Positions 1 through 64,000 of a stretch of 64,000 bases of DNA are shown here, one piece after another. Position 1 is the stretch's first letter. Every line of letters begins with the position of its first letter. The position numbers and the translations under genes were made by a program. Where the stretch lies: contig CAWBWI010000006.1 of assembly GCA_963792585.1 (NCBI GenBank), positions 256,001 through 320,000 on the forward strand. The letters run 5' to 3'. The notes beneath the pieces were generated by a model. It ran no database searches. It was not told the DNA's origin and saw only the letters and a list, made by a program, of their open reading frames with translations. This DNA is from Candidatus Eiseniibacteriota bacterium. Its GTDB lineage: Bacteria; Eisenbacteria; RBG-16-71-46; CAIMUX01; VGJL01.

Positions 1-547
1 ACCGTCCCGCCCAGCCCGCCGTGTAGCGCCCGAGGCGCCCGATCTGGGTAGCGAGCAGCAATCCCCGCGATCCCGGAGTGGCCCCGACGTCTACCCAGGC
101 CTGCCCCTGGCTATCGAACCAGAGGATTGTATCGGGGAGAGGGGATGCCGACCGAATACCCCGCAGATCCACGAGCAGCGTGGCCGGGGTACCGAGGATC
201 AAGTCGGAGGGGAAGATCTCGCACTCCATCGATCCGCCGACCTTGACCGTCTTGATGGTGACGAACGTGCTCTTCGCAACCGCTCCCGCCGGGAAACAGA
301 TGGTGAAACGGCCGGTGCTGACGACGCCGCCGTAGTCGGCGGAGATCCAGCGGCTCACCCCCGTGCCGGGGCTGATCGCGCTTACGGTTCCGGAGAACGA
401 CCTCATCGTTTCCGCCTGCACGGCGTTGTCCGGAGCCCCGATCCCGCCGACAGCAGGGTCCGCGGGCTGCGTGATGTCGCCGGAGCATGACGCAAGAAGA
501 ACGAGACCGATGATCGACCCGCCTGCAATCCGCATGATGCGTTCCAC
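1..547 (-). CDS. Lipoprotein with ZU5-like beta domain (3' partial, absent from ORF track)
   Basis: Manual translation from GTG at 547 with GGAGG SD: MERIMRIAGGSIIGLVLLASC (lipobox) ... WISADYGGVVSTGRFTICFPAGAV...WFD...W. Open to the window edge. Confidence 0.7.
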   Translation of the reverse strand, partial: MERIMRIAGGSIIGLVLLASCSGDITQPADPAVGGIGAPDNAVQAETMRSFSGTVSAISPGTGVSRWISADYGGVVSTGRFTICFPAGAVAKSTFVTIKTVKVGGSMECEIFPSDLILGTPATLLVDLRGIRSASPLPDTILWFDSQGQAWVDVGATPGSRGLLLATQIGRLGRYTAGWAGR

Positions 548-588
548 GGTGCACCTCCCCCGCCTTCACCGGCGGCAGGTACCCTTGA

Positions 589-604
589 TGCAAGTCGGAT
601 GCCA
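589..604 (-). promoter_or_regulatory. Sigma54 (-24/-12) promoter
   Basis: Minus strand TGGCATCCGACTTGCA has exact GG-N10-GC spacing, about 40 nt upstream of the lipoprotein start. Confidence 0.7.
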
Positions 605-915
605 GCCGAGATGGCGCCACAATTGGCCGGAAAACAGGGGATTCTTGGAGCCCGCCCTGCGGCCTGCGCCGGAAATACCCCCCCTCAACGGGGCGGCGCC
701 CCCCCAGCGTCGGATGCCCCATGGGGTTGACGCGGGGTGGCCGAACTCGCGCAGCCTGGGGATCCGCGCCCGCGCGCGCGGCCGTCGCGTCGTGCGAAAT
801 CGCGATCGTCTTGCGGAATGCGTCGGCGATTCGATGGCCGCATGTCGCGGGCGACGACGCGCGCCGGAGCGCGAGCCAACTTCTCCAGGTGGTGGAGGAG
901 AGATGTGACGGCTCC

Positions 916-1293
916 TCAGCGCCTCCAGGCCCAGACGGCGAGGGTCGCCCACCCGCCGATGAAGGCGAGCCCGCCGAGGGGGGTGATCGCGCCGAGCCAG
1001 CGCGCGCCCGAAAGCGAGAGCAGATAGAGGCTCCCCGAGAAGATCACGATCCCGAAGACAAACAGCCACCCCGCCGCATCGATCCACGGAGAACGGGGCG
1101 CGCTCCCCCGCAAGAGCCCCACGATCAACAGGGCGACGGCATGATAGACCTGATAGCGCACACCGGTCTCGTAGATCGCAAGGATCTGCGGACCGAGTCG
1201 ATCCCGCAGCGCGTGGGCGCCGAACGCGCCGAGGACGACGGCGAGCGCCGCCCCAACGCACCCGATTCCGAAGAACAACCGGTCCGGATTCAT
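916..1293 (-). CDS. DUF423 (YgdD/TMEM256) membrane protein
   Basis: LGAFGAH, YETGVRYQVYHA, FSGSLY, LGAITPLGG motifs. Start MNPDR with AAGGAG SD. Confidence 0.9.
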   Translation of the reverse strand: MNPDRLFFGIGCVGAALAVVLGAFGAHALRDRLGPQILAIYETGVRYQVYHAVALLIVGLLRGSAPRSPWIDAAGWLFVFGIVIFSGSLYLLSLSGARWLGAITPLGGLAFIGGWATLAVWAWRR

Positions 1294-1483
1294 GGAAACT
1301 CCTTGGGATGCGGATTCCTCCGCGACTTCCCTTGTCCCTGCCGTGCGGACCCGGCGCACGTGACGACTCCCGCTCGGCCGCCCGCGCTCGGTGTCCTAGA
1401 CTCCACGAGTCCGCTCCTATCAGAATCGCCGATGACCCGATGGCCGGCAACGGCTCGATAGGCGGAGACGCCGGAACGGAACC

Positions 1484-2620
1484 CTATCTCGAAGGCGGAT
1501 CGCTCCCCTGCGCTTCGAGGGCGGCCGTGCGCTCCACGAGGCTCGCCAACTCGACCACGTCGGGGTCGGTTCGCAACTCCTCGGCAAGCTGGCGCACCAT
1601 CGGAACGATGTCGGCGATCCGGTGATTCGCGCTCCACGGGGAACGCCTCAGGATCTCTCCGAACTCCGCCACGGCCGCATCGAGCCGCAGCCTCGCCGGA
1701 GCGGTCGCGAAGAGGGGATGGAGATCCGTGGTCGCGAGCTGCGCGGTGAGCGGCTTCGCGGGCTCCTCGTCGGGGCGGGCGTGGTCGACCCGCACGTTCA
1801 GGATCCGTCCAGGCGTCCTGCGTTTGGACAGGCGAACCTCGTACAAAGCGGTCACCTGGTGACCGGCGACGATCGTCCGGCCGTCCCGACGACCGTCCCC
1901 CGCCGCAAGTCTGGTGTCGAAGCCGAGCAGCCGGTGCGCGACCACGACCCGCGGGTCGAACGAGACGCGGACGCGCGCGTTGCGCGCGATCACCGCACCC
2001 GAGTCGGCCGCCCCACCGCGAGCGCGCAGGCCGACGCGCACGAGCTGGCAATCGTCCCCGAACGGTGAGGGGGCGCCGTCGAGGAAGATTCCAAAATCCT
2101 CTCCCCTGACCTCGGGATAGCCTTGGCGGAACGCGTTGACGAACTCCTCCACCCGAACGACATCGGGCGGCGGCCACGCGCCCTTCTCGATGTACTTCCG
2201 GGTGATCGCATAGCCGGCCTCATCGACATCGAAGGCGAATGTCGAGAGAGAGTCCTTCTTGGTTTCCGCGAACGCCTGCGCCCCTCCGGGCGCACGGTAG
2301 ACGATTCGATCGCTGCCGGGGCGGGCGCCGACGTCGATCTGACCCGCCGAGGCCGGGCCCGAAGGGATCGCGATCTTCCCGTAGGGAACGATCTCCACCG
2401 ATTTCTCACGCTCCCGTCTCTCCCGAACTTCCTTTCGTTCGGTGATCATGACCGCGGCCACCGCCACGACGACCACCGCGAGAGAGAAGGAGACCGTCCA
2501 GCGCCGGACCGTGGTCTCGCGGCGCGCCTGCGCCGCTCCGGGCCGCAGCTGTTCCCACAACCGTCTCCGCTCGGCCGGCGACAGGCGATCCTGGTGTCGG
2601 TCCAACTGGTCTTTCATCAT
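1484..2620 (-). CDS. Membrane-anchored anti-sigma-like YfbK-family protein (vWF_A + DUF3520 domains, no VWA core)
   Basis: Start MMKDQ overlaps the ECF stop. One TM helix. STFAFDVD...VRVEEFVNAF (vWF_A) followed by IARNARVRVSFDP...GHQVTALYEV...AAVAEFGEILR (DUF3520). Confidence 0.75.
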   Translation of the reverse strand: MMKDQLDRHQDRLSPAERRRLWEQLRPGAAQARRETTVRRWTVSFSLAVVVVAVAAVMITERKEVRERREREKSVEIVPYGKIAIPSGPASAGQIDVGARPGSDRIVYRAPGGAQAFAETKKDSLSTFAFDVDEAGYAITRKYIEKGAWPPPDVVRVEEFVNAFRQGYPEVRGEDFGIFLDGAPSPFGDDCQLVRVGLRARGGAADSGAVIARNARVRVSFDPRVVVAHRLLGFDTRLAAGDGRRDGRTIVAGHQVTALYEVRLSKRRTPGRILNVRVDHARPDEEPAKPLTAQLATTDLHPLFATAPARLRLDAAVAEFGEILRRSPWSANHRIADIVPMVRQLAEELRTDPDVVELASLVERTAALEAQGSDPPSR

Positions 2621-3204
2621 CCCGGTCCCTCCGCCAGCTCGGCGCGGAACATCGGCTGCTCGCCGAGCAGCTTGCGCATCCGCGCGCGGGCCCGCGTGTG
2701 GTGGACACGCGCCGTCGATTCGTTGCAGCCCAATGCGCCGGCGATTTCGCGGAAGCTCCAACCCTCCCACTCGCGCAGCAAGAGGGCGGCCCGTTGCATC
2801 GACGAGAGGGATCGAAGCGCGGAATCGAGCACCGCGCGCTCGGCATCGCCGTGGATCTCCGCCGCCGGTGGATCGACTCTCGCGGTCGTCTCCGCGAGCG
2901 CCACCGTCCGCTTCAGCCTCCTCAGCGTCGTTCGCTTCCAATCGATCGCCTTGCGCAAGGCGATCCTCCGCAGCCAGACCTCGATCGGCGCATCTCCGCG
3001 ATAGGCCGACAGCCGCCGGAAGGCGCCGAGGTAAGTCTCTTGAAGCAGATCCAGGGCCTCTTCCCGGTTCCCGACCTGAAAGCGGAGGAGCGCGAAGAGC
3101 CGGTCGGAGGTGCGTTCGAAGATCTCCCGCCAGGCCGGCTCGTCCCCCGCCGCCGCCCGCCGCGCAAGCTCCCGATCCGCCGTGCAATCGACCTGTTCCG
3201 GCAC
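2617..3204 (-). CDS. ECF sigma factor
   Basis: DRELARRAAAGDEPAWREIF, EALDLLQETY, WLRRIA and region 4 EGWSFREIAGALG. Confidence 0.92.
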   Translation of the reverse strand: MPEQVDCTADRELARRAAAGDEPAWREIFERTSDRLFALLRFQVGNREEALDLLQETYLGAFRRLSAYRGDAPIEVWLRRIALRKAIDWKRTTLRRLKRTVALAETTARVDPPAAEIHGDAERAVLDSALRSLSSMQRAALLLREWEGWSFREIAGALGCNESTARVHHTRARARMRKLLGEQPMFRAELAEGPG

Positions 3205-3228
3205 CGACGTACCCCGCCTTTGATCCTG

Positions 3229-3258
3229 AGGACGCGTGAAGGCAACGATTCGCTTACA
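3229..3258 (-). promoter_or_regulatory. Putative ECF promoter (autoregulatory)
   Basis: TGTAAGCGAATCG-N9-CGCGTCCT. The same motif recurs divergently at 3393-3421. Confidence 0.5.
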
Positions 3259-3392
3259 TCGATCCTACCCCGGCCCGGGGATCGACGCGCCCAGGATGTG
3301 GCCCGACCGCCATCCCGAGGTCGTCTCGACGTCGTCCAGGGCGCCGACCCAACGCCGTCCAGCGCGATTCTCATCGAACCCCACAGATCGCC

Positions 3393-3421
3393 TGTAGCGA
3401 ATCGAGCGACGCGCGCGTCCT
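3393..3421 (+). promoter_or_regulatory. Putative ECF promoter for tonB
   Basis: TGTAGCGAATCG-N9-CGCGTCCT, 27 nt upstream of the tonB ATG. Confidence 0.5.
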
Positions 3422-3448
3422 TGGTTTTGAACCGAGAGGAGGTGCCCC

Positions 3449-4210
3449 ATGAAACTGAGGAATCCAAACGCGGCGGCTCTCGCGTTTACGCATGCGCCGC
3501 ACCTGCCGATCGTCGGCGACCTGCACCCGCTCCGCGCGCAGTACCATCCCATGCTCTACCGGGCGCTCGGCTTCGCCCTCTTCGTCCACCTTGCGGTCTT
3601 CAGCGGGATTCTGCTCGCATCGCTCCGTCGTCCGCTCCCGCCTCCGGAGCGGACGATCGTGGTGCATTGGGAGCGTTTCCTGCCGCCCGCTCCCATCGAC
3701 ATTGGAAGAACCGCCCGGCAATCGATCAATCCGGTCCCCTCGGTGACAAAACTGGAATTCGCGGCGCCGGAATTTGTGCCCGACTTCCGCGTCGATCCGG
3801 GTGTCACCTTCGGCGGCCCCGAGGATCTTCCTCTCAACCCGCTCGATCCGGGCGCCGGCGGCGGCGATGGGGACGTCCAGATCGTGGTCGATATCCCGGC
3901 CGCCCTGCCCACGGGGAACTTGACGCCCACGACCATCGAGCGCAGCGAGGAGATGCCGGTTCTGATCAGCATGCCCGCCCCGACATATCCGGATCTTGCC
4001 CGACAGGCCGGAGTGGAGGGGACCGTGACGCTTCGCGCGCTCGTCGGCAAGGACGGAAAGGTCCTCGAGATCTTCGTCGTCGAAGGAATCGAGATGCTCG
4101 ACAAGGCGGCGATGGAGGCGGCGCGCGCGGCGGTGTTCAAGCCCGCGCTCCAGCAGCACAAGCCGGTGGCCGTCTGGGTCCTGATCCCGATGCAGTTCAC
4201 GCTCCACTGA
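3449..4210 (+). CDS. tonB: Energy transducer TonB
   Basis: N-terminal TM helix with His, Pro-rich linker, C-terminal PTYPDLARQAGVEGTV...FKPA...PV TonB_C domain. Confidence 0.9.
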   Translation: MKLRNPNAAALAFTHAPHLPIVGDLHPLRAQYHPMLYRALGFALFVHLAVFSGILLASLRRPLPPPERTIVVHWERFLPPAPIDIGRTARQSINPVPSVTKLEFAAPEFVPDFRVDPGVTFGGPEDLPLNPLDPGAGGGDGDVQIVVDIPAALPTGNLTPTTIERSEEMPVLISMPAPTYPDLARQAGVEGTVTLRALVGKDGKVLEIFVVEGIEMLDKAAMEAARAAVFKPALQQHKPVAVWVLIPMQFTLH

Positions 4211-4328
4211 TCGCGCGGCCGGGGAAGCAACCGGGTCCCCGGCCGAACTTCTCCTGGAACCCGCTCGATTCACCTTGCTAGCATCCCCTTCTGGAGTCGG
4301 CATACACGAGGGGGGCACCAACACGACC

Positions 4329-6542
4329 ATGCGGCACACCCTTCTGCGAATCCTGCTTTTCTCGCTCTTGGCCTGCGCCCCCGCGACCGCCGCTACCGTG
4401 AGCGGTTTTGTTCGCGGCGCGGACAACGGCGAGGCCCTCGCATACGCCAACATATGGATTGTGGGTACGAATTCCGGCGCGGTGACCAACCAGAAGGGCT
4501 TCTACGTCATCACGGGCATCGCCCCCGGATCCTACAAGATCACCTTCACCTACATCGGTTACCGACCCGAGACCCGTCCCCTCTCGATCGTCTCGAACGA
4601 CGAGATCACCCTCACGATCGAGATGCAGCCGCAAGCGGTCCAGATGGAGGCGGTGGAGATCCAGGCTGACAAGAATGAGGTGACGATCGAACCGAGCCGC
4701 CTGTCGATGCAGACGCGCCAGCTCACCAAGGTTCCGACCATCGCGGAAGTCGACCTGTTTCGAGCGGTGCAGACGCTGCCCGGGGTGAGCACGCTCTCCG
4801 ACTTCTCGGCGGGCCTCTACGTGCGCGGTGGAAGCCCCGATCAGAACCTGATCCTCCTGGACGACATCGACGTCTACAACCCGAGCCACCTCTTCGGCTT
4901 CTTCAGCACCTTCAACGTCGATGCGGTCAAGACGGTCGACCTGCAGAAATCCGGATATCCGGCCCGCTACGGCGGCCGTCTTTCCTCGCTCCTCGATGTC
5001 CACAACCGGGACGGGAACCGCAAGGAATTCCAGGGAGTGGTCCGATCGAGCATCATCGCGTCGAGCGCGACGCTCGAGGGGCCGTGGAACCGCGGATCGT
5101 GGATGGTCTCCGGCCGGCACACGTACATCGAACCGCTCGCCCGGAGCTTCGGCATCGACCTTCCCTACAAGTTCTATGACGTGCACGGGAAGTTCAATTA
5201 CGACGCCGGCGTGAACGACCGTACGAGCCTCAGCTACTACACGGGGAAGGACCGGCTCGACTGGGAGCAGTCCGGGCTGGACATCATCCTCGACTGGGGA
5301 AACGACACCTGGAGCGCGCAGTGGACGCATATTTTCGACACGCGGACATTCAGCCATTTCGTGATCGGTCACAGCAACTTCGACTCCCACGCGGAGTTCG
5401 CCTTCCAGGACTTCGCCTTCAAGACGAACAACCGAATCGACGATCTCTCCTTCAAAGGAAACCTCTCGCATGCCCCTTCCGCGGAACACCTGATCGAGTT
5501 CGGGGCGGAGTCGAAGCTCCTCGACTTCCGCTTCCGCCGCGAGGCGGGCGAGGAAGACCAGCTGACCTTCACGTACGACGGTTTCTACGGCGCCTTCTAC
5601 GCGCAGGACAGCTGGAAGCTTTCCCCCGCCTGGCAACTGCAGGGCGGCCTTCGGCTCGACTACTACTCCAAGGGGGAATACTTCCGGCTCGGGCCGCGCC
5701 TTTCCGCGCGCCGGCGCCTGAGGGAACTCGCATCGGTTCATGCAGCCTACGGCCGCTACAGCCAGTTCCTGAACCTCGTCGCGCAGGAAGGGGCGAGCTT
5801 CGCCGACATGTGGTTCCCGGTCGACAAGACGCTCGCTCCGGGAGGAGCGGATCACTACATCTTGGGCCTCGAACTCGGGCCGTACGAGCAATTCGACCTT
5901 TCGATCGAGGGCTACTACAAGCCGTACCGGAACATGGTCGAGTTCAGCGAGGAGTTCACGCGTTCCCTCATCACACCGGACGCCACCGTCGGAGAGCTGT
6001 TCAACTCGGGAACCGGCCGCGCCTACGGGCTCGATATCTACCTGCGAAACCAGATGAAGCGAGCCGACGGATGGATCGGATACGCCTTCGGCTCCACACG
6101 CAGGAAGATCCGAGGGTACAACTTCGACCGCACCTACTACCCGGACTACGATCGTCGGCACCAGTTCGTCGCCATGCAGGACTTCCCCCTTGGGTCGCGC
6201 TGGAAATGGAATCTGGCATTTCGATACGGAACCGGACAGCCGACCACGCTGGCGGCGGGGCGTTACACGGTTCGAGATATCAATGGGCGCCTCTACGACG
6301 TCGTCCTGGACGGCGACAAGAACTCGACCCGGCTTCCCGATTACGTCCGGATCGATCTGGGCCTCTCCTATCATCGTCCGTTCCGGGGCTGGAGCATCGA
6401 GCCGAACCTGCAGATCATCAACATCCTCAATCGGAAGAACGTCTACATCCGCGCCTACGACCTGACGAAGAACCCGGCCGAGTTCGATGACATCAACCAA
6501 CTCCCGTTCCTGCCGACCCTCGGCATCAACGTGCACTTCTAG
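4329..6542 (+). CDS. TonB-dependent receptor
   Basis: Signal peptide, carboxypeptidase-regulatory-like domain, plug LPGV...VRGGSPDQNL...YGGRLSS, C-terminal Phe. Confidence 0.92.
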   Translation: MRHTLLRILLFSLLACAPATAATVSGFVRGADNGEALAYANIWIVGTNSGAVTNQKGFYVITGIAPGSYKITFTYIGYRPETRPLSIVSNDEITLTIEMQPQAVQMEAVEIQADKNEVTIEPSRLSMQTRQLTKVPTIAEVDLFRAVQTLPGVSTLSDFSAGLYVRGGSPDQNLILLDDIDVYNPSHLFGFFSTFNVDAVKTVDLQKSGYPARYGGRLSSLLDVHNRDGNRKEFQGVVRSSIIASSATLEGPWNRGSWMVSGRHTYIEPLARSFGIDLPYKFYDVHGKFNYDAGVNDRTSLSYYTGKDRLDWEQSGLDIILDWGNDTWSAQWTHIFDTRTFSHFVIGHSNFDSHAEFAFQDFAFKTNNRIDDLSFKGNLSHAPSAEHLIEFGAESKLLDFRFRREAGEEDQLTFTYDGFYGAFYAQDSWKLSPAWQLQGGLRLDYYSKGEYFRLGPRLSARRRLRELASVHAAYGRYSQFLNLVAQEGASFADMWFPVDKTLAPGGADHYILGLELGPYEQFDLSIEGYYKPYRNMVEFSEEFTRSLITPDATVGELFNSGTGRAYGLDIYLRNQMKRADGWIGYAFGSTRRKIRGYNFDRTYYPDYDRRHQFVAMQDFPLGSRWKWNLAFRYGTGQPTTLAAGRYTVRDINGRLYDVVLDGDKNSTRLPDYVRIDLGLSYHRPFRGWSIEPNLQIINILNRKNVYIRAYDLTKNPAEFDDINQLPFLPTLGINVHF

Positions 6543-6552
6543 GGAGGGCGCC

Positions 6553-7419
6553 ATGCGAATCGACAATGGACCGAAACTCGCCGCCCTCCTTTTTGCGATG
6601 GCGATCACGCTGAGCGGTTGCGGCGGGAACTCGACCCGTCCCAAGCAGCGGGACGAGGTCGCCCTGTTCGGCTACCTCTACGTGGGCGAATCGATCGTCG
6701 ACAGCAACGCCGTCTATCTCACCCGCACGGCGGGAATTGATCAGTACTACGACCGGGAGGACGCGGCGGTGACGGGAGCCACGGTCAGCCTACGGAACGA
6801 GGCGAACGGGGCCGTCGACACGCTCCGGATGGTCGGCCCCGGACTGTATGCGAATCCGGCGGTGACGATTCTCCCACGCACCACCTACACACTGACCGCG
6901 GAAGTCGGCGGCGGAAAGGTGATCACGGCGATCACGACCACCCCACCTCCGTTCGAGATCATCGCGGCGCCGCGGGAGATCCCCGGCGAGATGGAGCAGG
7001 CGTCCATCCCCGATTCGTTCCCGATCATTCTCCAATGCGACGATCCGGAGCAGATCTTGATCGTCGACGTCTATTGCCTGGAGGATTGGCGCGATGCGAT
7101 TTCGATCCACCCGTTCGGAGACGATGACAGGCCGAACGACTACCAGGAATACGGAGGGGACGACGGCGAGCCTCGACACATCTTCGCCTATTTTCGCGCC
7201 AAGGACATCGACCACGAGGGGGATGCCTACCGGATCAGTTTCTACGGCGACATGATGTGGTTCTACGGGCGCCAGCAGGTCGGGGTCTTCGCGATCGATG
7301 CGAACTACTACAACTACGTCTACCGGGATCATCCGGAACTCAACGGCGGGGTCACCGGCGGCATCGGCGTCTTCGGCTCCGCGTGCCGCCGCCAGTACCT
7401 CGTGAGGGCGGTGAGGTAG
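6553..7419 (+). CDS. DUF4249-like lipoprotein partner of the TBDR
   Basis: Lipobox LSGC. C-terminal NYYNY...GGVTGGIGVFGS. Directly follows the TBDR. Confidence 0.7.
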   Translation: MRIDNGPKLAALLFAMAITLSGCGGNSTRPKQRDEVALFGYLYVGESIVDSNAVYLTRTAGIDQYYDREDAAVTGATVSLRNEANGAVDTLRMVGPGLYANPAVTILPRTTYTLTAEVGGGKVITAITTTPPPFEIIAAPREIPGEMEQASIPDSFPIILQCDDPEQILIVDVYCLEDWRDAISIHPFGDDDRPNDYQEYGGDDGEPRHIFAYFRAKDIDHEGDAYRISFYGDMMWFYGRQQVGVFAIDANYYNYVYRDHPELNGGVTGGIGVFGSACRRQYLVRAVR

Positions 7420-7435
7420 GCGACTGCCTTGCGAC

Positions 7436-7470
7436 AACGACCGGTCCCGCCAAAGCGGGCCCGGTCGTTT
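7436..7470. terminator. Hairpin terminator between convergent genes
   Basis: AACGACCGGtCCCGC-caaa-GCGGGcCCGGTCGTT. Confidence 0.7.
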
Positions 7471-7498
7471 CCTTCATATCCCTGCAAGCAGCCGCAGT

Positions 7499-9169
7499 CT
7501 ATTCCACGCGCACCCACCGGGTGACGGCCGAGCCGTCATCGGCATGAACCCGCACGAAGTAGACCCCGGCCGGAGTCATACGGCCTCGGTCGTCCCGGCC
7601 GTCCCAGGCGATCGACCGGGTCCCGGGGAGGAATGCGCCGTCGGCGAGGCGCCGGACCACGCGGCCGGAAGGATCGATGATCGCGACCGTCACGTTCTGT
7701 GCGCGGGAGAGCTCCAGGCGCACCGCTCCGCCCAAACGCGTCGGATTCGGCTCGGCAGGATGGAGCGTTAGCGAGCCGGCGAGTTCTCCCTCCGCGACGC
7801 CGGCGGGGATGGCCTCGGTCGCATACTGATAGCTCGTCGCGCTGCTCGGCGTCGTCTTGCCGACGACGAGGACGACCTGATCGTAGGTCTCCCCGAAATC
7901 GAACAGGTTGTAGGTGCCTATGTCCGTCGCGTCGAGCGCAACTTCCGCGACCGCCACCGTGGTCGTCCCACTACGCACGATCACCCGCGGACGCCAGATG
8001 CCGACATCGGCGCCGTCGAAGCGCAACCGCTGCGGGATCCCATTGATGAACTTGATGTAGTCGGCCCCATAGCGGACCACGGCACCGTTCGTCGGCGGAA
8101 CCGGGTATGTGTTCTTCGTGACCGAGGTGAAGGCCGGCAGCGTCTCACCGAAGTAGCCGTATCGGCCCCCTTCGAAGGTCGTGTCATCGATGAAGTTGGC
8201 GACGGTCCAGTCGGAGTAGACATCGACGAAGGTCTGGGGGGCGCCGAGCCACGCCAGCGTGTTGTTGATGGCGGGGATGCCGTTCGCGGCATCCTGCACC
8301 AGATGATAGATCCCCGCCTCGCCTGCATAGTGCTCGTAGAAGTAGAGACTCCACAGATAGACCTTCACGTAATCGTTGAATATTCCGGTGAAGCTTGTCA
8401 GGTCGTTGTCCGGATTGCCGGGGAAACCCACGATCTGGTCCGGGTGGCCGAAGTAGTACATCGCCAGCTCGGCGATCCCCTCGTCGGCCCATCCGTCCTC
8501 GTCGCCGTCGGCGTTCCAGTTGATCATGTGCTCGAATTCGTGCGCCATGACCGAGATCATGTACGTTCCGCCCGGATCGCTCCCGCTCGAGTTCATGTAC
8601 AGGACCTCGCACTCGTTCGACTCGTACGGCTGGGTGCCGTCGGGATACTCGTCGAAGGCCCAGAAGAACCCGTCGGCCGAGATGTCGAAGTCGTACAAGA
8701 GGACGTAGATTTTCGGGTCGTTGTCCAGCATGTCGGGCGCCGGTCCGAAGCCCATCGTGTCGAGGTCGTAGATCCCGCGGTCCGGGTGGATCCCCTGGCT
8801 CGTGAGGTCCCAGGCCTGAACGATGGCGTCGACGTCCGCCTGATTGACGAGCGTGTTCCACTGCGAGTCCTCGACAACCACGTAGACATGCGTGCCCTCG
8901 CCCCGAACCGTGCACATCTTCAGTTCCGGCGTGGGAGGACCGGCCAGATGCCACGTGTACCAGAGCCATGAATCACCGACATCGGGGTCGCTCGGCGGGG
9001 TCATCGGGTGACTCCCGCGGTGCGCCGGGACCAACTCACCCGGCGGGACCGGGCGGATCAAGGATCGATACGCACTCAGTTCGGGGGTCATGCAGCGAAC
9101 CGCGGCCCCCACATCTCCGGCGAGTCCGCCCAGGAGAAGGAAGGCGGCGAGAATCCAGATTCTCCTCAA
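7499..9169 (-). CDS. Secreted zinc metallopeptidase with C-terminal FlgD Ig-like domain
   Basis: Signal peptide, HEFEH...EGIAE zinc motif, C-terminal EPNP...GRVVRRL...WDGRDDRG...GVYF. Confidence 0.85.
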   Translation of the reverse strand: MRRIWILAAFLLLGGLAGDVGAAVRCMTPELSAYRSLIRPVPPGELVPAHRGSHPMTPPSDPDVGDSWLWYTWHLAGPPTPELKMCTVRGEGTHVYVVVEDSQWNTLVNQADVDAIVQAWDLTSQGIHPDRGIYDLDTMGFGPAPDMLDNDPKIYVLLYDFDISADGFFWAFDEYPDGTQPYESNECEVLYMNSSGSDPGGTYMISVMAHEFEHMINWNADGDEDGWADEGIAELAMYYFGHPDQIVGFPGNPDNDLTSFTGIFNDYVKVYLWSLYFYEHYAGEAGIYHLVQDAANGIPAINNTLAWLGAPQTFVDVYSDWTVANFIDDTTFEGGRYGYFGETLPAFTSVTKNTYPVPPTNGAVVRYGADYIKFINGIPQRLRFDGADVGIWRPRVIVRSGTTTVAVAEVALDATDIGTYNLFDFGETYDQVVLVVGKTTPSSATSYQYATEAIPAGVAEGELAGSLTLHPAEPNPTRLGGAVRLELSRAQNVTVAIIDPSGRVVRRLADGAFLPGTRSIAWDGRDDRGRMTPAGVYFVRVHADDGSAVTRWVRVE

Positions 9170-9221
9170 CGGTAACCTCCTGTTGCAGCGCTGAGCATTG
9201 GGATCGTGCGGCCAACGATCA

Positions 9222-9230
9222 ATTATAGCA
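9222..9230 (-). promoter_or_regulatory. Extended -10 sigma70 promoter
   Basis: TGcTATAAT about 50 nt upstream of the peptidase start. Confidence 0.55.
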
Positions 9231-9310
9231 CATGGGCGGGAAATCCCCCCGGTGCCGTGCTACCTTGGGGACCTGTGACTGGAATCACCCCTATCGGCAA
9301 CCGCCGGCTC

Positions 9311-10981
9311 GTGTTGCGGACCCACCCACGCCCGGCGGCGACTCGCCGACTGTCCCTTTTCATACTCTCCGCCTGCTGCCTCGTCTCCTCCGCCGGATGG
9401 TGCCCATCCGCGCGTGCGGGGGAGCGGATCGAGTCGATCGTGATCGAGCGCGTTCCGGTTTTTCCCGAAACGACGGACGCGCCCAACGCCTGGTACATGC
9501 GCCTCGCCAACCGGCTGCACGCGCAGACCCGACCCTGGGTGATCCGGCGGGAGTTGCTGTTCCAGCCGGGAGGCCCCGTCGACTCCACGCGCATGGTGGA
9601 ATCCGAGCGTCTCCTGCGGGAACGGGGCATCTTCGAGTCGGTGCGCATCCGTATCGCGCCGGGCGACAGCGGCAAGGTCGCGACCGTCCGCGCGCAGGAT
9701 CTCTGGACCCTCGGGATCATCGCCAACTTCGACAAAACCGCCGATCTCACCTCGGTGACCCTGGGTATTCGGGACACGAACTTGCTCGGCACGGGCAACT
9801 ACATCCACACCTACCACACCTTCTCCTCCGACCAAGGGGTGACGGTCGTGAGTGCGGCGATCCCAAGGATCGGACGCCGGCGCGCGGGCGCAGGCTTCGG
9901 CTTCGCGGATCAGGAGGACGCCCGGGCGCTCTCCCTTTCTCTCGGCCGCGGCATCGAGACCCGCTTCGATCGCACGAGCTGGGGCGCGATCGCGAACTCG
10001 GTAACGGGATCGAGGCGGTTCTTCTTCCGGGGAGACGAGATCGGCAAGTCCCCCTATCGACACGAACATTACGGGCTCTATGCGGCGCGTTTCCGCGGCG
10101 CGGGCCTGCAACGGGGCGTGGGGATCGGTTGGATCGAGCAGCGCGAGGCGCCCCGCGACGCGCCCTTCTCCTCGGCGCTCGGATTCGATCCGCCCCCACC
10201 GATCGAGAAGCTCCACGTCGGCGGACCGACCGTCTTCGTCGACCTTCTGGATCGGAGCTACGCGACCTCGACCAACCTCGAGCGATACGGCTCGACGGAG
10301 GATGTGCCGACAGGTTGGTCGGCGCACCTCGCGGTCGTGCCGAACGTTCACCACAATGACGACCCGTCCCGAACGATCGCGATCCGTTCGGTCGCTCAGT
10401 TCGCGACCTTCCTGCACCGGAAGCTGGAGGCCGGCGGCGAACTCTCCGGGCTGACGTTCATGCGGGCGGGCGGGCGTCGGGGCGAACAGATCGGCCGCGC
10501 CACGGCGACCGTCCGCTGGACCCCGTCACCGGCGGCGCTCGCGATCGCGCAGGCCGCGGTTCGCGGGGGGCGCGATCGGCCCGAGAGCGAGATCTTCTAT
10601 CTGGGTTCCGAGACGGGCCTGCGCGGCTTTCCATCCCGCGAGATCGCGGCCCGCAACTTCGTGATGGCAACATTCGAGCAACGGTTCTGGTCGGGCGCCG
10701 AGTACTTCTGGACGGGAATCGGCGCCAATCTCTTTGCGGATACCGTCCGGCCCACGATCGACGGGCGATTCAACGACGAACCGTGGCGAACCGGTTGGGG
10801 CTTCGGCCTGCTGCTCGGCGCGCGCAAATCGTCCCAGCAACCGGTGCGGATCGAGATCGCGTGGCGGACCGATCGTCATGCGTCCCCCACCTTCTCGATC
10901 ACGTCGGGGACCTGGCTGCGGATCATCCCGCCGCTCGGTCTGCTCTTCCCCGTCGGCGATCTGCGCGACGGCCTCCGCTAG
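9311..10981 (+). CDS. Omp85/BamA-TamA-like outer membrane protein with POTRA domain
   Basis: ANRLHAQTRPWVIRRELLF...ESERLLR POTRA, DTNLLGTG, and GLRGF barrel motif. Start uncertain. Confidence 0.75.
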   Translation: MLRTHPRPAATRRLSLFILSACCLVSSAGWCPSARAGERIESIVIERVPVFPETTDAPNAWYMRLANRLHAQTRPWVIRRELLFQPGGPVDSTRMVESERLLRERGIFESVRIRIAPGDSGKVATVRAQDLWTLGIIANFDKTADLTSVTLGIRDTNLLGTGNYIHTYHTFSSDQGVTVVSAAIPRIGRRRAGAGFGFADQEDARALSLSLGRGIETRFDRTSWGAIANSVTGSRRFFFRGDEIGKSPYRHEHYGLYAARFRGAGLQRGVGIGWIEQREAPRDAPFSSALGFDPPPPIEKLHVGGPTVFVDLLDRSYATSTNLERYGSTEDVPTGWSAHLAVVPNVHHNDDPSRTIAIRSVAQFATFLHRKLEAGGELSGLTFMRAGGRRGEQIGRATATVRWTPSPAALAIAQAAVRGGRDRPESEIFYLGSETGLRGFPSREIAARNFVMATFEQRFWSGAEYFWTGIGANLFADTVRPTIDGRFNDEPWRTGWGFGLLLGARKSSQQPVRIEIAWRTDRHASPTFSITSGTWLRIIPPLGLLFPVGDLRDGLR

Positions 10982-10984
10982 CGG

Positions 10985-13483
10985 TCAACGCAGAACAGCA
11001 TCCCTCCCATCGATGGGCACGCGCCCGTCGGCGTCGAAGAACCCCGCGGCCCGCACCGCCCCCCATCCCAACCGGCGCGCATCGGCGTCGTAGACAATGA
11101 AGTCGGGGAAGCCGGAGCCCGAGTAGCAGGGATTCGATGCGGCCGCCAGCTCGAGCGCGGCCCGGTCGGTTCCGGCGACGACCTCGATGAGGCGCCCCGG
11201 GGCGCGCGGATTCGGGTAGGCGAATCGGGCCGCCATCGAACCTGCGTAGATGCGGCCCGCCAGCGCGACCCCGTCCCGCGCGATGCGGATCGGAAGATCG
11301 CCCGCGATCTTGCGAAGGACCGCGTGCCCGCCGGGGGTCGCATAGAGGATCAGGTTGCGCTCCGCCAGGATCTCCGGCGTCACCGCCGTGTCGGGCAGAA
11401 CGGGCGCGTAGCCGTCCGCGCGGAGATACCACGCCTGCGCGTCGAGCACCGCGAGGCGCCGCGCCGCATCGTTCTCTTCCGGGGAACCGCCCGTCTCGTA
11501 CACATAGGTGAAGGGAGCAAAGTAGGGATCCTTGATCGATGCCCTTCGCGCGGCGGGCGGAGGAGCGTTCGCCGGCTTCCAGCTCTTCGCTTCCTTGCGC
11601 AGGCGCAGGGAACCCTCGCGCCAGACGACCGACAGGCGGTCACCGTCGATTTCGATCGAGACCTGCCCGGGGGCAACGAGTCCGGCTGGTTCGAGCACGA
11701 TCGCGCGCGCCCCCTCGGTGGTGATCCGGATGTCGCCCGCGCTCATGAGGAGCGCATCGACCGCGACGCGATCGAAGGGATGCTCCGCTTCCTCGACGGT
11801 GAGCCAGTGGGAACGACGGCACGTTCCCAGATCGAAACTGCGAAGCGCCACCGCACGCGGCAGAGGATCGCGCCGCCATCCGCGCAAGGAGTCCATCATC
11901 GCCGGCAGATCGACGCAGTCGACCCCGGGCGTGCCCGGGTCATCCCACCAGTGACCCATTTCGGGAACCTCGCGGTATGTGACGCTCGCCCCCTCCTCGC
12001 GCGCGCGCGCCGCGAGCCAGCGACCTTGAAAGACCGGAACGTTGTCGTCCTTCGCCCCATGCAGGACGAAGACAGGCGTCGCGCGCAGATTCGCCATCAG
12101 CGGGATCGGGTTGTCCGGCGCGAGCGCGCGCTGCACGAGGGCGAGCAGCCGGGGGTCGGCCCCGTTGATGTCCCGCCGCAACGTGAACGGCACATAGCTC
12201 GAGAAGGTCGCCCACCCGGCGCTCGGCGCCAGCCCCGCAAAACGGTCCGCATGCGCGGTCCCGACGTGCCATGTCCCGTGCCCCCCCATCGAGTGGCCCG
12301 CGAGGAGAACCCGGTCGGGGTCGATCGGGTGGCGCGCAAGGATCTCATCGAGGGTGGCGATCGCATTGCGCCGCCCCCAGTCCTGCCAGTCGAATCCGTA
12401 AGGACGCGTGTTGGTCGGCGCGACGACGAAGGCCCAATCCTTCGGAGCGTAGGAGGCGACCTGCGGCTCCGGATCGCAACTCGCCCCGTGCAGGGACAGC
12501 ACGACCGCGAAGGGTCCCGGGCCGTCCACGGACGGCGGAAGGAGCCCGTACTTCTGGACCGAACCGTCCTCGCGCGAACGGAAGGTCTCGATCCGCGTCG
12601 CGCGGGGCTCACGGACCCGCAAGGAACAAGCGAAGGCGACCTCGCCGTGTGGGACGTCGAGGACGATCTGTTCGGGACATCGTTCGCCCGCGACCGGGGG
12701 ACGCAGCGTCCGTACGGGGAAAGGGAGTTTCAGGATCGCCTCGGGCTCGAGCGGAGGGATGGGGACCGAAGTAGCGGCAATCCGATCCCCGTCGCCGAAT
12801 CGCAGGACCCCACCCACGAGTTGCGATCCCGATAGATTGGCGATCGGGACGGCCGCCCAACCATCGAGCGGCTCCCCCGCGACCAGATCGGGCATCGTGA
12901 TGTCCCTGCCGAACACGACGAGCGGCGCATCCTCCGCGACCATCCGGAAGCGGACCTCCCGCGGTCCCATCCCGCCGACGCGCAGCGCCACCCGATGGCG
13001 CCCCGCCTCCAGCACGGCGGGCGTGACGAACGGGGAAGCCGCCGCGTAGGGGTTGCCGACGTACCTGCGCGCGTCGATCGTGAAGCTGCCGACGCCGAGC
13101 GCGTCGATCAGGTAACCTCCCGTGCGCGGCACGTCGATCTCCCCGAGCAGGAGCCCCGCGCTGACGACCCCGGCTGCCCCCCAAGATTCGCTCAGGGCGT
13201 CCCAGTCCGTTCCTTCGTATGCGAGCGGGATTCGATCGCGATCGGGCGCAATCCGGATCCAGCGGGCCCATCCGCCGGGAGCGAGCATGCTCGGCATCGA
13301 ATCACCGAGGCTCGGGTTCGCGTTCGCGGGATCGAGCGGCCAGAGGGGATCCGCAAGCGGCTCGCGCGACCCGGCCGGAAATGGACCGATCCCCATCCAG
13401 GTCTCGACCCGAAGAGTGTCGCGCGGTGATGTCACGGCGAGTGACGCAAGAAACAACGCTCCCACGAGCCCGACTCCGGCCAT
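10985..13483 (-). CDS. Secreted alpha/beta hydrolase (prolyl oligopeptidase/esterase-like)
   Basis: GHSMGG nucleophile, HGAKDDNVP acid, MGHWW His. Signal peptide. Confidence 0.8.
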   Translation of the reverse strand: MAGVGLVGALFLASLAVTSPRDTLRVETWMGIGPFPAGSREPLADPLWPLDPANANPSLGDSMPSMLAPGGWARWIRIAPDRDRIPLAYEGTDWDALSESWGAAGVVSAGLLLGEIDVPRTGGYLIDALGVGSFTIDARRYVGNPYAAASPFVTPAVLEAGRHRVALRVGGMGPREVRFRMVAEDAPLVVFGRDITMPDLVAGEPLDGWAAVPIANLSGSQLVGGVLRFGDGDRIAATSVPIPPLEPEAILKLPFPVRTLRPPVAGERCPEQIVLDVPHGEVAFACSLRVREPRATRIETFRSREDGSVQKYGLLPPSVDGPGPFAVVLSLHGASCDPEPQVASYAPKDWAFVVAPTNTRPYGFDWQDWGRRNAIATLDEILARHPIDPDRVLLAGHSMGGHGTWHVGTAHADRFAGLAPSAGWATFSSYVPFTLRRDINGADPRLLALVQRALAPDNPIPLMANLRATPVFVLHGAKDDNVPVFQGRWLAARAREEGASVTYREVPEMGHWWDDPGTPGVDCVDLPAMMDSLRGWRRDPLPRAVALRSFDLGTCRRSHWLTVEEAEHPFDRVAVDALLMSAGDIRITTEGARAIVLEPAGLVAPGQVSIEIDGDRLSVVWREGSLRLRKEAKSWKPANAPPPAARRASIKDPYFAPFTYVYETGGSPEENDAARRLAVLDAQAWYLRADGYAPVLPDTAVTPEILAERNLILYATPGGHAVLRKIAGDLPIRIARDGVALAGRIYAGSMAARFAYPNPRAPGRLIEVVAGTDRAALELAAASNPCYSGSGFPDFIVYDADARRLGWGAVRAAGFFDADGRVPIDGRDAVLR

Positions 13484-13546
13484 GAACCCCTCCCCCTCTG
13501 TTGGAGACCCACCCCTCGCCGCAGAAGACCCGCTCGCTGGATACGG

Positions 13547-14326
13547 CTAGGAGTTCGGCGGGCTCCGCCGCACCAGCGTCGCGGAGGCCTGCGCCTCGGG
13601 AAGCAGCAGCACCTCGGCCACGTTGACGTGCGCCGGGCGGGTCGCAACGAAGAGGACTGCGTCGGCGACGTCGGCGCCCGTGAGCGGCATCATCCCGTTG
13701 TAGACCTTCTTCGCCCGCTCCTCGTCACCGTGGAAGCGGACGAGGCTGAACTCGGTTTCCACGAGACCGGGATCGACCGTGCTGACGCGAATCGGCGTAT
13801 CGACCGTGTCCATCCGGAGCCCTGCGGTCAACAACCGCACCGCCGCCTTGGAGGCGCAGTAGACGTTCCCCCCCGGATACGCCTCCCGGCCGGCGATCGA
13901 GCCGATGTTGATGATCTGCCCGCGCCCGCGCCGCACCATTCCCGGCAGGACCGCACGCGTGACGTAGAGCAAGCCCTTCACATTCGTGTCGATCATCTCC
14001 TCCCAGTCGTCCAGGAGGCCCTCGTGCAGCTTGTCGAGTCCGCGGCTGAGTCCGGCATTGTTCAGGAGGATGTCGATCTCCTCCCACTCGGGAGGCAGCG
14101 AGCTCACGGCGAGGTCGACGGAGGGTTGATCGCGCACATCGAGCGTCAGGAGATGGATGGGAACCCCCGTCTCACTGGCGATCTGCGCGGCGACGGTCTC
14201 GAGCCGGTCCAATCTGCGCGCGGCCAGCAGCAGCGACGCGCCCTGTGAGGCAAAAGCGCGCGCGCACGCCTCCCCGATCCCGCTGCTCGCGCCGGTGACG
14301 AAGACGATCTTACCGTCGAGTCTCAT
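13547..14326 (-). CDS. SDR oxidoreductase (YdfG-like)
   Basis: TGASSGIG, NNAG, YCASK, PGLVETEFSLVRF. Confidence 0.92.
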   Translation of the reverse strand: MRLDGKIVFVTGASSGIGEACARAFASQGASLLLAARRLDRLETVAAQIASETGVPIHLLTLDVRDQPSVDLAVSSLPPEWEEIDILLNNAGLSRGLDKLHEGLLDDWEEMIDTNVKGLLYVTRAVLPGMVRRGRGQIINIGSIAGREAYPGGNVYCASKAAVRLLTAGLRMDTVDTPIRVSTVDPGLVETEFSLVRFHGDEERAKKVYNGMMPLTGADVADAVLFVATRPAHVNVAEVLLLPEAQASATLVRRSPPNS

Positions 14327-14360
14327 CGAATATCCCTTCTGGTTCGGATCCGGCACCAGA

Positions 14361-14900
14361 CTAGCGGGCCGGCGTCACGGCGTCCAGGATGGCGGCTCGG
14401 ATCCAGGGCCAGTGCGCGTGGTCGCCGGCGAAGCGCGCCTCGCGGCGAGCCCGGATCTCCCCACGGGCGTCCACGGTGAAGGTCCCGCCGAGCTGGCGCG
14501 GATCGCTGTCGACGTGGGTTTGCCGGAAGCCGCGCCGCAGCGCGCGGAAGGCAGCAACGAAGACGGGCGGTCCGATCAACCCGTACGGGCCCGCCCGCCG
14601 GGTCCTAAGCGCGCGGTAGAGTTCGCGCTCGCCGTCCACGAGGAGCAGGTACGGCAGATCCATCGATTGGGTGAGCGCCCGCGCCGTCTCCACGCTTCCC
14701 ATGCCGACGGCGATCGCCTGGGCGCCGAGGGATCTGATCTCGTCATGATGGTCGCGCAACTGCGCGAGGGCCTCCCGGCAGAAGATTCAGCCGAAATGGC
14801 GCAGCAGGACGAGCACCGTGGCCGGATGCGACGCGATGAGCGAGTGCAGGCGCGGCACCGAGCCGTCGCCCGCAGGCAGGGAAAGATCCGGGACTCGCAT
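14361..14900 (-). CDS. Peroxiredoxin-like (AhpC/TSA_2, PRXL2/SelU-like) selenoprotein, UxxC
   Basis: GGAGG SD and ATG at 14900. VLVLLRHFG-TGA(14789-14787)-IFCREALAQL continues in frame to DGERELY...RQLGGTF...GDH. SECIS-like hairpin downstream of the TGA. Confidence 0.85.
14752..14789 (-). promoter_or_regulatory. Bacterial SECIS element
   Basis: UGA followed by stem UCGCGC-AGUU-GCGCGA. Apical loop begins 25 nt after the UGA with G at loop position 2. Confidence 0.7.
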
Positions 14901-14917
14901 GGGCCTCCTCCATGGAG

Positions 14918-15376
14918 CTAGATCCTGCGCCGCGAGAGGCGCACGGAGGCCAGCGCCAGGCACGCCGTGCCGAGCAGACCCATCGCGGCGAGCTGCATGA
15001 CCGGGATGGGGAACCCACCGATCGATACAAGCGCCTGCGGCAGTCCTCCCACCGCATCAAGAATGGGTGGGAGCGCGAAGATCGTGCCGATCCCAAGGGC
15101 CGACGCGGCGACGGGTGCCGCGATCGCGGTTCCGCGGATCCCCCACCTTTTGTCCGCGCGCCGACGCTCTCGGCCATCCGTCCAGGCGAGGTAGGCGACG
15201 CGGGCCGCGAAACCGGGCGGGGCCTGCCCGCGTTCGGACATCGCGCTACGCATAGCGACGGCTGCGCGCAGCGCGGCGCCGCAGCTTCGGCAGGTCGACG
15301 CATGCGGATCGCGGAGCGCATCCTCCCCGGCATGATCGAGTTGGGCGAGAAAGCGGGCGCAGGCCGGATCGGTCAT
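14918..15376 (-). CDS. Zinc-binding (ZAS) membrane anti-sigma factor
   Basis: C...HASTCRSC motif and two TM helices. Overlaps the ECF stop (ATGA). Confidence 0.75.
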   Translation of the reverse strand: MTDPACARFLAQLDHAGEDALRDPHASTCRSCGAALRAAVAMRSAMSERGQAPPGFAARVAYLAWTDGRERRRADKRWGIRGTAIAAPVAASALGIGTIFALPPILDAVGGLPQALVSIGGFPIPVMQLAAMGLLGTACLALASVRLSRRRI

Positions 15377-15954
15377 CGTTCCTCCTCCTGCATGACGGTA
15401 CGCACCTTCCTTCGCGCCCGAAAGAGCCGGATCCGGACCGCCCCCGCGCTCCCCCCGATCGCGCGAGCGACCTCAGCAGCGCTCATCCCTTCCTGATCGT
15501 GGAGGATCAGGGCGAGTCGGTCGGCCTCCCCGAGCCGGCCAAGCGCATCGGCGAGACGCACCGCGGTTCTCCGCTGTTCTCTCGCAATCTCGGGCGACGG
15601 GGCGGGATCGAGAATTCGCGCATCCTCCGGATTCCCGGTCTCCTCCGCCAACCCCACCCGCTCGGGCGCGCGCCGCAAGCGCCGGTGGCGATCGATCAGG
15701 AGATTGCGCATGATGCGGAAGAGCCAGGTCCCGAACAGGGCGTCGCCCCGAAATCGGCCGATCTGGGCGAACGCCCTCAGGAACGCCTCCTGCGCGAGAT
15801 CTTCGACGTCCTCCGCGGGCACGCAACGCCGCAGGACGGCAAAGACCCGATCCTGATGGAGCCGGACCAGCTCTTCCATCGCCTCCCGCCGCCCGTCGCG
15901 GGCCCCCGCGAGGAGCGCCCTCTCGATCCCGGCATCGGACTCGGTTCTCTCCAA
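15373..15954 (-). CDS. ECF sigma factor
   Basis: EDLAQEAFLRAF, FRGDALFGTWLFRI, EGMSAAEVA...VRIRLFRAR. TTG start with GAGGGG SD. Confidence 0.9.
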   Translation of the reverse strand: MERTESDAGIERALLAGARDGRREAMEELVRLHQDRVFAVLRRCVPAEDVEDLAQEAFLRAFAQIGRFRGDALFGTWLFRIMRNLLIDRHRRLRRAPERVGLAEETGNPEDARILDPAPSPEIAREQRRTAVRLADALGRLGEADRLALILHDQEGMSAAEVARAIGGSAGAVRIRLFRARRKVRTVMQEEER

Positions 15955-15975
15955 GTTCCCCCTCGTCTTCGCCTT

Positions 15976-16001
15976 GGACGCCGCCGGAGGCGCCGCGTTA
16001 C
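15976..16001 (-). promoter_or_regulatory. ECF promoter of the sigma operon
   Basis: GTAAC-N16-CGTCC. Confidence 0.7.
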
Positions 16002-16004
16002 ACC

Positions 16005-16030
16005 GTAACACTCCCGGGCCGGGGGCGTCC
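16005..16030 (+). promoter_or_regulatory. ECF promoter of the DUF6249 gene
   Basis: GTAAC-N16-CGTCC. Confidence 0.7.
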
Positions 16031-16075
16031 GAAAGGGTGGACCGGCGATTGGGCCGGCCGGAGAGGAGTCCGGAC

Positions 16076-16546
16076 ATGCTAGGATTCGATCTGTTCGATG
16101 CCATGGGTGCGAGCATTGGAGGCGCGATCCAAATGATGATCGGCTACGCCTGGGTGCTGATTCCGCTCGCGGGAATCGTCTGGTTCATCGTCAACGGCCT
16201 GGCCGAAGAGAAGACCGCGAGGCTCAACCGCGAGCTTCTCCATCGAGAGCGACTCGTGGCGATGGAGAAGGGGATGACCGAGGTCCTCGAGCGATCGGTG
16301 GCCACGGAATCGATCGCATCGGGCCGCGATTCGAACGGCCTCCTGACCGGAGGGATCATCACCCTCGGAGTCGGGATCGGCCTGAGCTTGTTCCTCCAGA
16401 TCGCCGTGGACGGCAACGATCGCAGGCAGGCCGTAGCCGTGGGCCTGATTCCAATCTTCGTAGGTCTGTCCCTGATCGCCGCCTGGCTCGTGACCCGCCG
16501 CCTGGGTCGCAACGGCACCTTCAAGGAGCCGAGAGGGAGTGCATAA
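16076..16546 (+). CDS. DUF6249-like membrane protein
   Basis: LHRERLVAMEKG and GGIITLGVGIGL...GLIPIFVGLSL. Divergent from an ECF sigma factor. Confidence 0.75.
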   Translation: MLGFDLFDAMGASIGGAIQMMIGYAWVLIPLAGIVWFIVNGLAEEKTARLNRELLHRERLVAMEKGMTEVLERSVATESIASGRDSNGLLTGGIITLGVGIGLSLFLQIAVDGNDRRQAVAVGLIPIFVGLSLIAAWLVTRRLGRNGTFKEPRGSA

Positions 16547-16547
16547 C

Positions 16548-17135
16548 GTGAGACCGATCACCGCTCGGGAAACCGGAACCATCATCGCAGCCATCGTCAT
16601 CATCGCCCTCGCAGGGATCGCGGGCGCGCAGTCCTCGGGCGGACCCGGGGGCGCCGCCGGCATCCGGCCTCCCGCGAGCTGGACGACTCCGGACGGCACG
16701 CTGCAACTGACCCCGGCCGCGGGATGGGAGGCGAATCCCCGTCTCGCCACGGACAACGGGGTGATCGCAATGATCCACCTGAGCGGAATGCAGAAAGACC
16801 AGACGCTCCCGGCGTGGCTGCTCATCGACCGGAGAACGCGCGACCCAAAGACGCCGTTTGCCTCGGTGATCCGCGCGTGTCTCAACGAGGGAAAGACCTT
16901 CACCTATGTCCCGGCGGACAGCGCCATCCTCACGACGGCCGACGGCCACGCGCTCGCCACATACAGGTTCAATCTCGGCCCGGACGGTTCGGAACGCGGA
17001 CTGGGGCTCCTCGAGGCTCCGACCGGCACGATCCTCTTCCGTTACGAGACGGTATCGACGCAGGTCTGGAAGGACCAGCAGGCCGCGATGGAGACGATGC
17101 TGCGCAGCGTCCGTTTCCTGAACAACGCGAAGTAG
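16548..17135 (+). CDS. Hypothetical exported protein (PsbP/DcrB-like fold possible)
   Basis: Signal peptide, ends METMLRSVRF, normal codon usage. Confidence 0.6.
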   Translation: MRPITARETGTIIAAIVIIALAGIAGAQSSGGPGGAAGIRPPASWTTPDGTLQLTPAAGWEANPRLATDNGVIAMIHLSGMQKDQTLPAWLLIDRRTRDPKTPFASVIRACLNEGKTFTYVPADSAILTTADGHALATYRFNLGPDGSERGLGLLEAPTGTILFRYETVSTQVWKDQQAAMETMLRSVRFLNNAK

Positions 17136-17162
17136 TCGTCGGAGGATGCGGCCGCTCGACGC

Positions 17163-18776
17163 CTAGCGCCGCCAACCTGCGAGCAGGACGACTTCGAACC
17201 GATCGTCGGCCCCGGCCGCCGATCGGTTTCCCGCATTGCGGATGCGGGCCACCGTCGCACGCAGGTCCACGAAGAGGTTGTCCCGCGGATCCCACCGCCA
17301 GCCCACGGCGAAGGACCTCCGGCGTTCGACCGGAGGGGTGAGACGGAGCGCATCCCGCGTCGGATGATCCGAACCGTCGACGCCCGGCGTCCATGCATCC
17401 CCGAAACGGCCGGCCCCCTTGTTGGCGACGATCGCCCGCGCCTCGAGTCGGTGGTCACGGGACAAGGATCGCTTTGCCCAGATCTGGACCGCTTCCCGAT
17501 CGGGACCGTTCGGCTCTCCCAGCGGGAAGCCCTGATGGGCCCAGCCACACTCGCAGTCGTTCTTGTAGTCGACGTTGTAGACGTAGCGCCCGACCTTCAC
17601 GCCTTCGGCGCCGATCTCGATGGGAACACCGGCGATCTGCGCAAGCGAGGCGACTCCGATGCGTCCGCCGACGCGGGCGGGCGCATCGTTGGTGGCGGCG
17701 GGCAGGTCGTCGACCAGCGCCTCAACGTAGGCCAGCCAACCGGCGCGGGGGCGCCAGACGGCGTCGATCGCGGCGAGCACGTTGTTGCGCTGGGCCTCGC
17801 GCGTCGCGGGATCGGCCGTGTCCTGCTCATCGAGACGCTGCACGAGGGTGTACGGGAGCAGTCCCAACAGGTAGAGCGGATGTTCCGGCCCCCCGACATA
17901 GCGCACGCCTTCCGAGAGACCGATCGCGAGATTGCGGGAGATCGGGATGTCGAGCCGGTGGGCGGCGATCCCCCGCTTCTCGGAGACGTTGAGACTCCCG
18001 GTCCAGGAGCTGAATCGGATCCGGGCGGGAAGAGACAGGTTCCACTCGAGGAAGTTCACGGGCGGCGCGGCGCCGCCGAGCAGCAGGCTGCTGCCCGGCG
18101 CCGGCCCCCAACGGTGACGCGCGCGCGCCAGTCTCACGCGAAGATCGCGCGCCGCGAAGGTCACGCCGACATTCTCGCTGAAGTAGAGGATGTCGGTGTG
18201 CGCGATCAGAGGATCGCCGATCGATCGCCCGTTCCGGACCTCGCCGATGAAGAGTTCGCCCTGGATCGCCGTGCCCGTTCCATAGAGTAGAACGCCATAG
18301 AGCCCCGCCCGCGTGGAGTCGCCCAGCACGTTCCGACCGTCGCCGCCGCGAGTCTGGAACGACAGCGTAGGACCGATGCGCAGCTCGGACCGGGCGCCGT
18401 CGAGCGCGGGATCATCCGGAGCCGCTTCGCCCGCCAGTCGAATGGCCGCAGGGGTCTCTCGCTCGGAAACCGGCTCGCCGCTGCGTCGGATCTCCCGCGC
18501 GAAGGAACGGCGCAGGCGCGCGAACTCGAATCCGACGAGCGGGTTCTCCGCGGCGCCCGCGATCCACGCGGCCGCCTCCCCTCGCGGGATCGGCCGCAGA
18601 TTCGTGCTCCCCGCGGGAAGGGCGCCGGACAGCTCGAGCCGCCAGAAATCCTCCCACGATGCATCTCCGGCATCGAGCATCTCGGGGGCGAGAGGTCCCG
18701 CGCCGGCGGGAGCGTGGAGCGCGGCCGCGACGAGAACGGCAGCGGCGATGCCGGCCGCGCGATTCGTTCGTTTCAT
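17163..18776 (-). CDS. Capsule assembly Wzi family outer membrane protein
   Basis: Signal peptide, WGP...SLLL, AAHRLD, IGLSEGV, NNVL, YVEALVDD. Confidence 0.7.
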   Translation of the reverse strand: MKRTNRAAGIAAAVLVAAALHAPAGAGPLAPEMLDAGDASWEDFWRLELSGALPAGSTNLRPIPRGEAAAWIAGAAENPLVGFEFARLRRSFAREIRRSGEPVSERETPAAIRLAGEAAPDDPALDGARSELRIGPTLSFQTRGGDGRNVLGDSTRAGLYGVLLYGTGTAIQGELFIGEVRNGRSIGDPLIAHTDILYFSENVGVTFAARDLRVRLARARHRWGPAPGSSLLLGGAAPPVNFLEWNLSLPARIRFSSWTGSLNVSEKRGIAAHRLDIPISRNLAIGLSEGVRYVGGPEHPLYLLGLLPYTLVQRLDEQDTADPATREAQRNNVLAAIDAVWRPRAGWLAYVEALVDDLPAATNDAPARVGGRIGVASLAQIAGVPIEIGAEGVKVGRYVYNVDYKNDCECGWAHQGFPLGEPNGPDREAVQIWAKRSLSRDHRLEARAIVANKGAGRFGDAWTPGVDGSDHPTRDALRLTPPVERRRSFAVGWRWDPRDNLFVDLRATVARIRNAGNRSAAGADDRFEVVLLAGWRR

Positions 18777-18878
18777 TGGTTTGCGCACGGGGCCAGTTTC
18801 CGACAACGCCCGCTCGCGGGGAAGCGGATTCTGCCGAGCGCCTTGCGTTCCGCGGCCCCGGTTCATCAGAATCGGAAT

Positions 18879-19655
18879 ATGTCGACCCTTCTACCCATGC
18901 TCTTCCTGGCGGTGATGAACCTGCAGACCGCGGGTGGCGACGGCGTTCCCGCCGCAGAGGTGCGCTCGGCCACCGACGTGCGCGATCCGGTCTTCGCCTT
19001 TCTCGTGGGGCTCGTCGACGAGGACCTGTACGGGACCATCGATGCGACATCCCTCGAGGAGGCAACGCGCCGCGCCGCCCGATCGAGCCCGCTACCGTAT
19101 CGCCGCCTCGACACGATGACCCGCTCTTCCGAGAACCGGGATCGCACGGCCCTCATCGATCTGCGTTTCGACGAACGGCTCGTCCTGCCGATCCCCTACC
19201 GAATCCTCGGATATGCCCCCGGTAGCCTGCGGGCCACGCGCGAAGCCGACTTCCGAGAGTGGATCCTGGGTGAGCTGGTCTTCTCATACCGCCCCCGAAC
19301 GGACGCGCAGCCGATCGAGGTGCGCCTCTCCGACGTCCACCTCTTCGCCCTGCGCAGCGGAGAGATGTGGGTCGACATCGACGGCTGGCTGGACGCGATC
19401 GTCGGCGGCAAGCTCGACGACACGCGGATCACTGGGCTGGCGCTCTTTCGCTATGCCGGGGAGCGGTGGGGCCTGGCCGTTGGGTACAACCGCGACTGGG
19501 AAGGCCGCTCGGGCCTCCTGAGCATGAAGAAGGATGCGATCGAGTTCCCCAGCCCACCGCCATTGAAGACGGCGGCGTGGAAGCTGCGTCAGATCCTGGA
19601 GGGACTCGAGCCGTCCCTACGTCCCGACAGTCTCCGCGCGAAGGGTTCTCGCTAG
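18879..19655 (+). CDS. Hypothetical exported protein
   Basis: Signal-like N-terminus and typical codon usage. Confidence 0.6.
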   Translation: MSTLLPMLFLAVMNLQTAGGDGVPAAEVRSATDVRDPVFAFLVGLVDEDLYGTIDATSLEEATRRAARSSPLPYRRLDTMTRSSENRDRTALIDLRFDERLVLPIPYRILGYAPGSLRATREADFREWILGELVFSYRPRTDAQPIEVRLSDVHLFALRSGEMWVDIDGWLDAIVGGKLDDTRITGLALFRYAGERWGLAVGYNRDWEGRSGLLSMKKDAIEFPSPPPLKTAAWKLRQILEGLEPSLRPDSLRAKGSR

Positions 19656-19673
19656 GACGTCCTCAAGGCGGTT

Positions 19674-19704
19674 AAAAGACCCGGGGCCTTTCGGCCCCGG
19701 GTCT
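19674..19704 (-). terminator. Rho-independent terminator
   Basis: AGACCCGGGGCC-4nt-GGCCCCGGGTCT followed by a T-run on the minus strand. Confidence 0.85.
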
Positions 19705-19735
19705 CAGGCTTACCTAACAAACTTGGAAAGTCAGA

Positions 19736-20728
19736 CTACCGGAAGTTCGCCTTGATCGAGCCCCAGGAGCTGTCCTGAGTCGGCACGATCGGGCAGGGGT
19801 TCGGATCGCAGACGGTCCCGTCGCCTTGGTACGCACCACCAAGGGTCTCGCACTCGGGCGGGGTCACAACGTGGCACTCGCCCTGATCGCCGACGCAGCA
19901 GGCGCCTATCGGGGGAGCGACGGGGTTGCTATACAGCTTGAAGCCCTGATCCCAACCGGCCCAGCAGGGCTGGTTGGCCCCGATGCTGATCGCATTCCAG
20001 GGGAGTTCCGTGCCGCTCCAAGTGTCCCACCACATAGCCTCGCACTGGCTATTGCCCACACCCGGGTACACGCGGTTGAAGAACTGCGTTACGCCAGTGC
20101 CGTAGCTCGTGAAGTCGAAGTCGGCCGAAACGCTGACCCAGTAAGGAACACCGTAATCGGCATAGAACGGCTGCGGAAGTGTGATGCAATACGCGAAGTT
20201 CCGGACGAGACCGGTGGTGATCTCTTCCTCGACGAACACCGGGCAGTACTGATCGTAAGCGATGGCGCCGATCGCCTCTTCGCCGGAGACCGTTCCGTCC
20301 GGGCACCAGAAATTCGCACCCGGAGCGTAGAACTTCACGCAGAAGCCATGAAGCGAGCCCGGGGTCTCGAGATGGTAGGTGTAACCATCGGCGTTGTAAC
20401 GAGCCCAGATCTTCACTGCGGTGATCGGATCGCCACCGAGGCCGAAGAAGTCGTCCGCCACCCGGCGGCCGTCCGCAGGGTAACCGGCGTCGTTGACAGC
20501 GTTGATGAAGCAGCCGGCGCTCCCGGCGGTGGCACACCCTGTCGGCGGGGTAAACTCGTCAAACATTCCGGTGTCCCAACACACGGTGCCGGGACACTCA
20601 ACACTGCGGATCGAGCCTCCAGGACCGGAGGCTCCATCGTTCTCATCGACACTCTGGGGAACGATGGCAAGTGCGGGCAGCGCGAGGGTCATGAGACCCA
20701 GGGCCGCGATGACAATAACCTTACGCAT
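19736..20728 (-). CDS. Secreted Cys-rich protein with GACC module and C-terminal SWGSIK tail
   Basis: GGAGG SD, signal peptide, IGACC...C...C...GDGTVCDPNPC, ends PTQDSSWGSIKANFR. Confidence 0.8.
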   Translation of the reverse strand: MRKVIVIAALGLMTLALPALAIVPQSVDENDGASGPGGSIRSVECPGTVCWDTGMFDEFTPPTGCATAGSAGCFINAVNDAGYPADGRRVADDFFGLGGDPITAVKIWARYNADGYTYHLETPGSLHGFCVKFYAPGANFWCPDGTVSGEEAIGAIAYDQYCPVFVEEEITTGLVRNFAYCITLPQPFYADYGVPYWVSVSADFDFTSYGTGVTQFFNRVYPGVGNSQCEAMWWDTWSGTELPWNAISIGANQPCWAGWDQGFKLYSNPVAPPIGACCVGDQGECHVVTPPECETLGGAYQGDGTVCDPNPCPIVPTQDSSWGSIKANFR

Positions 20729-20889
20729 GACTCCTCCCAACGCGGAGATGATGTGAAACACTGTGTCCATGGACTGTCGCACTCCGCACCGGCGGAACCA
20801 CAGATCGGGTTCCGCGTATACCAAGTCGCCGGCTGGGAAACAGGTGTGCAAGCCTGGGCCGACGACCCGGCTTGGTACGGCTGTCAATT

Positions 20890-20917
20890 ATTTTAGCAGA
20901 AGTTGTTGAATTGTCAA
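20890..20917 (-). promoter_or_regulatory. Strong sigma70 promoter
   Basis: TTGACA-N16-TAAAAT with an extended TG, in an AT-rich patch. Confidence 0.75.
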
Positions 20918-21025
20918 CACATCGACCGTAACAGCGTGCCTAATCCCGCCCCTTGACCATGGCCCAGGGCGGGATTAGGGTACCAACAACGATGAATGGG
21001 GAGCCCCCCGAAGGAGGAACCGACT

Positions 21026-21328
21026 ATGTCCGAGCGCAATACAGCCTCTGATCGCCTAGCGTATCTCCTTATTGGAGCCGGTATTGGAGCGACACTTGCT
21101 CTGCTCTTCGCCCCGAAATCCGGCAAGGAACTTCGCCGGGACATCGCCGATGTCTCCCGCAAGGGCGTCAAGAAGGGTACCGACGTCGCTCACGCCATCG
21201 GAGAGAAGGTCTCCGACCGAGTCGAGGGCGTACGGGAAGCCGTCGAGAGGCAGAAGACCTCCCTGAGCAGCGCCATCGAGGCCGGCAAGACCGCTTATCG
21301 CGAGGAGCGTTCCCGGAGCGATTCCTAG
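21026..21328 (+). CDS. YtxH domain protein
   Basis: LLIGAGIGATLALLFAPKSGKELR. AAGGAGG SD. Confidence 0.9.
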   Translation: MSERNTASDRLAYLLIGAGIGATLALLFAPKSGKELRRDIADVSRKGVKKGTDVAHAIGEKVSDRVEGVREAVERQKTSLSSAIEAGKTAYREERSRSDS

Positions 21329-21349
21329 ACTCATTCCCGGGAGGGATCC

Positions 21350-21919
21350 GTGAACGGATTCGAAGGCCTCCTGGCCGCGATCATCATCATCCAGGCCGCC
21401 GTTCAGGTGGTCGTTCTCTACATGCTCTACCGCGTAGTAGCGAAACTCGCCGAACGCACGGACAAGCTGCTGACCCGGATCGAACCGGAGATGGACGACC
21501 TGGCGGCTGGAATTCGCGCGATCCGGAAGGCGGCCGAGGTTTCCTCGGCCGAGTTGAAGGCGACCCTGGCCGGAGTCCGCGGGACGACGGAAGAACTCAA
21601 TGGGATGGTCCGGGTCCAGGCGGAGGACATCGGTCGATTGATCGGGCGCGCGACGGCGATGGCCGAACGGCAGATCGACGAGATGGATCGCGCCCTCGAC
21701 GACGCGCGAGGTCGCCTGATCGAGATCGGAAGCGGATTCGATCGCACGATCCTCGAACCCGCGCGAACCGTTCTCGCGGTGGCGACGGGCGTCAGGCGCG
21801 CGATCGGCGCGGTGGTCGCGCCGCGCGCTCGGGTCGTTCAGGACAGCCGCCCCGCCGAGTTCGACCTGACCCGCGCGCCGGACCCGTGGTCCGATCCCGC
21901 CGATGTCGGATCTTCGTGA
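21350..21919 (+). CDS. Membrane-anchored coiled-coil protein (DUF948/YoxC-like)
   Basis: N-terminal TM helix and heptads. Adjacent to ytxH. Confidence 0.6.
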   Translation: MNGFEGLLAAIIIIQAAVQVVVLYMLYRVVAKLAERTDKLLTRIEPEMDDLAAGIRAIRKAAEVSSAELKATLAGVRGTTEELNGMVRVQAEDIGRLIGRATAMAERQIDEMDRALDDARGRLIEIGSGFDRTILEPARTVLAVATGVRRAIGAVVAPRARVVQDSRPAEFDLTRAPDPWSDPADVGSS

Positions 21920-22406
21920 TCAGCTCCGCAAGGCGGGCCTGGTCTCCGATAAGCAAGTCCGCCGGGCGAAGCATGAAGAGCGCCTCCACGCGAGCGAGGT
22001 AGGACACAAGGGGATCGAGGCCGAGCGGCTGGCCGAGGAAGAGCGGCTGCGCGCGGAGGCCGAGGAGCGCCGCAAGGCGGACAAGGCGCGCGCCGAGGAA
22101 CTGAAGCGCCGCCAGGCCGAGAGCGAGGCGCACGATCGTCTGGCCGCGACGATCCGTGGCGGTTGGATCCGCGAGGCGACGGCCGGATCCCGAAGAATCT
22201 TCTTCGAGACGCGCACGGGACGGATCACCTTTCTGGACCTATCCGATAGTGCGGTTCGGTGGCTTTCGAGCGGTCGCGCCGCGATCGTTGAAACTTGCGG
22301 CTTCGTGAGGGGAGAGTTCTGCGTCGTGACCGACAGGTCGGCCGCGACGATCCGGCAGGACCGCCCGGAGATCATCCGATTGTGGGGCGACCGCGCGGAA
22401 GACTAG
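21903..22406 (+). CDS. DUF2058 (YaiL-like) protein
   Basis: LRDQLRKAGLVSDKQ N-terminus, charged helix, LSSGRAAIV. Confidence 0.7.
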   Translation: MSDLRDQLRKAGLVSDKQVRRAKHEERLHASEVGHKGIEAERLAEEERLRAEAEERRKADKARAEELKRRQAESEAHDRLAATIRGGWIREATAGSRRIFFETRTGRITFLDLSDSAVRWLSSGRAAIVETCGFVRGEFCVVTDRSAATIRQDRPEIIRLWGDRAED

Positions 22407-24499
22407 GCGTTCGCGATCTCGCTCTCGGGTGTGTTCATCGCCTGCCGGCGCGAGAGCCGGATCTTCCCGCGATCCGTGCCGAGGACCCGCACCAGCATCT
22501 CATCCCCCTCCGCCGCGACCTGAGACGGATCCTGGATCGGACCCTGCGCCAGTTCACTCGCGTGGACGAGCCCCTCGATTCCCTCGAACAGCCGAACGAA
22601 GACCCCGAACTCCTTCACGCCCGTGACAATCCCGCGGTAGACGCGGCCGACCTCCGGCTCGTCGGTGAGATCGTGAACCCGGCGGACGGCGAGCTTCAAC
22701 GAAGCTGCGTCGCGTGCGTAGATGCGGACCGTGCCGTCATCGGAGACATCCACCTTCGTCAGCGTATCGGCCTGGAGAGCCTGAATCACCCGGCCGCCTG
22801 AGCCGATCAGGTCGCGGATGCGGTGGGTTCCGATCTTCAGGAATGCGACGCGCGGCGCGTGCGGGGAAAGTTCCGCGCGGGGTCGAGGCAGCGCCTTGGC
22901 CATCTCGGCCAGGATGTGCAGACGTCCCGCGCGCGCCTGCTCGAGCGCGCGATCGAGGAGGTCGAGCGGGAGGGCGCCGACTTTGTTGTCCAGCTGAACC
23001 GCCGTGATCCCCTTCTCCGTTCCGGCCACCTTGAAGTCCATGTCCCCGAGGTGGTCCTCGTCGCCGAGTATGTCCGAGAGAATGGCCACCCGATCCCCTT
23101 CGCGAATCAAACCCATCGCGATTCCGGCTACGGGGCGCAGGATCGGCACGCCGGCATCCATGAGCGCGAGGCATCCCCCGCAGACGCTCGCCATGCTCGA
23201 GGAGCCGTTCGAGGAGGTGATCTCCGACTCGATCTTGATCGTGTACGGGAAGACCTCCTGCGACGGGAGCACCGGCTCGAGCGCCCGGCGCGCCAAATTG
23301 CCGTGGCCGATCTCGCGCCGGCCTGGCGCGCGTAGAGGGCGCACCTCGCCCACGGAATAGGAGGGGAAACGGTAGTAGAGCTGGAACGCTTCGCGGCGCA
23401 CGCCGTGCAGTCCCTCGACCTCTTGCTCGTCGGAACCGGTGCCGAGGGTGCATACGACCAGCGCCTGCGTCTCGCCGCGCGTGAAGAGGGAGGAGCCGTG
23501 CACCCTGGAAATCCAGCCGACCTCACAGGCGATCGGCCGGATATCGCGCGTCCCCCGTCCGTCGGCGCGCCGCTGCGTCTCGAGAACGATCCCGCGGAAA
23601 TCACTGTGGAGCAGATCGCCGAACGCCGCGGAGATCTCCGCCTCGCGTCCCTCGAAGCGCGGGGCGAGGGCGAGGAGCGTCGCCCCGTGCGCAGCGCGAA
23701 TGGCGTCGCCGCGCGCGCCCTTGTCGGCGATCACCGCCGCTGCGTGGATCGCTTCATCCGCCTGCTTCCAGACCGCCTCGCGCAGTTCGACGTCCGCCGG
23801 CGGCGACGCGAACTCCCGCTTTACCTTGCCCTCGTTGCGAAGCCCCTCGAGCAGCCGGAGTAGCGGGGCGAGCCGCTCGGCCGCGTAGGCGAGCGCTCCG
23901 CGCAGATCGTCCTCGGTCGCCTCGCGCGCCTGCCCCTCGACCATCACGAGCCCCTCCGTTCCAAGGGTGACGATCAGATCGAGCACCACGTGGTCGCGAT
24001 CTTCGCGGGTCGGGTTGGCCAGCAGTTGGCCCTCCGGCGATCGCACGATCCGTGCCGCCGCCACCGGCCCGTTCCATGGGATATCGGAGAGTTGCAGGGC
24101 GGCGGCCGCGCCGATGATGCCGAGGATTCCCGGGTCACCGTCCGTCCCGCAGGCGAGCACCGTGGCGAGGAGTTGAACCTCGCAGCGATACCTCTCGGGA
24201 AAGTGCGGACGGATCGAACGGTCGATCAAACGGCTCGTCAGGATCTCGTGCTCGCCGGCCTGCCCTTCCCGCTTCCGATAGCCGCCGGGAAACCGGCCCA
24301 CCGCGCTGAAGCGCTCCCTGTACTCGACCGTCAGGGGAAAGAAGTCAGTACCCTCGCGGGGTTCCTCGGCCGCGACGACGGTGACCAGTACAACCGTCTC
24401 ACCCTCGCGGACGAGGACGGCGCCGTTCGCCTGATGGGCGATCTTCCCCCACTCCATCGTGAAGGTCCGGTCGAGGATGCGGATCTCGCTCGTTCCCAT
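22403..24499 (-). CDS. pnp: Polyribonucleotide nucleotidyltransferase (divergent, probably a paralog)
   Basis: DFFPLTVEY, RLIDRSIRP, HGSSLFTRGETQ, RREIGHG, SNGSSSMAS, EDHLGDMDFKVAGT, KH and S1 domains. Confidence 0.93.
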   Translation of the reverse strand: MGTSEIRILDRTFTMEWGKIAHQANGAVLVREGETVVLVTVVAAEEPREGTDFFPLTVEYRERFSAVGRFPGGYRKREGQAGEHEILTSRLIDRSIRPHFPERYRCEVQLLATVLACGTDGDPGILGIIGAAAALQLSDIPWNGPVAAARIVRSPEGQLLANPTREDRDHVVLDLIVTLGTEGLVMVEGQAREATEDDLRGALAYAAERLAPLLRLLEGLRNEGKVKREFASPPADVELREAVWKQADEAIHAAAVIADKGARGDAIRAAHGATLLALAPRFEGREAEISAAFGDLLHSDFRGIVLETQRRADGRGTRDIRPIACEVGWISRVHGSSLFTRGETQALVVCTLGTGSDEQEVEGLHGVRREAFQLYYRFPSYSVGEVRPLRAPGRREIGHGNLARRALEPVLPSQEVFPYTIKIESEITSSNGSSSMASVCGGCLALMDAGVPILRPVAGIAMGLIREGDRVAILSDILGDEDHLGDMDFKVAGTEKGITAVQLDNKVGALPLDLLDRALEQARAGRLHILAEMAKALPRPRAELSPHAPRVAFLKIGTHRIRDLIGSGGRVIQALQADTLTKVDVSDDGTVRIYARDAASLKLAVRRVHDLTDEPEVGRVYRGIVTGVKEFGVFVRLFEGIEGLVHASELAQGPIQDPSQVAAEGDEMLVRVLGTDRGKIRLSRRQAMNTPESEIANA

Positions 24500-24657
24500 C
24501 GTTCACCTCCCCATGACGTCGCTCACCGGAGGACGCTACCCGCCCTTCGTGAATGCGTCCACATGATCCGGCTTGGTTGTATCGAGATCGAGGATGTATC
24601 GAAAGCGATCGGAACGCGACGGTTTGGTGTAGGACCCTACGCAGAACCTCCTACGAC

Positions 24658-24700
24658 GACGGACCCGTCCGCACGGCCCCCCCGGCGGACGGGTCCCGTC
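24658..24700. terminator. GC-rich hairpin
   Basis: GGACCCGTCCGC...GCGGACGGGTCC between the lipoprotein gene and pnp. No U-tract on the minus strand. Confidence 0.45.
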
Positions 24701-24768
24701 TTTGGGCTCGAACCAAGGTCACGGAGCATCCTGCGGGAGCCTGCGCCGACGCGCCGGACGGCCGCGAG

Positions 24769-26406
24769 CTAGCGCGTCACCTCGATCACCACCGCCGGGC
24801 TCATGGGACGATCCGGGAGCATCAACGTTGCCTGGATCGTGTATGTCCCACGATCCATCCGCCCCACGGGCGCGATCCGCCCGTCCCAGCGTTCCGTGTA
24901 CTCGACGCGCCCCTCGGCAGGGATCGTCACGTCGGTGACCACTTGGGGAAATCCCTTACCGTCCGACCATCTCCAGTCCCAACCGGGCCTCATCGTGCGG
25001 GGATCGTCGAGCAGGAAATCGTAGATCTGCGCCGTGGGAAAGTGAAGCGTCACCGGCTCGGGTCCCGGGTTGCCGATCGAAAGGCGGAAGGTCCGCTCCG
25101 TGTCCGGCGGCGCAGAACGGGGCTCGACGGCGAACCGCAAGAGGAGCGGCGGCACGGGCGTCCCGACCACGAGGCGCGCCGGCCCGATGGGCACCATCGT
25201 CTCGGCCGGAATCTTCGCCATGACGGCGTAGGCGCCGACGGGAACGACGGTGCCGCGGTTCGACGTTCCGGGCCACTCGATCTCGTAGACGCGTTCCTCG
25301 CCCGGCTGGAATTCGAGCTGGGTCGGTGTCGGATCGAAGACGCGATCGTGCGCCCAGTTCCAGACAACGGCCTGCATCGGCGGCGGATCGTGCGGGTGAC
25401 CGGGGCCCCCGTGCATTCCCCCATCGCCGGAACCGTGACGCATCGAATCTCTCGTCGCGCAGCCCATGATCGCGATGTCGTAGGTCTGCGTCGTCGGGAA
25501 ACGAAGCGTGATAGCTGAGTCGGAGCGATTGCGCAGCGTCAGGACAACCGTGCGGGCCGTGCCGACCTCCCCCTGGGGAGGACGGACCTCGACGGTGCCG
25601 GTCACGATGGGCCGCGGCGGCTCCGTCTGGAGGATCCGCTCGGTCATCTGGTGGAGTTGCTCCGCGAGCGCGCGAAGCGCCCGGGGAGCGAGGTCGATCT
25701 CCGCCACCACGAGCTTTCGGTGATCCTGGTCGGGCCGGAAGAGGATCCTGAACACCAGGCTGTCGGAGGGAGGGTCGCTCACATAGCGGTCCTCGAGGTC
25801 CATGAACCCCGCTTCGCGGAAGAGGGCGCGCACGCGCGCGACCTGTTCCTCGGGAAGAGACACGCGGACGGGCGGACCGTCCCCCCTGCGAAATGCAACC
25901 GCCCACCCATCCGCGCCAATCACCAATTCCTCGAATCGACCTCCACGGCCTCCCTCGATGGAGAAACGCACCATCGTGTCACGGGGCAGGACGTGCGTTG
26001 GATAGTCGATCCGGCCGTTCGAACCATGGATTCGGATCGTCCGTGCTCCCGCCCCGCAGGCGGGAAGGGTCGCGACGGCGCTGAATTCGCCGGACCCGAA
26101 CGACGTTCCGGCAATGCGCCGCCCGACGGGGCGGATCTCGATGATCTCGCCGGAAGTCGGACCTACCTCGAACCCCGACAGCACCCAGTCCGCGTTGGGA
26201 CTCGTACCCCAGATCTGGATATCGACCGGTTGGCCCTCCTCGATGCTCTCGGGGACGACGGCTCCGCCGATGGCGGGCAGCGAGGTCGCCGCCGGACGCG
26301 TCGGCTCATCGCCGCAACCGGGCAGGATGATGAAAGAGCAACAGATCAGGATCGAGATCAGGAACGGAAGGGCGGAGCGCGGGCGAACGGATGTCCTACT
26401 TTCCAT
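24769..26406 (-). CDS. Lipoprotein with emfourin-like and two BsuPI protease-inhibitor domains
   Basis: Lipobox LPGC. FSIEGGRGG...ELVIGADG domain. Two repeats of N...TLxFPTxQxYD...WxW...F. Confidence 0.7.
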   Translation of the reverse strand: MESRTSVRPRSALPFLISILICCSFIILPGCGDEPTRPAATSLPAIGGAVVPESIEEGQPVDIQIWGTSPNADWVLSGFEVGPTSGEIIEIRPVGRRIAGTSFGSGEFSAVATLPACGAGARTIRIHGSNGRIDYPTHVLPRDTMVRFSIEGGRGGRFEELVIGADGWAVAFRRGDGPPVRVSLPEEQVARVRALFREAGFMDLEDRYVSDPPSDSLVFRILFRPDQDHRKLVVAEIDLAPRALRALAEQLHQMTERILQTEPPRPIVTGTVEVRPPQGEVGTARTVVLTLRNRSDSAITLRFPTTQTYDIAIMGCATRDSMRHGSGDGGMHGGPGHPHDPPPMQAVVWNWAHDRVFDPTPTQLEFQPGEERVYEIEWPGTSNRGTVVPVGAYAVMAKIPAETMVPIGPARLVVGTPVPPLLLRFAVEPRSAPPDTERTFRLSIGNPGPEPVTLHFPTAQIYDFLLDDPRTMRPGWDWRWSDGKGFPQVVTDVTIPAEGRVEYTERWDGRIAPVGRMDRGTYTIQATLMLPDRPMSPAVVIEVTR

Positions 26407-26693
26407 GGTGACCTCCCAGTCGGGGTTGCACCCCTCGGCGACGATGGTACGACCTCGCGCCCCGAATGAGAAGTCATCCCTTGCCGGGTGCGGTTGCCGG
26501 GAATCCGCCTTTGAAGGGTACCGGGACCGCCGGATTCCGAATCTCCCGGGGTCAACCCGGACGGTAATCGGCCGGATGGGAATCCGTCCGCGCGGTGGCG
26601 CGCGGCCCTCGACCGCGCGGTCCCCCGGTCGTAGAATCGGCCCAGCCCCAAGCGGGCGCGGACCGGACGGCAATCCGGCCGAAGGAGTGCGCG

Positions 26694-27149
26694 ATGAATG
26701 AACCTCGTCCCAGAACGGCCCTGGCCGACGCTCTACATGATCACCATCGTCTGCTCGAGATCCAAGCGCGCCTCGTGGGGCACTTCGCCGATGGATCGTG
26801 CCCCGCGTTCAAGACATGGATCCTGGACGTCCGGCGCGAACTCGAGGAACTGGCCGAGATGCTCGATGGCCACTTCGCCCAGGAGGAACTCGAGCGGCTG
26901 CACGATGAGATCGCGGCCGCGCTGCCGAATGCGAGCCACCGACTCGACACGCTTCTGAAAGAGCACCGGACGATTCTCTCGCGCTGCGAAGCCTTGCGCG
27001 AGCTGTCCGTCCGGACGGAGAAGCCGGGGGAGGATTTCCCCCTGCGCAACGAGGCGAGTGAGTTCTTCGCACTCCTCGACAGCCACGAGCGGGCGGAGCG
27101 TGAGCTCTTCCTGCAGGCTCTCGAGGGGGACGGCGGCTCGCCCGACTGA
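26694..27149 (+). CDS. Hemerythrin-like domain protein
   Basis: DH...HFAQEE...EH...HERAE pattern. Confidence 0.8.
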   Translation: MNEPRPRTALADALHDHHRLLEIQARLVGHFADGSCPAFKTWILDVRRELEELAEMLDGHFAQEELERLHDEIAAALPNASHRLDTLLKEHRTILSRCEALRELSVRTEKPGEDFPLRNEASEFFALLDSHERAERELFLQALEGDGGSPD

Positions 27150-27157
27150 GGAGAACC

Positions 27158-27760
27158 ATGACGCACGAGCGCCCCGCCGCGATTCTCTGCCTTGCAGGAC
27201 TCGTTCTCGCCGCCGGCCTGTCGCCGGCGACGGCCCAACAGCGCGCGGCCCAGCAGCGCCCGTCGGGCGAGATCATCCCCGTGCCCATCGACAAGATCGA
27301 CGTCGATGACGGCGACACCGCCACGATCCGCTGGTCCGACGGCGATCGCGAGGTGGTCCGGTTCCTGGGGATCGACACCCCGGAGATCGCCCACCCGGAG
27401 TTCAATCTCCCCTTCGACCAGCCCTTCGGACGCGAGGCGGCCGGGTTCGCGAAGGGCGCGTTCGCCGTGGCGCGACGCGTGGGCTTGAGACGCGCCGCGA
27501 TGAAGGACCCGTACGGTCGCACCCTGGGCTATCTGTATCTGGACGGTCGCAACTACTCGCCGATGATCTTGAAGGCGCGACTGGCCTACGAGACGGCCTC
27601 GCGATACGGCGACAACGGCTTGGCGCCGCAGGCCGATTCCTGCCTGACGGCCGGTCGGGAAGCGGGGGCCCTCCCCTTCGAGGACCCGCACGACTATCGC
27701 CAGCGGATGCGGCTCTACAGCGATTGGCTCAAGGCCAACACGGAGAAGCCGAAGAACTGA
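27158..27760 (+). CDS. Secreted thermonuclease (SNase) family
   Basis: DDGDT, VRFLGIDTPE, QPFGREA, DPYGRTLGY. Confidence 0.88.
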   Translation: MTHERPAAILCLAGLVLAAGLSPATAQQRAAQQRPSGEIIPVPIDKIDVDDGDTATIRWSDGDREVVRFLGIDTPEIAHPEFNLPFDQPFGREAAGFAKGAFAVARRVGLRRAAMKDPYGRTLGYLYLDGRNYSPMILKARLAYETASRYGDNGLAPQADSCLTAGREAGALPFEDPHDYRQRMRLYSDWLKANTEKPKN

Positions 27761-27773
27761 GCGGCGAAGAGAA

Positions 27774-29297
27774 TCAGTCGGATCCGGTGACGATCCGCCG
27801 GCCGTCGTAAGAGGGCCGGATCGATCCCTTCTGCTTGACGTAGTCGATCAGCAGATCGAGCCGCGTGCGGCCCGTGTCCTTTACCTCGACGTCCTTGAGG
27901 GCGAAGCCGGCGAAGTAGGAATTCGAGGAGCCCGTGTAGATCCGATCGTCCGCGATCGGCTCTCCACCCACGGTGGCTTCGATCAGTTCCCCGTTCTGCA
28001 TCATGTAGCGGATCCCCGAGACGGCGGGCGCGTGCTTGCGGAGGATCTTCTTCAACTCCTCACCCCGCAGGTTGAAGGTGACGATCGTGTTGTGGAACGG
28101 GTCGACCGTGGCCATGTCGGCGCGCGTGATGGGTCCCTGGATCAGGGGCGATCGCACTCCGCCGAGATTCTCCATCTCGATCTCGGTGCCCATCGTCTCG
28201 CGAATCGCATCGGCGACGAAGTTGTACTCGGCGCGATCCACGCCGATCCCCGCGAAATCGCCCTCCGCCGTGCCGAGAACCTCACCGTAACGAACGGCGA
28301 TCGGCTTCCAGTAGCCGTCGATGATGGCGGCCACAGCCAGATCGGGCTCGATCGACGCGGTCACGGGGATCAATCGAACCCGGTAGCGGTCCACCTTCCA
28401 GGCGCCCTGCGAGTCCTTCTCGAAGAGCAGATCCAGCCGCCCGAGTTCGCCTCCCCATTGATGCGCCTGCACGATGATGGTGCCGTTGATCTCGTCGGAC
28501 TTCAGATCCTCGGAGCGCCAGATGAATTCCCCCGAGGGAAGCCGGGAGTGCGAGTGGCCTCCGACGATCACGTCGATCCCCGGCACCTCCCCGGCCAGTC
28601 TCCTGTCCACATCCTGGCCGCAGTGGGAAATGAGGACGACGATGTCGCACTGAGGGCGAATCTCGTCGACGACCGAGCGGGCCGTCTCGATCTCGCCGCC
28701 GATCGTCACCCCCTCCTTCGCGGCCGGATAGGTCGCGGTCTCGTGGGTCACCATGCCGAAGACCCCCACGCGGACGCCGTCCACGACGCGGATCTCATAC
28801 GGTTTCGCCAGGAGCTTGCCCGTCGCGGTCTCGACCGCGTTCGCGCAGAGGATCGGGTACTTCGCCAGAGCGATCAGCTTCTTCGTTTGCGACAACGGAT
28901 TGTTGAACTCGTGATTGCCCAACGTCGCGAGGTCGTAACCCGCGGCCCCCATCGCCGCGACGTCCGCCTCGCCGTGGTACTCGGCGGAGAACGGTGTGCC
29001 GTCCGAGAAGTCTCCGGCGTCGACGAGCCAGACCGTCCCACCCTGCTGCGCGGCCTCCCGGCGGATCTGCGCGGCGAGGGTCGTCCGGCGGGCGATGCCC
29101 CCGATGTCCCGGCGCTCGCTCATCCCGGCGACGTCGGAGCCCGGCGATGCGATCGCCGGATAGCTGAACGGCTGCAGGTGACCGTGGGTGTCGTTCGTGT
29201 GGAGGATCGTCAGGGTGGCGGCCGGCGCATTCGCGAATCCGACGACAACGAGCGATAGACCGAGAATCAGCGGCAGCAGGCGGGAACGGATGTTCAT
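27774..29297 (-). CDS. Bifunctional metallophosphatase/5'-nucleotidase (UshA-like)
   Basis: HTNDTHG, DAGD, GNHEF, GGHSH, NLGGVR. Signal peptide. Confidence 0.92.
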   Translation of the reverse strand: MNIRSRLLPLILGLSLVVVGFANAPAATLTILHTNDTHGHLQPFSYPAIASPGSDVAGMSERRDIGGIARRTTLAAQIRREAAQQGGTVWLVDAGDFSDGTPFSAEYHGEADVAAMGAAGYDLATLGNHEFNNPLSQTKKLIALAKYPILCANAVETATGKLLAKPYEIRVVDGVRVGVFGMVTHETATYPAAKEGVTIGGEIETARSVVDEIRPQCDIVVLISHCGQDVDRRLAGEVPGIDVIVGGHSHSRLPSGEFIWRSEDLKSDEINGTIIVQAHQWGGELGRLDLLFEKDSQGAWKVDRYRVRLIPVTASIEPDLAVAAIIDGYWKPIAVRYGEVLGTAEGDFAGIGVDRAEYNFVADAIRETMGTEIEMENLGGVRSPLIQGPITRADMATVDPFHNTIVTFNLRGEELKKILRKHAPAVSGIRYMMQNGELIEATVGGEPIADDRIYTGSSNSYFAGFALKDVEVKDTGRTRLDLLIDYVKQKGSIRPSYDGRRIVTGSD

Positions 29298-29466
29298 GGG
29301 GAGGCTCCTTCGTTTCCGGGGTTGGACGACACGCCAGCCTAGCGGCTGCCGCGTCGGACGACAAGACGGACGCCCGGCAAGCGCCCGGGCTGCCCGTGGA
29401 TTCCGCGCAAATCCGGCCCGAACCGCCTTGATAGCGGAGGGTCGGAGGGCTTACTCTCTCTCCCCT

Positions 29467-31266
29467 ATGTGGTTTTGGGACGAGGAGCAGCCGGAGGACG
29501 AGAAGCACATCCGGCATCTGAGCGTGCGGGAGATGGGACGGCGCGCCCTCCCGTTGCTCCGGCCGCACCGCGGCCTCCTCGGTCTCGGCGTGGCCTTCCT
29601 TCTCATCTCGGTCGCCGCGGAACTCGCCGGCCCGATCGTCCTGCGACGCCTGATCGATCATGACATCGCGGCGGGCGCGCGCGCCGGGATCCTCAGGAGC
29701 GCGGCGATCTACGCAGCGCTCTTCATCATCGGCACGATCGCCGGCTACTTCCAGGTCGTGGTCCTCACCCGCATGGGACTGCGGATCGTCACATCGATCA
29801 AGAAGCAGCTCTTCGACCACCTTCTCGGCCTCTCGCTCGCCTATTTCGACAAGAACCCTCCGGGGAAGCTCCTCGCGCGCGTGGAGTCGGACAGCGAGCG
29901 GCTCCAGATGCTCTTCTCGGAGGTCTCCCTGGCCATCGCTCGCACGGGGATTCTCTTCCTGGGAACCGTTGCGGTGATGCTCGCGGCGGACTGGCGCGTC
30001 ACCTGCGCGATCGTCTCCCTCTCGGTCCCCCTCGTCGTCGGGACCGTCCTCTACTTCCGCTGGATGCGCGGCCTCTACCGGCGGGTGCGGGCGCTCTACG
30101 CGCGGATTTCGACCTACGTCACCGAGTACGTGCAGGGCGTGCCGATCCTCCAGCTCTTCGGCTACGAGGCGCGCGCCCGGGAGCGACTCGCGCGGCTCAA
30201 CCAGGATAAGCTGGTCGCGGAACGCACCTCGTCGCTCTTCGAATACGGCTTCTGGGGATTCCTGACCGCGGTCGAGGTCGGCGCCGTCATGGTGATCCTC
30301 TACCTCGGCTCCGGGAGGATCCTGGGCATCACGGTCACCGTCGGGACGCTCGTTCTCTTCATCGAGTACACGAGACGTATCTTCTGGCCCCTCGCGCAGT
30401 TCTCGGAGCAGCTCAACTTCATCCAGCGCGCGTTCGCTTCGGCCGACCGTGTCTTCTCGATCCTCGACACGCCGTCGCGGACCCCGGACCGCCCCGACGC
30501 CCTCGAACGCGTGCCCGATCGCTGGAAGGAACTGGCCTTCGAGGAGGTCTCCTTCGAGTACGACGGCGGGGCGAAGGCCCTCGACGGCGTCTCCTTCCGG
30601 ATCCGCCGCGGCGAGAAGGTCGCGGTCGTCGGACTCTCGGGCGGCGGCAAGACGACGTCACGAACATGCTGCTGCGATTCTACGAGCCGACCTCGGGGCG
30701 CATCGCGCTGGACGGGTGCGACATCCGCGACTACCGGCAGAACGCCTGGCGCGAGAAGATCGGGCTCGTGCTCCAGGAAATCCATCTCTTTCCCGGGACG
30801 GTCGAGGAGAACCTGCGAGCGCTGAACGACGGCGTGGAGCGACCGCAGCCTCGAACGGGCCGTCCGGATCGTCGGCGCCGAGGAGGTCATCGCGCGGCTT
30901 CCGAAGGGCTACGAGGAGCCGCTGTCCGAGGGCGGAGCGAACCTGTCGATGGGAGAGCGGCAGTTGCTGTCCTTCGCGCGCGCGGTCGTCCGCGACCCCG
31001 ACCTCCTGGTCCTCGACGAGGCGACCTCATCGGTGGACCCGGCGACCGAGCGGCGACTGCAGGAGTCGGTCGAGCGGATCCTCGCGGGGCGGACTTCGCT
31101 CGTCATCGCTCACCGGCTGGCCACCATCGTGAGCGCCGACCGCATCCTCGTGCTTCACAAGGGCCGACTCGTCGATGAGGGAACGCACCGGGAGCTCTAC
31201 GAGCACGGCGGGATCTACCGCGATCTCTTCGACCTCCAGTTCAAGAGCGGGACGGAGGCGTCATGA
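29467..31266 (+). CDS. ABC exporter permease/ATPase subunit 1 (frameshifts near 30657 and 30845)
   Basis: TMD, GLSGGGKTT, LSMGERQL and LDEATSSVD spread over three frames. Confidence 0.85.
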
Positions 31267-33066
31267 ACCGGCACGAACACATCGCCTGGCTCGCGGCGTT
31301 CTGGAAACCGCACCGGAAGTTCCTGGTGTTCCTCTTCTTCTTCACGATCGTCTCGAGCGCGGTCGCGATCGCTTACCCGCTCGTCTTCCGGCGGGTGATC
31401 GACGGAGTCTACCGCTCGATGGCGGCGTCCAACCCCCAGGGGGCCGAGCTGACGAAGCTCCTCGGCATCCTCGCGTTGATCGCCTTCGGCCGATTCGTCG
31501 CGGGGTTCTATCCGGCGTTCCGCGCCTGGATGAATCTGAAGCTCGAGAAGGACGTGCGCGAGAAGGTCTTCGGCTCGATGCTCGAGAAGGACTACACGTT
31601 CTTCGGCAAGTTCCGGACCGGCGACATCGTCACGCGGCTCACCGACGACATCGCCGAGTACCCGCGCATCGCGTGGTTCGGCTGCTCGGGAGTCTTCCGG
31701 TTCGTCGATTCCTCCTCGAAGTTCCTCTTCTGCGTCGGCGCGATGCTGCTCCTCGACTGGCGCCTCGCGCTGCTCTCGATGATCCCGATCCCGATCATGA
31801 TCTTCGTCGTCTATCGCGCGCAGCGCGCCCTCGCCACGACCTACAAGAAGCAGCAGGAAGCGGTTTCGCGGACGAACAGTCAGATCGAGTCCGCCTTCGC
31901 CGGGATCCGGATCGTGAAGGCGTTCAACGCCGAGGGGGGGCAGACGCTCCCGGCTCGCAGATGTCCTGGAGGAGCGGATCGGCATCCAGTTGAGGCTCGC
32001 GAAGCTCTTCGTTCTGCTCTTCTCGATGGACAACATCGCGAGCCGTCTCGGCCAGGTGGTCGTTCTCTCGCTGGGCGGGATCATGGTCATGGCCGATCGC
32101 ATGTCCCTGGGGACGCTGTATGCGTTCTACGTCTACCTCGACATGCTGATCCACCCGATGACCGATCTGCCGAATCTCTTCGTCACGGCGCGGCAGGCGT
32201 TCGTCTCGATCGACCGCGAGGAAGAGATACTGAGCACACCGGTCATCGTGCGGCGCGAAGGAACGGTGCGCGCCCGGGATGGAATCCGCGGCCTGACGCT
32301 CGATCGGGTCGGTTTCCGTTATCGAGAGGAGTTGGCGCCGGCGCTCGAGGGAGTTTCGCTCGAGATCGCCGGAGGGGAGCGGATCGCGGTGGTCGGCCCG
32401 GTCGCGAGCGGGAAATCGACGCTGCTGCGGCTCATGGCGGGCTTGCTCCCCGCACAGACCGGGCGCTACTCGGTCGACGGACGTCCGTTCGAGGAGTGGG
32501 ACTGGTCCCATCTTCGCGCCCGGATCGGCTACGTCCCCCAGGAGTCGCTCCTCTTCTCCGAGACGATCGCGGAAAACGTCGCGTTCGGGCGGCCGGCGGA
32601 AGCGGAGTGGGTCCGGCGCTGCCTCGAGATCGCGCAGATGGGCCCCGACCTCGGGGGGATGAAAGAGGGACTGGCGACCCAGCTGGGACAGCGCGGAACG
32701 CTCGTTTCGGGCGGGCAGAAGCAGCGAATCGCCATCGCGAGAGCGCTCGCGGTTCGGCCCGATGTCCTCTTCCTCGACGACTGCACCGCCTCGCTCGATG
32801 CTCAAAACGAGGACCGATTCTGGACCTCCCTCGGGGAGGAGTTCCCGAGGATCACGGTTCTCCTCGTTTCCCATCGGATCGCCACGATCCGGCGCGCCGA
32901 CCGCGTCCTGGTGCTCGATCACGGTCGGACCGTCGATCTGGGGACCCATGCGGAACTGGCGGCTCGGTGCCAGGTTTACAAGGAGTTCCTGCAGACCGAG
33001 GAGCGGAAGACGAATCTGGGCGTCGAACGGTTCGAGACGGAAACCCGGCCGGCCGCGGGCGCGTAG
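31263..33066 (+). CDS. ABC exporter permease/ATPase subunit 2 (frameshift near 31950)
   Basis: TMD, GPVASGKST, VSGGQKQR and degenerate LDDC Walker B typical of heterodimeric exporters. Confidence 0.85.
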
Positions 33067-33117
33067 GGAATCCGATTCGATCCGGGCCGAACCCACACTC
33101 ATCGTGGAGGTGAAACG

Positions 33118-33999
33118 ATGCTCAAGCCGAATCTCGCGCCCGCCCTGGCGTTTGCCATACTGCTCTCGGCTCTTCCCGCCCATGCCGATCCCCGAACCAC
33201 CGAACGGACATTCCCGGCCCTGACGGCCGGCGCCCTCTCCCTCGCCGCGAAGCACGGCGGCGAGATCCGGGTTTCCGGCTGGGACAAGCCCGAAATCCAC
33301 GTCCTTGTGACCGACAAGAAGGGCAATTACAAGGTCGACTTCGTCCCCGCGGGCGCGAACCTGGAGATCCGCGGCTCCTACGATGGTCCGAAGTTCAGGC
33401 AGATCTCCACGGAAGTCGTCTTCGAGATCCAGGTCCCCCGCACGTTCGACCTTCAGCTCTCCACCGATGGAGGAGGCATCTCGCTGCAGGCGATCGAAGG
33501 GTCGATCCAGGCTGAGACGATGGGCGGAAACTTGAAGCTCGTTGACCTCGCGGGGAGGATGGACATCCGAACGATGGGCGGCAACATCGAGACCGCGCAG
33601 TGCTCCGCGGTCGGCCCTCTGCGCACCTCCGGCGGCAACGTCGCGATCGCGAACGCCCGCGGCGGAGTCGACGTCGAGACGATGGGCGGCAACATCCGGA
33701 TCGGCACGGTCGACGGTCCGGTGAAGGCGCACACGAGCGGCGGGACGATCGAGATCCTCCTGGGGCCGGAGGCCGGGGATTGCTCGGCCACGACGAACGG
33801 CGGGGACGTCACCCTGAAGGTTCCGGAAGGTTACTCCGCGCACTTCCGCGCCCACGCGAACGGCATGCCCCGGGGCAGCGGGATCGAGTGCACGGTGCCC
33901 GGTCTCGACATGAGCGCCGGCGGAAAGCTGGGAGACGGCGCGCACCACGTCGACCTTCGCACGGACGGAGGGACGATCAGGATCGTCCCGGCGTCCTGA
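33118..33999 (+). CDS. DUF4097 beta-strand repeat protein
   Basis: Signal peptide and repeated TxGGNI units. Confidence 0.85.
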   Translation: MLKPNLAPALAFAILLSALPAHADPRTTERTFPALTAGALSLAAKHGGEIRVSGWDKPEIHVLVTDKKGNYKVDFVPAGANLEIRGSYDGPKFRQISTEVVFEIQVPRTFDLQLSTDGGGISLQAIEGSIQAETMGGNLKLVDLAGRMDIRTMGGNIETAQCSAVGPLRTSGGNVAIANARGGVDVETMGGNIRIGTVDGPVKAHTSGGTIEILLGPEAGDCSATTNGGDVTLKVPEGYSAHFRAHANGMPRGSGIECTVPGLDMSAGGKLGDGAHHVDLRTDGGTIRIVPAS

Positions 34000-34089
34000 G
34001 GAACGCGGACCACGCGGGAGGGCGATTGACGAAGCCGCCGCGGATACGGCATTCTTTTCCGTTCAACCCAACCCCAATCGGAGGACCCC

Positions 34090-34446
34090 ATGGCGAATGC
34101 GATCTGTCACTTCGAGTTCATGAGCAATGATCCGGCGCGCAGCCGGAAGTTCTATGGCAGCATCTTCGACTGGACATTCGACGACCAGGGAATGCCCGGG
34201 TACACGATGGTCAAGACGGGCGCGGATCCGGGCGGCGGGATCTTCGAGAAGCCGAAGGAGGCGCCCGCCCCCGCCCTGAATGTCTACGTCCTCGTGGAGA
34301 ACATCGAGGAGACGCTGGGCAAGGCGAAGGCCGCCGGTGGCCACGTTATCAAGGACAGGACGCCGATCCCCGAGACGGGGGCCTGGGCGATGTTCAGCGA
34401 TCCCGACGGTATCTGTGTCGGGATCTTCGAGGCGCTGAAGAAGTAA
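34090..34446 (+). CDS. VOC/glyoxalase family protein
   Basis: HFEF...FYGSIFDW, DPDG. Upstream TTGACG-N18-CATTCT at 34026-34055. Confidence 0.9.
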   Translation: MANAICHFEFMSNDPARSRKFYGSIFDWTFDDQGMPGYTMVKTGADPGGGIFEKPKEAPAPALNVYVLVENIEETLGKAKAAGGHVIKDRTPIPETGAWAMFSDPDGICVGIFEALKK

Positions 34447-34569
34447 CCGCTCCGGTTCGGACTCGCGGACGGGCCGCGATCGGCTTCGTCAGCCGATCGC
34501 AGCCCGTCCGATCCCACCGGGACCGAGCCACGGCCCTGGGGAAGTCCGTACAGGATCTCGGTCCCCTCA

Positions 34570-37500
34570 TCAGAATCCGGTCTCTGCGGCCTTGCGACGG
34601 AGTTGGAGCACCCGCGCGTCAGGATCGACAAGGACCTTCTCCGGCTCGAAGTCGCAGCGGATCGATACTTCCACCGAGTCCCCCGCGCCCAGGGTTACCG
34701 CGGAACGGGCGTCGCGGTACTCCGGCGCCGGCGTTCCGTCCTTCTGAAAGCGCTCCCCCTTCACCGCCGCGATCTCGACCGGCATCACTCCCGCGCCGAT
34801 GTTCGCGACCTTCGCCGTCACCATCCAGCCGCCGGCGGGATCCGCGACCTTCCGCGCCCCGCTGAACCGATACTCGGGTACGACCACATCGAAGAACCAC
34901 TGCTTGACGAAGTCGTCGTAGGAAACGCTGTCGGGCGCGAACGGGCGCATCGTCGCGACGAAGTCCTGCAAGACAGGGTAGTCCGGACCGTCCTTGTAGC
35001 GGCGGATGAACTCCTGCAGTCCCGCAAGGTCCTTCTCGCGGCCCATTCGATTCAGGAGCATCCAGAAGACCCACCCCCCCTTGTCGTACATGACGGTATT
35101 GTCCCCGTCGCGGGAACCATCGATTTTGACGAGCGGTCGCTCGGAGTCGACCTGCCGGTTGTCCCCGTATCGCTCTTCGATTCGCTTGCAGAATTCGATG
35201 CGCGCGCGCTCTCCCTTCACCTGATCCATGAGGAGGATCGTCGAGAAGTGGGACATGCCCTCGGAGAGAATGTTGCCACCCGGCCCTTCCCCGGGGGTGA
35301 GGATGTTGCCCCACCACTGGTGCGCCGATTCGTGCGCGGCGACCAGGAAGGCCACATTGGTCTTCGGGTCGCTCTTGGTCAGAAAGCCGATCCCCTCTGA
35401 GAAAGTGATGTTCGTCGGGAATCCCTGCGCGTAGGAAGCCAGCGCGGGGAACTCACTCAGTTTCAGCTCGTTCCAGGGGAAGGGCATGAACCACTCCCCG
35501 TAATACTTCCGCGCGGCCTCGAGCGCCTCGGTCATCTCGGCCACGTTGTAGGTGTGGGCCGGATGGTAGTAGACGGCGACCCCTTCCCCTTTCCGCTCCG
35601 CCCAGTGCCCGGCGACGACGTTGAAGAAACGAACCGGCTCGTCGCTCTCCCAGACGACGGTCCGTCGTCCGCCCGTGACCGTGTCCGAGGTCTTGGTCCC
35701 GACGGAGTTCATCGTGTACGCCTCGGGCGCGGTAATCCGCACCCGCGTGCGAAACGCCTTCCCCGTGCCGAGCGCCGGCTTCGTCAGCCCGAGATAGAAG
35801 TCCTCGGGATAGACGCGGGGCTCGTAGCGGTTCTTCTCGTCGACCCCGACCTCCTCGATGTAGCCGAGAACCGGTAGGAAGCTCGGACGGAAGCTCGTGA
35901 GCACCACCCCCGAGGGAAGGACGAACTCAGGCGCGCCCCCGCCGTTCTTGGTGATCCCGTCGGGATAGCGGCCGTGGTAGGAGAAGCCGATCCGCATGGT
36001 GTCGCCGCGCGCGAGGGGCCGCGCAGGGGTAAAGACGTAGAGGTGGGTCCGGTCCTCGGGCTTGGTCTCGGCGCCGTTGGCCGTCCAGGCGACGTCCTTC
36101 CAATGCGTCGCCCCCGTCATGGGGAACCGGGCGAGCGGAGCATCCGCCGTGTTGATCAGGGTGTACGCGCCCTGCATCTTGAACGAGCGGCGCCCCGGGT
36201 CCAGATCGAGCGAGATATCCGCCCGCTCGATCGCCGGCAGGGGGGCGTCTTTCCACGTCGCGAGGTTCTGCTTCCAGTAGTCCTTGTGCTTCTTCTCCTC
36301 GGCCTTGCCCTCGAACCCCTGCAGTACTTGCAGATGGAGCAGGACATCAGAGGACGAGCGGGACGATCGCGAACGGGACCATCCGCAGACTCCCGCGGGC
36401 GATCGACGCGCCGTTCATCCGGTGGACCGTCCGCGTCGCATCGCGATCGTGCCGAGGGAACAGGCGAACGGTCAGGGCGATGAAGAGAACGGTAAGACCG
36501 AGGGCGCCCGCGCGATTCAGCCAGAGCGCCGTGCGGTCGATCTCGAAAACCCCCATGTCGCTCCACTGGAGAACGTTCCAGAGATCCCAGTTGCCGACCC
36601 AGCTCATCTTCCCCGTCATCTGGAGGTATCCGGTGAGCGCGAGCGCGGCGAGGCCGAGACCGTAGGTCGTGTAGCGGTTGTTCGCGGCCGCGAAGAGGAA
36701 CATCACGAACGAAGTCCAGAGGAGAAACGTCGGGATCAGGAGGAGTCCCCACGGGATCGCGAACGGCGCGATCTCCACCGGGGTCCGGTGCTGGATCAGG
36801 AGGGCGATCGCGCATCCCAGGAACGTCGCCGCCACGATGGCGACGCCGACCAGGCTGTTCGCGAGGGCCTTGCCGAAGAGGATCGAGGCGGTCCGCGTGG
36901 GGGTCGCGTAGTAGATCGAGGCGACCTTCGTGTTCCGCTCGCGGCGCAGCGACTCGACGGTGTAGAAGAGGGTCAGGAGACAGATGAGGAGCGTGAGCGT
37001 GTTGAAGCAGCGAACGGCGACCGTCCCCGATGTGATCAGGACAGGGGTGTCGAATGCGCCGATGGCGACCAGCGCCGTACCAAAGGTCTGGAGCAGGATG
37101 ATCGGGATGAAGAGATAGAGGCCGGGTTGGTTGAGGAGCTCGCGCATTTCGAAGCCCACGACGTTGCCGATCCCCGCAAGCAGTCCCGGCGCGCGGGCCG
37201 TCATTCGCAGATCTCCCATGGGGACGACCGCCGGCGCGGCGGCCCGGACCTGCGCGACCGTTCGCTTCGCCGCCCGCTCGCGCGCGGGCCGCGCGCCGCG
37301 CAGCGTCCTCCCGAACGAGCGCACCCCGAGGGCCACCGAACCGAGGCCGATCGTCGCGAATATCAGTCGGCTCAGGAGAAACGGCGCGTCGTAGCCGACG
37401 TGCGCATGGTTGTAGAAGTCGACTCCGCGGTCGACCTTCAGCCACGTCTCCGACATCCACCGTACGCCGGCGGGATCGAGCAGCATCAACAGGCGGTTCA

Positions 37501-38146
37501 CGCGTGGATCCAACCAGGACGGCGTCCAGCTCCAGAGGAAGAACCCGCTGAAGAGGATGGCCGCGACCGGCAGCACGAAGACGAGGATCGGCCGTCTGGT
37601 CCGCTCGCCGATCGCGAAGGTCGTCCCGGCGATGAAGAGCATCGACGGCAATCCGAGCAGGATCGCCGGACGCAAGTAGTTGATCGGCGAGAAGGGGCCC
37701 CGGATCTCGATCGCCTTCGGATTGGGCGCGATATGGTTGAAGAAGATCGAGAAGAGCAGGTGGAGACCCAAGACGCCGAGGAACGCGGTCAGGATCGCGA
37801 GGAACTTGCCCCATAGGTATTCGGACGGCCTGAGCGGCGTTGCGTGGAGGATCTCGCCGACTCGCTGTTCCTCGTCCTGCATGACCGCCATCCCCGCGGC
37901 GACCGCGATGAAGAACGAGTAGAAGAGGAAGACCACCATCGGGATCATCTTGGCGTTCGCGAACTCCGAGGTGATCCAGGCCTTGGTGCCGCCGACCGCG
38001 CTGTTGCCCGAGGAGATCCGCATGTTGCCCGAAGAGAGGCCCCATGCCGTCAGCGCGAGCACGAGGACGAGAATCCAGATCAGCAGGCGGCCGCTGTTCG
38101 ATCGGAGGTCCTGTCGATAGACCAGACGGAGACGCGTCGCGTCCAT
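34570..38146 (-). CDS. ABC-2 permease fused to M1 aminopeptidase (frameshift near 36330)
   Basis: Two permease halves followed by AHESAHQWWG...SEG...YDKG. Confidence 0.85.
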
Positions 38147-39042
38147 CAAAGGGCTCCGGCCGGAACGGCCACACCGTTGCCGCGCATCATCACGAGGTAG
38201 GCATCTTCGAGGGTCGGTGAGACGCGTGTGAAACCGGCCGGCGCGCGTCCTCCGGGCTCGTAGATCCGCACCCGGTTCTTCCCCTCGACGAGGATCGCCT
38301 GGGTCACCCGCCGTTCGGCGCGCAGGAGGTCGAGATCGGCGCCGGTGACCTCCCCCTCGAAGATCATCCCCTCGATCGCCGCGCGCGCGCCGCCGGGCGT
38401 CGTCTGCGCGATCAGTCGTCCTTCGCGGATCACCGCGAATCGCGAGCAGAGCACCGCGACGTCCTCGACGATGTGGGTCGAGAGAAGAACGATCCTCTCC
38501 GTTGCGAGTTCCGCAAGGATGCGGTAGAGGCGCAAACGCTCCTCCGGATCGAGGCCGGCGGTCGGTTCGTCGACGATGATGACCCGGGGATTTCCCGCGA
38601 TCGCCTGCGCGACGCCCAAGCGCTGCCGCATTCCCCCCGAATACGACTTCACCTTGCGGCGGGCGGCGGAGGCGAGGTTCACCTGCTCGAGGAGCGACTG
38701 TGCGAGCTTCTTCGTCCCCACCGGAGAGGTGATCCCTTTCATCTCGAGCAAGTAGATCAGCATCTGCTCGCCGGTCAGGTGGGGATAGAAACCGAATTCC
38801 TGCGGCAGATAGCCGAGACGCGCCCAGATCCGGTCGGGGGAGGAAAGGAGGTCCTCACCGTCGAGGGTGATCGATCCCGAGGTCGCCTCGAGCAGGCCGG
38901 CGACGATTCGCATCAGCGTCGTCTTCCCCGCCCCGTTGGGACCGAGCAGACCGAGCATTCCGTTGGGAATGTCCAGGTCGATTCCCTGCAGTGCCGCCAC
39001 GGGACCGGGATAGACCTTCACGAGATCGCGGATCTGGAGCAT
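38146..39042 (-). CDS. ABC transporter ATP-binding protein
   Basis: GPNGAGKTT, YSGGMRQR, VDEPTAGLDPEER. Confidence 0.93.
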   Translation of the reverse strand: MLQIRDLVKVYPGPVAALQGIDLDIPNGMLGLLGPNGAGKTTLMRIVAGLLEATSGSITLDGEDLLSSPDRIWARLGYLPQEFGFYPHLTGEQMLIYLLEMKGITSPVGTKKLAQSLLEQVNLASAARRKVKSYSGGMRQRLGVAQAIAGNPRVIIVDEPTAGLDPEERLRLYRILAELATERIVLLSTHIVEDVAVLCSRFAVIREGRLIAQTTPGGARAAIEGMIFEGEVTGADLDLLRAERRVTQAILVEGKNRVRIYEPGGRAPAGFTRVSPTLEDAYLVMMRGNGVAVPAGAL

Positions 39043-39193
39043 TCGAACCTCCTCGGGCCGCTGCCGCGACCGTCTGCAATCCTACGTATCGGCGGGGCGA
39101 ACTGTTTCGGGCTTTCCGGGGAGACGCGCGTTGACGGCCGGCCCGGCGATCTTCGCTTCGTCCCCAACGGCCGGGGCGCGCCGGGTCATCGGG

Positions 39194-39493
39194 TTATCGG
39201 CCGCGCACGATCGGTCCGACGAGCGCCGGGATCTCGTAGCGCCGGATTTCGGGTTCGCCGAGAGCGGTCCGCGATCCGGCGAACAGGTCGGATGCAAGGA
39301 AGCACTCCGCGTCTCCCGCGGTTTCCCAGATGTAGAAACCCCCGAATCGACGCGTCGCCTCATCCATGAGGAAGGCCTTGGCTACGAGACCGGGCAGATC
39401 CGCGTAGAGGCCCTTTCGCTCCTCGACGCGGTGGCGGAGCGTCGCCGCGTCGAAGCGATCCCCGAGCGACCAAACGTACTCGAGCGCATGCAT
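39194..39493 (-). CDS. YdhR-family putative monooxygenase
   Basis: PGLVAKAF...GGFYIWET. AAGGA SD. Confidence 0.75.
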   Translation of the reverse strand: MHALEYVWSLGDRFDAATLRHRVEERKGLYADLPGLVAKAFLMDEATRRFGGFYIWETAGDAECFLASDLFAGSRTALGEPEIRRYEIPALVGPIVRGR

Positions 39494-39551
39494 GGCTTGG
39501 TCCTTTCCGGCCGGGTCGGCGCGCCTACGATAGCGCAGCCGCCTCCGGCGA

Positions 39552-40763
39552 TCATCCCCCCGCCGCTTCCGCGAAAGGCCGCCCGGAACGTAGCGCCTTC
39601 AGGTACCGCGCAATCCATGGCAGGAGGGCGTATGCCGGCAGCGCCAGGAGGAAGGTGACCCCGAAATAGGACGCATAGCCCAGGCGTTCGGCCCCCCACC
39701 CGCTGAAGCCTCCCGCAACCGATCGCGTCAAACCGAAGAGGGCGGAGAGAAGCGCATATTCCGTCGCCGCCCGCTCCCGCTCGCAGATCGTCATCAGGAA
39801 GGCGAGGAACGCGGCGGTTCCAAGTCCTCCGGTGAAGGACTCGAAGATGGACGCGAAGTAGATTGCGCTTCGCGCGGCGCCCGATGCGGCAACGCCCGCA
39901 TAGACCAGATTCGATCCGGCCTGGAGGATCCCGAGGATCCAGAGGCTGCGGAAGATCCCGAGACGCGCGATCACCCAACCACCGGCCAACGCCCCCACGA
40001 TCGTCGCGGCCACACCGAGGGTGGTGGAGATGAGCCCGATCTCGACCAGGGTCATCCCGCGATCCACCCAGAAGGGTTTGACCATGGGGCCCATCGCCGC
40101 GTCCCCGAGCTTGTAGGTGAGGACGAAGAGGAAGACCGCGGCCGCGGCCGGTCTGCGGAACCATGAAACGAGCATCGGGAGAAGCCGGCGGCGCATCTCC
40201 GGGTCGCGCGGGACGCGCGGCGTGCGCCACGTGATCGCGGCCATCATCAGAAAGACGACGCCTGCGGCCATGAACAGCGTCTCCCAAGAAATTCGACCGG
40301 CCAGCGCCACGATCCCGCCGCCGGCGAGTATCAAGGCCACGCGGTAGGCGCTCACCCGCAGACCATTCGCCGGCCCGACTTCGCGCGGCTCGAGCAGGCC
40401 GATCGTGTAGGCGTCGATCGCAATGTCCTGCGTAGCCGAGGCAAACGTGAAACCGAGCAGCAGAGCCCAGACCAGCGTCGTCGGATGTGCGGCATCGATC
40501 CCCGGAAGCGCGAAGAGAACCGCTGCCATCGCGACGAGGGAGCCGGCGATCCAGGTCCGGCGCTCACCGAAACGATCCACGAGTGGCGACCAGACGAACT
40601 TGAGACTCCACGGAAGCCCGATCAGCGAGAAGAGGCCGATCTCGCGAAGGCCCACCCCGTGCACGCGAAAGAAGACGGGGAGACACTCGGCGACGATTCC
40701 GAATGGGAATCCCTGCGCGAAGTAGAGCAGGACAACCCAAAGGAGCTTGGTCCGGGTGCGCAT
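39552..40763 (-). CDS. AmpG-like MFS transporter
   Basis: LYFAQGFP, LPWSLKFVWSPLVD, SATQDIAIDAY, YKLGD. Confidence 0.88.
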   Translation of the reverse strand: MRTRTKLLWVVLLYFAQGFPFGIVAECLPVFFRVHGVGLREIGLFSLIGLPWSLKFVWSPLVDRFGERRTWIAGSLVAMAAVLFALPGIDAAHPTTLVWALLLGFTFASATQDIAIDAYTIGLLEPREVGPANGLRVSAYRVALILAGGGIVALAGRISWETLFMAAGVVFLMMAAITWRTPRVPRDPEMRRRLLPMLVSWFRRPAAAAVFLFVLTYKLGDAAMGPMVKPFWVDRGMTLVEIGLISTTLGVAATIVGALAGGWVIARLGIFRSLWILGILQAGSNLVYAGVAASGAARSAIYFASIFESFTGGLGTAAFLAFLMTICERERAATEYALLSALFGLTRSVAGGFSGWGAERLGYASYFGVTFLLALPAYALLPWIARYLKALRSGRPFAEAAGG

Positions 40764-40801
40764 CGCGTTCCGTCGCGTCCGGCGATCAGGCGATCAAGCG
40801 G

Positions 40802-41743
40802 TCAGGCAGAGACCATGGTTGCGAACTTCTGCGAGATCGCCAGCAAATCGTCCCTGCGGGCCAGCTGGTCGACCCACTCCGCCGGAATCCCGTCGATGCC
40901 GTAGCAGACGCCGGCCATCCCACCGGCAACCGCCGCCACCGTATCGGTGTCCTCCCCGAGATTCACGGCGCGCAGAACACAATCTCGGTAGTTGCGCGTC
41001 GTGACGAGCGACCAGACCGCCGCCTCGAGCGTGGAAACCACGTGTCCGCTGCCGTGGATCCGGTCCGGAGTCGCCTCGCCGAGCGTTCCGCGAAGCAGGT
41101 TTCGGAGTATCCGCTGCTCGTCCCGCCAGGGACCCTGCTTGTAGTAGCTGCGAGACGTCTCCATCGCGTACCTGTAGGCGGCGCTCGGGGCGCGGTGAAA
41201 GAGCAGGTTGCGGTTGATCAACCCGTAGAGCCCACACGCGTACAGCGACCGGGGGTGGGCATGGGTGATGCGGGAAGCCTCGTGGACCCGTTCGAGCATG
41301 AGGGGAATCGACCAGCGGCAGTACGCCAGGATCATCGGCAGGATGCGCATCAGAGAGCCGTTGTCGTTGTCGCACTCATGGGGGGAACCGCTCTCGTGCG
41401 CGGAGACCCCATCGACCAATCGCATGATCGCCGCGCGGGTCGTGCTTCCGACCTGGAAGACCTCCTTGCGCGCGGTCCAGCGCCCGTCCTGGAGCCACTC
41501 CACGAAGGCGCGCCCGAGACGCTCGGCCGAGTACTCGTCCAGCAGCGTCTCGACCGTGCTCAAGGTGAGCGAGGTGTTATCGGACCATGTGCCGGCGGGC
41601 TGCGCGTGCCGGCCGCCGCTTCGCATCCCGGTCACCGGATCCGCGTCACGCACTTCGCGCGGCTCGAATTCGACAGGCACCCCAAGGGCGTCGCCGACAG
41701 CCACGCCGATCAGTCCACCTACGACACGCCGCGGCTCAATCAT
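40802..41743 (-). CDS. ADP-ribosylglycohydrolase family protein
   Basis: AVGDALGVPVEF, GTWSDNTS, NGSLMR, ITHAH, AVNLGEDTDT. Confidence 0.92.
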   Translation of the reverse strand: MIEPRRVVGGLIGVAVGDALGVPVEFEPREVRDADPVTGMRSGGRHAQPAGTWSDNTSLTLSTVETLLDEYSAERLGRAFVEWLQDGRWTARKEVFQVGSTTRAAIMRLVDGVSAHESGSPHECDNDNGSLMRILPMILAYCRWSIPLMLERVHEASRITHAHPRSLYACGLYGLINRNLLFHRAPSAAYRYAMETSRSYYKQGPWRDEQRILRNLLRGTLGEATPDRIHGSGHVVSTLEAAVWSLVTTRNYRDCVLRAVNLGEDTDTVAAVAGGMAGVCYGIDGIPAEWVDQLARRDDLLAISQKFATMVSA

Positions 41744-42053
41744 CGTGTCCTCACATAAGCTCGGCGCCCACGGTCACGGCCGGCGATACCCCACCGTATC
41801 GATGCTCTGCGCGTTTCTCCGCGGGCGCACGACAGGCGCCCGCTGAAACGACTCGGAACGATCATGCCAGAAGGCCGGCGGGCTTGCCAGAAATTCGTTG
41901 CCGCCCGGCGTCGGGCCGAAGATCGAGCCGGTCGGGAACAACCCGAGGCTCGCCACGACGGCCCTGTCCCGGGACGTGCCCCTCGCCCGACGATAACGGC
42001 ATGCGAGACGCTCGCGGATGCCGCGGGCGGTACTCCTCCGGAACGACCCTGGA

Positions 42054-42347
42054 CTACTTGAACCGGTAGATGATGCGGCCGCGGCTTACGTCGTAGGGTG
42101 AGAGCTCGACCTGCACTTTGTCGCCGACGAGGATGCGGATGAAGTGTTTGCGCATCTTGCCCGAGATGTGGGCCAGGACAATATGGCCGCCGGCAACCTC
42201 GACCCTGAACTGTGTGTTCGGGAGGGTCTCGAGAACGATGCCCTCCATGACGATCGCGTTCTCTTTTGTCAGCGGGCCCGGATCGGGGTCCGGAGTGGCA
42301 GGTCTTCCACCGCCCTTCTTGGGATAGAAGGGCCTTTTTTTCTTCAC
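42054..42347 (-). CDS. infA: Translation initiation factor IF-1 with N-terminal extension
   Basis: [10 protein letters not shown]...[20 protein letters not shown]...SPYD...RGRI. Confidence 0.92.
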
Positions 42348-42450
42348 ACTTCCCCCTTGCGAGACCCGGCCGGTCCACCCGGCCGCGAGCAGATAGGATG
42401 ATCCGCCAGAAGCCCTCGAACGGTCAAGCGGAAAGAGGCCTAATCCCTTG

Positions 42451-44343
42451 TCATTTGGCGGTTCCCACGGCCAGAACCACGCGATTGGCGCCCTCCTCGA
42501 GCATCCGGAGCATCACTGCCCGGTGGGACGGATACTCCTCGGCGGTGACCACCCCTTCCTTCGTTGAGAACCGGCGGTGGAACACCCAGGCCTCTTCATC
42601 CCGTTCCCATGAAGCCTCGAACTCCGCGCCGGGGCCGCGAAACGTTCCCGTTCCCGGGGAAACGATCGGCCGCATCCCGGGAGGAAGCTCGAGCCGGAGC
42701 GTCACATCCTCAGTGACTCCGGGGTTCACGATCAACGGCATGCGCCGGGAATCACGCGTGTAGGAAACGCCTGCGGGAATCACCGCGCCGGGCATCCCCG
42801 GCGCCGATGGGATCGTGATCCCCTTGCGACCCTCCCCGAGCGATTCCCCAATCCCCTTGCCCGTGAACGAAAGGACGACGGAAAGCACCAGGGGTCCCGT
42901 TTCGACGACGCGGTAACCGGCAAGCTCCCCGTCCCTCGCATAGGCGGCCGCGAGGCCCTCCAGGAATCCTCTCAAGTCCTCGAGCCCGAGGCCGGCGACG
43001 AACGCGCCCCGCGCATCGATTGCCGCCTCGCCGTGCGCGGAGCCGTCCTCGGAGACCGCGATCCGCAGGGACAATCGACTCTCCCCGGCCTTCGCCTGCA
43101 CCGGGCGGAGATCGGAACCCACCGCCCCGCGGATCACGAGTTCGTTCGTCGCGGGCGCGGGGTCCATCCACATTGCCGCCGCCCCGTGGCCGACAGAGAG
43201 GACACCTGCCGCGGTCTCGAGACGAATGTCATCGAAGCACGCGAGCACGGGGGCCGGAGCGATCGATCGCCCGATCGGATGAAGGACGATCCTCGCCTCG
43301 ATCCCGAACGCATCGAGGGCCGCGAGGCCGAGCGCTGCCCGATCCAGGAGGTTTCCGCAGGAGGCCGAGAAGCTGCGCGACGCGGGACGAACGGGGAGGA
43401 GCCACGAAAGCGGCGCGTCTTCGGCCTCCATCGTGCGCTCTCCCACGAGCCCCGCGATACGACCGAGGCGCTCCGCGTCATCGAGGGGCGGACGGCCGCT
43501 GGGCAGGTTTCCCTCCGCCCAGGCCGCGATGGCCGAATCGGGCGCTGCCGCGCCCGAGAGGCGTTGGTGCACGAACGTGTTGAGTTGCTCCCAGGAAGCG
43601 GTCGAGTAGACCACAGTCGGAACCCGTTCCATCGCAGGCAGCCCGCCCTCATCGGGGCATGCCGGGACGGGTCCGTAGCGCCAGGGCTTCTCCATGGGCG
43701 CCCTGAACGGTTCGTCCGCCTCGAACGACGGGACGCGGGCCGCTACGAGTTGACCCTTGATCGCCTCGCCCTCCGGCGCCTCGATCCACAGATCCCCGGC
43801 GCGCACCGGATATGGCCCCCCGAGCTCCTCGACCCCTTCGAGCCAGGGCCGCCACGCGACGCGATCGACGAGCGTGTAGTCCAGTTCCGTCAGACAGCCG
43901 CGCTCGACCCCGACGTAACTGATGACCATCTCCTGCAACCCCACCCGATCGGGGCAGGATGCAACCCTCTCGGGCGTGACGCGGTTGAACGCGTGCGGCG
44001 CCGCCTTCACCTCCGTGCCATCGAGCATGAACGTTCTACAGATCTCGATCGAGAGTTCCTGCCGCGTCGTGTCGTAGGCGACCCGGGGATCTCCGCCGAG
44101 CGAGATCGCATGGTCGGTCATCAGGCGTTGGACCAGCCGGACCCGCCGCGTCACCCGCCCGTCGGTCTCCATCCGCACGTGCACGCCCCGATACAGGATG
44201 ACCGCGTCCGCCGCGGGATGGTCGATCGACCCGACGTCGATCTTCCGCAGCTCCTCCGTCGGCGGCCCCAGACTCGCGGCGCGCGCGGCGCATGCGATCG
44301 ATGCAAGGAGCCCAACCACCAGCGCCACACCTATTCTCCGCAT
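42451..44343 (-). CDS. DUF3857 domain protein with degenerate transglutaminase-like domain
   Basis: Signal peptide [17 protein letters not shown]3857 N-terminus. Catalytic GxC is replaced by GNLLD. Confidence 0.75.
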
Positions 44344-46334
44344 CACCGGCTCCTCCCCGCCCACATCATCCGACCGCCGAAAGCGCGGAGGGAATCCGTC
44401 GCCTCGACTCCACCGCCCCACTCCCCGGCCGGGATCGTTCGCTTCGCCAGGATCGCGGTCGCTTCCACCTCGAGCTTCCGCCCGTCGAGGAGGGCGCGAC
44501 CGCGAAAACTCGCCGCAGCGTTGGCAATGGAGACCGAGTCCGGCGCGTCCATCGCACGGAAGCCGGACGGGAAGAGGATCGATTCGCGTACGACCACTTC
44601 TTGGGAGAACCAGAGCAGGGCTTCGTGCCGTCGATCTCCCTCGGACTTCGTCATGGCGAGCATGCGGACCAGGCGCCCGTTCATGGCCGCCACGCGAAGC
44701 GCGGGCGGCACGATGCCGATCATGGAGTCGGAGGCCGCCGCATACCGAGGGACCCTGTAGGTCATTCGGATCCGGGCGTCGCGCGAGAAGTCGCGCGGCT
44801 CGACCAGATCGAAGGAGGTCACCTCGATCCCGGGTCCGAGGTCCGAGAGCAGGCCGGCGAGATAGAACTTCCGATCGTCGGCGGGCGCGTCGGCAAGTCC
44901 GCCGCGGATGCGCGCGTCGGAGGCCCCGACTCCGCGGAGGACCATCTCTCCCTCGATCGTCCCGTCGGCGGCGACGGCCACCCGGTCTTCGATCGTGAGC
45001 CGGTTCTCCTCGGGCGCGAAACTTCGCATCCGTGAGAGTCCCTCTCCGCGCGGGGAGCCGATCACGAAGTGCTGCTCGCCTTCGTAGTGGGACCAGGTCG
45101 CCCGGTCGAACGGCGCCCATGTCGGATCGAGCATGGTGAACGACCCGTCGGGACGTTCGACGGCGACGACGCAGTGATTGAATTGGTCCGCCGGGATCGC
45201 CTCGACGCGGGCGCCCGCGTCGGTCATGACGGGGTAGGTCGAGTAGCCCGCGGCGCGTAGCATCGTGACCAGCATCCCGGCGATGTCCTTGCATACCCCG
45301 CACCGTTCCTCGAAGGTCATCGTGCCGGGATGAAGCGTGTACCCTTCTCCCTTTCCCATCGAAAGGCCGGAGTAGCGGATTTCCTGCGCGACCCAATGGA
45401 GGAGCGCGGCCATCTTTTCGTCATCGCTCCTGAGTCCCGAAGTCAACTCCCGCACCTTGGCCCGGATCCCGTCATCGGCTTCGAAGACGGGATCATTGAC
45501 CTGGAAAAACCAGCGCGATTTCGCAGGCCAGTTCTCGACGGTGGCCAGGACGACCTTCGGCAGGACGTCGGTCTCGTCGGGCATCCTCGGCTCGCTCTTG
45601 ACGGCAGGGACGTCGCGCGCCTCCCACGTGTAGACGAGGGCGGAGTCGGCGAAGGTGAGCGAGGAGCGAAGGGCGCCGTTGTAGACCGCATACTGGACCG
45701 GCTTGTCTCGCGGGACGCGCAGTCGATAGAGCTTCTCCTTCAGGGGTAGCCCTTCCTGAAAAGTGACAACGTCGTAGAAATGGCCGCGCATCGGGGGGAC
45801 GTAACGTTCCTCATCGACGGGGGCATCGTCGAGATAGGCGATCTGGAACCCCTTCTTGTACGTCCGGGTCTCGACCGCATCGCCGACCCTCAATCTGGGC
45901 AACGAGAGAATTCGCATCCGGGCGCCCCAGTAGATCATGTCGGCCGGGGCGGGGAGATCGATCGCCTCCATCGGGTCGACCGACTCGATCCGTCCGTTCG
46001 CCCGAATTACGCGCACCCGATCGATCCGAATGAAATTGGACGCAGGGTCGTAATCGAAGCGTTGGGTCGCCTGCTGTCTCGCGCCGGCTTCGGTCAGGAT
46101 GCGCACGACACGGTCTCGGGTCACATGGCCGAGTCCGCTCGCTTCGACACGCACGTCCGTTCGGTCCGTGACGACCACTGCATCCGCTCCCTCCCATGCC
46201 GAAGAATCGCCGGCGGCTTGAATCAGCCGCACCAGCGAGTCGGCGGGAACGGATAGATTCGGGCCGCCCATCGCCGTTCCGGTGAACGCCGCGTGGAAAA
46301 GCAGGAAAACCGCTCCCAAGAGGAATCTCGTCAT
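44343..46334 (-). CDS. DUF3857 and transglutaminase domain protein
   Basis: WVAQEIRY, GVCKD, FNH, LDPT triad. Confidence 0.88.
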   Translation of the reverse strand: MTRFLLGAVFLLFHAAFTGTAMGGPNLSVPADSLVRLIQAAGDSSAWEGADAVVVTDRTDVRVEASGLGHVTRDRVVRILTEAGARQQATQRFDYDPASNFIRIDRVRVIRANGRIESVDPMEAIDLPAPADMIYWGARMRILSLPRLRVGDAVETRTYKKGFQIAYLDDAPVDEERYVPPMRGHFYDVVTFQEGLPLKEKLYRLRVPRDKPVQYAVYNGALRSSLTFADSALVYTWEARDVPAVKSEPRMPDETDVLPKVVLATVENWPAKSRWFFQVNDPVFEADDGIRAKVRELTSGLRSDDEKMAALLHWVAQEIRYSGLSMGKGEGYTLHPGTMTFEERCGVCKDIAGMLVTMLRAAGYSTYPVMTDAGARVEAIPADQFNHCVVAVERPDGSFTMLDPTWAPFDRATWSHYEGEQHFVIGSPRGEGLSRMRSFAPEENRLTIEDRVAVAADGTIEGEMVLRGVGASDARIRGGLADAPADDRKFYLAGLLSDLGPGIEVTSFDLVEPRDFSRDARIRMTYRVPRYAAASDSMIGIVPPALRVAAMNGRLVRMLAMTKSEGDRRHEALLWFSQEVVVRESILFPSGFRAMDAPDSVSIANAAASFRGRALLDGRKLEVEATAILAKRTIPAGEWGGGVEATDSLRAFGGRMMWAGRSR

Positions 46335-46486
46335 GTCACCCCCACAAACCCTTGACGGTTCTACCACCTCGACCGCCGCGGCGCCAGCGGCCAACGAAGT
46401 CTGCGAACGAAGTCTCCCATCTGTCTATCGGCGTTCGGCGTCGAATCTGCTACCCTGGAGCGCGGATTGCCCAGTGGGAGGAGCAC

Positions 46487-47938
46487 ATGTTCGAACAAGA
46501 GCCGGAACCCCAGTCGAATCAGACAACCAATGAACCCGGCGAGGAGACGGCCCCCGCGTCCTCGGAATTCGCCGACGCGATGCGCGAGCGCCCTGCGATC
46601 CTGCCCATCCCCGATGTCGGACAGCGGGTGCACGCGACGATCCAGTCGATCGGCGAGGAGACAACGTTCCTCGACTACGGCGGGCGCAGCGAGGCGACGA
46701 TGGAGACCCGTCATCTGCGCGCCCCGGACGGCGCGATCCTCGCCCAGACCGGAGAGCGGATCGAGGCCTATGTCGTCGCCAACGAGGAAGCGGTCGTCCT
46801 GGCGCCCGCGATGGAGGTCCCCGCGGCCGAAGCGCTTTCGGTGCTCCGCGAAGCCCACGTAAACGGGCTGCCCGTCGCCGGCAAGGTGACCGGCATGAAT
46901 GCCGGCGGGCTCGAAGTCAATCTCGCCGGCAACCGGGCGTTCTGTCCCGTCTCCCAGGTCGACATCGGCTACTGCCCCGACGCTTCGGTTTTCGTAGGCA
47001 AGACCCTCGACTTCAAGCTCCTCGAGTTCGGCGAAATGGGACGCCGGATCGTCGTCTCGCGTCGCGCGCTCCTCATGCAGGAACGCGAAGCGGTGGCGGC
47101 GCGCCTGCGCAATGAACTCAAGGCCGGCGAGGAGCGCGATGGGACCGTCGCGCGGATGGAGTCATTCGGCGCGTTCATCGATCTTGGGGGCATCGACGGG
47201 CTCGTGCACGTCTCCGAGATCTCGCACGAGCGCCTCAACCAGCCGTCCGAGGCCCTGAAGGTCGGCGACAAGGTGCGCGTGAGGATCCTCGAGATCGGCA
47301 AGGATGCAAAGGGCCGGGACCGGATATCGCTGTCGATCAAGGCGGCCCTCGAGGATCCCTGGATCCGCGCCGCCGAGGAGATCCACGAGGGGCAGACCTT
47401 CACGGGACGCGTGATGCGCAAGACCGAGTTCGGCCTCTTCATCCGCCTCATCCCGGGCGTCGAGGGGCTCCTTCACGTCTCCGAGGTCGGTCCCCGCGGG
47501 AACGATTCCCTCAATGTCGGCCAGGAGATCGAGGTCCGCGTCCAGAAGATCGAGATGCGGCGCAAGCGGATCTCGCTCGCGCTGCGCGACCAGCGTCCGG
47601 CGACCGGTCCCCGGATCGGAGAGTCGTGCGAGGGCGTCATCCGCGCGCACAAGCCCTATGGCGTCTTCATCGATCTTCCCTCCTTCGGGCCGCGCGTCAG
47701 CGGCTTGCTCCCGCTGGAGGAAACCGGAATCTCGAGGGGCGGCGATCTGACCCGCCAGTACCCGGCGGGAGGCAAGCTCGAGGTCGTCGTTCAGCAAATC
47801 GACGAGAAGGGGAGGATCCGATTGGCGATCCCGACGGGAGCGTCGGGGTCCACCCAGCAGGGAGCGGCGCGCGGAACATCGAGCGCGATGGCGGACGCCC
47901 TGCGGCGGGCAATGGAATCGCAGCAGAAGCCGGAGTAG
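46487..47938 (+). CDS. Multi-S1-domain protein (ribosomal protein S1-like paralog)
   Basis: Five S1 repeats (FGAFIDLGGIDGLVHVSEIS, GVEGLLHVSE). C-terminal AMADALRRAM. Confidence 0.85.
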   Translation: MFEQEPEPQSNQTTNEPGEETAPASSEFADAMRERPAILPIPDVGQRVHATIQSIGEETTFLDYGGRSEATMETRHLRAPDGAILAQTGERIEAYVVANEEAVVLAPAMEVPAAEALSVLREAHVNGLPVAGKVTGMNAGGLEVNLAGNRAFCPVSQVDIGYCPDASVFVGKTLDFKLLEFGEMGRRIVVSRRALLMQEREAVAARLRNELKAGEERDGTVARMESFGAFIDLGGIDGLVHVSEISHERLNQPSEALKVGDKVRVRILEIGKDAKGRDRISLSIKAALEDPWIRAAEEIHEGQTFTGRVMRKTEFGLFIRLIPGVEGLLHVSEVGPRGNDSLNVGQEIEVRVQKIEMRRKRISLALRDQRPATGPRIGESCEGVIRAHKPYGVFIDLPSFGPRVSGLLPLEETGISRGGDLTRQYPAGGKLEVVVQQIDEKGRIRLAIPTGASGSTQQGAARGTSSAMADALRRAMESQQKPE

Positions 47939-47945
47939 GGACCGG

Positions 47946-48524
47946 CTAGCGGATCACGCGAGCGACCTGAAGCACGTTCACGTTCCACTCCCGCCCCTCC
48001 TCGAGGCTTGCGGGCAAATTGATCGTGATCGCTTCCTTCTCGCCGCGGCTGATGAGGGCGACCGACAGTCCTTGCTCCACCGCCATCTCCGAGCCCGTCA
48101 CGCTGAGGCAGTTCATGTCCCGAGTCCAGCGACTGATGGCGAGGATCCGACTTTCGTTGCCGGGCGCGACGTAGAGGATGTCGACATCGGGACAACCGGC
48201 GGGCAGCCGGAGGGAGTCCTCGGCGCGGGTGGGAATGCCGACGAGCTGGAGCCGATGGCCGCGGACCGAGAGGTCCTTGCGTTCGTCGAAGAGCGACTCC
48301 AGCGACCCGAAGCAGCGGAGCGAGACATCGTCTTCAGGGCGATAGAGGACCCCGATCGTGATCGTCGGTTGGGGCTTCCCCATCAGGTTGAACTCGTAGG
48401 TCAGCAGCTTCAGCAGAAGTTGAACCTGATAGGCGACCGGCAGGGGACTTGCCGCCGCTCCCGGCCCGAGCGGTCCGAGAAGCGCCAGAAAGGCGACCGC
48501 GAATCCTATCCACGTCTTGCGCAT
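47946..48524 (-). CDS. YfiR/DUF4154-like periplasmic protein
   Basis: Signal peptide, LLLKLLTYE, DILYV, SVTG...GLSV...INL. Confidence 0.75.
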   Translation of the reverse strand: MRKTWIGFAVAFLALLGPLGPGAAASPLPVAYQVQLLLKLLTYEFNLMGKPQPTITIGVLYRPEDDVSLRCFGSLESLFDERKDLSVRGHRLQLVGIPTRAEDSLRLPAGCPDVDILYVAPGNESRILAISRWTRDMNCLSVTGSEMAVEQGLSVALISRGEKEAITINLPASLEEGREWNVNVLQVARVIR

Positions 48525-48588
48525 TGACCTTTTCAGTTGCCCGCTCCGGAGCCGTTTTCCACTCGACGAACACCCTTACCCTCCGCTA

Positions 48589-48617
48589 TCTATCGGCAGA
48601 TGTTCCAACGACCTACG
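48589..48617 (-). promoter_or_regulatory. Sigma28-like promoter
   Basis: CGTAGG-N14-GCCGATAGA. Confidence 0.5.
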
Positions 48618-48652
48618 CAAAAAGTGGCCAGGCTCCCCCACCGGCCGGGGCA

Positions 48653-49249
48653 TCAGCGGATAATTCGGCAGAGATCGAGGAGATAGGCATTCCAGTCCCT
48701 TCCCTCCTCCCGACTGGCCTCGAGATTCAAGGTGATCCCCGGCTGGTCCCCGCGCAGGACGACCGCAACCGAAAGTCCCATTTCAACATAGACCGGAACG
48801 CCGGTCACGCTGAGGACATCCTCCTCGCGCGTCGTCGCGATGATGGAGCCAAGGTCCGCGTCGAACCCCGTGGTGACGTAGACCACATCGATGGAGGCCC
48901 GCCGCACGGCGGGTCCAACGGAGTTGGCGTCCGTGACCGGCAATGGAACAACGACCAGTCGGCGGTTGTGGATCGTGCGGTGCTCGTCGCGTTTCATCTC
49001 TCTGCGAAACTGCTCGAAGGTCCTTCTCGAATCCGGATCGCGCGGCAGGTAGAGAATACCCATCCGGATGGTCTGCCGGTGCAGGTTCATCAGGTTGTTC
49101 TCGTACGCCAGGAGCTTCATGATCAGGGGGACCTGACGGCCGACGGCGAGGTCGCCGTCCGCATCCTCCGCTCGCCCCGTGGGGGCGGCGAGCAACAGGA
49201 TCGCGGCCATGATCGTGGCCGGGAAGACGGCCGGCAGTCTTGGGCGCAT
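48653..49249 (-). CDS. YfiR/DUF4154-like periplasmic protein (paralog)
   Basis: LIMKLLAYE, DVVYV, LSVTG...GLSV...LNLEASREEGRDWN. Confidence 0.75.
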   Translation of the reverse strand: MRPRLPAVFPATIMAAILLLAAPTGRAEDADGDLAVGRQVPLIMKLLAYENNLMNLHRQTIRMGILYLPRDPDSRRTFEQFRREMKRDEHRTIHNRRLVVVPLPVTDANSVGPAVRRASIDVVYVTTGFDADLGSIIATTREEDVLSVTGVPVYVEMGLSVAVVLRGDQPGITLNLEASREEGRDWNAYLLDLCRIIR

Positions 49250-49294
49250 GGCGACTCCTTGTGCGGCCTTCGTTGCCTTTGGATTCGCTTCTCC

Positions 49295-49324
49295 TCTATC
49301 GACAATTGCTTGAGCGATCCTTCG
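49295..49324 (-). promoter_or_regulatory. Sigma28-like promoter
   Basis: CGAAGG-N15-GTCGATAGA. Confidence 0.45.
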
Positions 49325-49412
49325 TGGCGAATCGGCCGTTGTGGGGGGTTTTCGAACGGTTGAGCGCGGCGAAGCACCGTGCTAACTTATTATCGAATAG
49401 GAGGTTCGAACG

Positions 49413-50564
49413 TTGGATCGACCGGACATCGACGACCGGGAGCGGCAACGGTACAGCCGCCAGATCATTCTTCCGGAAGTCGGCCTCGAAGGGCAGCGAC
49501 GCCTGAAGGCGGCGCGGGTGCTTTGCGTCGGCGCGGGGGGACTGGGATCGCCGCTCGCCCTGTATCTTGCCGCCGCGGGAATCGGCCGCCTCGGCCTGAT
49601 CGACTTCGACGTCGTGGACCTCACGAACATTCATCGCCAGGTGCTCTATGCGACGGCCGACGTCGGACGGCCGAAGATCGAGGCGGCGACCGCGAGGCTG
49701 CGCGCGCTCAATCCGGAGATCGAGGTCATCGGCCACGGAGAGCGATTGACCAGCGCGAACGTCCTGTCCATCTTCGAGGGCTACGACGTGATCGCCGACG
49801 GCGCGGACAATTTCGCGACGCGCTATCTGGTCAACGACGCGTGCGTTCTCACCGGAAAGCCGGACGTCTGCGCGAGCATCTTCCGATTCGAGGCCCAGCT
49901 GTCGGTCTTCGACGCCCTACGCGGCCCGTGCTATCGGTGCCTCTTCCCGGAACCGCCCCCCGCGGATCTCTCCCCCTCGTGCGCCGACGCCGGCGTCCTC
50001 GGCGTCCTTCCCGGGGTGGCCGGAACCCTACAGGCTCTGGAGGTCATGAAGAGGATCCTCGACGCGGGCGACCCGCTCATCGGTCGACTCCTCCTGATCG
50101 ACACCCTCGCCATGCGATTCCGAGAACTCTCCGTGCGCAAGGACCCCGCCTGCGCGGTCTGCGGCGAGCATCCAACCATCCGCACTCCCGAAGATCTTGA
50201 AGCCGCCTGCGGCGCCCCTGCGGCAGCGACCGGCTCGGATCTCGGGACGACCCAAGCGATCACCGTCGTCGAATTGCAGCGCCTTCTCGGGGAAGAGGCG
50301 GCGATCGAACTCATCGACGTTCGCGAACCCCACGAACACGCGATCGCGAGGATCGAAGGAGGGCGCCTGATCCCGCTCGCGACCCTGCCCCGCCGCATGG
50401 GCGATCTGGACCGCTCGAAGGTTCAGGTCGTCTATTGCCACACGGGCGTTCGGAGCGCGCACGCGGTTCAACTCATGCGGCGCGCCGGCCTGCGCGCAGT
50501 GAATCTCACCGGCGGAATCGACGCCTGGTCGACTCTCGTCGACCCCTCGGTGCCGCGCTATTAG
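49413..50564 (+). CDS. moeB: Molybdopterin-synthase adenylyltransferase MoeB/MoeZ with rhodanese domain
   Basis: RYSRQI, GAGGLG, NIHRQ, CYRC, CAVC, YCHTGVRS. Confidence 0.93.
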   Translation: MDRPDIDDRERQRYSRQIILPEVGLEGQRRLKAARVLCVGAGGLGSPLALYLAAAGIGRLGLIDFDVVDLTNIHRQVLYATADVGRPKIEAATARLRALNPEIEVIGHGERLTSANVLSIFEGYDVIADGADNFATRYLVNDACVLTGKPDVCASIFRFEAQLSVFDALRGPCYRCLFPEPPPADLSPSCADAGVLGVLPGVAGTLQALEVMKRILDAGDPLIGRLLLIDTLAMRFRELSVRKDPACAVCGEHPTIRTPEDLEAACGAPAAATGSDLGTTQAITVVELQRLLGEEAAIELIDVREPHEHAIARIEGGRLIPLATLPRRMGDLDRSKVQVVYCHTGVRSAHAVQLMRRAGLRAVNLTGGIDAWSTLVDPSVPRY

Positions 50565-50704
50565 CCGCCCTCATGCGGGGCGGCCGTCGCGGCGCCCCCC
50601 GAAGACCGCGCCGGGACCGCCCCCAACACGCGTCTTGCGGCGGAGGCCCGCGCAGGGTTAGCCTCGCGGCGGTCTTGCCCGATGCGCGCGGGGACGGGGG
50701 GAAC

Positions 50705-51352
50705 ATGAGAATCGATGGTTGGATCCGCAAGCTGCTGCCTCGGACCGACAAGTTCCTGGACTTCTTCATCCTGGATGTGGACAACCTGACGGGAGCATGC
50801 CGCGCCCTCCGAGCGCTTCTCGAGGCAAAAGACGAGACGGAACGGCTGCGCCTCATCAAGGAGATCGAGGACTACGAACATCGGGGCGATGAGCTGACGC
50901 ACCAGATCTTCCACGAACTCTCGCTCACGTTCATCACGACCCTCGATCGGGAGGACATCGGCACACTGGCGAGCGCCATCGACGACATCGTCGACAACAT
51001 CGATCGGGCCGCGACCGCCATCCACCTTTACAAGATCCTCGAGTTCGACGATCCGGTTCGCGACCTCGCCGAGATCATCGAGAAGAGCGCGCTCGAGCTG
51101 AAGATCGCGATCCCGCTCCTGAAGGACCTGCGCGAGGTCGACCGGCTGCGGGAAGCCTGCGTGCGAATCAACGCCTACGAGAATCAGGCGGACCAGATCT
51201 TCCAGCGGGCCGTCGGCCGCCTCTTCCAGGAAGAGACCGACCCCATTCAGCTGATCAAGAAGAAGGAGATCCTGGCCACCCTCGAATCCGCGACCGACAT
51301 GTGCGAAGACGCGGCGGTTCTGATCGAGAACGTCCTCGTCAAGTTCGCCTGA
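50705..51352 (+). CDS. DUF47 phosphate transport regulator
   Basis: EHRGDELTH, FITTLDREDI, ENQAD, LESATDMCED. Confidence 0.9.
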   Translation: MRIDGWIRKLLPRTDKFLDFFILDVDNLTGACRALRALLEAKDETERLRLIKEIEDYEHRGDELTHQIFHELSLTFITTLDREDIGTLASAIDDIVDNIDRAATAIHLYKILEFDDPVRDLAEIIEKSALELKIAIPLLKDLREVDRLREACVRINAYENQADQIFQRAVGRLFQEETDPIQLIKKKEILATLESATDMCEDAAVLIENVLVKFA

Positions 51353-51356
51353 GAAT

Positions 51357-52343
51357 ATGCTCGCATTCGTCATCGTCATCATCGGGATCGCGCTCATCTT
51401 CGACTACATCAACGGTTTCCACGACGCGGCAAACTCGATTGCCACGATCGTCTCCACGCGGGTCCTCACCCCGGGCAAGGCCGTCGTATGGGCGGCGTTC
51501 TTCAACTTCATCGCGGCGTTCGGCTTCGGTGTTCACGTCGCCAAGACCATGGGGAAGGGACTCGTCCATCTCGAGGCCGTCACGCCCGAGGTCATCCTCG
51601 CGGCGCTGATCGGCGCGATCGTCTGGGACCTGATCACCTGGTGGCTGGGGCTCCCGACCTCCAGCTCCCATGCGCTCATCGGCGGATACGCCGGGGCGGC
51701 CGCGGTCCATGGGGGTCTCGGGGCGATCATCTGGTCGGGATGGGCGAGGCCCGTCGCCTTCATCGTGATCGCCCCGATGATCGGGCTCTTCCTGGGTTTC
51801 TTCCTGATGCTCGCCGTGACGTGGATCTGCAAGAACAGCACACCCCGGAGGGTCGATCGCTGGTTCCGTCGATTACAGCTCGTCTCGGCGGGGCTCTACA
51901 GCCTGGGGCACGGCACGAACGACGCGCAGAAGACGATGGGAATCATCGCGGGCGTGCTCTATACGTCCGGATTGATGAAGGAATTCGCCATTCCGTTCTG
52001 GGTGGTTCTCGCATGCCATGCCGCGATTGCCCTCGGCACCCTCTCGGGCGGCTGGCGAATCGTGAAGACGATGGGGATGCGGATCACGCAGCTTCGTCCC
52101 GTCGACGGCTTCGCCGCGGAGACGGCGGGTGCGATGACGCTCCTGGGCACGGCGTTCCTCGGGATTCCCGTCTCGACGACCCACACGATCACCGGCGCGA
52201 TCGTCGGTGTGGGTTCGCTCAAGCGAGCCTCGGCGGTTCGTTGGGGCGTCGCCACCCGGATCGTTTGGGCGTGGGTGCTCACGATCCCCGCGTCGGCGGG
52301 CATCGCCGCGCTCGTGATGTTCGGAATCAAGCTGTTCCGATAG
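51357..52343 (+). CDS. pit: Inorganic phosphate transporter (PiT family)
   Basis: NGFHDAANSIAT, PTSSSHALIG, HGTNDAQK, PVSTTH. Confidence 0.93.
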   Translation: MLAFVIVIIGIALIFDYINGFHDAANSIATIVSTRVLTPGKAVVWAAFFNFIAAFGFGVHVAKTMGKGLVHLEAVTPEVILAALIGAIVWDLITWWLGLPTSSSHALIGGYAGAAAVHGGLGAIIWSGWARPVAFIVIAPMIGLFLGFFLMLAVTWICKNSTPRRVDRWFRRLQLVSAGLYSLGHGTNDAQKTMGIIAGVLYTSGLMKEFAIPFWVVLACHAAIALGTLSGGWRIVKTMGMRITQLRPVDGFAAETAGAMTLLGTAFLGIPVSTTHTITGAIVGVGSLKRASAVRWGVATRIVWAWVLTIPASAGIAALVMFGIKLFR

Positions 52344-52360
52344 GGGTCGAGCCCTCCGAG

Positions 52361-52672
52361 TTAGTCCCAGATGCCGAGGTAGGCTTTCGCGTCTTCCGAG
52401 CAGTGGACCTTCGGGTCCCAGCGCGGCTCCCATACGAGTTCGACCTTTGCTTCCTCCACACCGGGAGCACGTCGGGCCGCCATTTCAGTCGCGGCGAGCA
52501 TCTCCGGGCCCTCGGGGCACATCGGGCTCGTGAGGGTCATCTTCACGACGACCGACTTCTTCTCCTGATCCACCTCGATCGCGTACACGAGCCCGAGATC
52601 GAGGATGGAGAGATCGATCTCCGGGTCATGGACCGGCCGGATCGCTTCACGTACGTCATTCTCGGAGATCAT
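52361..52672 (-). CDS. sufT: Metal-sulfur cluster assembly factor (DUF59)
   Basis: DPEIDLSILDLGLVY, TLTSPMCP. Confidence 0.88.
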   Translation of the reverse strand: MISENDVREAIRPVHDPEIDLSILDLGLVYAIEVDQEKKSVVVKMTLTSPMCPEGPEMLAATEMAARRAPGVEEAKVELVWEPRWDPKVHCSEDAKAYLGIWD

Positions 52673-53172
52673 CGTGGTTTCTCCTCGCGCGGCTCTTCGG
52701 TCGATGTCGCCTTGGACGGAGCTTCCTGACCGTCTCCCCACGCGCGCAACGCCTCCTTGAGGGTCAGCCATGGCAGCAGGGCGCACTTCACCCGCACCGG
52801 AAACTTGGCCACGCCGTGCAGGGCTTCGAGATCACCTAGCTCCAGGTCGGCGGGCGGGTCCTCGCCATGGATCATCCGGCGGAAGACCTCGCTCAGCCGC
52901 TCGACCTGCTCGCGGGTCATCCCCGGCAGGATCTCGGCGAGCATGGAGCCGGAGGCCACGCTGATCGCGCAGCCGCGGCTCCTGATCTGGACGCTGCGCA
53001 CGCGTCCGTCGTCCATGTCGAGGGCGACGTGGACTTCGTCCCCGCAGACGGGATTGAAGCCGTCGTGCTGCACGTCGGGGCTGGGAAGCGCCTCCCGACC
53101 CCGGGGGCTCCGGTAGTGGTCGAGGACCACCTCCCGGTAGAGCGAATCCAGCTCAGCGAATGGCCTGTCCAA
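52669..53172 (-). CDS. sufU: SUF system NifU-like protein
   Basis: LYREVVLDHY, NPVCGD, GCAISVAS, RVKCA. Confidence 0.92.
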   Translation of the reverse strand: MDRPFAELDSLYREVVLDHYRSPRGREALPSPDVQHDGFNPVCGDEVHVALDMDDGRVRSVQIRSRGCAISVASGSMLAEILPGMTREQVERLSEVFRRMIHGEDPPADLELGDLEALHGVAKFPVRVKCALLPWLTLKEALRAWGDGQEAPSKATSTEEPREEKPR

Positions 53173-54424
53173 AGTAGGCGCGCGCCTCCGCGAGGGCCGC
53201 GACGAGGGAGTCGACGTCGGCCCGGTCGTTGTAGACGTAGAAACTCGCGCGCGCCGTGGCCGGCACGCCGAGCCGCCGCATCAGCGGCTGGGCGCAATGG
53301 TGGCCCGCCCGGACCGCCACGCCGTAGAGATCGAGAATCGTTGCGAGATCGTGCGGGTGGATCACGCTGTCATAGAACGAGACGACCCCGGATCGCGCCT
53401 CCGCCTCGGCGGGACCGTGAACTGTGATGCCCGGAATCTCCGCGAGGCGCGCAAGCGCGTAGCGATTGAGGTCGATGTCGTGGGCGCGGATCGCCTCGAG
53501 CCCCAACGCTTCGAGGTATTCGAGCGCCGCGCCGAACGCCACGACGTCGGCGATGTTCGGCGTTCCGGCCTCGAACTTCCACGGAATGTCGTTCCACGTC
53601 GCGCCGTCGAGCCGCACTTCTCGGATCATCTCGCCGCCGCCGAGCATCGGCTCCGCCTCTTCGAGCAGTTCGGGCCGCGCCCAGAGGACGCCGACACCGG
53701 TCGGCCCGAGCATCTTGTGTGCGGAAAAGACGAAGAAGTCGGCCCCGAGCGTCTGACGGATCGATCCGGCATATGCGGCACGCTCTGCGCGCGCGTCGAC
53801 CAGGATCGGAACGCCGCGCGCGTGCGCGAGCTGGGCGATCTCTTCCACCGGATTGATCGTCCCGAGGACGTTCGAGGCGTGCATCAGCGAGACCAGCCGC
53901 GTCTTCGGACGTGATCATCTCCGGCACCTTCGACATGTCGAGACGTCCGTCGTCGGTGATCGGGACATGCTCGAGCACCGCGCCGGTTCGCTTGGCGAGC
54001 ATGATCCAGGGGACGAGGTTCGCGTGGTGCTCCATCTCGGTCAGGAGGATCTCGTCGCCCGGGTCGAATCGCTAGGCTCGACCCAGGAGCGCGCGACCAG
54101 GTTGATCGCCTCGGTCGCGTTCCGGGTGAAGACGATCCCGCGCACGTCGACGCCGCCGAGGAAACGCGCGATGTGGGATCGCACGTCTTCGTACGCGACC
54201 GTCGCCTCGTCGGCCAGCGTGTGGATCCCCCGATGGATGTTCGCGTTCGTCCGCTCGTAGTAGTGCTGCAGCGCCTCGATGACCGCGCGCGGCTTCTGTG
54301 TCGTGGCCGCGTTGTCGAGGTAGACGAGGCGGTGATCGTGGACTGCGCCGCTCGAGAATCGGGAAGTCCTTCCGGATCCGCTCGACGTCGAGTGTCCGAA
54401 CGATGCGGCGGCGCCATATCTCAT
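53153..54424 (-). CDS. sufS: Cysteine desulfurase SufS (several frameshifts, start approximate)
   Basis: [39 protein letters not shown] across frames. Confidence 0.88.
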
Positions 54425-54746
54425 CAGATCCTCCTCGATCTCCACGTAGACATCGCCGTTTTCGATGCGCACCGCGAACGTCCGCACCGGCGTGGCCGCC
54501 GGCATGCGGACCGCCCCGCCCGTGCGTACGTCGAAGCGCGCCCCGTGGCGCGGGCACTCGATCAGGCACCCGTCGAGGACTCCCTCGCCGAAGCGGCCCG
54601 TCATCGTGCGTGCAGACGTTCTCGATCGCGTAGATCTTGCCGCCGACGTTGCAGAGGGCGATCGACTCCGCACCCACTTCAAAGACACGGGCTTGCCCTT
54701 CGGGGATCTCCGAAACGCGCGCCACCAACTGATAGGTTCCGCTCAT
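54425..54746 (-). CDS. Rieske-type ferredoxin (frameshift near 54600, end approximate)
   Basis: CTHDDG...CPRHG motifs. Confidence 0.8.
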
Positions 54747-55956
54747 CGCCCCGCAACCTCCTCCAGTCGCGTCTCTCATCTCCCCGCGGATCGACTCGCC
54801 CAGCTCCTCCGGGATGTTCCCGAGCGTCGCCTCCAGGAATCCGGTGACGACCATCTTCGTCGCCGCATCCGGAGTCAACCCCCTCGATGAGAGGTAGAAG
54901 AGCTGCTCGGGATCGATCGGACCCGCCGTCGCGCCGTGCTTGCAGCGAACCTCGTCGGTCAGGATCTCGAGTTCCGGGATCGACTCGGCCTTGCATCCGC
55001 TCGGAGAGGAGCAGGTTGCGGTTCTCCTGGAAGGCCTCGCAGTAGGGCGCGTCGTGCGCGATCCGGATCAGCTCCGGTGTACGCCGACCGCGCCTTGCCC
55101 GCGAGCACGACGCGGAAGTCGATGTCGCTCAGCGTGTGCGCGCCGCGGTGGTCCTGCACGGTGTGGTGGTCGGCCCGCTGGCGACCGTCGCCGAAGCAGA
55201 GGCCGATCATCTTGCTCTCGGCCCCTGGCCCCTCGAGGATGGCGCCGACGTCGGCCTTGTACAGCCCGGCGCCGAAGGAGACCATCACGGTCATCAGCCG
55301 GGCGTCGCGATCGCAGCCGCGCGCGGAACATCCGGTGCGACGTCACGCTCGCGCCCCAGCCGCTGCAGCGGGACGTAGCGGATCTGGCTGTCGGGTCCCG
55401 CGAACAGCTCCGTCACCTCGTTGAGGGAGCCGCGCGCGCCGTCTGCGGGCCCGCACGATTCCTCCACGATCGTCGCGGCGGACTGCTCCTCCGCGATCAC
55501 GATGAGGTTGCGGATCGCGCGAAACGCCCCGTCGCCGGCCATGGTCGTCACGACACGGATCGGCTTCGCGAGAACGGCCCCTTGGGGATCCGGATCAGGA
55601 ACACGCCGGCCGACCAGAGGGCGGCGTTCAGATCGCTTCGGGCTTGCCGTTCTCCGCCGGAACGAGGCGCCCGAGGTGCGCCGCGACCAGATCGGGCATC
55701 TCGCGGCGCGCCTCGGAGAGCGGGAGGACCGTCACCCCGGATGCGGGGTCGAAGTCGACCACGACCGGATCCGCTGGCGGATCCCGGCCCCGTCGGGGAG
55801 CAGGAACTCGGCGGGATCGGTGTAGCGCCAGAGGTGGTTCGCGCGATCCGCAGCCGGCAGGGCCCGCTCGATCGCCCACGCCGCCTCGCGCAGATCGTCG
55901 AGCCATCGGGCCCGCGGGCACCCCTCGGAAGCTCGGTCTCGGGCCAAGTCCGACAT
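54743..55956 (-). CDS. sufD: Fe-S assembly protein SufD (frameshifted)
   Basis: WRYTD, HHTVQDH, CKHGATAGPIDPEQLFYLSSRG fragments. Confidence 0.8.
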
Positions 55957-56002
55957 GCTCACCGCGGATCTCCGAGTCCGCTGCGCGGCTTCGCGCCGAT
56001 CA

Positions 56003-57449
56003 TCAACCCACCGATCCTTCCATCTCGAGTCTCGATCAGCCGGTTCAGCTCGACCGCGTACTCCATCGGCAGCTCCTTCGTGAACGCCTCGATGAAGCCG
56101 TTGACGATGAGCGTCCGCGCCGCCTGCTCGCTCAGGCCCGCGGCTCATCAGGTAGAAGATCTGCTCGTCGCCGATCTTGCTGACGCGCGCTTCGTGCTCC
56201 ATCCGCACGTGCTCCTCGTCGATCTCCATCGTCGGGTAGGTGTCGCTCCGCGACTCCGGAGTCGAGGATCAGCGCGTCGCACTGCACGCTGACCTTGCAG
56301 TTCTTCGCGCCCCGGTGAGACCTTCGCGAGGCCGCGGTACGAGGCACGCCCGCCATCCTTCGAGATCGACTTGGAGGTGATCGTGCTGCTCGTGTTCGAG
56401 GCGGCATGGATCGACCTTGGCGCCGGCGTCCTGGTGCTGGCCCTTGCCCGCGAACGCGACCGAGAGGATCTCGCCCCGCGCCCCCTCGCCCACGAGGTAG
56501 ACGCAGGGGAACTTCATCGTCAGCTTCGAGCCGATGTTGCCGTCGACCCACTCGACGACCGCGTTCTTGTGCGCGACCGCCCGCTTGGTGACCAGGTTGA
56601 AGATGTTGTTCGACCAGTTCTGGATCGTCGTGTAGCGGATGTAGGCATCCTCCATCGCGATCAGCTCGACGACGGCCGAGTGGAGCGAGTTGGTGTGTAG
56701 ACCGGGGCGGTGCAACCTTCGATGTAGTGGACCCGCGAGCCCCGGTCCGCGATGATCAGCGTCCGCTCGAACTGACCCATGTTCTCCGCGTTGATCCGGA
56801 AGTAGGCCTGCAGCGGGATCTCGACCTTCGTGTCGGGCGGGACGTAGATGAACGAGCCGCCCGACCAGACCGCGCTGTTCAGCGCGGCGAATTTGTTGTC
56901 CGTCGCAGGGATCACGCTCGCGAAGTACTTCTGGACGATCTCCGGGTGCTCGCGCAGTCCCGTGTCCATGTCCATGAAGATCACGCCCTGCTTCGTCAGG
57001 GACTCGAGCACCGAGTGGTAGACGACCTCCGCTCTCGTACTGCGCGGAGACGCCGGCCAGGAACTTCTTCTCCGCTTCGGGGATCCCGAGCCGGTCGAAG
57101 GTCCTCTTGATGTCGGCGGGCACGTCGTCCCAGGTCTTCCCCTGCTCCGCCATCGGCCGGATGTAGTAGTAGATGTCGTCGAAGTCGATCGAGTTGAGGA
57201 GCTCCGTGTCCCCCCACGTCGGCATCGGCTTGGCGAGGAAGATGTCGAGCGACTCGTGACGGAACCGGCGCATCCACTCCGGTTCCTTCTTCATCCGCGA
57301 GATCATCTCGACGACCTCGTGGTCGACCCCCTTGCGTCCCTTGTGGAAGTAGGCCTCGGGGTCGTGGAAGCCCCACTTCGACGCATAGTCGTCCCGGATG
57401 TCGAGTCGCTGGCGCGCGTGCGGGCGTTTCGATCGTCAGACTTTGCCAT
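56003..57449 (-). CDS. sufB: Fe-S assembly protein SufB (frameshifted)
   Basis: [47 protein letters not shown]. Confidence 0.88.
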
Positions 57450-57455
57450 CGTGAT

Positions 57456-58234
<779 letters not shown>

Positions 58235-58244
58235 GCCATTCCTC

Positions 58245-58772
58245 CTAGGAAACGCTCGGCGGCGTGGTCGCGCGCGCGGCTCTCGGCTCGTCCCAACCGG
58301 CTTTCAGCTCCGAATCGGTGATCCACGAGGAGCGAAGCCGCTCGTGGGCGAGACCCTCGGTGAAGGCCAGGTCGGCCAGGGAGACCTTCGTCAGAGCCGA
58401 GCGGACCAGCGAGTAGACGGCCACCCACACGCTGCGGACCGAGCAGTCCTTCGTGTGGACGCAGACTTGCTCGAGCCCGGTGTAGTTGGCGCAGTCACCG
58501 TGCTGGAAGATCGGTCCGTCGAGCGCGGCGAGTGCTTCGGCAAGGCTGATCTCCTGGGGCGCGCGGCTGAGCGCGTATCCGCCGCTGCGTCCGCGCGCGG
58601 AGTCGACGATGCCGGCGAGCCGCAGGCGACGCAGGAGCTTGGCGGTGTTCGGAACCGGCAGCCCCTCGCGCGAAGCGATCTCGGGCAACGTGAGCGAGTG
58701 CCCGCCCTCGTACACGTGGGCCAGTTGAAGCAGGCAGCGAAGCCCGTACTCTTCCGTGCTCGTGACCTTCAT
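58245..58772 (-). CDS. Rrf2-family regulator of the suf operon
   Basis: EEYGLRCL, RGRSGGY and a three-Cys cluster C...C...C. Confidence 0.88.
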   Translation of the reverse strand: MKVTSTEEYGLRCLLQLAHVYEGGHSLTLPEIASREGLPVPNTAKLLRRLRLAGIVDSARGRSGGYALSRAPQEISLAEALAALDGPIFQHGDCANYTGLEQVCVHTKDCSVRSVWVAVYSLVRSALTKVSLADLAFTEGLAHERLRSSWITDSELKAGWDEPRAARATTPPSVS

Positions 58773-58810
58773 GGTTCTCGTCCTCGATCCCGTCAATTCC
58801 CGACTCGATC

Positions 58811-58860
58811 TCAAGATCACAAATCTGTACTTCAAAGTCAATATTACGATTGAAGAAAGT
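58811..58860 (-). promoter_or_regulatory. suf promoter and putative operator
   Basis: AT-rich patch with a TTGACT -35 inside the inverted repeat CTTCAA-N14-TTGAAG. Confidence 0.5.
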
Positions 58861-58903
58861 GTTCACAGGCACGTTCGGTCCGGGGGCACTGCGATAACTC
58901 TTT

Positions 58904-59865
58904 CTACTGCCTCGCGTTATCGGATGCCCGTCGGAGGGCGCTGCCTGAGAAAGGGAAGCCCCGCCAAGCCGGGCAGCCAGTAGCCGAAGAGCGAGTAGAG
59001 CATGGCCGACCCCCAGGGAGATCTCCGGCGCGGCCAGCCCCGACATCAGGCGGATCAGGGCGGTGTCCCGCGTCCCCATCCCCGCGATCGTGACCGGCAC
59101 GAGGCCGACGAAGATCGCGGCTGGCAGGGCGGCAAGGACCCGCGCGAAAGGCACGGCGGCCCCGAGGCTCACGTAGAAGAGCCATGTCTGGACCACGCTC
59201 GCGAGCCAGTTGCCGAGGGTGAGCACGAGGACCCACGAGCAGGAGCTCCGGGGTGCGGAGCAGCACGCGTAGCGACTCGAGCAGCCGCTCGACCTTCGGA
59301 CGCAGTTTCGCCGGGATCGGCAGGCGCACGGAGAGCAGCAGGACGGTCCCGACCAACCCGCCGCCGAGCAGCACGGCGGATGCGATCGCAAGCGATCCTC
59401 CAGCCGTAGACCAGCGAGCCGGCGAGGCAGAAGGCGAGCAAGCGTCAGCACATCGAGCAGCCGCTCGGCGAGAACGCTGCCGAGCACGCTGCTCACCGGC
59501 ACGCGGCCGCGCAGGAACCAGGCGCGCGCGAGATCCCCCCCCTTCGACGGCGTGAAGCGTCGAGAAGGTGAAACCGGACATCACGATGGCGAGAAGAAGT
59601 CGAGAGATCGATCTCTCGTCCGATCCCCCCGAGCACCGCCTTCATGCGAAGCGCGGAGAAGATCGGGAAGGTGACGGTGAGAAGGCCGCCCACCACGAGC
59701 GGCATCGGACGCGCCCCGCGCAAGCTCGCGAGCACTTCCCCAAACGGCACGTTGCGAAAGATCAGGTAGAAGACGATCGCGGTGATGATCGCGAGGACGG
59801 CCATGCGCGCCCAGTCGCGCTTCGTGCTCCGCGGCCGACGGACCGATCTCCTCGGGGACGCTCAA
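58904..59865 (-). CDS. Lysylphosphatidylglycerol synthase TM/flippase-like (UPF0104), frameshifted
   Basis: TPSKGGD, ERLLD and VPVTIAGMGTRD fragments. Boundaries approximate. Confidence 0.75.
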
Positions 59866-61638
59866 TCCGTCTCCCCGCTCCGGTAGCCGGCGAAGCCCTT
59901 CTCGAGATCGATGACCCGCGTGATCGTGATCTCCCCCTCGCGGTTCAGCCGCTCGAGGTCCTGCGGCGGAGAGGTACGAGCCGTGCACCCCGAGCTCGAA
60001 TCGCTGGAAGTAGCGTGACTGCGGGCACGTAACGAACGCTGAAATCGTCGCCGATCTTGACCTTCTCGAATGCCGGGCCGCCGTTGCGGCGGATCGTGTC
60101 GGTCACGGCGACCTCTCGCCGGGCGCGAAGCGGATCTTGCGGCGGAAACGCGCGCGGCGACCGCGCCGCTCTTCGTCATCAGCATGCTGCCGGATCCAAC
60201 CCTTGATCCGATAGGCCATCGCCGTGTTCCAGCCCGACGATGAGCATGAAGAGACGGAATACGATGAACGTCCAGGGAGTGAAGAGCTTCATGACCATGA
60301 CGTGGTAGTGCCCCTCGACCTCGAGGAGGTCCCCGGTGTCGCGCACGCTGTGGGCTCGGGTCGATCCACTGCGTGGTGACGACCTTCCCGTTCGGCAAGG
60401 CGCGCGATCACGCCGCAGTCGCTCACGATCGTGCGTCCGTCCCCAACGCGCGCAAATCTGGAGCGTCCCCCCCTTCGCCAGGTTGACCGCGGCGTACGCT
60501 TCCGGCGTGCGGCGCACATGCATCCGCGCGGCGGGCCAGCTTCTTCCGGAACGGCGGTCCTTCGTGCGGCAATGCCGGCAGCGGCTCGACCCGCGGCTTC
60601 CAGTCGACGTAGGAGAGGAGGAGTTCGGGAATCCGGTAGAGGAAGTAGCGATCCTCCTGGATCTCGGGCGGCACGAGCTTCCCGCGCCAGAGAGAGCGCA
60701 GCATCGCCTCGGCCACGGCGGCCGCCGTCGGATTCTCCGGCGCGAAGAGCTCGAAGCCGTGCGGGTAGAAGTGCAGCGTCTGCCGGCTGCCCATCGCCCC
60801 ACCGTAGTGACCATCCGGGCAGGACGAAGTGGGCGCAGAAGTCGATCGCGCGCGCGCAGACCTTCTCGATCCGTTCATCCGTGTAGAGCTTGCGCAGCTT
60901 GGCGAGGAAGGAGACGGTCGCGGAGAGGTAGCCGAGTCGGCGCCGTCGTACTCGAGGCACCATCCCTCTTCGTAGCAGTAGCTCAGGAAGTCATCGAGCC
61001 GGACATGGAAACCCGCCAGGAGCTTCGGATCGTTCAGCAGGGCGTAGGCCTCGTAGATCGGCAGGACGCCATCGCGTGGTGGTTCGCGAGCACACCCGGC
61101 TCGTCGTACTTCGCCAGGAAGTGCCCCGCCCGCGCGACGCATGATGCGGAAACGCTCGTCCAGGTCGCGCCGGAATGTGCCCGTGCGAGCAGCCGGAAGG
61201 TAGTCGCACATCGCGTAGACCAGGAACCCCGTCGGACCGGCCCAGCCGCGCTCGTTCGGGTAGAACTCGTCGAACGAGCCGTCCGGTCGCTGGATCTCGA
61301 TCCAGTTCTCGATCGCGGCCAGGGCCCACAGCAGGATCTTCGGGTTGCGGTAGTAGGGGTTGTCCGGGAACGGTTGCGTGTAGGCGAGGGCGAGCGCATG
61401 CACACCGAACTGCGCGATCGAGGACGGGAAATCGACGCTCCGGCAGAGCCAGTACTCGCGGTTGAACGAGCCGTAGGTCCGCGAGAACTCGTTGCGGTCC
61501 TCGAGCGAGAGGAGGCGCGGAATCTGCGCGAGGCCACGATCCGCATACGCCCGGCGCAACCCCTCGCCCGCCGGAGGGATGAGGTCGTCGGGGACGATCA
61601 GCGGGGCTGCCGGGTGGTGACCATTCGGGCCGGTTCAT
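59862..61638 (-). CDS. Uncharacterised alpha/alpha-toroid-like protein of glycan loci, frameshifted
   Basis: PRLLSLEDRNEFSRTYGSFNREYW, QRPDGSFDEFYPNE, ANH, EGWCLEYDGAD, YGGxxGSR. Confidence 0.6.
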
Positions 61639-61952
61639 CAGTGCTCCTCGCCGCCCCTGCTCATGGGGGCCCCGGCGATCCTATCAGAGGGAACGTCCGG
61701 CGCCACCGCTTCCCCGCGGGCTCGATTAGTGATAAAAATAACAAATACTAGAGATGAAATCTTGTTGACGACTTCGATGGAAGGCGTCATTCTTCTCTCG
61801 TGTCGGGAAACCGACGAAAGGCTTCGGCGAGCCGACTCGCGGTCGGGGCCGATAACGAGAAGGTGAGGCGAGTCCTCACCCTTGCCCGCGCTACCTTTTG
61901 CGGCCAAAGGTGGTGCGGGCATTTTCTTCGTCTCACCCGACACTCCACTGGG

Positions 61953-62981
61953 CTAGATTTCCCACTCGATTCGATATCCCGGCCCGCGTGCGTTGGCCGC
62001 CCCGAGCGCGCGCCGCTCCACCGCAGATAGACCCCACTCCCGCGGCCGTTGACGCCACCGATCCAGCCGATCGGCAAGGTCGCTTCGCCGATACTCGATT
62101 CCCGACCGACTCCACGATTCCTGGAGCTCGGGAGAGATCGAACGCGCGATGCGGCCGGCCGTGCAGACCACGGCGCGCGGATCGAGATCCGCCGCGACCC
62201 AGCGCAGACCGAGCCGGTGCGCGACGGCGGCCAGCGTTCCACTTCCGCACGTGAAGTCCCCGACCGACTCCCCCGCTTCGGTGAAGGCGAGAAGCAACCG
62301 CTCGATGAGCGCTTCGGGCTTCTGGGTGGGATAGCCGAGACGCTCGCGCGCGTCGGGCGCGATATGGCCGATCTCCCACACATCGTCCATCGACGCGTGA
62401 CGGAACCATCCCCCCTCATCGCGAAACTCCTCCACACCGGCGCGCCTCGCCCGGTGGGCGAGGTAGCGCTTCTCCGTCTGCCGATGAAATGTGTGCCCCT
62501 TGCCGTTTCGATATACGAGAAGCGTGTCGTGCTTCGCCGCGAAGCGGTCGCGCGCAATGCCGCCGCTCCGGTAGTGCCAAACGATCTCGTTCAGGAAGTT
62601 CGCGCCGCCGAGGCGCCGGTCGAGCGCGACGCGGACGAAGGCCGCGAGACGCGGATCGAGGTGGACGGTCAGGATTCCTCCCGGCCGGAGGGCGCCCAGC
62701 ATCGCATCGATGCGCGGCCCCCACTCCTCCCACCAGCGGTCGGCCCCGCCGCGGTCCGTGTACGGCTTCTCACGCCCGGCGAGTCCGGCGCGGTACGGCT
62801 GGGATCTGCCCGTCCCGAAGGGAGGGTCGAGGTAGATCAGGGCGAGCGATCCGTCACGGATCACCGGCGCCGTGACCGAGCAGTCGCCGAGGAGGAGGAG
62901 GTTCCGGCCGTCAGGGGAGAGGCCGGTCGAGTTCCCTCGAGGACCTAGCGCCATGCACCGACTTTCACGATCTTTCTCCAT
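61953..62981 (-). CDS. N4/N6 DNA methyltransferase (beta class)
   Basis: IYLDPPF, NEIVWHY, YPTQKPEAL, DFTCGSGT. Start may be 62954. Confidence 0.9.
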   Translation of the reverse strand: MEKDRESRCMALGPRGNSTGLSPDGRNLLLLGDCSVTAPVIRDGSLALIYLDPPFGTGRSQPYRAGLAGREKPYTDRGGADRWWEEWGPRIDAMLGALRPGGILTVHLDPRLAAFVRVALDRRLGGANFLNEIVWHYRSGGIARDRFAAKHDTLLVYRNGKGHTFHRQTEKRYLAHRARRAGVEEFRDEGGWFRHASMDDVWEIGHIAPDARERLGYPTQKPEALIERLLLAFTEAGESVGDFTCGSGTLAAVAHRLGLRWVAADLDPRAVVCTAGRIARSISPELQESWSRSGIEYRRSDLADRLDRWRQRPREWGLSAVERRALGAANARGPGYRIEWEI

Positions 62982-63138
62982 CCGCGACTCCTAGCCGATC
63001 GGCAACGATCGGCACCCCTCAGCCCAAGCCTCGATTCGTTGACCCTGACGGATGGACTCGATACGATGAAGCGCAAATTCCGCCCCTGCCGCGGATACCG
63101 GGGCCCCCGGCAGCGGGTACGGAGCGGATGGAGGCGGA

Positions 63139-64000
63139 ATGATCGAACGGCATCGCTCTCCGTGCCGTGCGGCCCACCGTGCGGTTCGTCTCTTCTTCAT
63201 CACGTTCCTCTCTCTATCCCCGGCGCCCCTCCTCGCGCAAACGGACACGCCGGTCCCCCAGCCAACCCAAACTTCGCTCCCGGTCACGCAGGTACCCCCA
63301 CCAACCCAGCCTTTGCTTCCGGCCCCGCCTACCGGCATCACGGGCCACGACACGCCCAACGACCCCGGCGAGAGTATTGACATCGCATGGAACCCTAGCC
63401 CCGACGAGGCAAGCGGCCGCGCGAAGGTCCTGGGCTACATCATCGAACGCTCGACCGACCCGGCCGGACCGTTCGAGAAGGTCGGGCAAACCGTGGCGGG
63501 AACGACCGAGCTCACGGACAACTCGACCCAGGACGCCACCGGGTACTACTACCGCGTCCGCACCCTCGGCATCGGGGAGGCGGATTGGCCTGCGAGCGAG
63601 GCGGCAGGACCCTTCCAATCGAAGGGGCAGTGGTTTGACGTCCGCAAGTCCTCCACCCTGCTGCTCACATTCCTCTTCTGCTTGATGGTGGTCATCCTGA
63701 TCCACCGGGCGCGCCGCGGAGCGGTCTTCTACATCCGACCGATTCCGGGGCTCTCGGCGGTCGACGAGGCGATCGGCCGGGCGACGGAGATGGGCCGGCC
63801 GATCCTCTTCGTGTCCGGCTTGGGCACCGCCGCCGACGTGGCGACGCTCGCCGCCTTCACCCTCCTGGGCCGCGTGGCCAAGAAGACCGCGGAGTACCAG
63901 ACGCAGGTCATCGTCCCCTGCTACGACCCGATCGTGATGACGATCTCCCAGGAGATCGTCGAAGTCGTCCTACCTCGACGCGGGGCGCCCCGAGCTGTAC
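63139..64000 (+). CDS. FN3 domain + DUF6754-like membrane protein (3' partial, absent from ORF track)
   Basis: Manual translation: signal peptide, DTPNDPG...W...GY...YYYRV (FN3), TM helix, IRPIPGLSAVDEAIGRATEMGRPIL. Confidence 0.75.
   Translation, partial: MIERHRSPCRAAHRAVRLFFITFLSLSPAPLLAQTDTPVPQPTQTSLPVTQVPPPTQPLLPAPPTGITGHDTPNDPGESIDIAWNPSPDEASGRAKVLGYIIERSTDPAGPFEKVGQTVAGTTELTDNSTQDATGYYYRVRTLGIGEADWPASEAAGPFQSKGQWFDVRKSSTLLLTFLFCLMVVILIHRARRGAVFYIRPIPGLSAVDEAIGRATEMGRPILFVSGLGTAADVATLAAFTLLGRVAKKTAEYQTQVIVPCYDPIVMTISQEIVEVVLPRRGAPRAV

What the first reader, a model, noticed from the sequence alone, without database searches (positions are those of the whole stretch)
14361..14900. Hidden UxxC selenoprotein with SECIS, truncated by the ORF caller
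Seen: SD and ATG at 14900, 37 codons ending LLRHFG, an in-frame TGA at 14789-14787, then IFCREALAQL and the rest of a thioredoxin-fold protein. A perfect UCGCGC-AGUU-GCGCGA hairpin has its loop 25 nt after the UGA. Established: AhpC/TSA_2 (PRXL2/SelU-like) proteins carry RHxxCxxC, and bacterial SECIS elements lie just 3' of the UGA with a G in the first two loop positions. Inference: Sec occupies the catalytic position, so this organism uses selenocysteine.
Basis: partly seen in the sequence, partly recalled or inferred. Interest (0 to 1): 0.8.

Follow-up and report, generated by a model that had tools for sequence, protein, structure and literature searches.

The report
Hidden peroxiredoxin-like selenoprotein, known kind
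An apparent stop codon early in this gene is very likely read as the rare amino acid selenocysteine, which restores a full-length, likely antioxidant enzyme that gene finders cut short; the call looks right, but bacterial proteins of this kind have been in print since 2008.

Summary
Observation confirmed base for base: SD, ATG 14900, 37 codons, in-frame TGA 14789-14787, 6-bp hairpin with AGUU loop 25 nt later, stop 14363-14361; the public call starts at the TTG inside the hairpin (132 aa). Selenocysteine is very likely (about 0.95): the column is Cys or TGA in all 160 homologue hits; the hairpin sits in the same register in 11 of 19 TGA forms against 3 of 139 Cys forms, with compensatory changes; the genome has selA, selB, selD, tRNA-Sec and about a dozen other candidate selenoproteins; TGA is otherwise its main stop. 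The 179-aa product is an AhpC/TSA_2 (PF13911) thioredoxin-fold protein, 2.9 bits under the cut-off of NCBIfam 'SelL-related redox protein'; its closest solved relative is human prostamide/PGF synthase (PRXL2B). Likely role: thioredoxin-recycled peroxide reductase (inferred). Not novel as a kind: bacterial RHLGUxxC proteins are in the 2008 GOS dataset. Useful extras: CxxC, UxxC and UxxU forms share one SECIS register; Sec/Cys switched several times. The scan noted other selenoproteins of this genome before, and this stretch in another window. No read-level or protein-level proof.

The parts
14904..14911 (-). Shine-Dalgarno GGAGGAGG
   Evidence: sequence; complementary CCTCCT in the 16S tail of this genome
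14361..14900 (-). CDS of the 179-aa UxxC AhpC/TSA_2 (SelL/PRXL2-related) selenoprotein, P0001
14787..14789 (-). in-frame TGA, codon 38, predicted Sec (first position of RHFG-U-IF-C)
   Evidence: 141 Cys + 19 TGA of 160 homologue hits
14778..14780 (-). Cys41, predicted resolving residue
   Evidence: invariant in alignment A2, 55 rows; matches Cys47 of human PGFS
14752..14767 (-). bacterial SECIS upper stem-loop UCGCGC-AGUU-GCGCGA, loop 25 nt after the UGA
   Evidence: fits the four constraints in PMC13188914 section 5
14757..14759 (-). TTG (Leu48), part of the SECIS loop and the false start of the 132-aa public gene call
   Evidence: TTG is 23 of 345 Leu codons in six long genes of the window
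15373..16116 (-). context: ECF sigma factor (true start not fixed), its stop overlapping the next ATG
   Evidence: TIGR02937 over cut-off, Pfam Sigma70_r2/r4_2
14918..15376 (-). context: putative membrane anti-sigma factor with an HxxxCxxC motif (HASTCRSC), ending 17 nt before the selenoprotein ATG
   Evidence: sequence; no Pfam or NCBIfam hit at 1e-3; the zinc-anti-sigma label is recalled, not from a call
13547..14326 (-). context: short-chain dehydrogenase 34 nt downstream
   Evidence: Pfam adh_short; best NCBIfam YdfG under cut-off; 80% identical gene near the homologue in G004

Best explanation
The frame 14900-14361 (minus strand) has one in-frame TGA at codon 38 that is very likely decoded as selenocysteine, giving a 179-aa UxxC thioredoxin-fold protein predicted to work as a PRXL2/prostamide-synthase-like, thiol-recycled peroxide reductase. 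Decoding (inferred from the standard bacterial pathway): SelB-GTP with Sec-tRNA(UCA) binds the AGUU hairpin 25 nt downstream and beats RF2 at this UGA; without selenium the ribosome would stop after 37 residues. Chemistry (inferred from human PGFS): the Sec38 selenolate at the start of helix 39-50, beside Arg34 and His35, attacks an O-O bond of a likely organic or lipid (endo)peroxide; Cys41 closes a selenenyl-sulfide, which a thioredoxin-type donor would reduce. Shown: sequence, machinery genes, Sec/Cys pairing, SECIS conservation, family, predicted fold. Inferred: incorporation, substrate, donor. Probability of the Sec reading alone about 0.95; the confidence given is for Sec plus peroxide-reductase role.
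For: Column 38 is TGC 105, TGT 36, TGA 19 of 160 distinct hits in 219 loci. The ten best full-length NF040769 matches among 206 genomes of the phylum all hold a TGA. Fixed-register hairpin 11 of 19 TGA forms vs 3 of 139 Cys forms. In 13 TGA forms chosen for having a hairpin, 6 of 8 pairs change on both sides, covariation 0.436 vs shuffled 0.210 (0 of 500) and slid controls up to 0.099. The AGUU register recurs at five separate places of the tree. selA, selB with SelB winged helices, selD (itself with TGA and hairpin), tRNA-Sec 68.4 bits vs 47. 15 of 15 genomes with a TGA form hold selA or a strong tRNA-Sec, against 15 of 25 whose fetched locus has Cys. PF13911 49.6 vs 27. AF2 model pLDDT 95.3, thioredoxin fold; top Foldseek hit human PGFS 9usa, E 2.3e-10, then BCP/AhpE peroxiredoxins; profile hit to 9us9 E 2.4e-19. 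PGFS reduces the PGH2 endoperoxide with Cys44 next to Arg40/Arg41 (PMC12938796 passages; docking-based for the pose).
Against: No protein-level or 75Se evidence. Hairpin alone is weak against shuffles and synonymous re-coding (p about 0.04). 8 of 19 TGA forms lack the fixed-register hairpin (3 of them have a good one shifted by one base or with a 5-nt loop). The Cys set is enriched by the search pattern RHFGCIFC and the TGA set holds near-copies, so the counts are not independent; the covariation alignment left out 6 of the 19 TGA forms. selA is nearly universal in this order, so co-occurrence in kin says little. The G004 copy keeps the TGA but has an in-frame deletion through the SECIS, so the gene can decay. 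Identity to PGFS is 21%, and PGFS Arg41, placed at the peroxide, is His35 here. No call shows a substrate; the neighbourhood is not conserved beyond the family.
Confidence: 0.68

Rival explanations
1. Same selenoprotein, other job: a protein-disulfide reductase, redox relay or redox sensor rather than a peroxide reductase, possibly resetting the HxxxCxxC anti-sigma factor encoded just upstream.
For: UxxC at the start of a helix is the thioredoxin-type layout, and ResA/DsbE appear among profile hits; it lacks the PxxxT/SxxC peroxiredoxin motif; three Cys homologues are fused to a MerR DNA-binding domain (P0065, P0096, P0109); it follows an ECF sigma/anti-sigma pair by 17 nt.
Against: Closest solved relative by sequence and fold is PGFS, then BCP/AhpE peroxiredoxins; no ECF or anti-sigma match in 153 homologue loci, 90 of them 4 kb or longer.
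Confidence: 0.27
2. The TGA is a nonsense mutation or an assembly error in a Cys gene (pseudogene or artefact).
For: TGA is one base from TGC/TGT; the G004 copy is damaged; the codon was not checked row by row in reads (table cut).
Against: TGA at the same column in 18 other distinct hits down to 29% identity; G031 at 51% protein identity keeps TGA and an identical hairpin; five close clusters (72-91%) are truncated at the same place; SECIS tracks the TGA.
Confidence: 0.02
3. UGA is read as Trp (code 4/25) or as Cys by a special tRNA, not as Sec.
For: Cys would give an ordinary CxxC enzyme; UGA-to-Cys systems exist in some bacteria (recalled, no call).
Against: TGA ends 1013 of 1876 long coding-like frames and prfB is present; TGG is the Trp codon in use; homologues never have Trp here; the only UCA tRNA found scores as tRNA-Sec; selA and selD are present.
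Confidence: 0.02
4. The 132-aa product from the TTG at 14759 is the real protein, as annotated.
For: Called so in the collection for this genome and five close clusters.
Against: It lacks the first strands and the whole active-site motif; the upstream 47 codons align with full-length Cys homologues and have a strong SD; the TTG is explained as part of the SECIS loop.
Confidence: 0.01

Closest known systems
NCBIfam NF040769 'SelL-related redox protein' / Pfam PF13911 AhpC-TSA_2
   Same: Only NCBIfam hit, E 6.5e-34, covering profile 7-172 of 173; all 55 rows of alignment A2 match it; PF13911 over its cut-off.
   Different: 117.1 bits against a cut-off of 120, so not formally filed there; the public call is a 132-aa fragment without the active site.
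Bacterial 'Prx-like' UxxC selenoproteins of the GOS survey (PMC2398784, 2008, Dataset S1)
   Same: Four RHLGUxxC and two RHFGUxxC sequences in the dataset; by eye JCVI_READ_1093012208814 and 1095515484943 are of the same sub-branch as locus L139, which is 38% identical to P0001; the first lies under the heading 'Prx-like 1'.
   Different: Marine reads lumped with other Prx-like proteins; the dataset has no SelL or SelU heading; this gene is from another lineage. The match to the GOS reads was judged by eye, not computed.
Human prostamide/prostaglandin F synthase (PRXL2B = SELENOU3; PDB 9us9, 9usa) and the SELENOU family
   Same: Best sequence and fold match; RxFG-CxxC, DxxQxGG and GD motifs align; SELENOU1 is a selenoprotein in fish and birds (PMC13134290 passages).
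   Different: 21% identity; Sec instead of Cys44; His instead of Arg41; no bacterial substrate known from any call.
SelL (SELENOL), UxxU diselenide protein of fish, invertebrates and marine bacteria
   Same: Peroxiredoxin-like fold with the redox motif at the same place (PMC2397514 and PMC13134290 passages); a UxxU homologue was found in G006.
   Different: This protein is UxxC and would form a Se-S, not a Se-Se bond.
Bacterial SelA/SelB/SelC/SelD system with in-frame SECIS (bSECIS consensus, PMC13188914 section 5)
   Same: All four genes present; loop 4 nt, stem 6 bp, G at loop position 2, spacing 25 nt, -9.4 kcal/mol.
   Different: Nothing unusual found.

Membership tests
Bacterial selenoprotein (Sec-UGA + bSECIS) | in-frame UGA aligned to conserved Cys of homologues | tested here: met
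   141 Cys + 19 TGA of 160
Bacterial selenoprotein (Sec-UGA + bSECIS) | bSECIS: loop 3-9 nt, stem 4-16 bp, G in first two loop positions, spacing 16-37 nt, energy at most -7.5 | tested here: met
   4 nt, 6 bp, AGUU, 25 nt, -9.4 (constraints). bSECISearch itself was not run.
Bacterial selenoprotein (Sec-UGA + bSECIS) | selA, selB (with winged helices), selC, selD in the genome | tested here: met
Bacterial selenoprotein (Sec-UGA + bSECIS) | selenium incorporated in the protein | not testable with these tools
   needs 75Se or MS
Pfam PF13911 AhpC-TSA_2 | score over the gathering cut-off | tested here: met
   49.6 vs 27 bits
NCBIfam NF040769 SelL-related redox protein | score over the curated cut-off | tested here: not met
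   117.1 vs 120 bits with U read as C; 108.1 with the stop left in. Closest family, not filed as a member.
NCBIfam NF040769 SelL-related redox protein | full-length match and sole best model | tested here: met
   profile 7-172 of 173; only hit
SelL proper | UxxU motif (two Sec, diselenide) | tested here: not met
   codon 41 is TGC
Classical peroxiredoxins (AhpC, BCP/PrxQ) | PxxxT/SxxC(U) active-site motif | tested here: not met
   motif is LRHFGUIFC; Prx motif as given in PMC13188914
PRXL2B / PGF synthase | thioredoxin fold with CxxC and Arg40/Arg41 beside it | tested here: inconclusive
   fold met; Arg34 matches Arg40, His35 stands for Arg41
PRXL2B / PGF synthase | endoperoxide reductase activity | not testable with these tools
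   no assay

The most novel reading that the evidence does not exclude
This is the selenium-armed effector of a zinc-anti-sigma/ECF redox switch: a bacterial counterpart of prostaglandin F synthase that reduces lipid or other organic (endo)peroxides. Its family forms a natural CxxC / UxxC / UxxU series in which one AGUU hairpin, 25 nt from the first codon of the motif and 16 nt from the second, serves either or both positions and was gained or lost many times, a ready system for testing how a SECIS arises inside a coding sequence and what Se-S or Se-Se adds to catalysis.
Probability: 0.2. Interest if true: 0.5.

Novelty: new member of a known kind. Interest (0 to 1): 0.24.

Why it matters
It corrects a systematic annotation error: this gene and five close clusters are stored as 132-137-aa fragments without their active site. 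It confirms an ordinary Sec system in an uncultured lineage where selA is nearly universal and where this one genome has about a dozen candidate selenoproteins. The family has no entry under NF040769, PF13911 or SelL in the 2026 catalogue of 119 prokaryotic selenoprotein families, where it is probably inside 'Prx-like, UxxC/UxxU', so a separate entry with its Cys, UxxC and UxxU forms would be a small, real addition. A specialist would not be surprised.

Tried and rejected
Whole-region folding as proof of the SECIS: not significant. Reads: no run holds half of the words of 13500-16200; the best holders are relatives at about 92-95%; contigs of X3, X13 (RNA library) and X5 cover the codon, the 40 rows shown list no change at 14787-14789, 228 rows were not shown, and contigs cannot show expression, so read-level confirmation stays open. 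Conserved operon: ECF and anti-sigma found in 0 of 153 homologue loci, an SDR in 4 (one syntenic at 80% in G004, one a fusion, two weak), the S9 peptidase in 1. Sigma-70 promoter or terminator between the genes: none near the gene. Alternative code: rejected. A 92-nt 'tRNA-Cys' at C1:127609-127700 looks like a false aragorn call and has no tRNA-Sec score. The first genome-wide TGA scan missed the query itself; the second recovered it; both lists hold many false candidates, so the selenoproteome count is rough. The Fisher value 0.0075 used L063 as a Cys form; one search showed it is a TGA form, so the corrected counts are 15 of 15 and 15 of 25 and that p is not used. Tree is the quick one; the careful search did not finish. 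Paper searches with no relevant hit: 'SelL-related + selenoprotein' (21), 'SelL + selenoprotein + bacteria + AhpC' (16), 'NF040769 / SelL-like / SelU-like' (92), 'Eisenbacteria + selenocysteine' (55; the taxon was my guess from recalled protein tails, not established by any search). The original SelL and SelU papers (PMC1955791, PMC1298953) are not held. No complex was folded; no binding is claimed.

Full report
1. Observation. The minus strand has GGAGGAGG at 14911-14904, ATG at 14900, 37 codons ending LLRHFG, TGA at 14789-14787, IFC with Cys41, and TAG at 14363-14361; read through, 179 aa. Nineteen bases after the TGA begins TCGCGC-AGTT-GCGCGA (14767-14752), so the loop starts 25 nt after the codon; the hairpin folds at -9.4 kcal/mol. 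The mechanical ORF list and the public protein collection both start the gene at the TTG at 14759 and give 132 aa. That TTG supplies the UU of the loop and the first base of the 3' arm and is a rare Leu codon here (23 of 345). Five close clusters (72-91% identical) are stored as the same 132-137-aa fragment. Taken alone the hairpin is not far above chance: z 0.24 over 90 nt, -0.76 over 45 nt, and 402 of 10000 synonymous re-codings do as well.

2. Is the TGA selenocysteine? Loci were fetched from relatives, from 206 genomes of the phylum with NF040769, and from the genome and metagenome collections (80 kept of 216 and of 160). Of 160 distinct hits that cover residue 38 in 219 loci, 105 have TGC, 36 TGT and 19 TGA, the query included. 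The Cys share is inflated because one search pattern was RHFGCIFC; the phylum search had no such bias, and its ten best full-length matches all contain a TGA. After dropping two distant rows (L025, L214), a stem of 5 or more pairs around a 4-nt G-containing loop exactly 25 nt after the codon occurs in 11 of 19 TGA forms and 3 of 139 Cys forms, and six Cys forms with the same Ala-Gln-Leu at that place do not make it. In 13 of the 19 TGA forms, picked because they had a hairpin, 6 of 8 pairs change on both sides (covariation 0.436; shuffles 0.210, 0 of 500; slid controls at most 0.099). A quick tree of 87 rows (18 Sec, 69 Cys thinned from 138; L027 and one short row left out) needs 9 Sec/Cys changes, at least 4 forced by strong branches, and the AGUU register appears at five separate places; the tree is unrooted, so gain and loss are not told apart. 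The rows are not independent and no p value is relied on.

3. Machinery. G000 (84% complete) has selA (486.9 bits, cut-off 267.9), selB (320.9, cut-off 242.25; SelB barrel and winged helices), selD (386.7, with its own in-frame TGA in CAG-U-AAK and an 8-bp hairpin) and tRNA-Sec(UCA) (68.4 bits, cut-off 47). TGA is the commonest stop (1013 of 1876 long coding-like frames) and prfB is present, which excludes a general recoding. Two rough scans found about a dozen further TGA sites with hairpins; of 11 read through and scanned, two pass NCBIfam (seleno)protein cut-offs and three more hit selenoprotein models under cut-off (one reference there was in the wrong frame and was redone). selA is in 33 of 35 genomes of the order. 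All 15 genomes with a TGA form have selA or a strong tRNA-Sec, against 15 of 25 whose fetched locus has Cys; five metagenome TGA loci could not be tested this way.

4. Reads. No served run holds half of the words of the region. Contigs of X3 (whole stretch, 151 differences in 2701), X13 (an RNA library, 14731-14920) and X5 (14736-14933) cover the codon; none of the 40 difference rows shown falls on 14787-14789, but 228 rows were not shown. This is consistent with a conserved TGA and is not a proof; expression is not shown.

5. What the protein is and how it likely works. Pfam AhpC-TSA_2 49.6 bits (cut-off 27) and AhpC-TSA 46.4 (26); the only NCBIfam hit is NF040769 SelL-related redox protein, 117.1 against 120, matched by all 55 rows of alignment A2. 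R34, H35, G37, U/C38 and C41 are invariant in A2 (biased by the pattern). The AlphaFold model (U as C) has mean pLDDT 95.3 with the motif at the start of helix 39-50. The best solved match by sequence (E 2.4e-19) and by fold (E 2.3e-10, 21% identity) is human prostamide/PGF synthase (PRXL2B), followed by BCP and AhpE peroxiredoxins. In PGFS the CxxC thiols reduce the PGH2 endoperoxide, with Cys44 docked at the peroxide and Arg40/Arg41 beside it (PMC12938796, passages). By analogy Sec38 would attack an organic peroxide, Cys41 would resolve to a Se-S bond and a thioredoxin-type donor would recycle it; each step is inferred. The N-terminus shows no signal peptide by eye, so the protein is likely cytoplasmic. 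The main rival is a disulfide reductase or redox sensor.

6. Surroundings. Upstream on the same strand lie an ECF sigma factor and an overlapping 152-aa membrane protein with HASTCRSC, a likely zinc anti-sigma (label recalled; no family hit), ending 17 nt before the ATG; an SDR starts 34 nt after the stop, then an S9-type hydrolase. One transcript is plausible. The whole block is intact in the X3 relative; SDR and S9 follow the homologue in G004; ECF and anti-sigma are found in 0 of 153 homologue loci. The link to the sigma factor is therefore local.

7. What is known. The 2008 GOS selenoproteome (PMC2398784; passages and searches of supplement 3) holds four RHLGUxxC and two RHFGUxxC sequences; two of them match locus L139 closely by eye, and L139 is 38% identical to P0001. 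Prx-like UXXC selenoproteins were already listed in 2005 (PMC1088965, passages). SelL occurs in fish, invertebrates and marine bacteria (PMC2397514, passages) and SELENOU1 is the Sec branch of PRXL2 (PMC13134290, passages). The 2026 catalogue (PMC13188914; sections 5 and 7 parts 1-2 with the whole of Table 1) has 'Prx-like, PF00578, UxxC/UxxU' and an AhpC/TSA cd02970 UxxS entry, but none under NF040769, PF13911 or SelL. Searches found no paper on the bacterial family by name; subscription journals and the original SelL and SelU papers were not available, and they may describe it. It works like a standard bacterial selenoprotein with a PRXL2-type active site; it is a member of PF13911, just short of NF040769, and is neither SelL proper nor a classical peroxiredoxin.

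8. Verdict. It is a new member of a known kind, hidden by annotation. The most useful extra is the family's CxxC / UxxC / UxxU series on one SECIS register (G006 has UGA at both positions, 25 and 16 nt before the same loop). Earlier notes of the scan on this genome pointed me to NF045500 for the Omp28-like genes and agree that the genome uses Sec; they were not used as support. Interest 0.24.

Noticed in passing
L192:1489-2070 (-) = G006:C5 about 110627-111208: UxxU homologue (RHLM-U-LP-U) with the same AGUU hairpin, 25 nt after the first UGA and 16 nt after the second: one SECIS in range of both codons. That bacterial SelL uses one SECIS for two Sec is recalled, the paper is not held.
   Followed up: partly
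L093:1232-2752 (+), a Myxococcales MAG: Sec form fused to a C-terminal short-chain dehydrogenase, 507 aa; its sister on the tree, L117, has Cys and a broken hairpin.
   Followed up: partly
L071, L073, L075, L118, L135, L138, L142 (L071, L073, L075 named as Chloroflexota; the rest metagenome contigs): A Cys paralogue and a Sec paralogue lie in tandem.
   Followed up: no
P0065, P0096, P0109: MerR DNA-binding domain fused to a CxxC member of this family, 288-294 aa: possible redox-sensing regulator.
   Followed up: no
L232:6846-7250 (+) = G004:C22:68846-: Same-family copy keeps the TGA but has an in-frame deletion of about residues 46-98, SECIS included: decayed gene or assembly fault; SDR and S9 peptidase follow as in the window.
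   Followed up: partly
G000 C3:375132(-), C1:242644(-), C1:1373758(-), C1:1449638(+), C3:1081711(-), C6:192043(+): TGA sites with hairpins in known selenoprotein types: SelT/W/H and TUGYCR-redoxin over cut-off, UshA-like PCGU under cut-off, AhpD/CMD CxxU, TlpA-like UxxC lipoprotein, SelD.
   Followed up: partly
G000 C6:900851, 968110, 970444, 742343 (all -): Four secreted Omp28-like UxxC candidates, three with a GTG-loop hairpin 20 nt after the UGA; two of three scanned hit NF045500 weakly, far under cut-off. The trio was noted before (e1-8719129).
   Followed up: partly
G000 C3:452022 (+), L226:172-1805: Secreted PQQ-like beta-propeller with a C-terminal sorting tail and an in-frame TGA in GCAT-U-GHG, with a 9-bp hairpin whose loop starts 25 nt on. 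No such family in the 2026 table read; could be a new selenoprotein or a frameshift/nonsense; homologues not checked.
   Followed up: no
G000 C2:244034 (-), L228: 620-aa exported protein with a WPYT-U-NLS site and hairpin before a second, CxxC thioredoxin domain; unexplained candidate.
   Followed up: no
G000 C1:1777540 (-), L229: Small secreted protein with SGVS-U-ES and a GGUC-loop hairpin, no NCBIfam hit; may be one of the sugar-binding-fold candidates in e1-8718888 / e1-8718385.
   Followed up: no
window 15974-16546 (+): DUF6249 membrane protein divergent from the ECF sigma factor.
   Followed up: no
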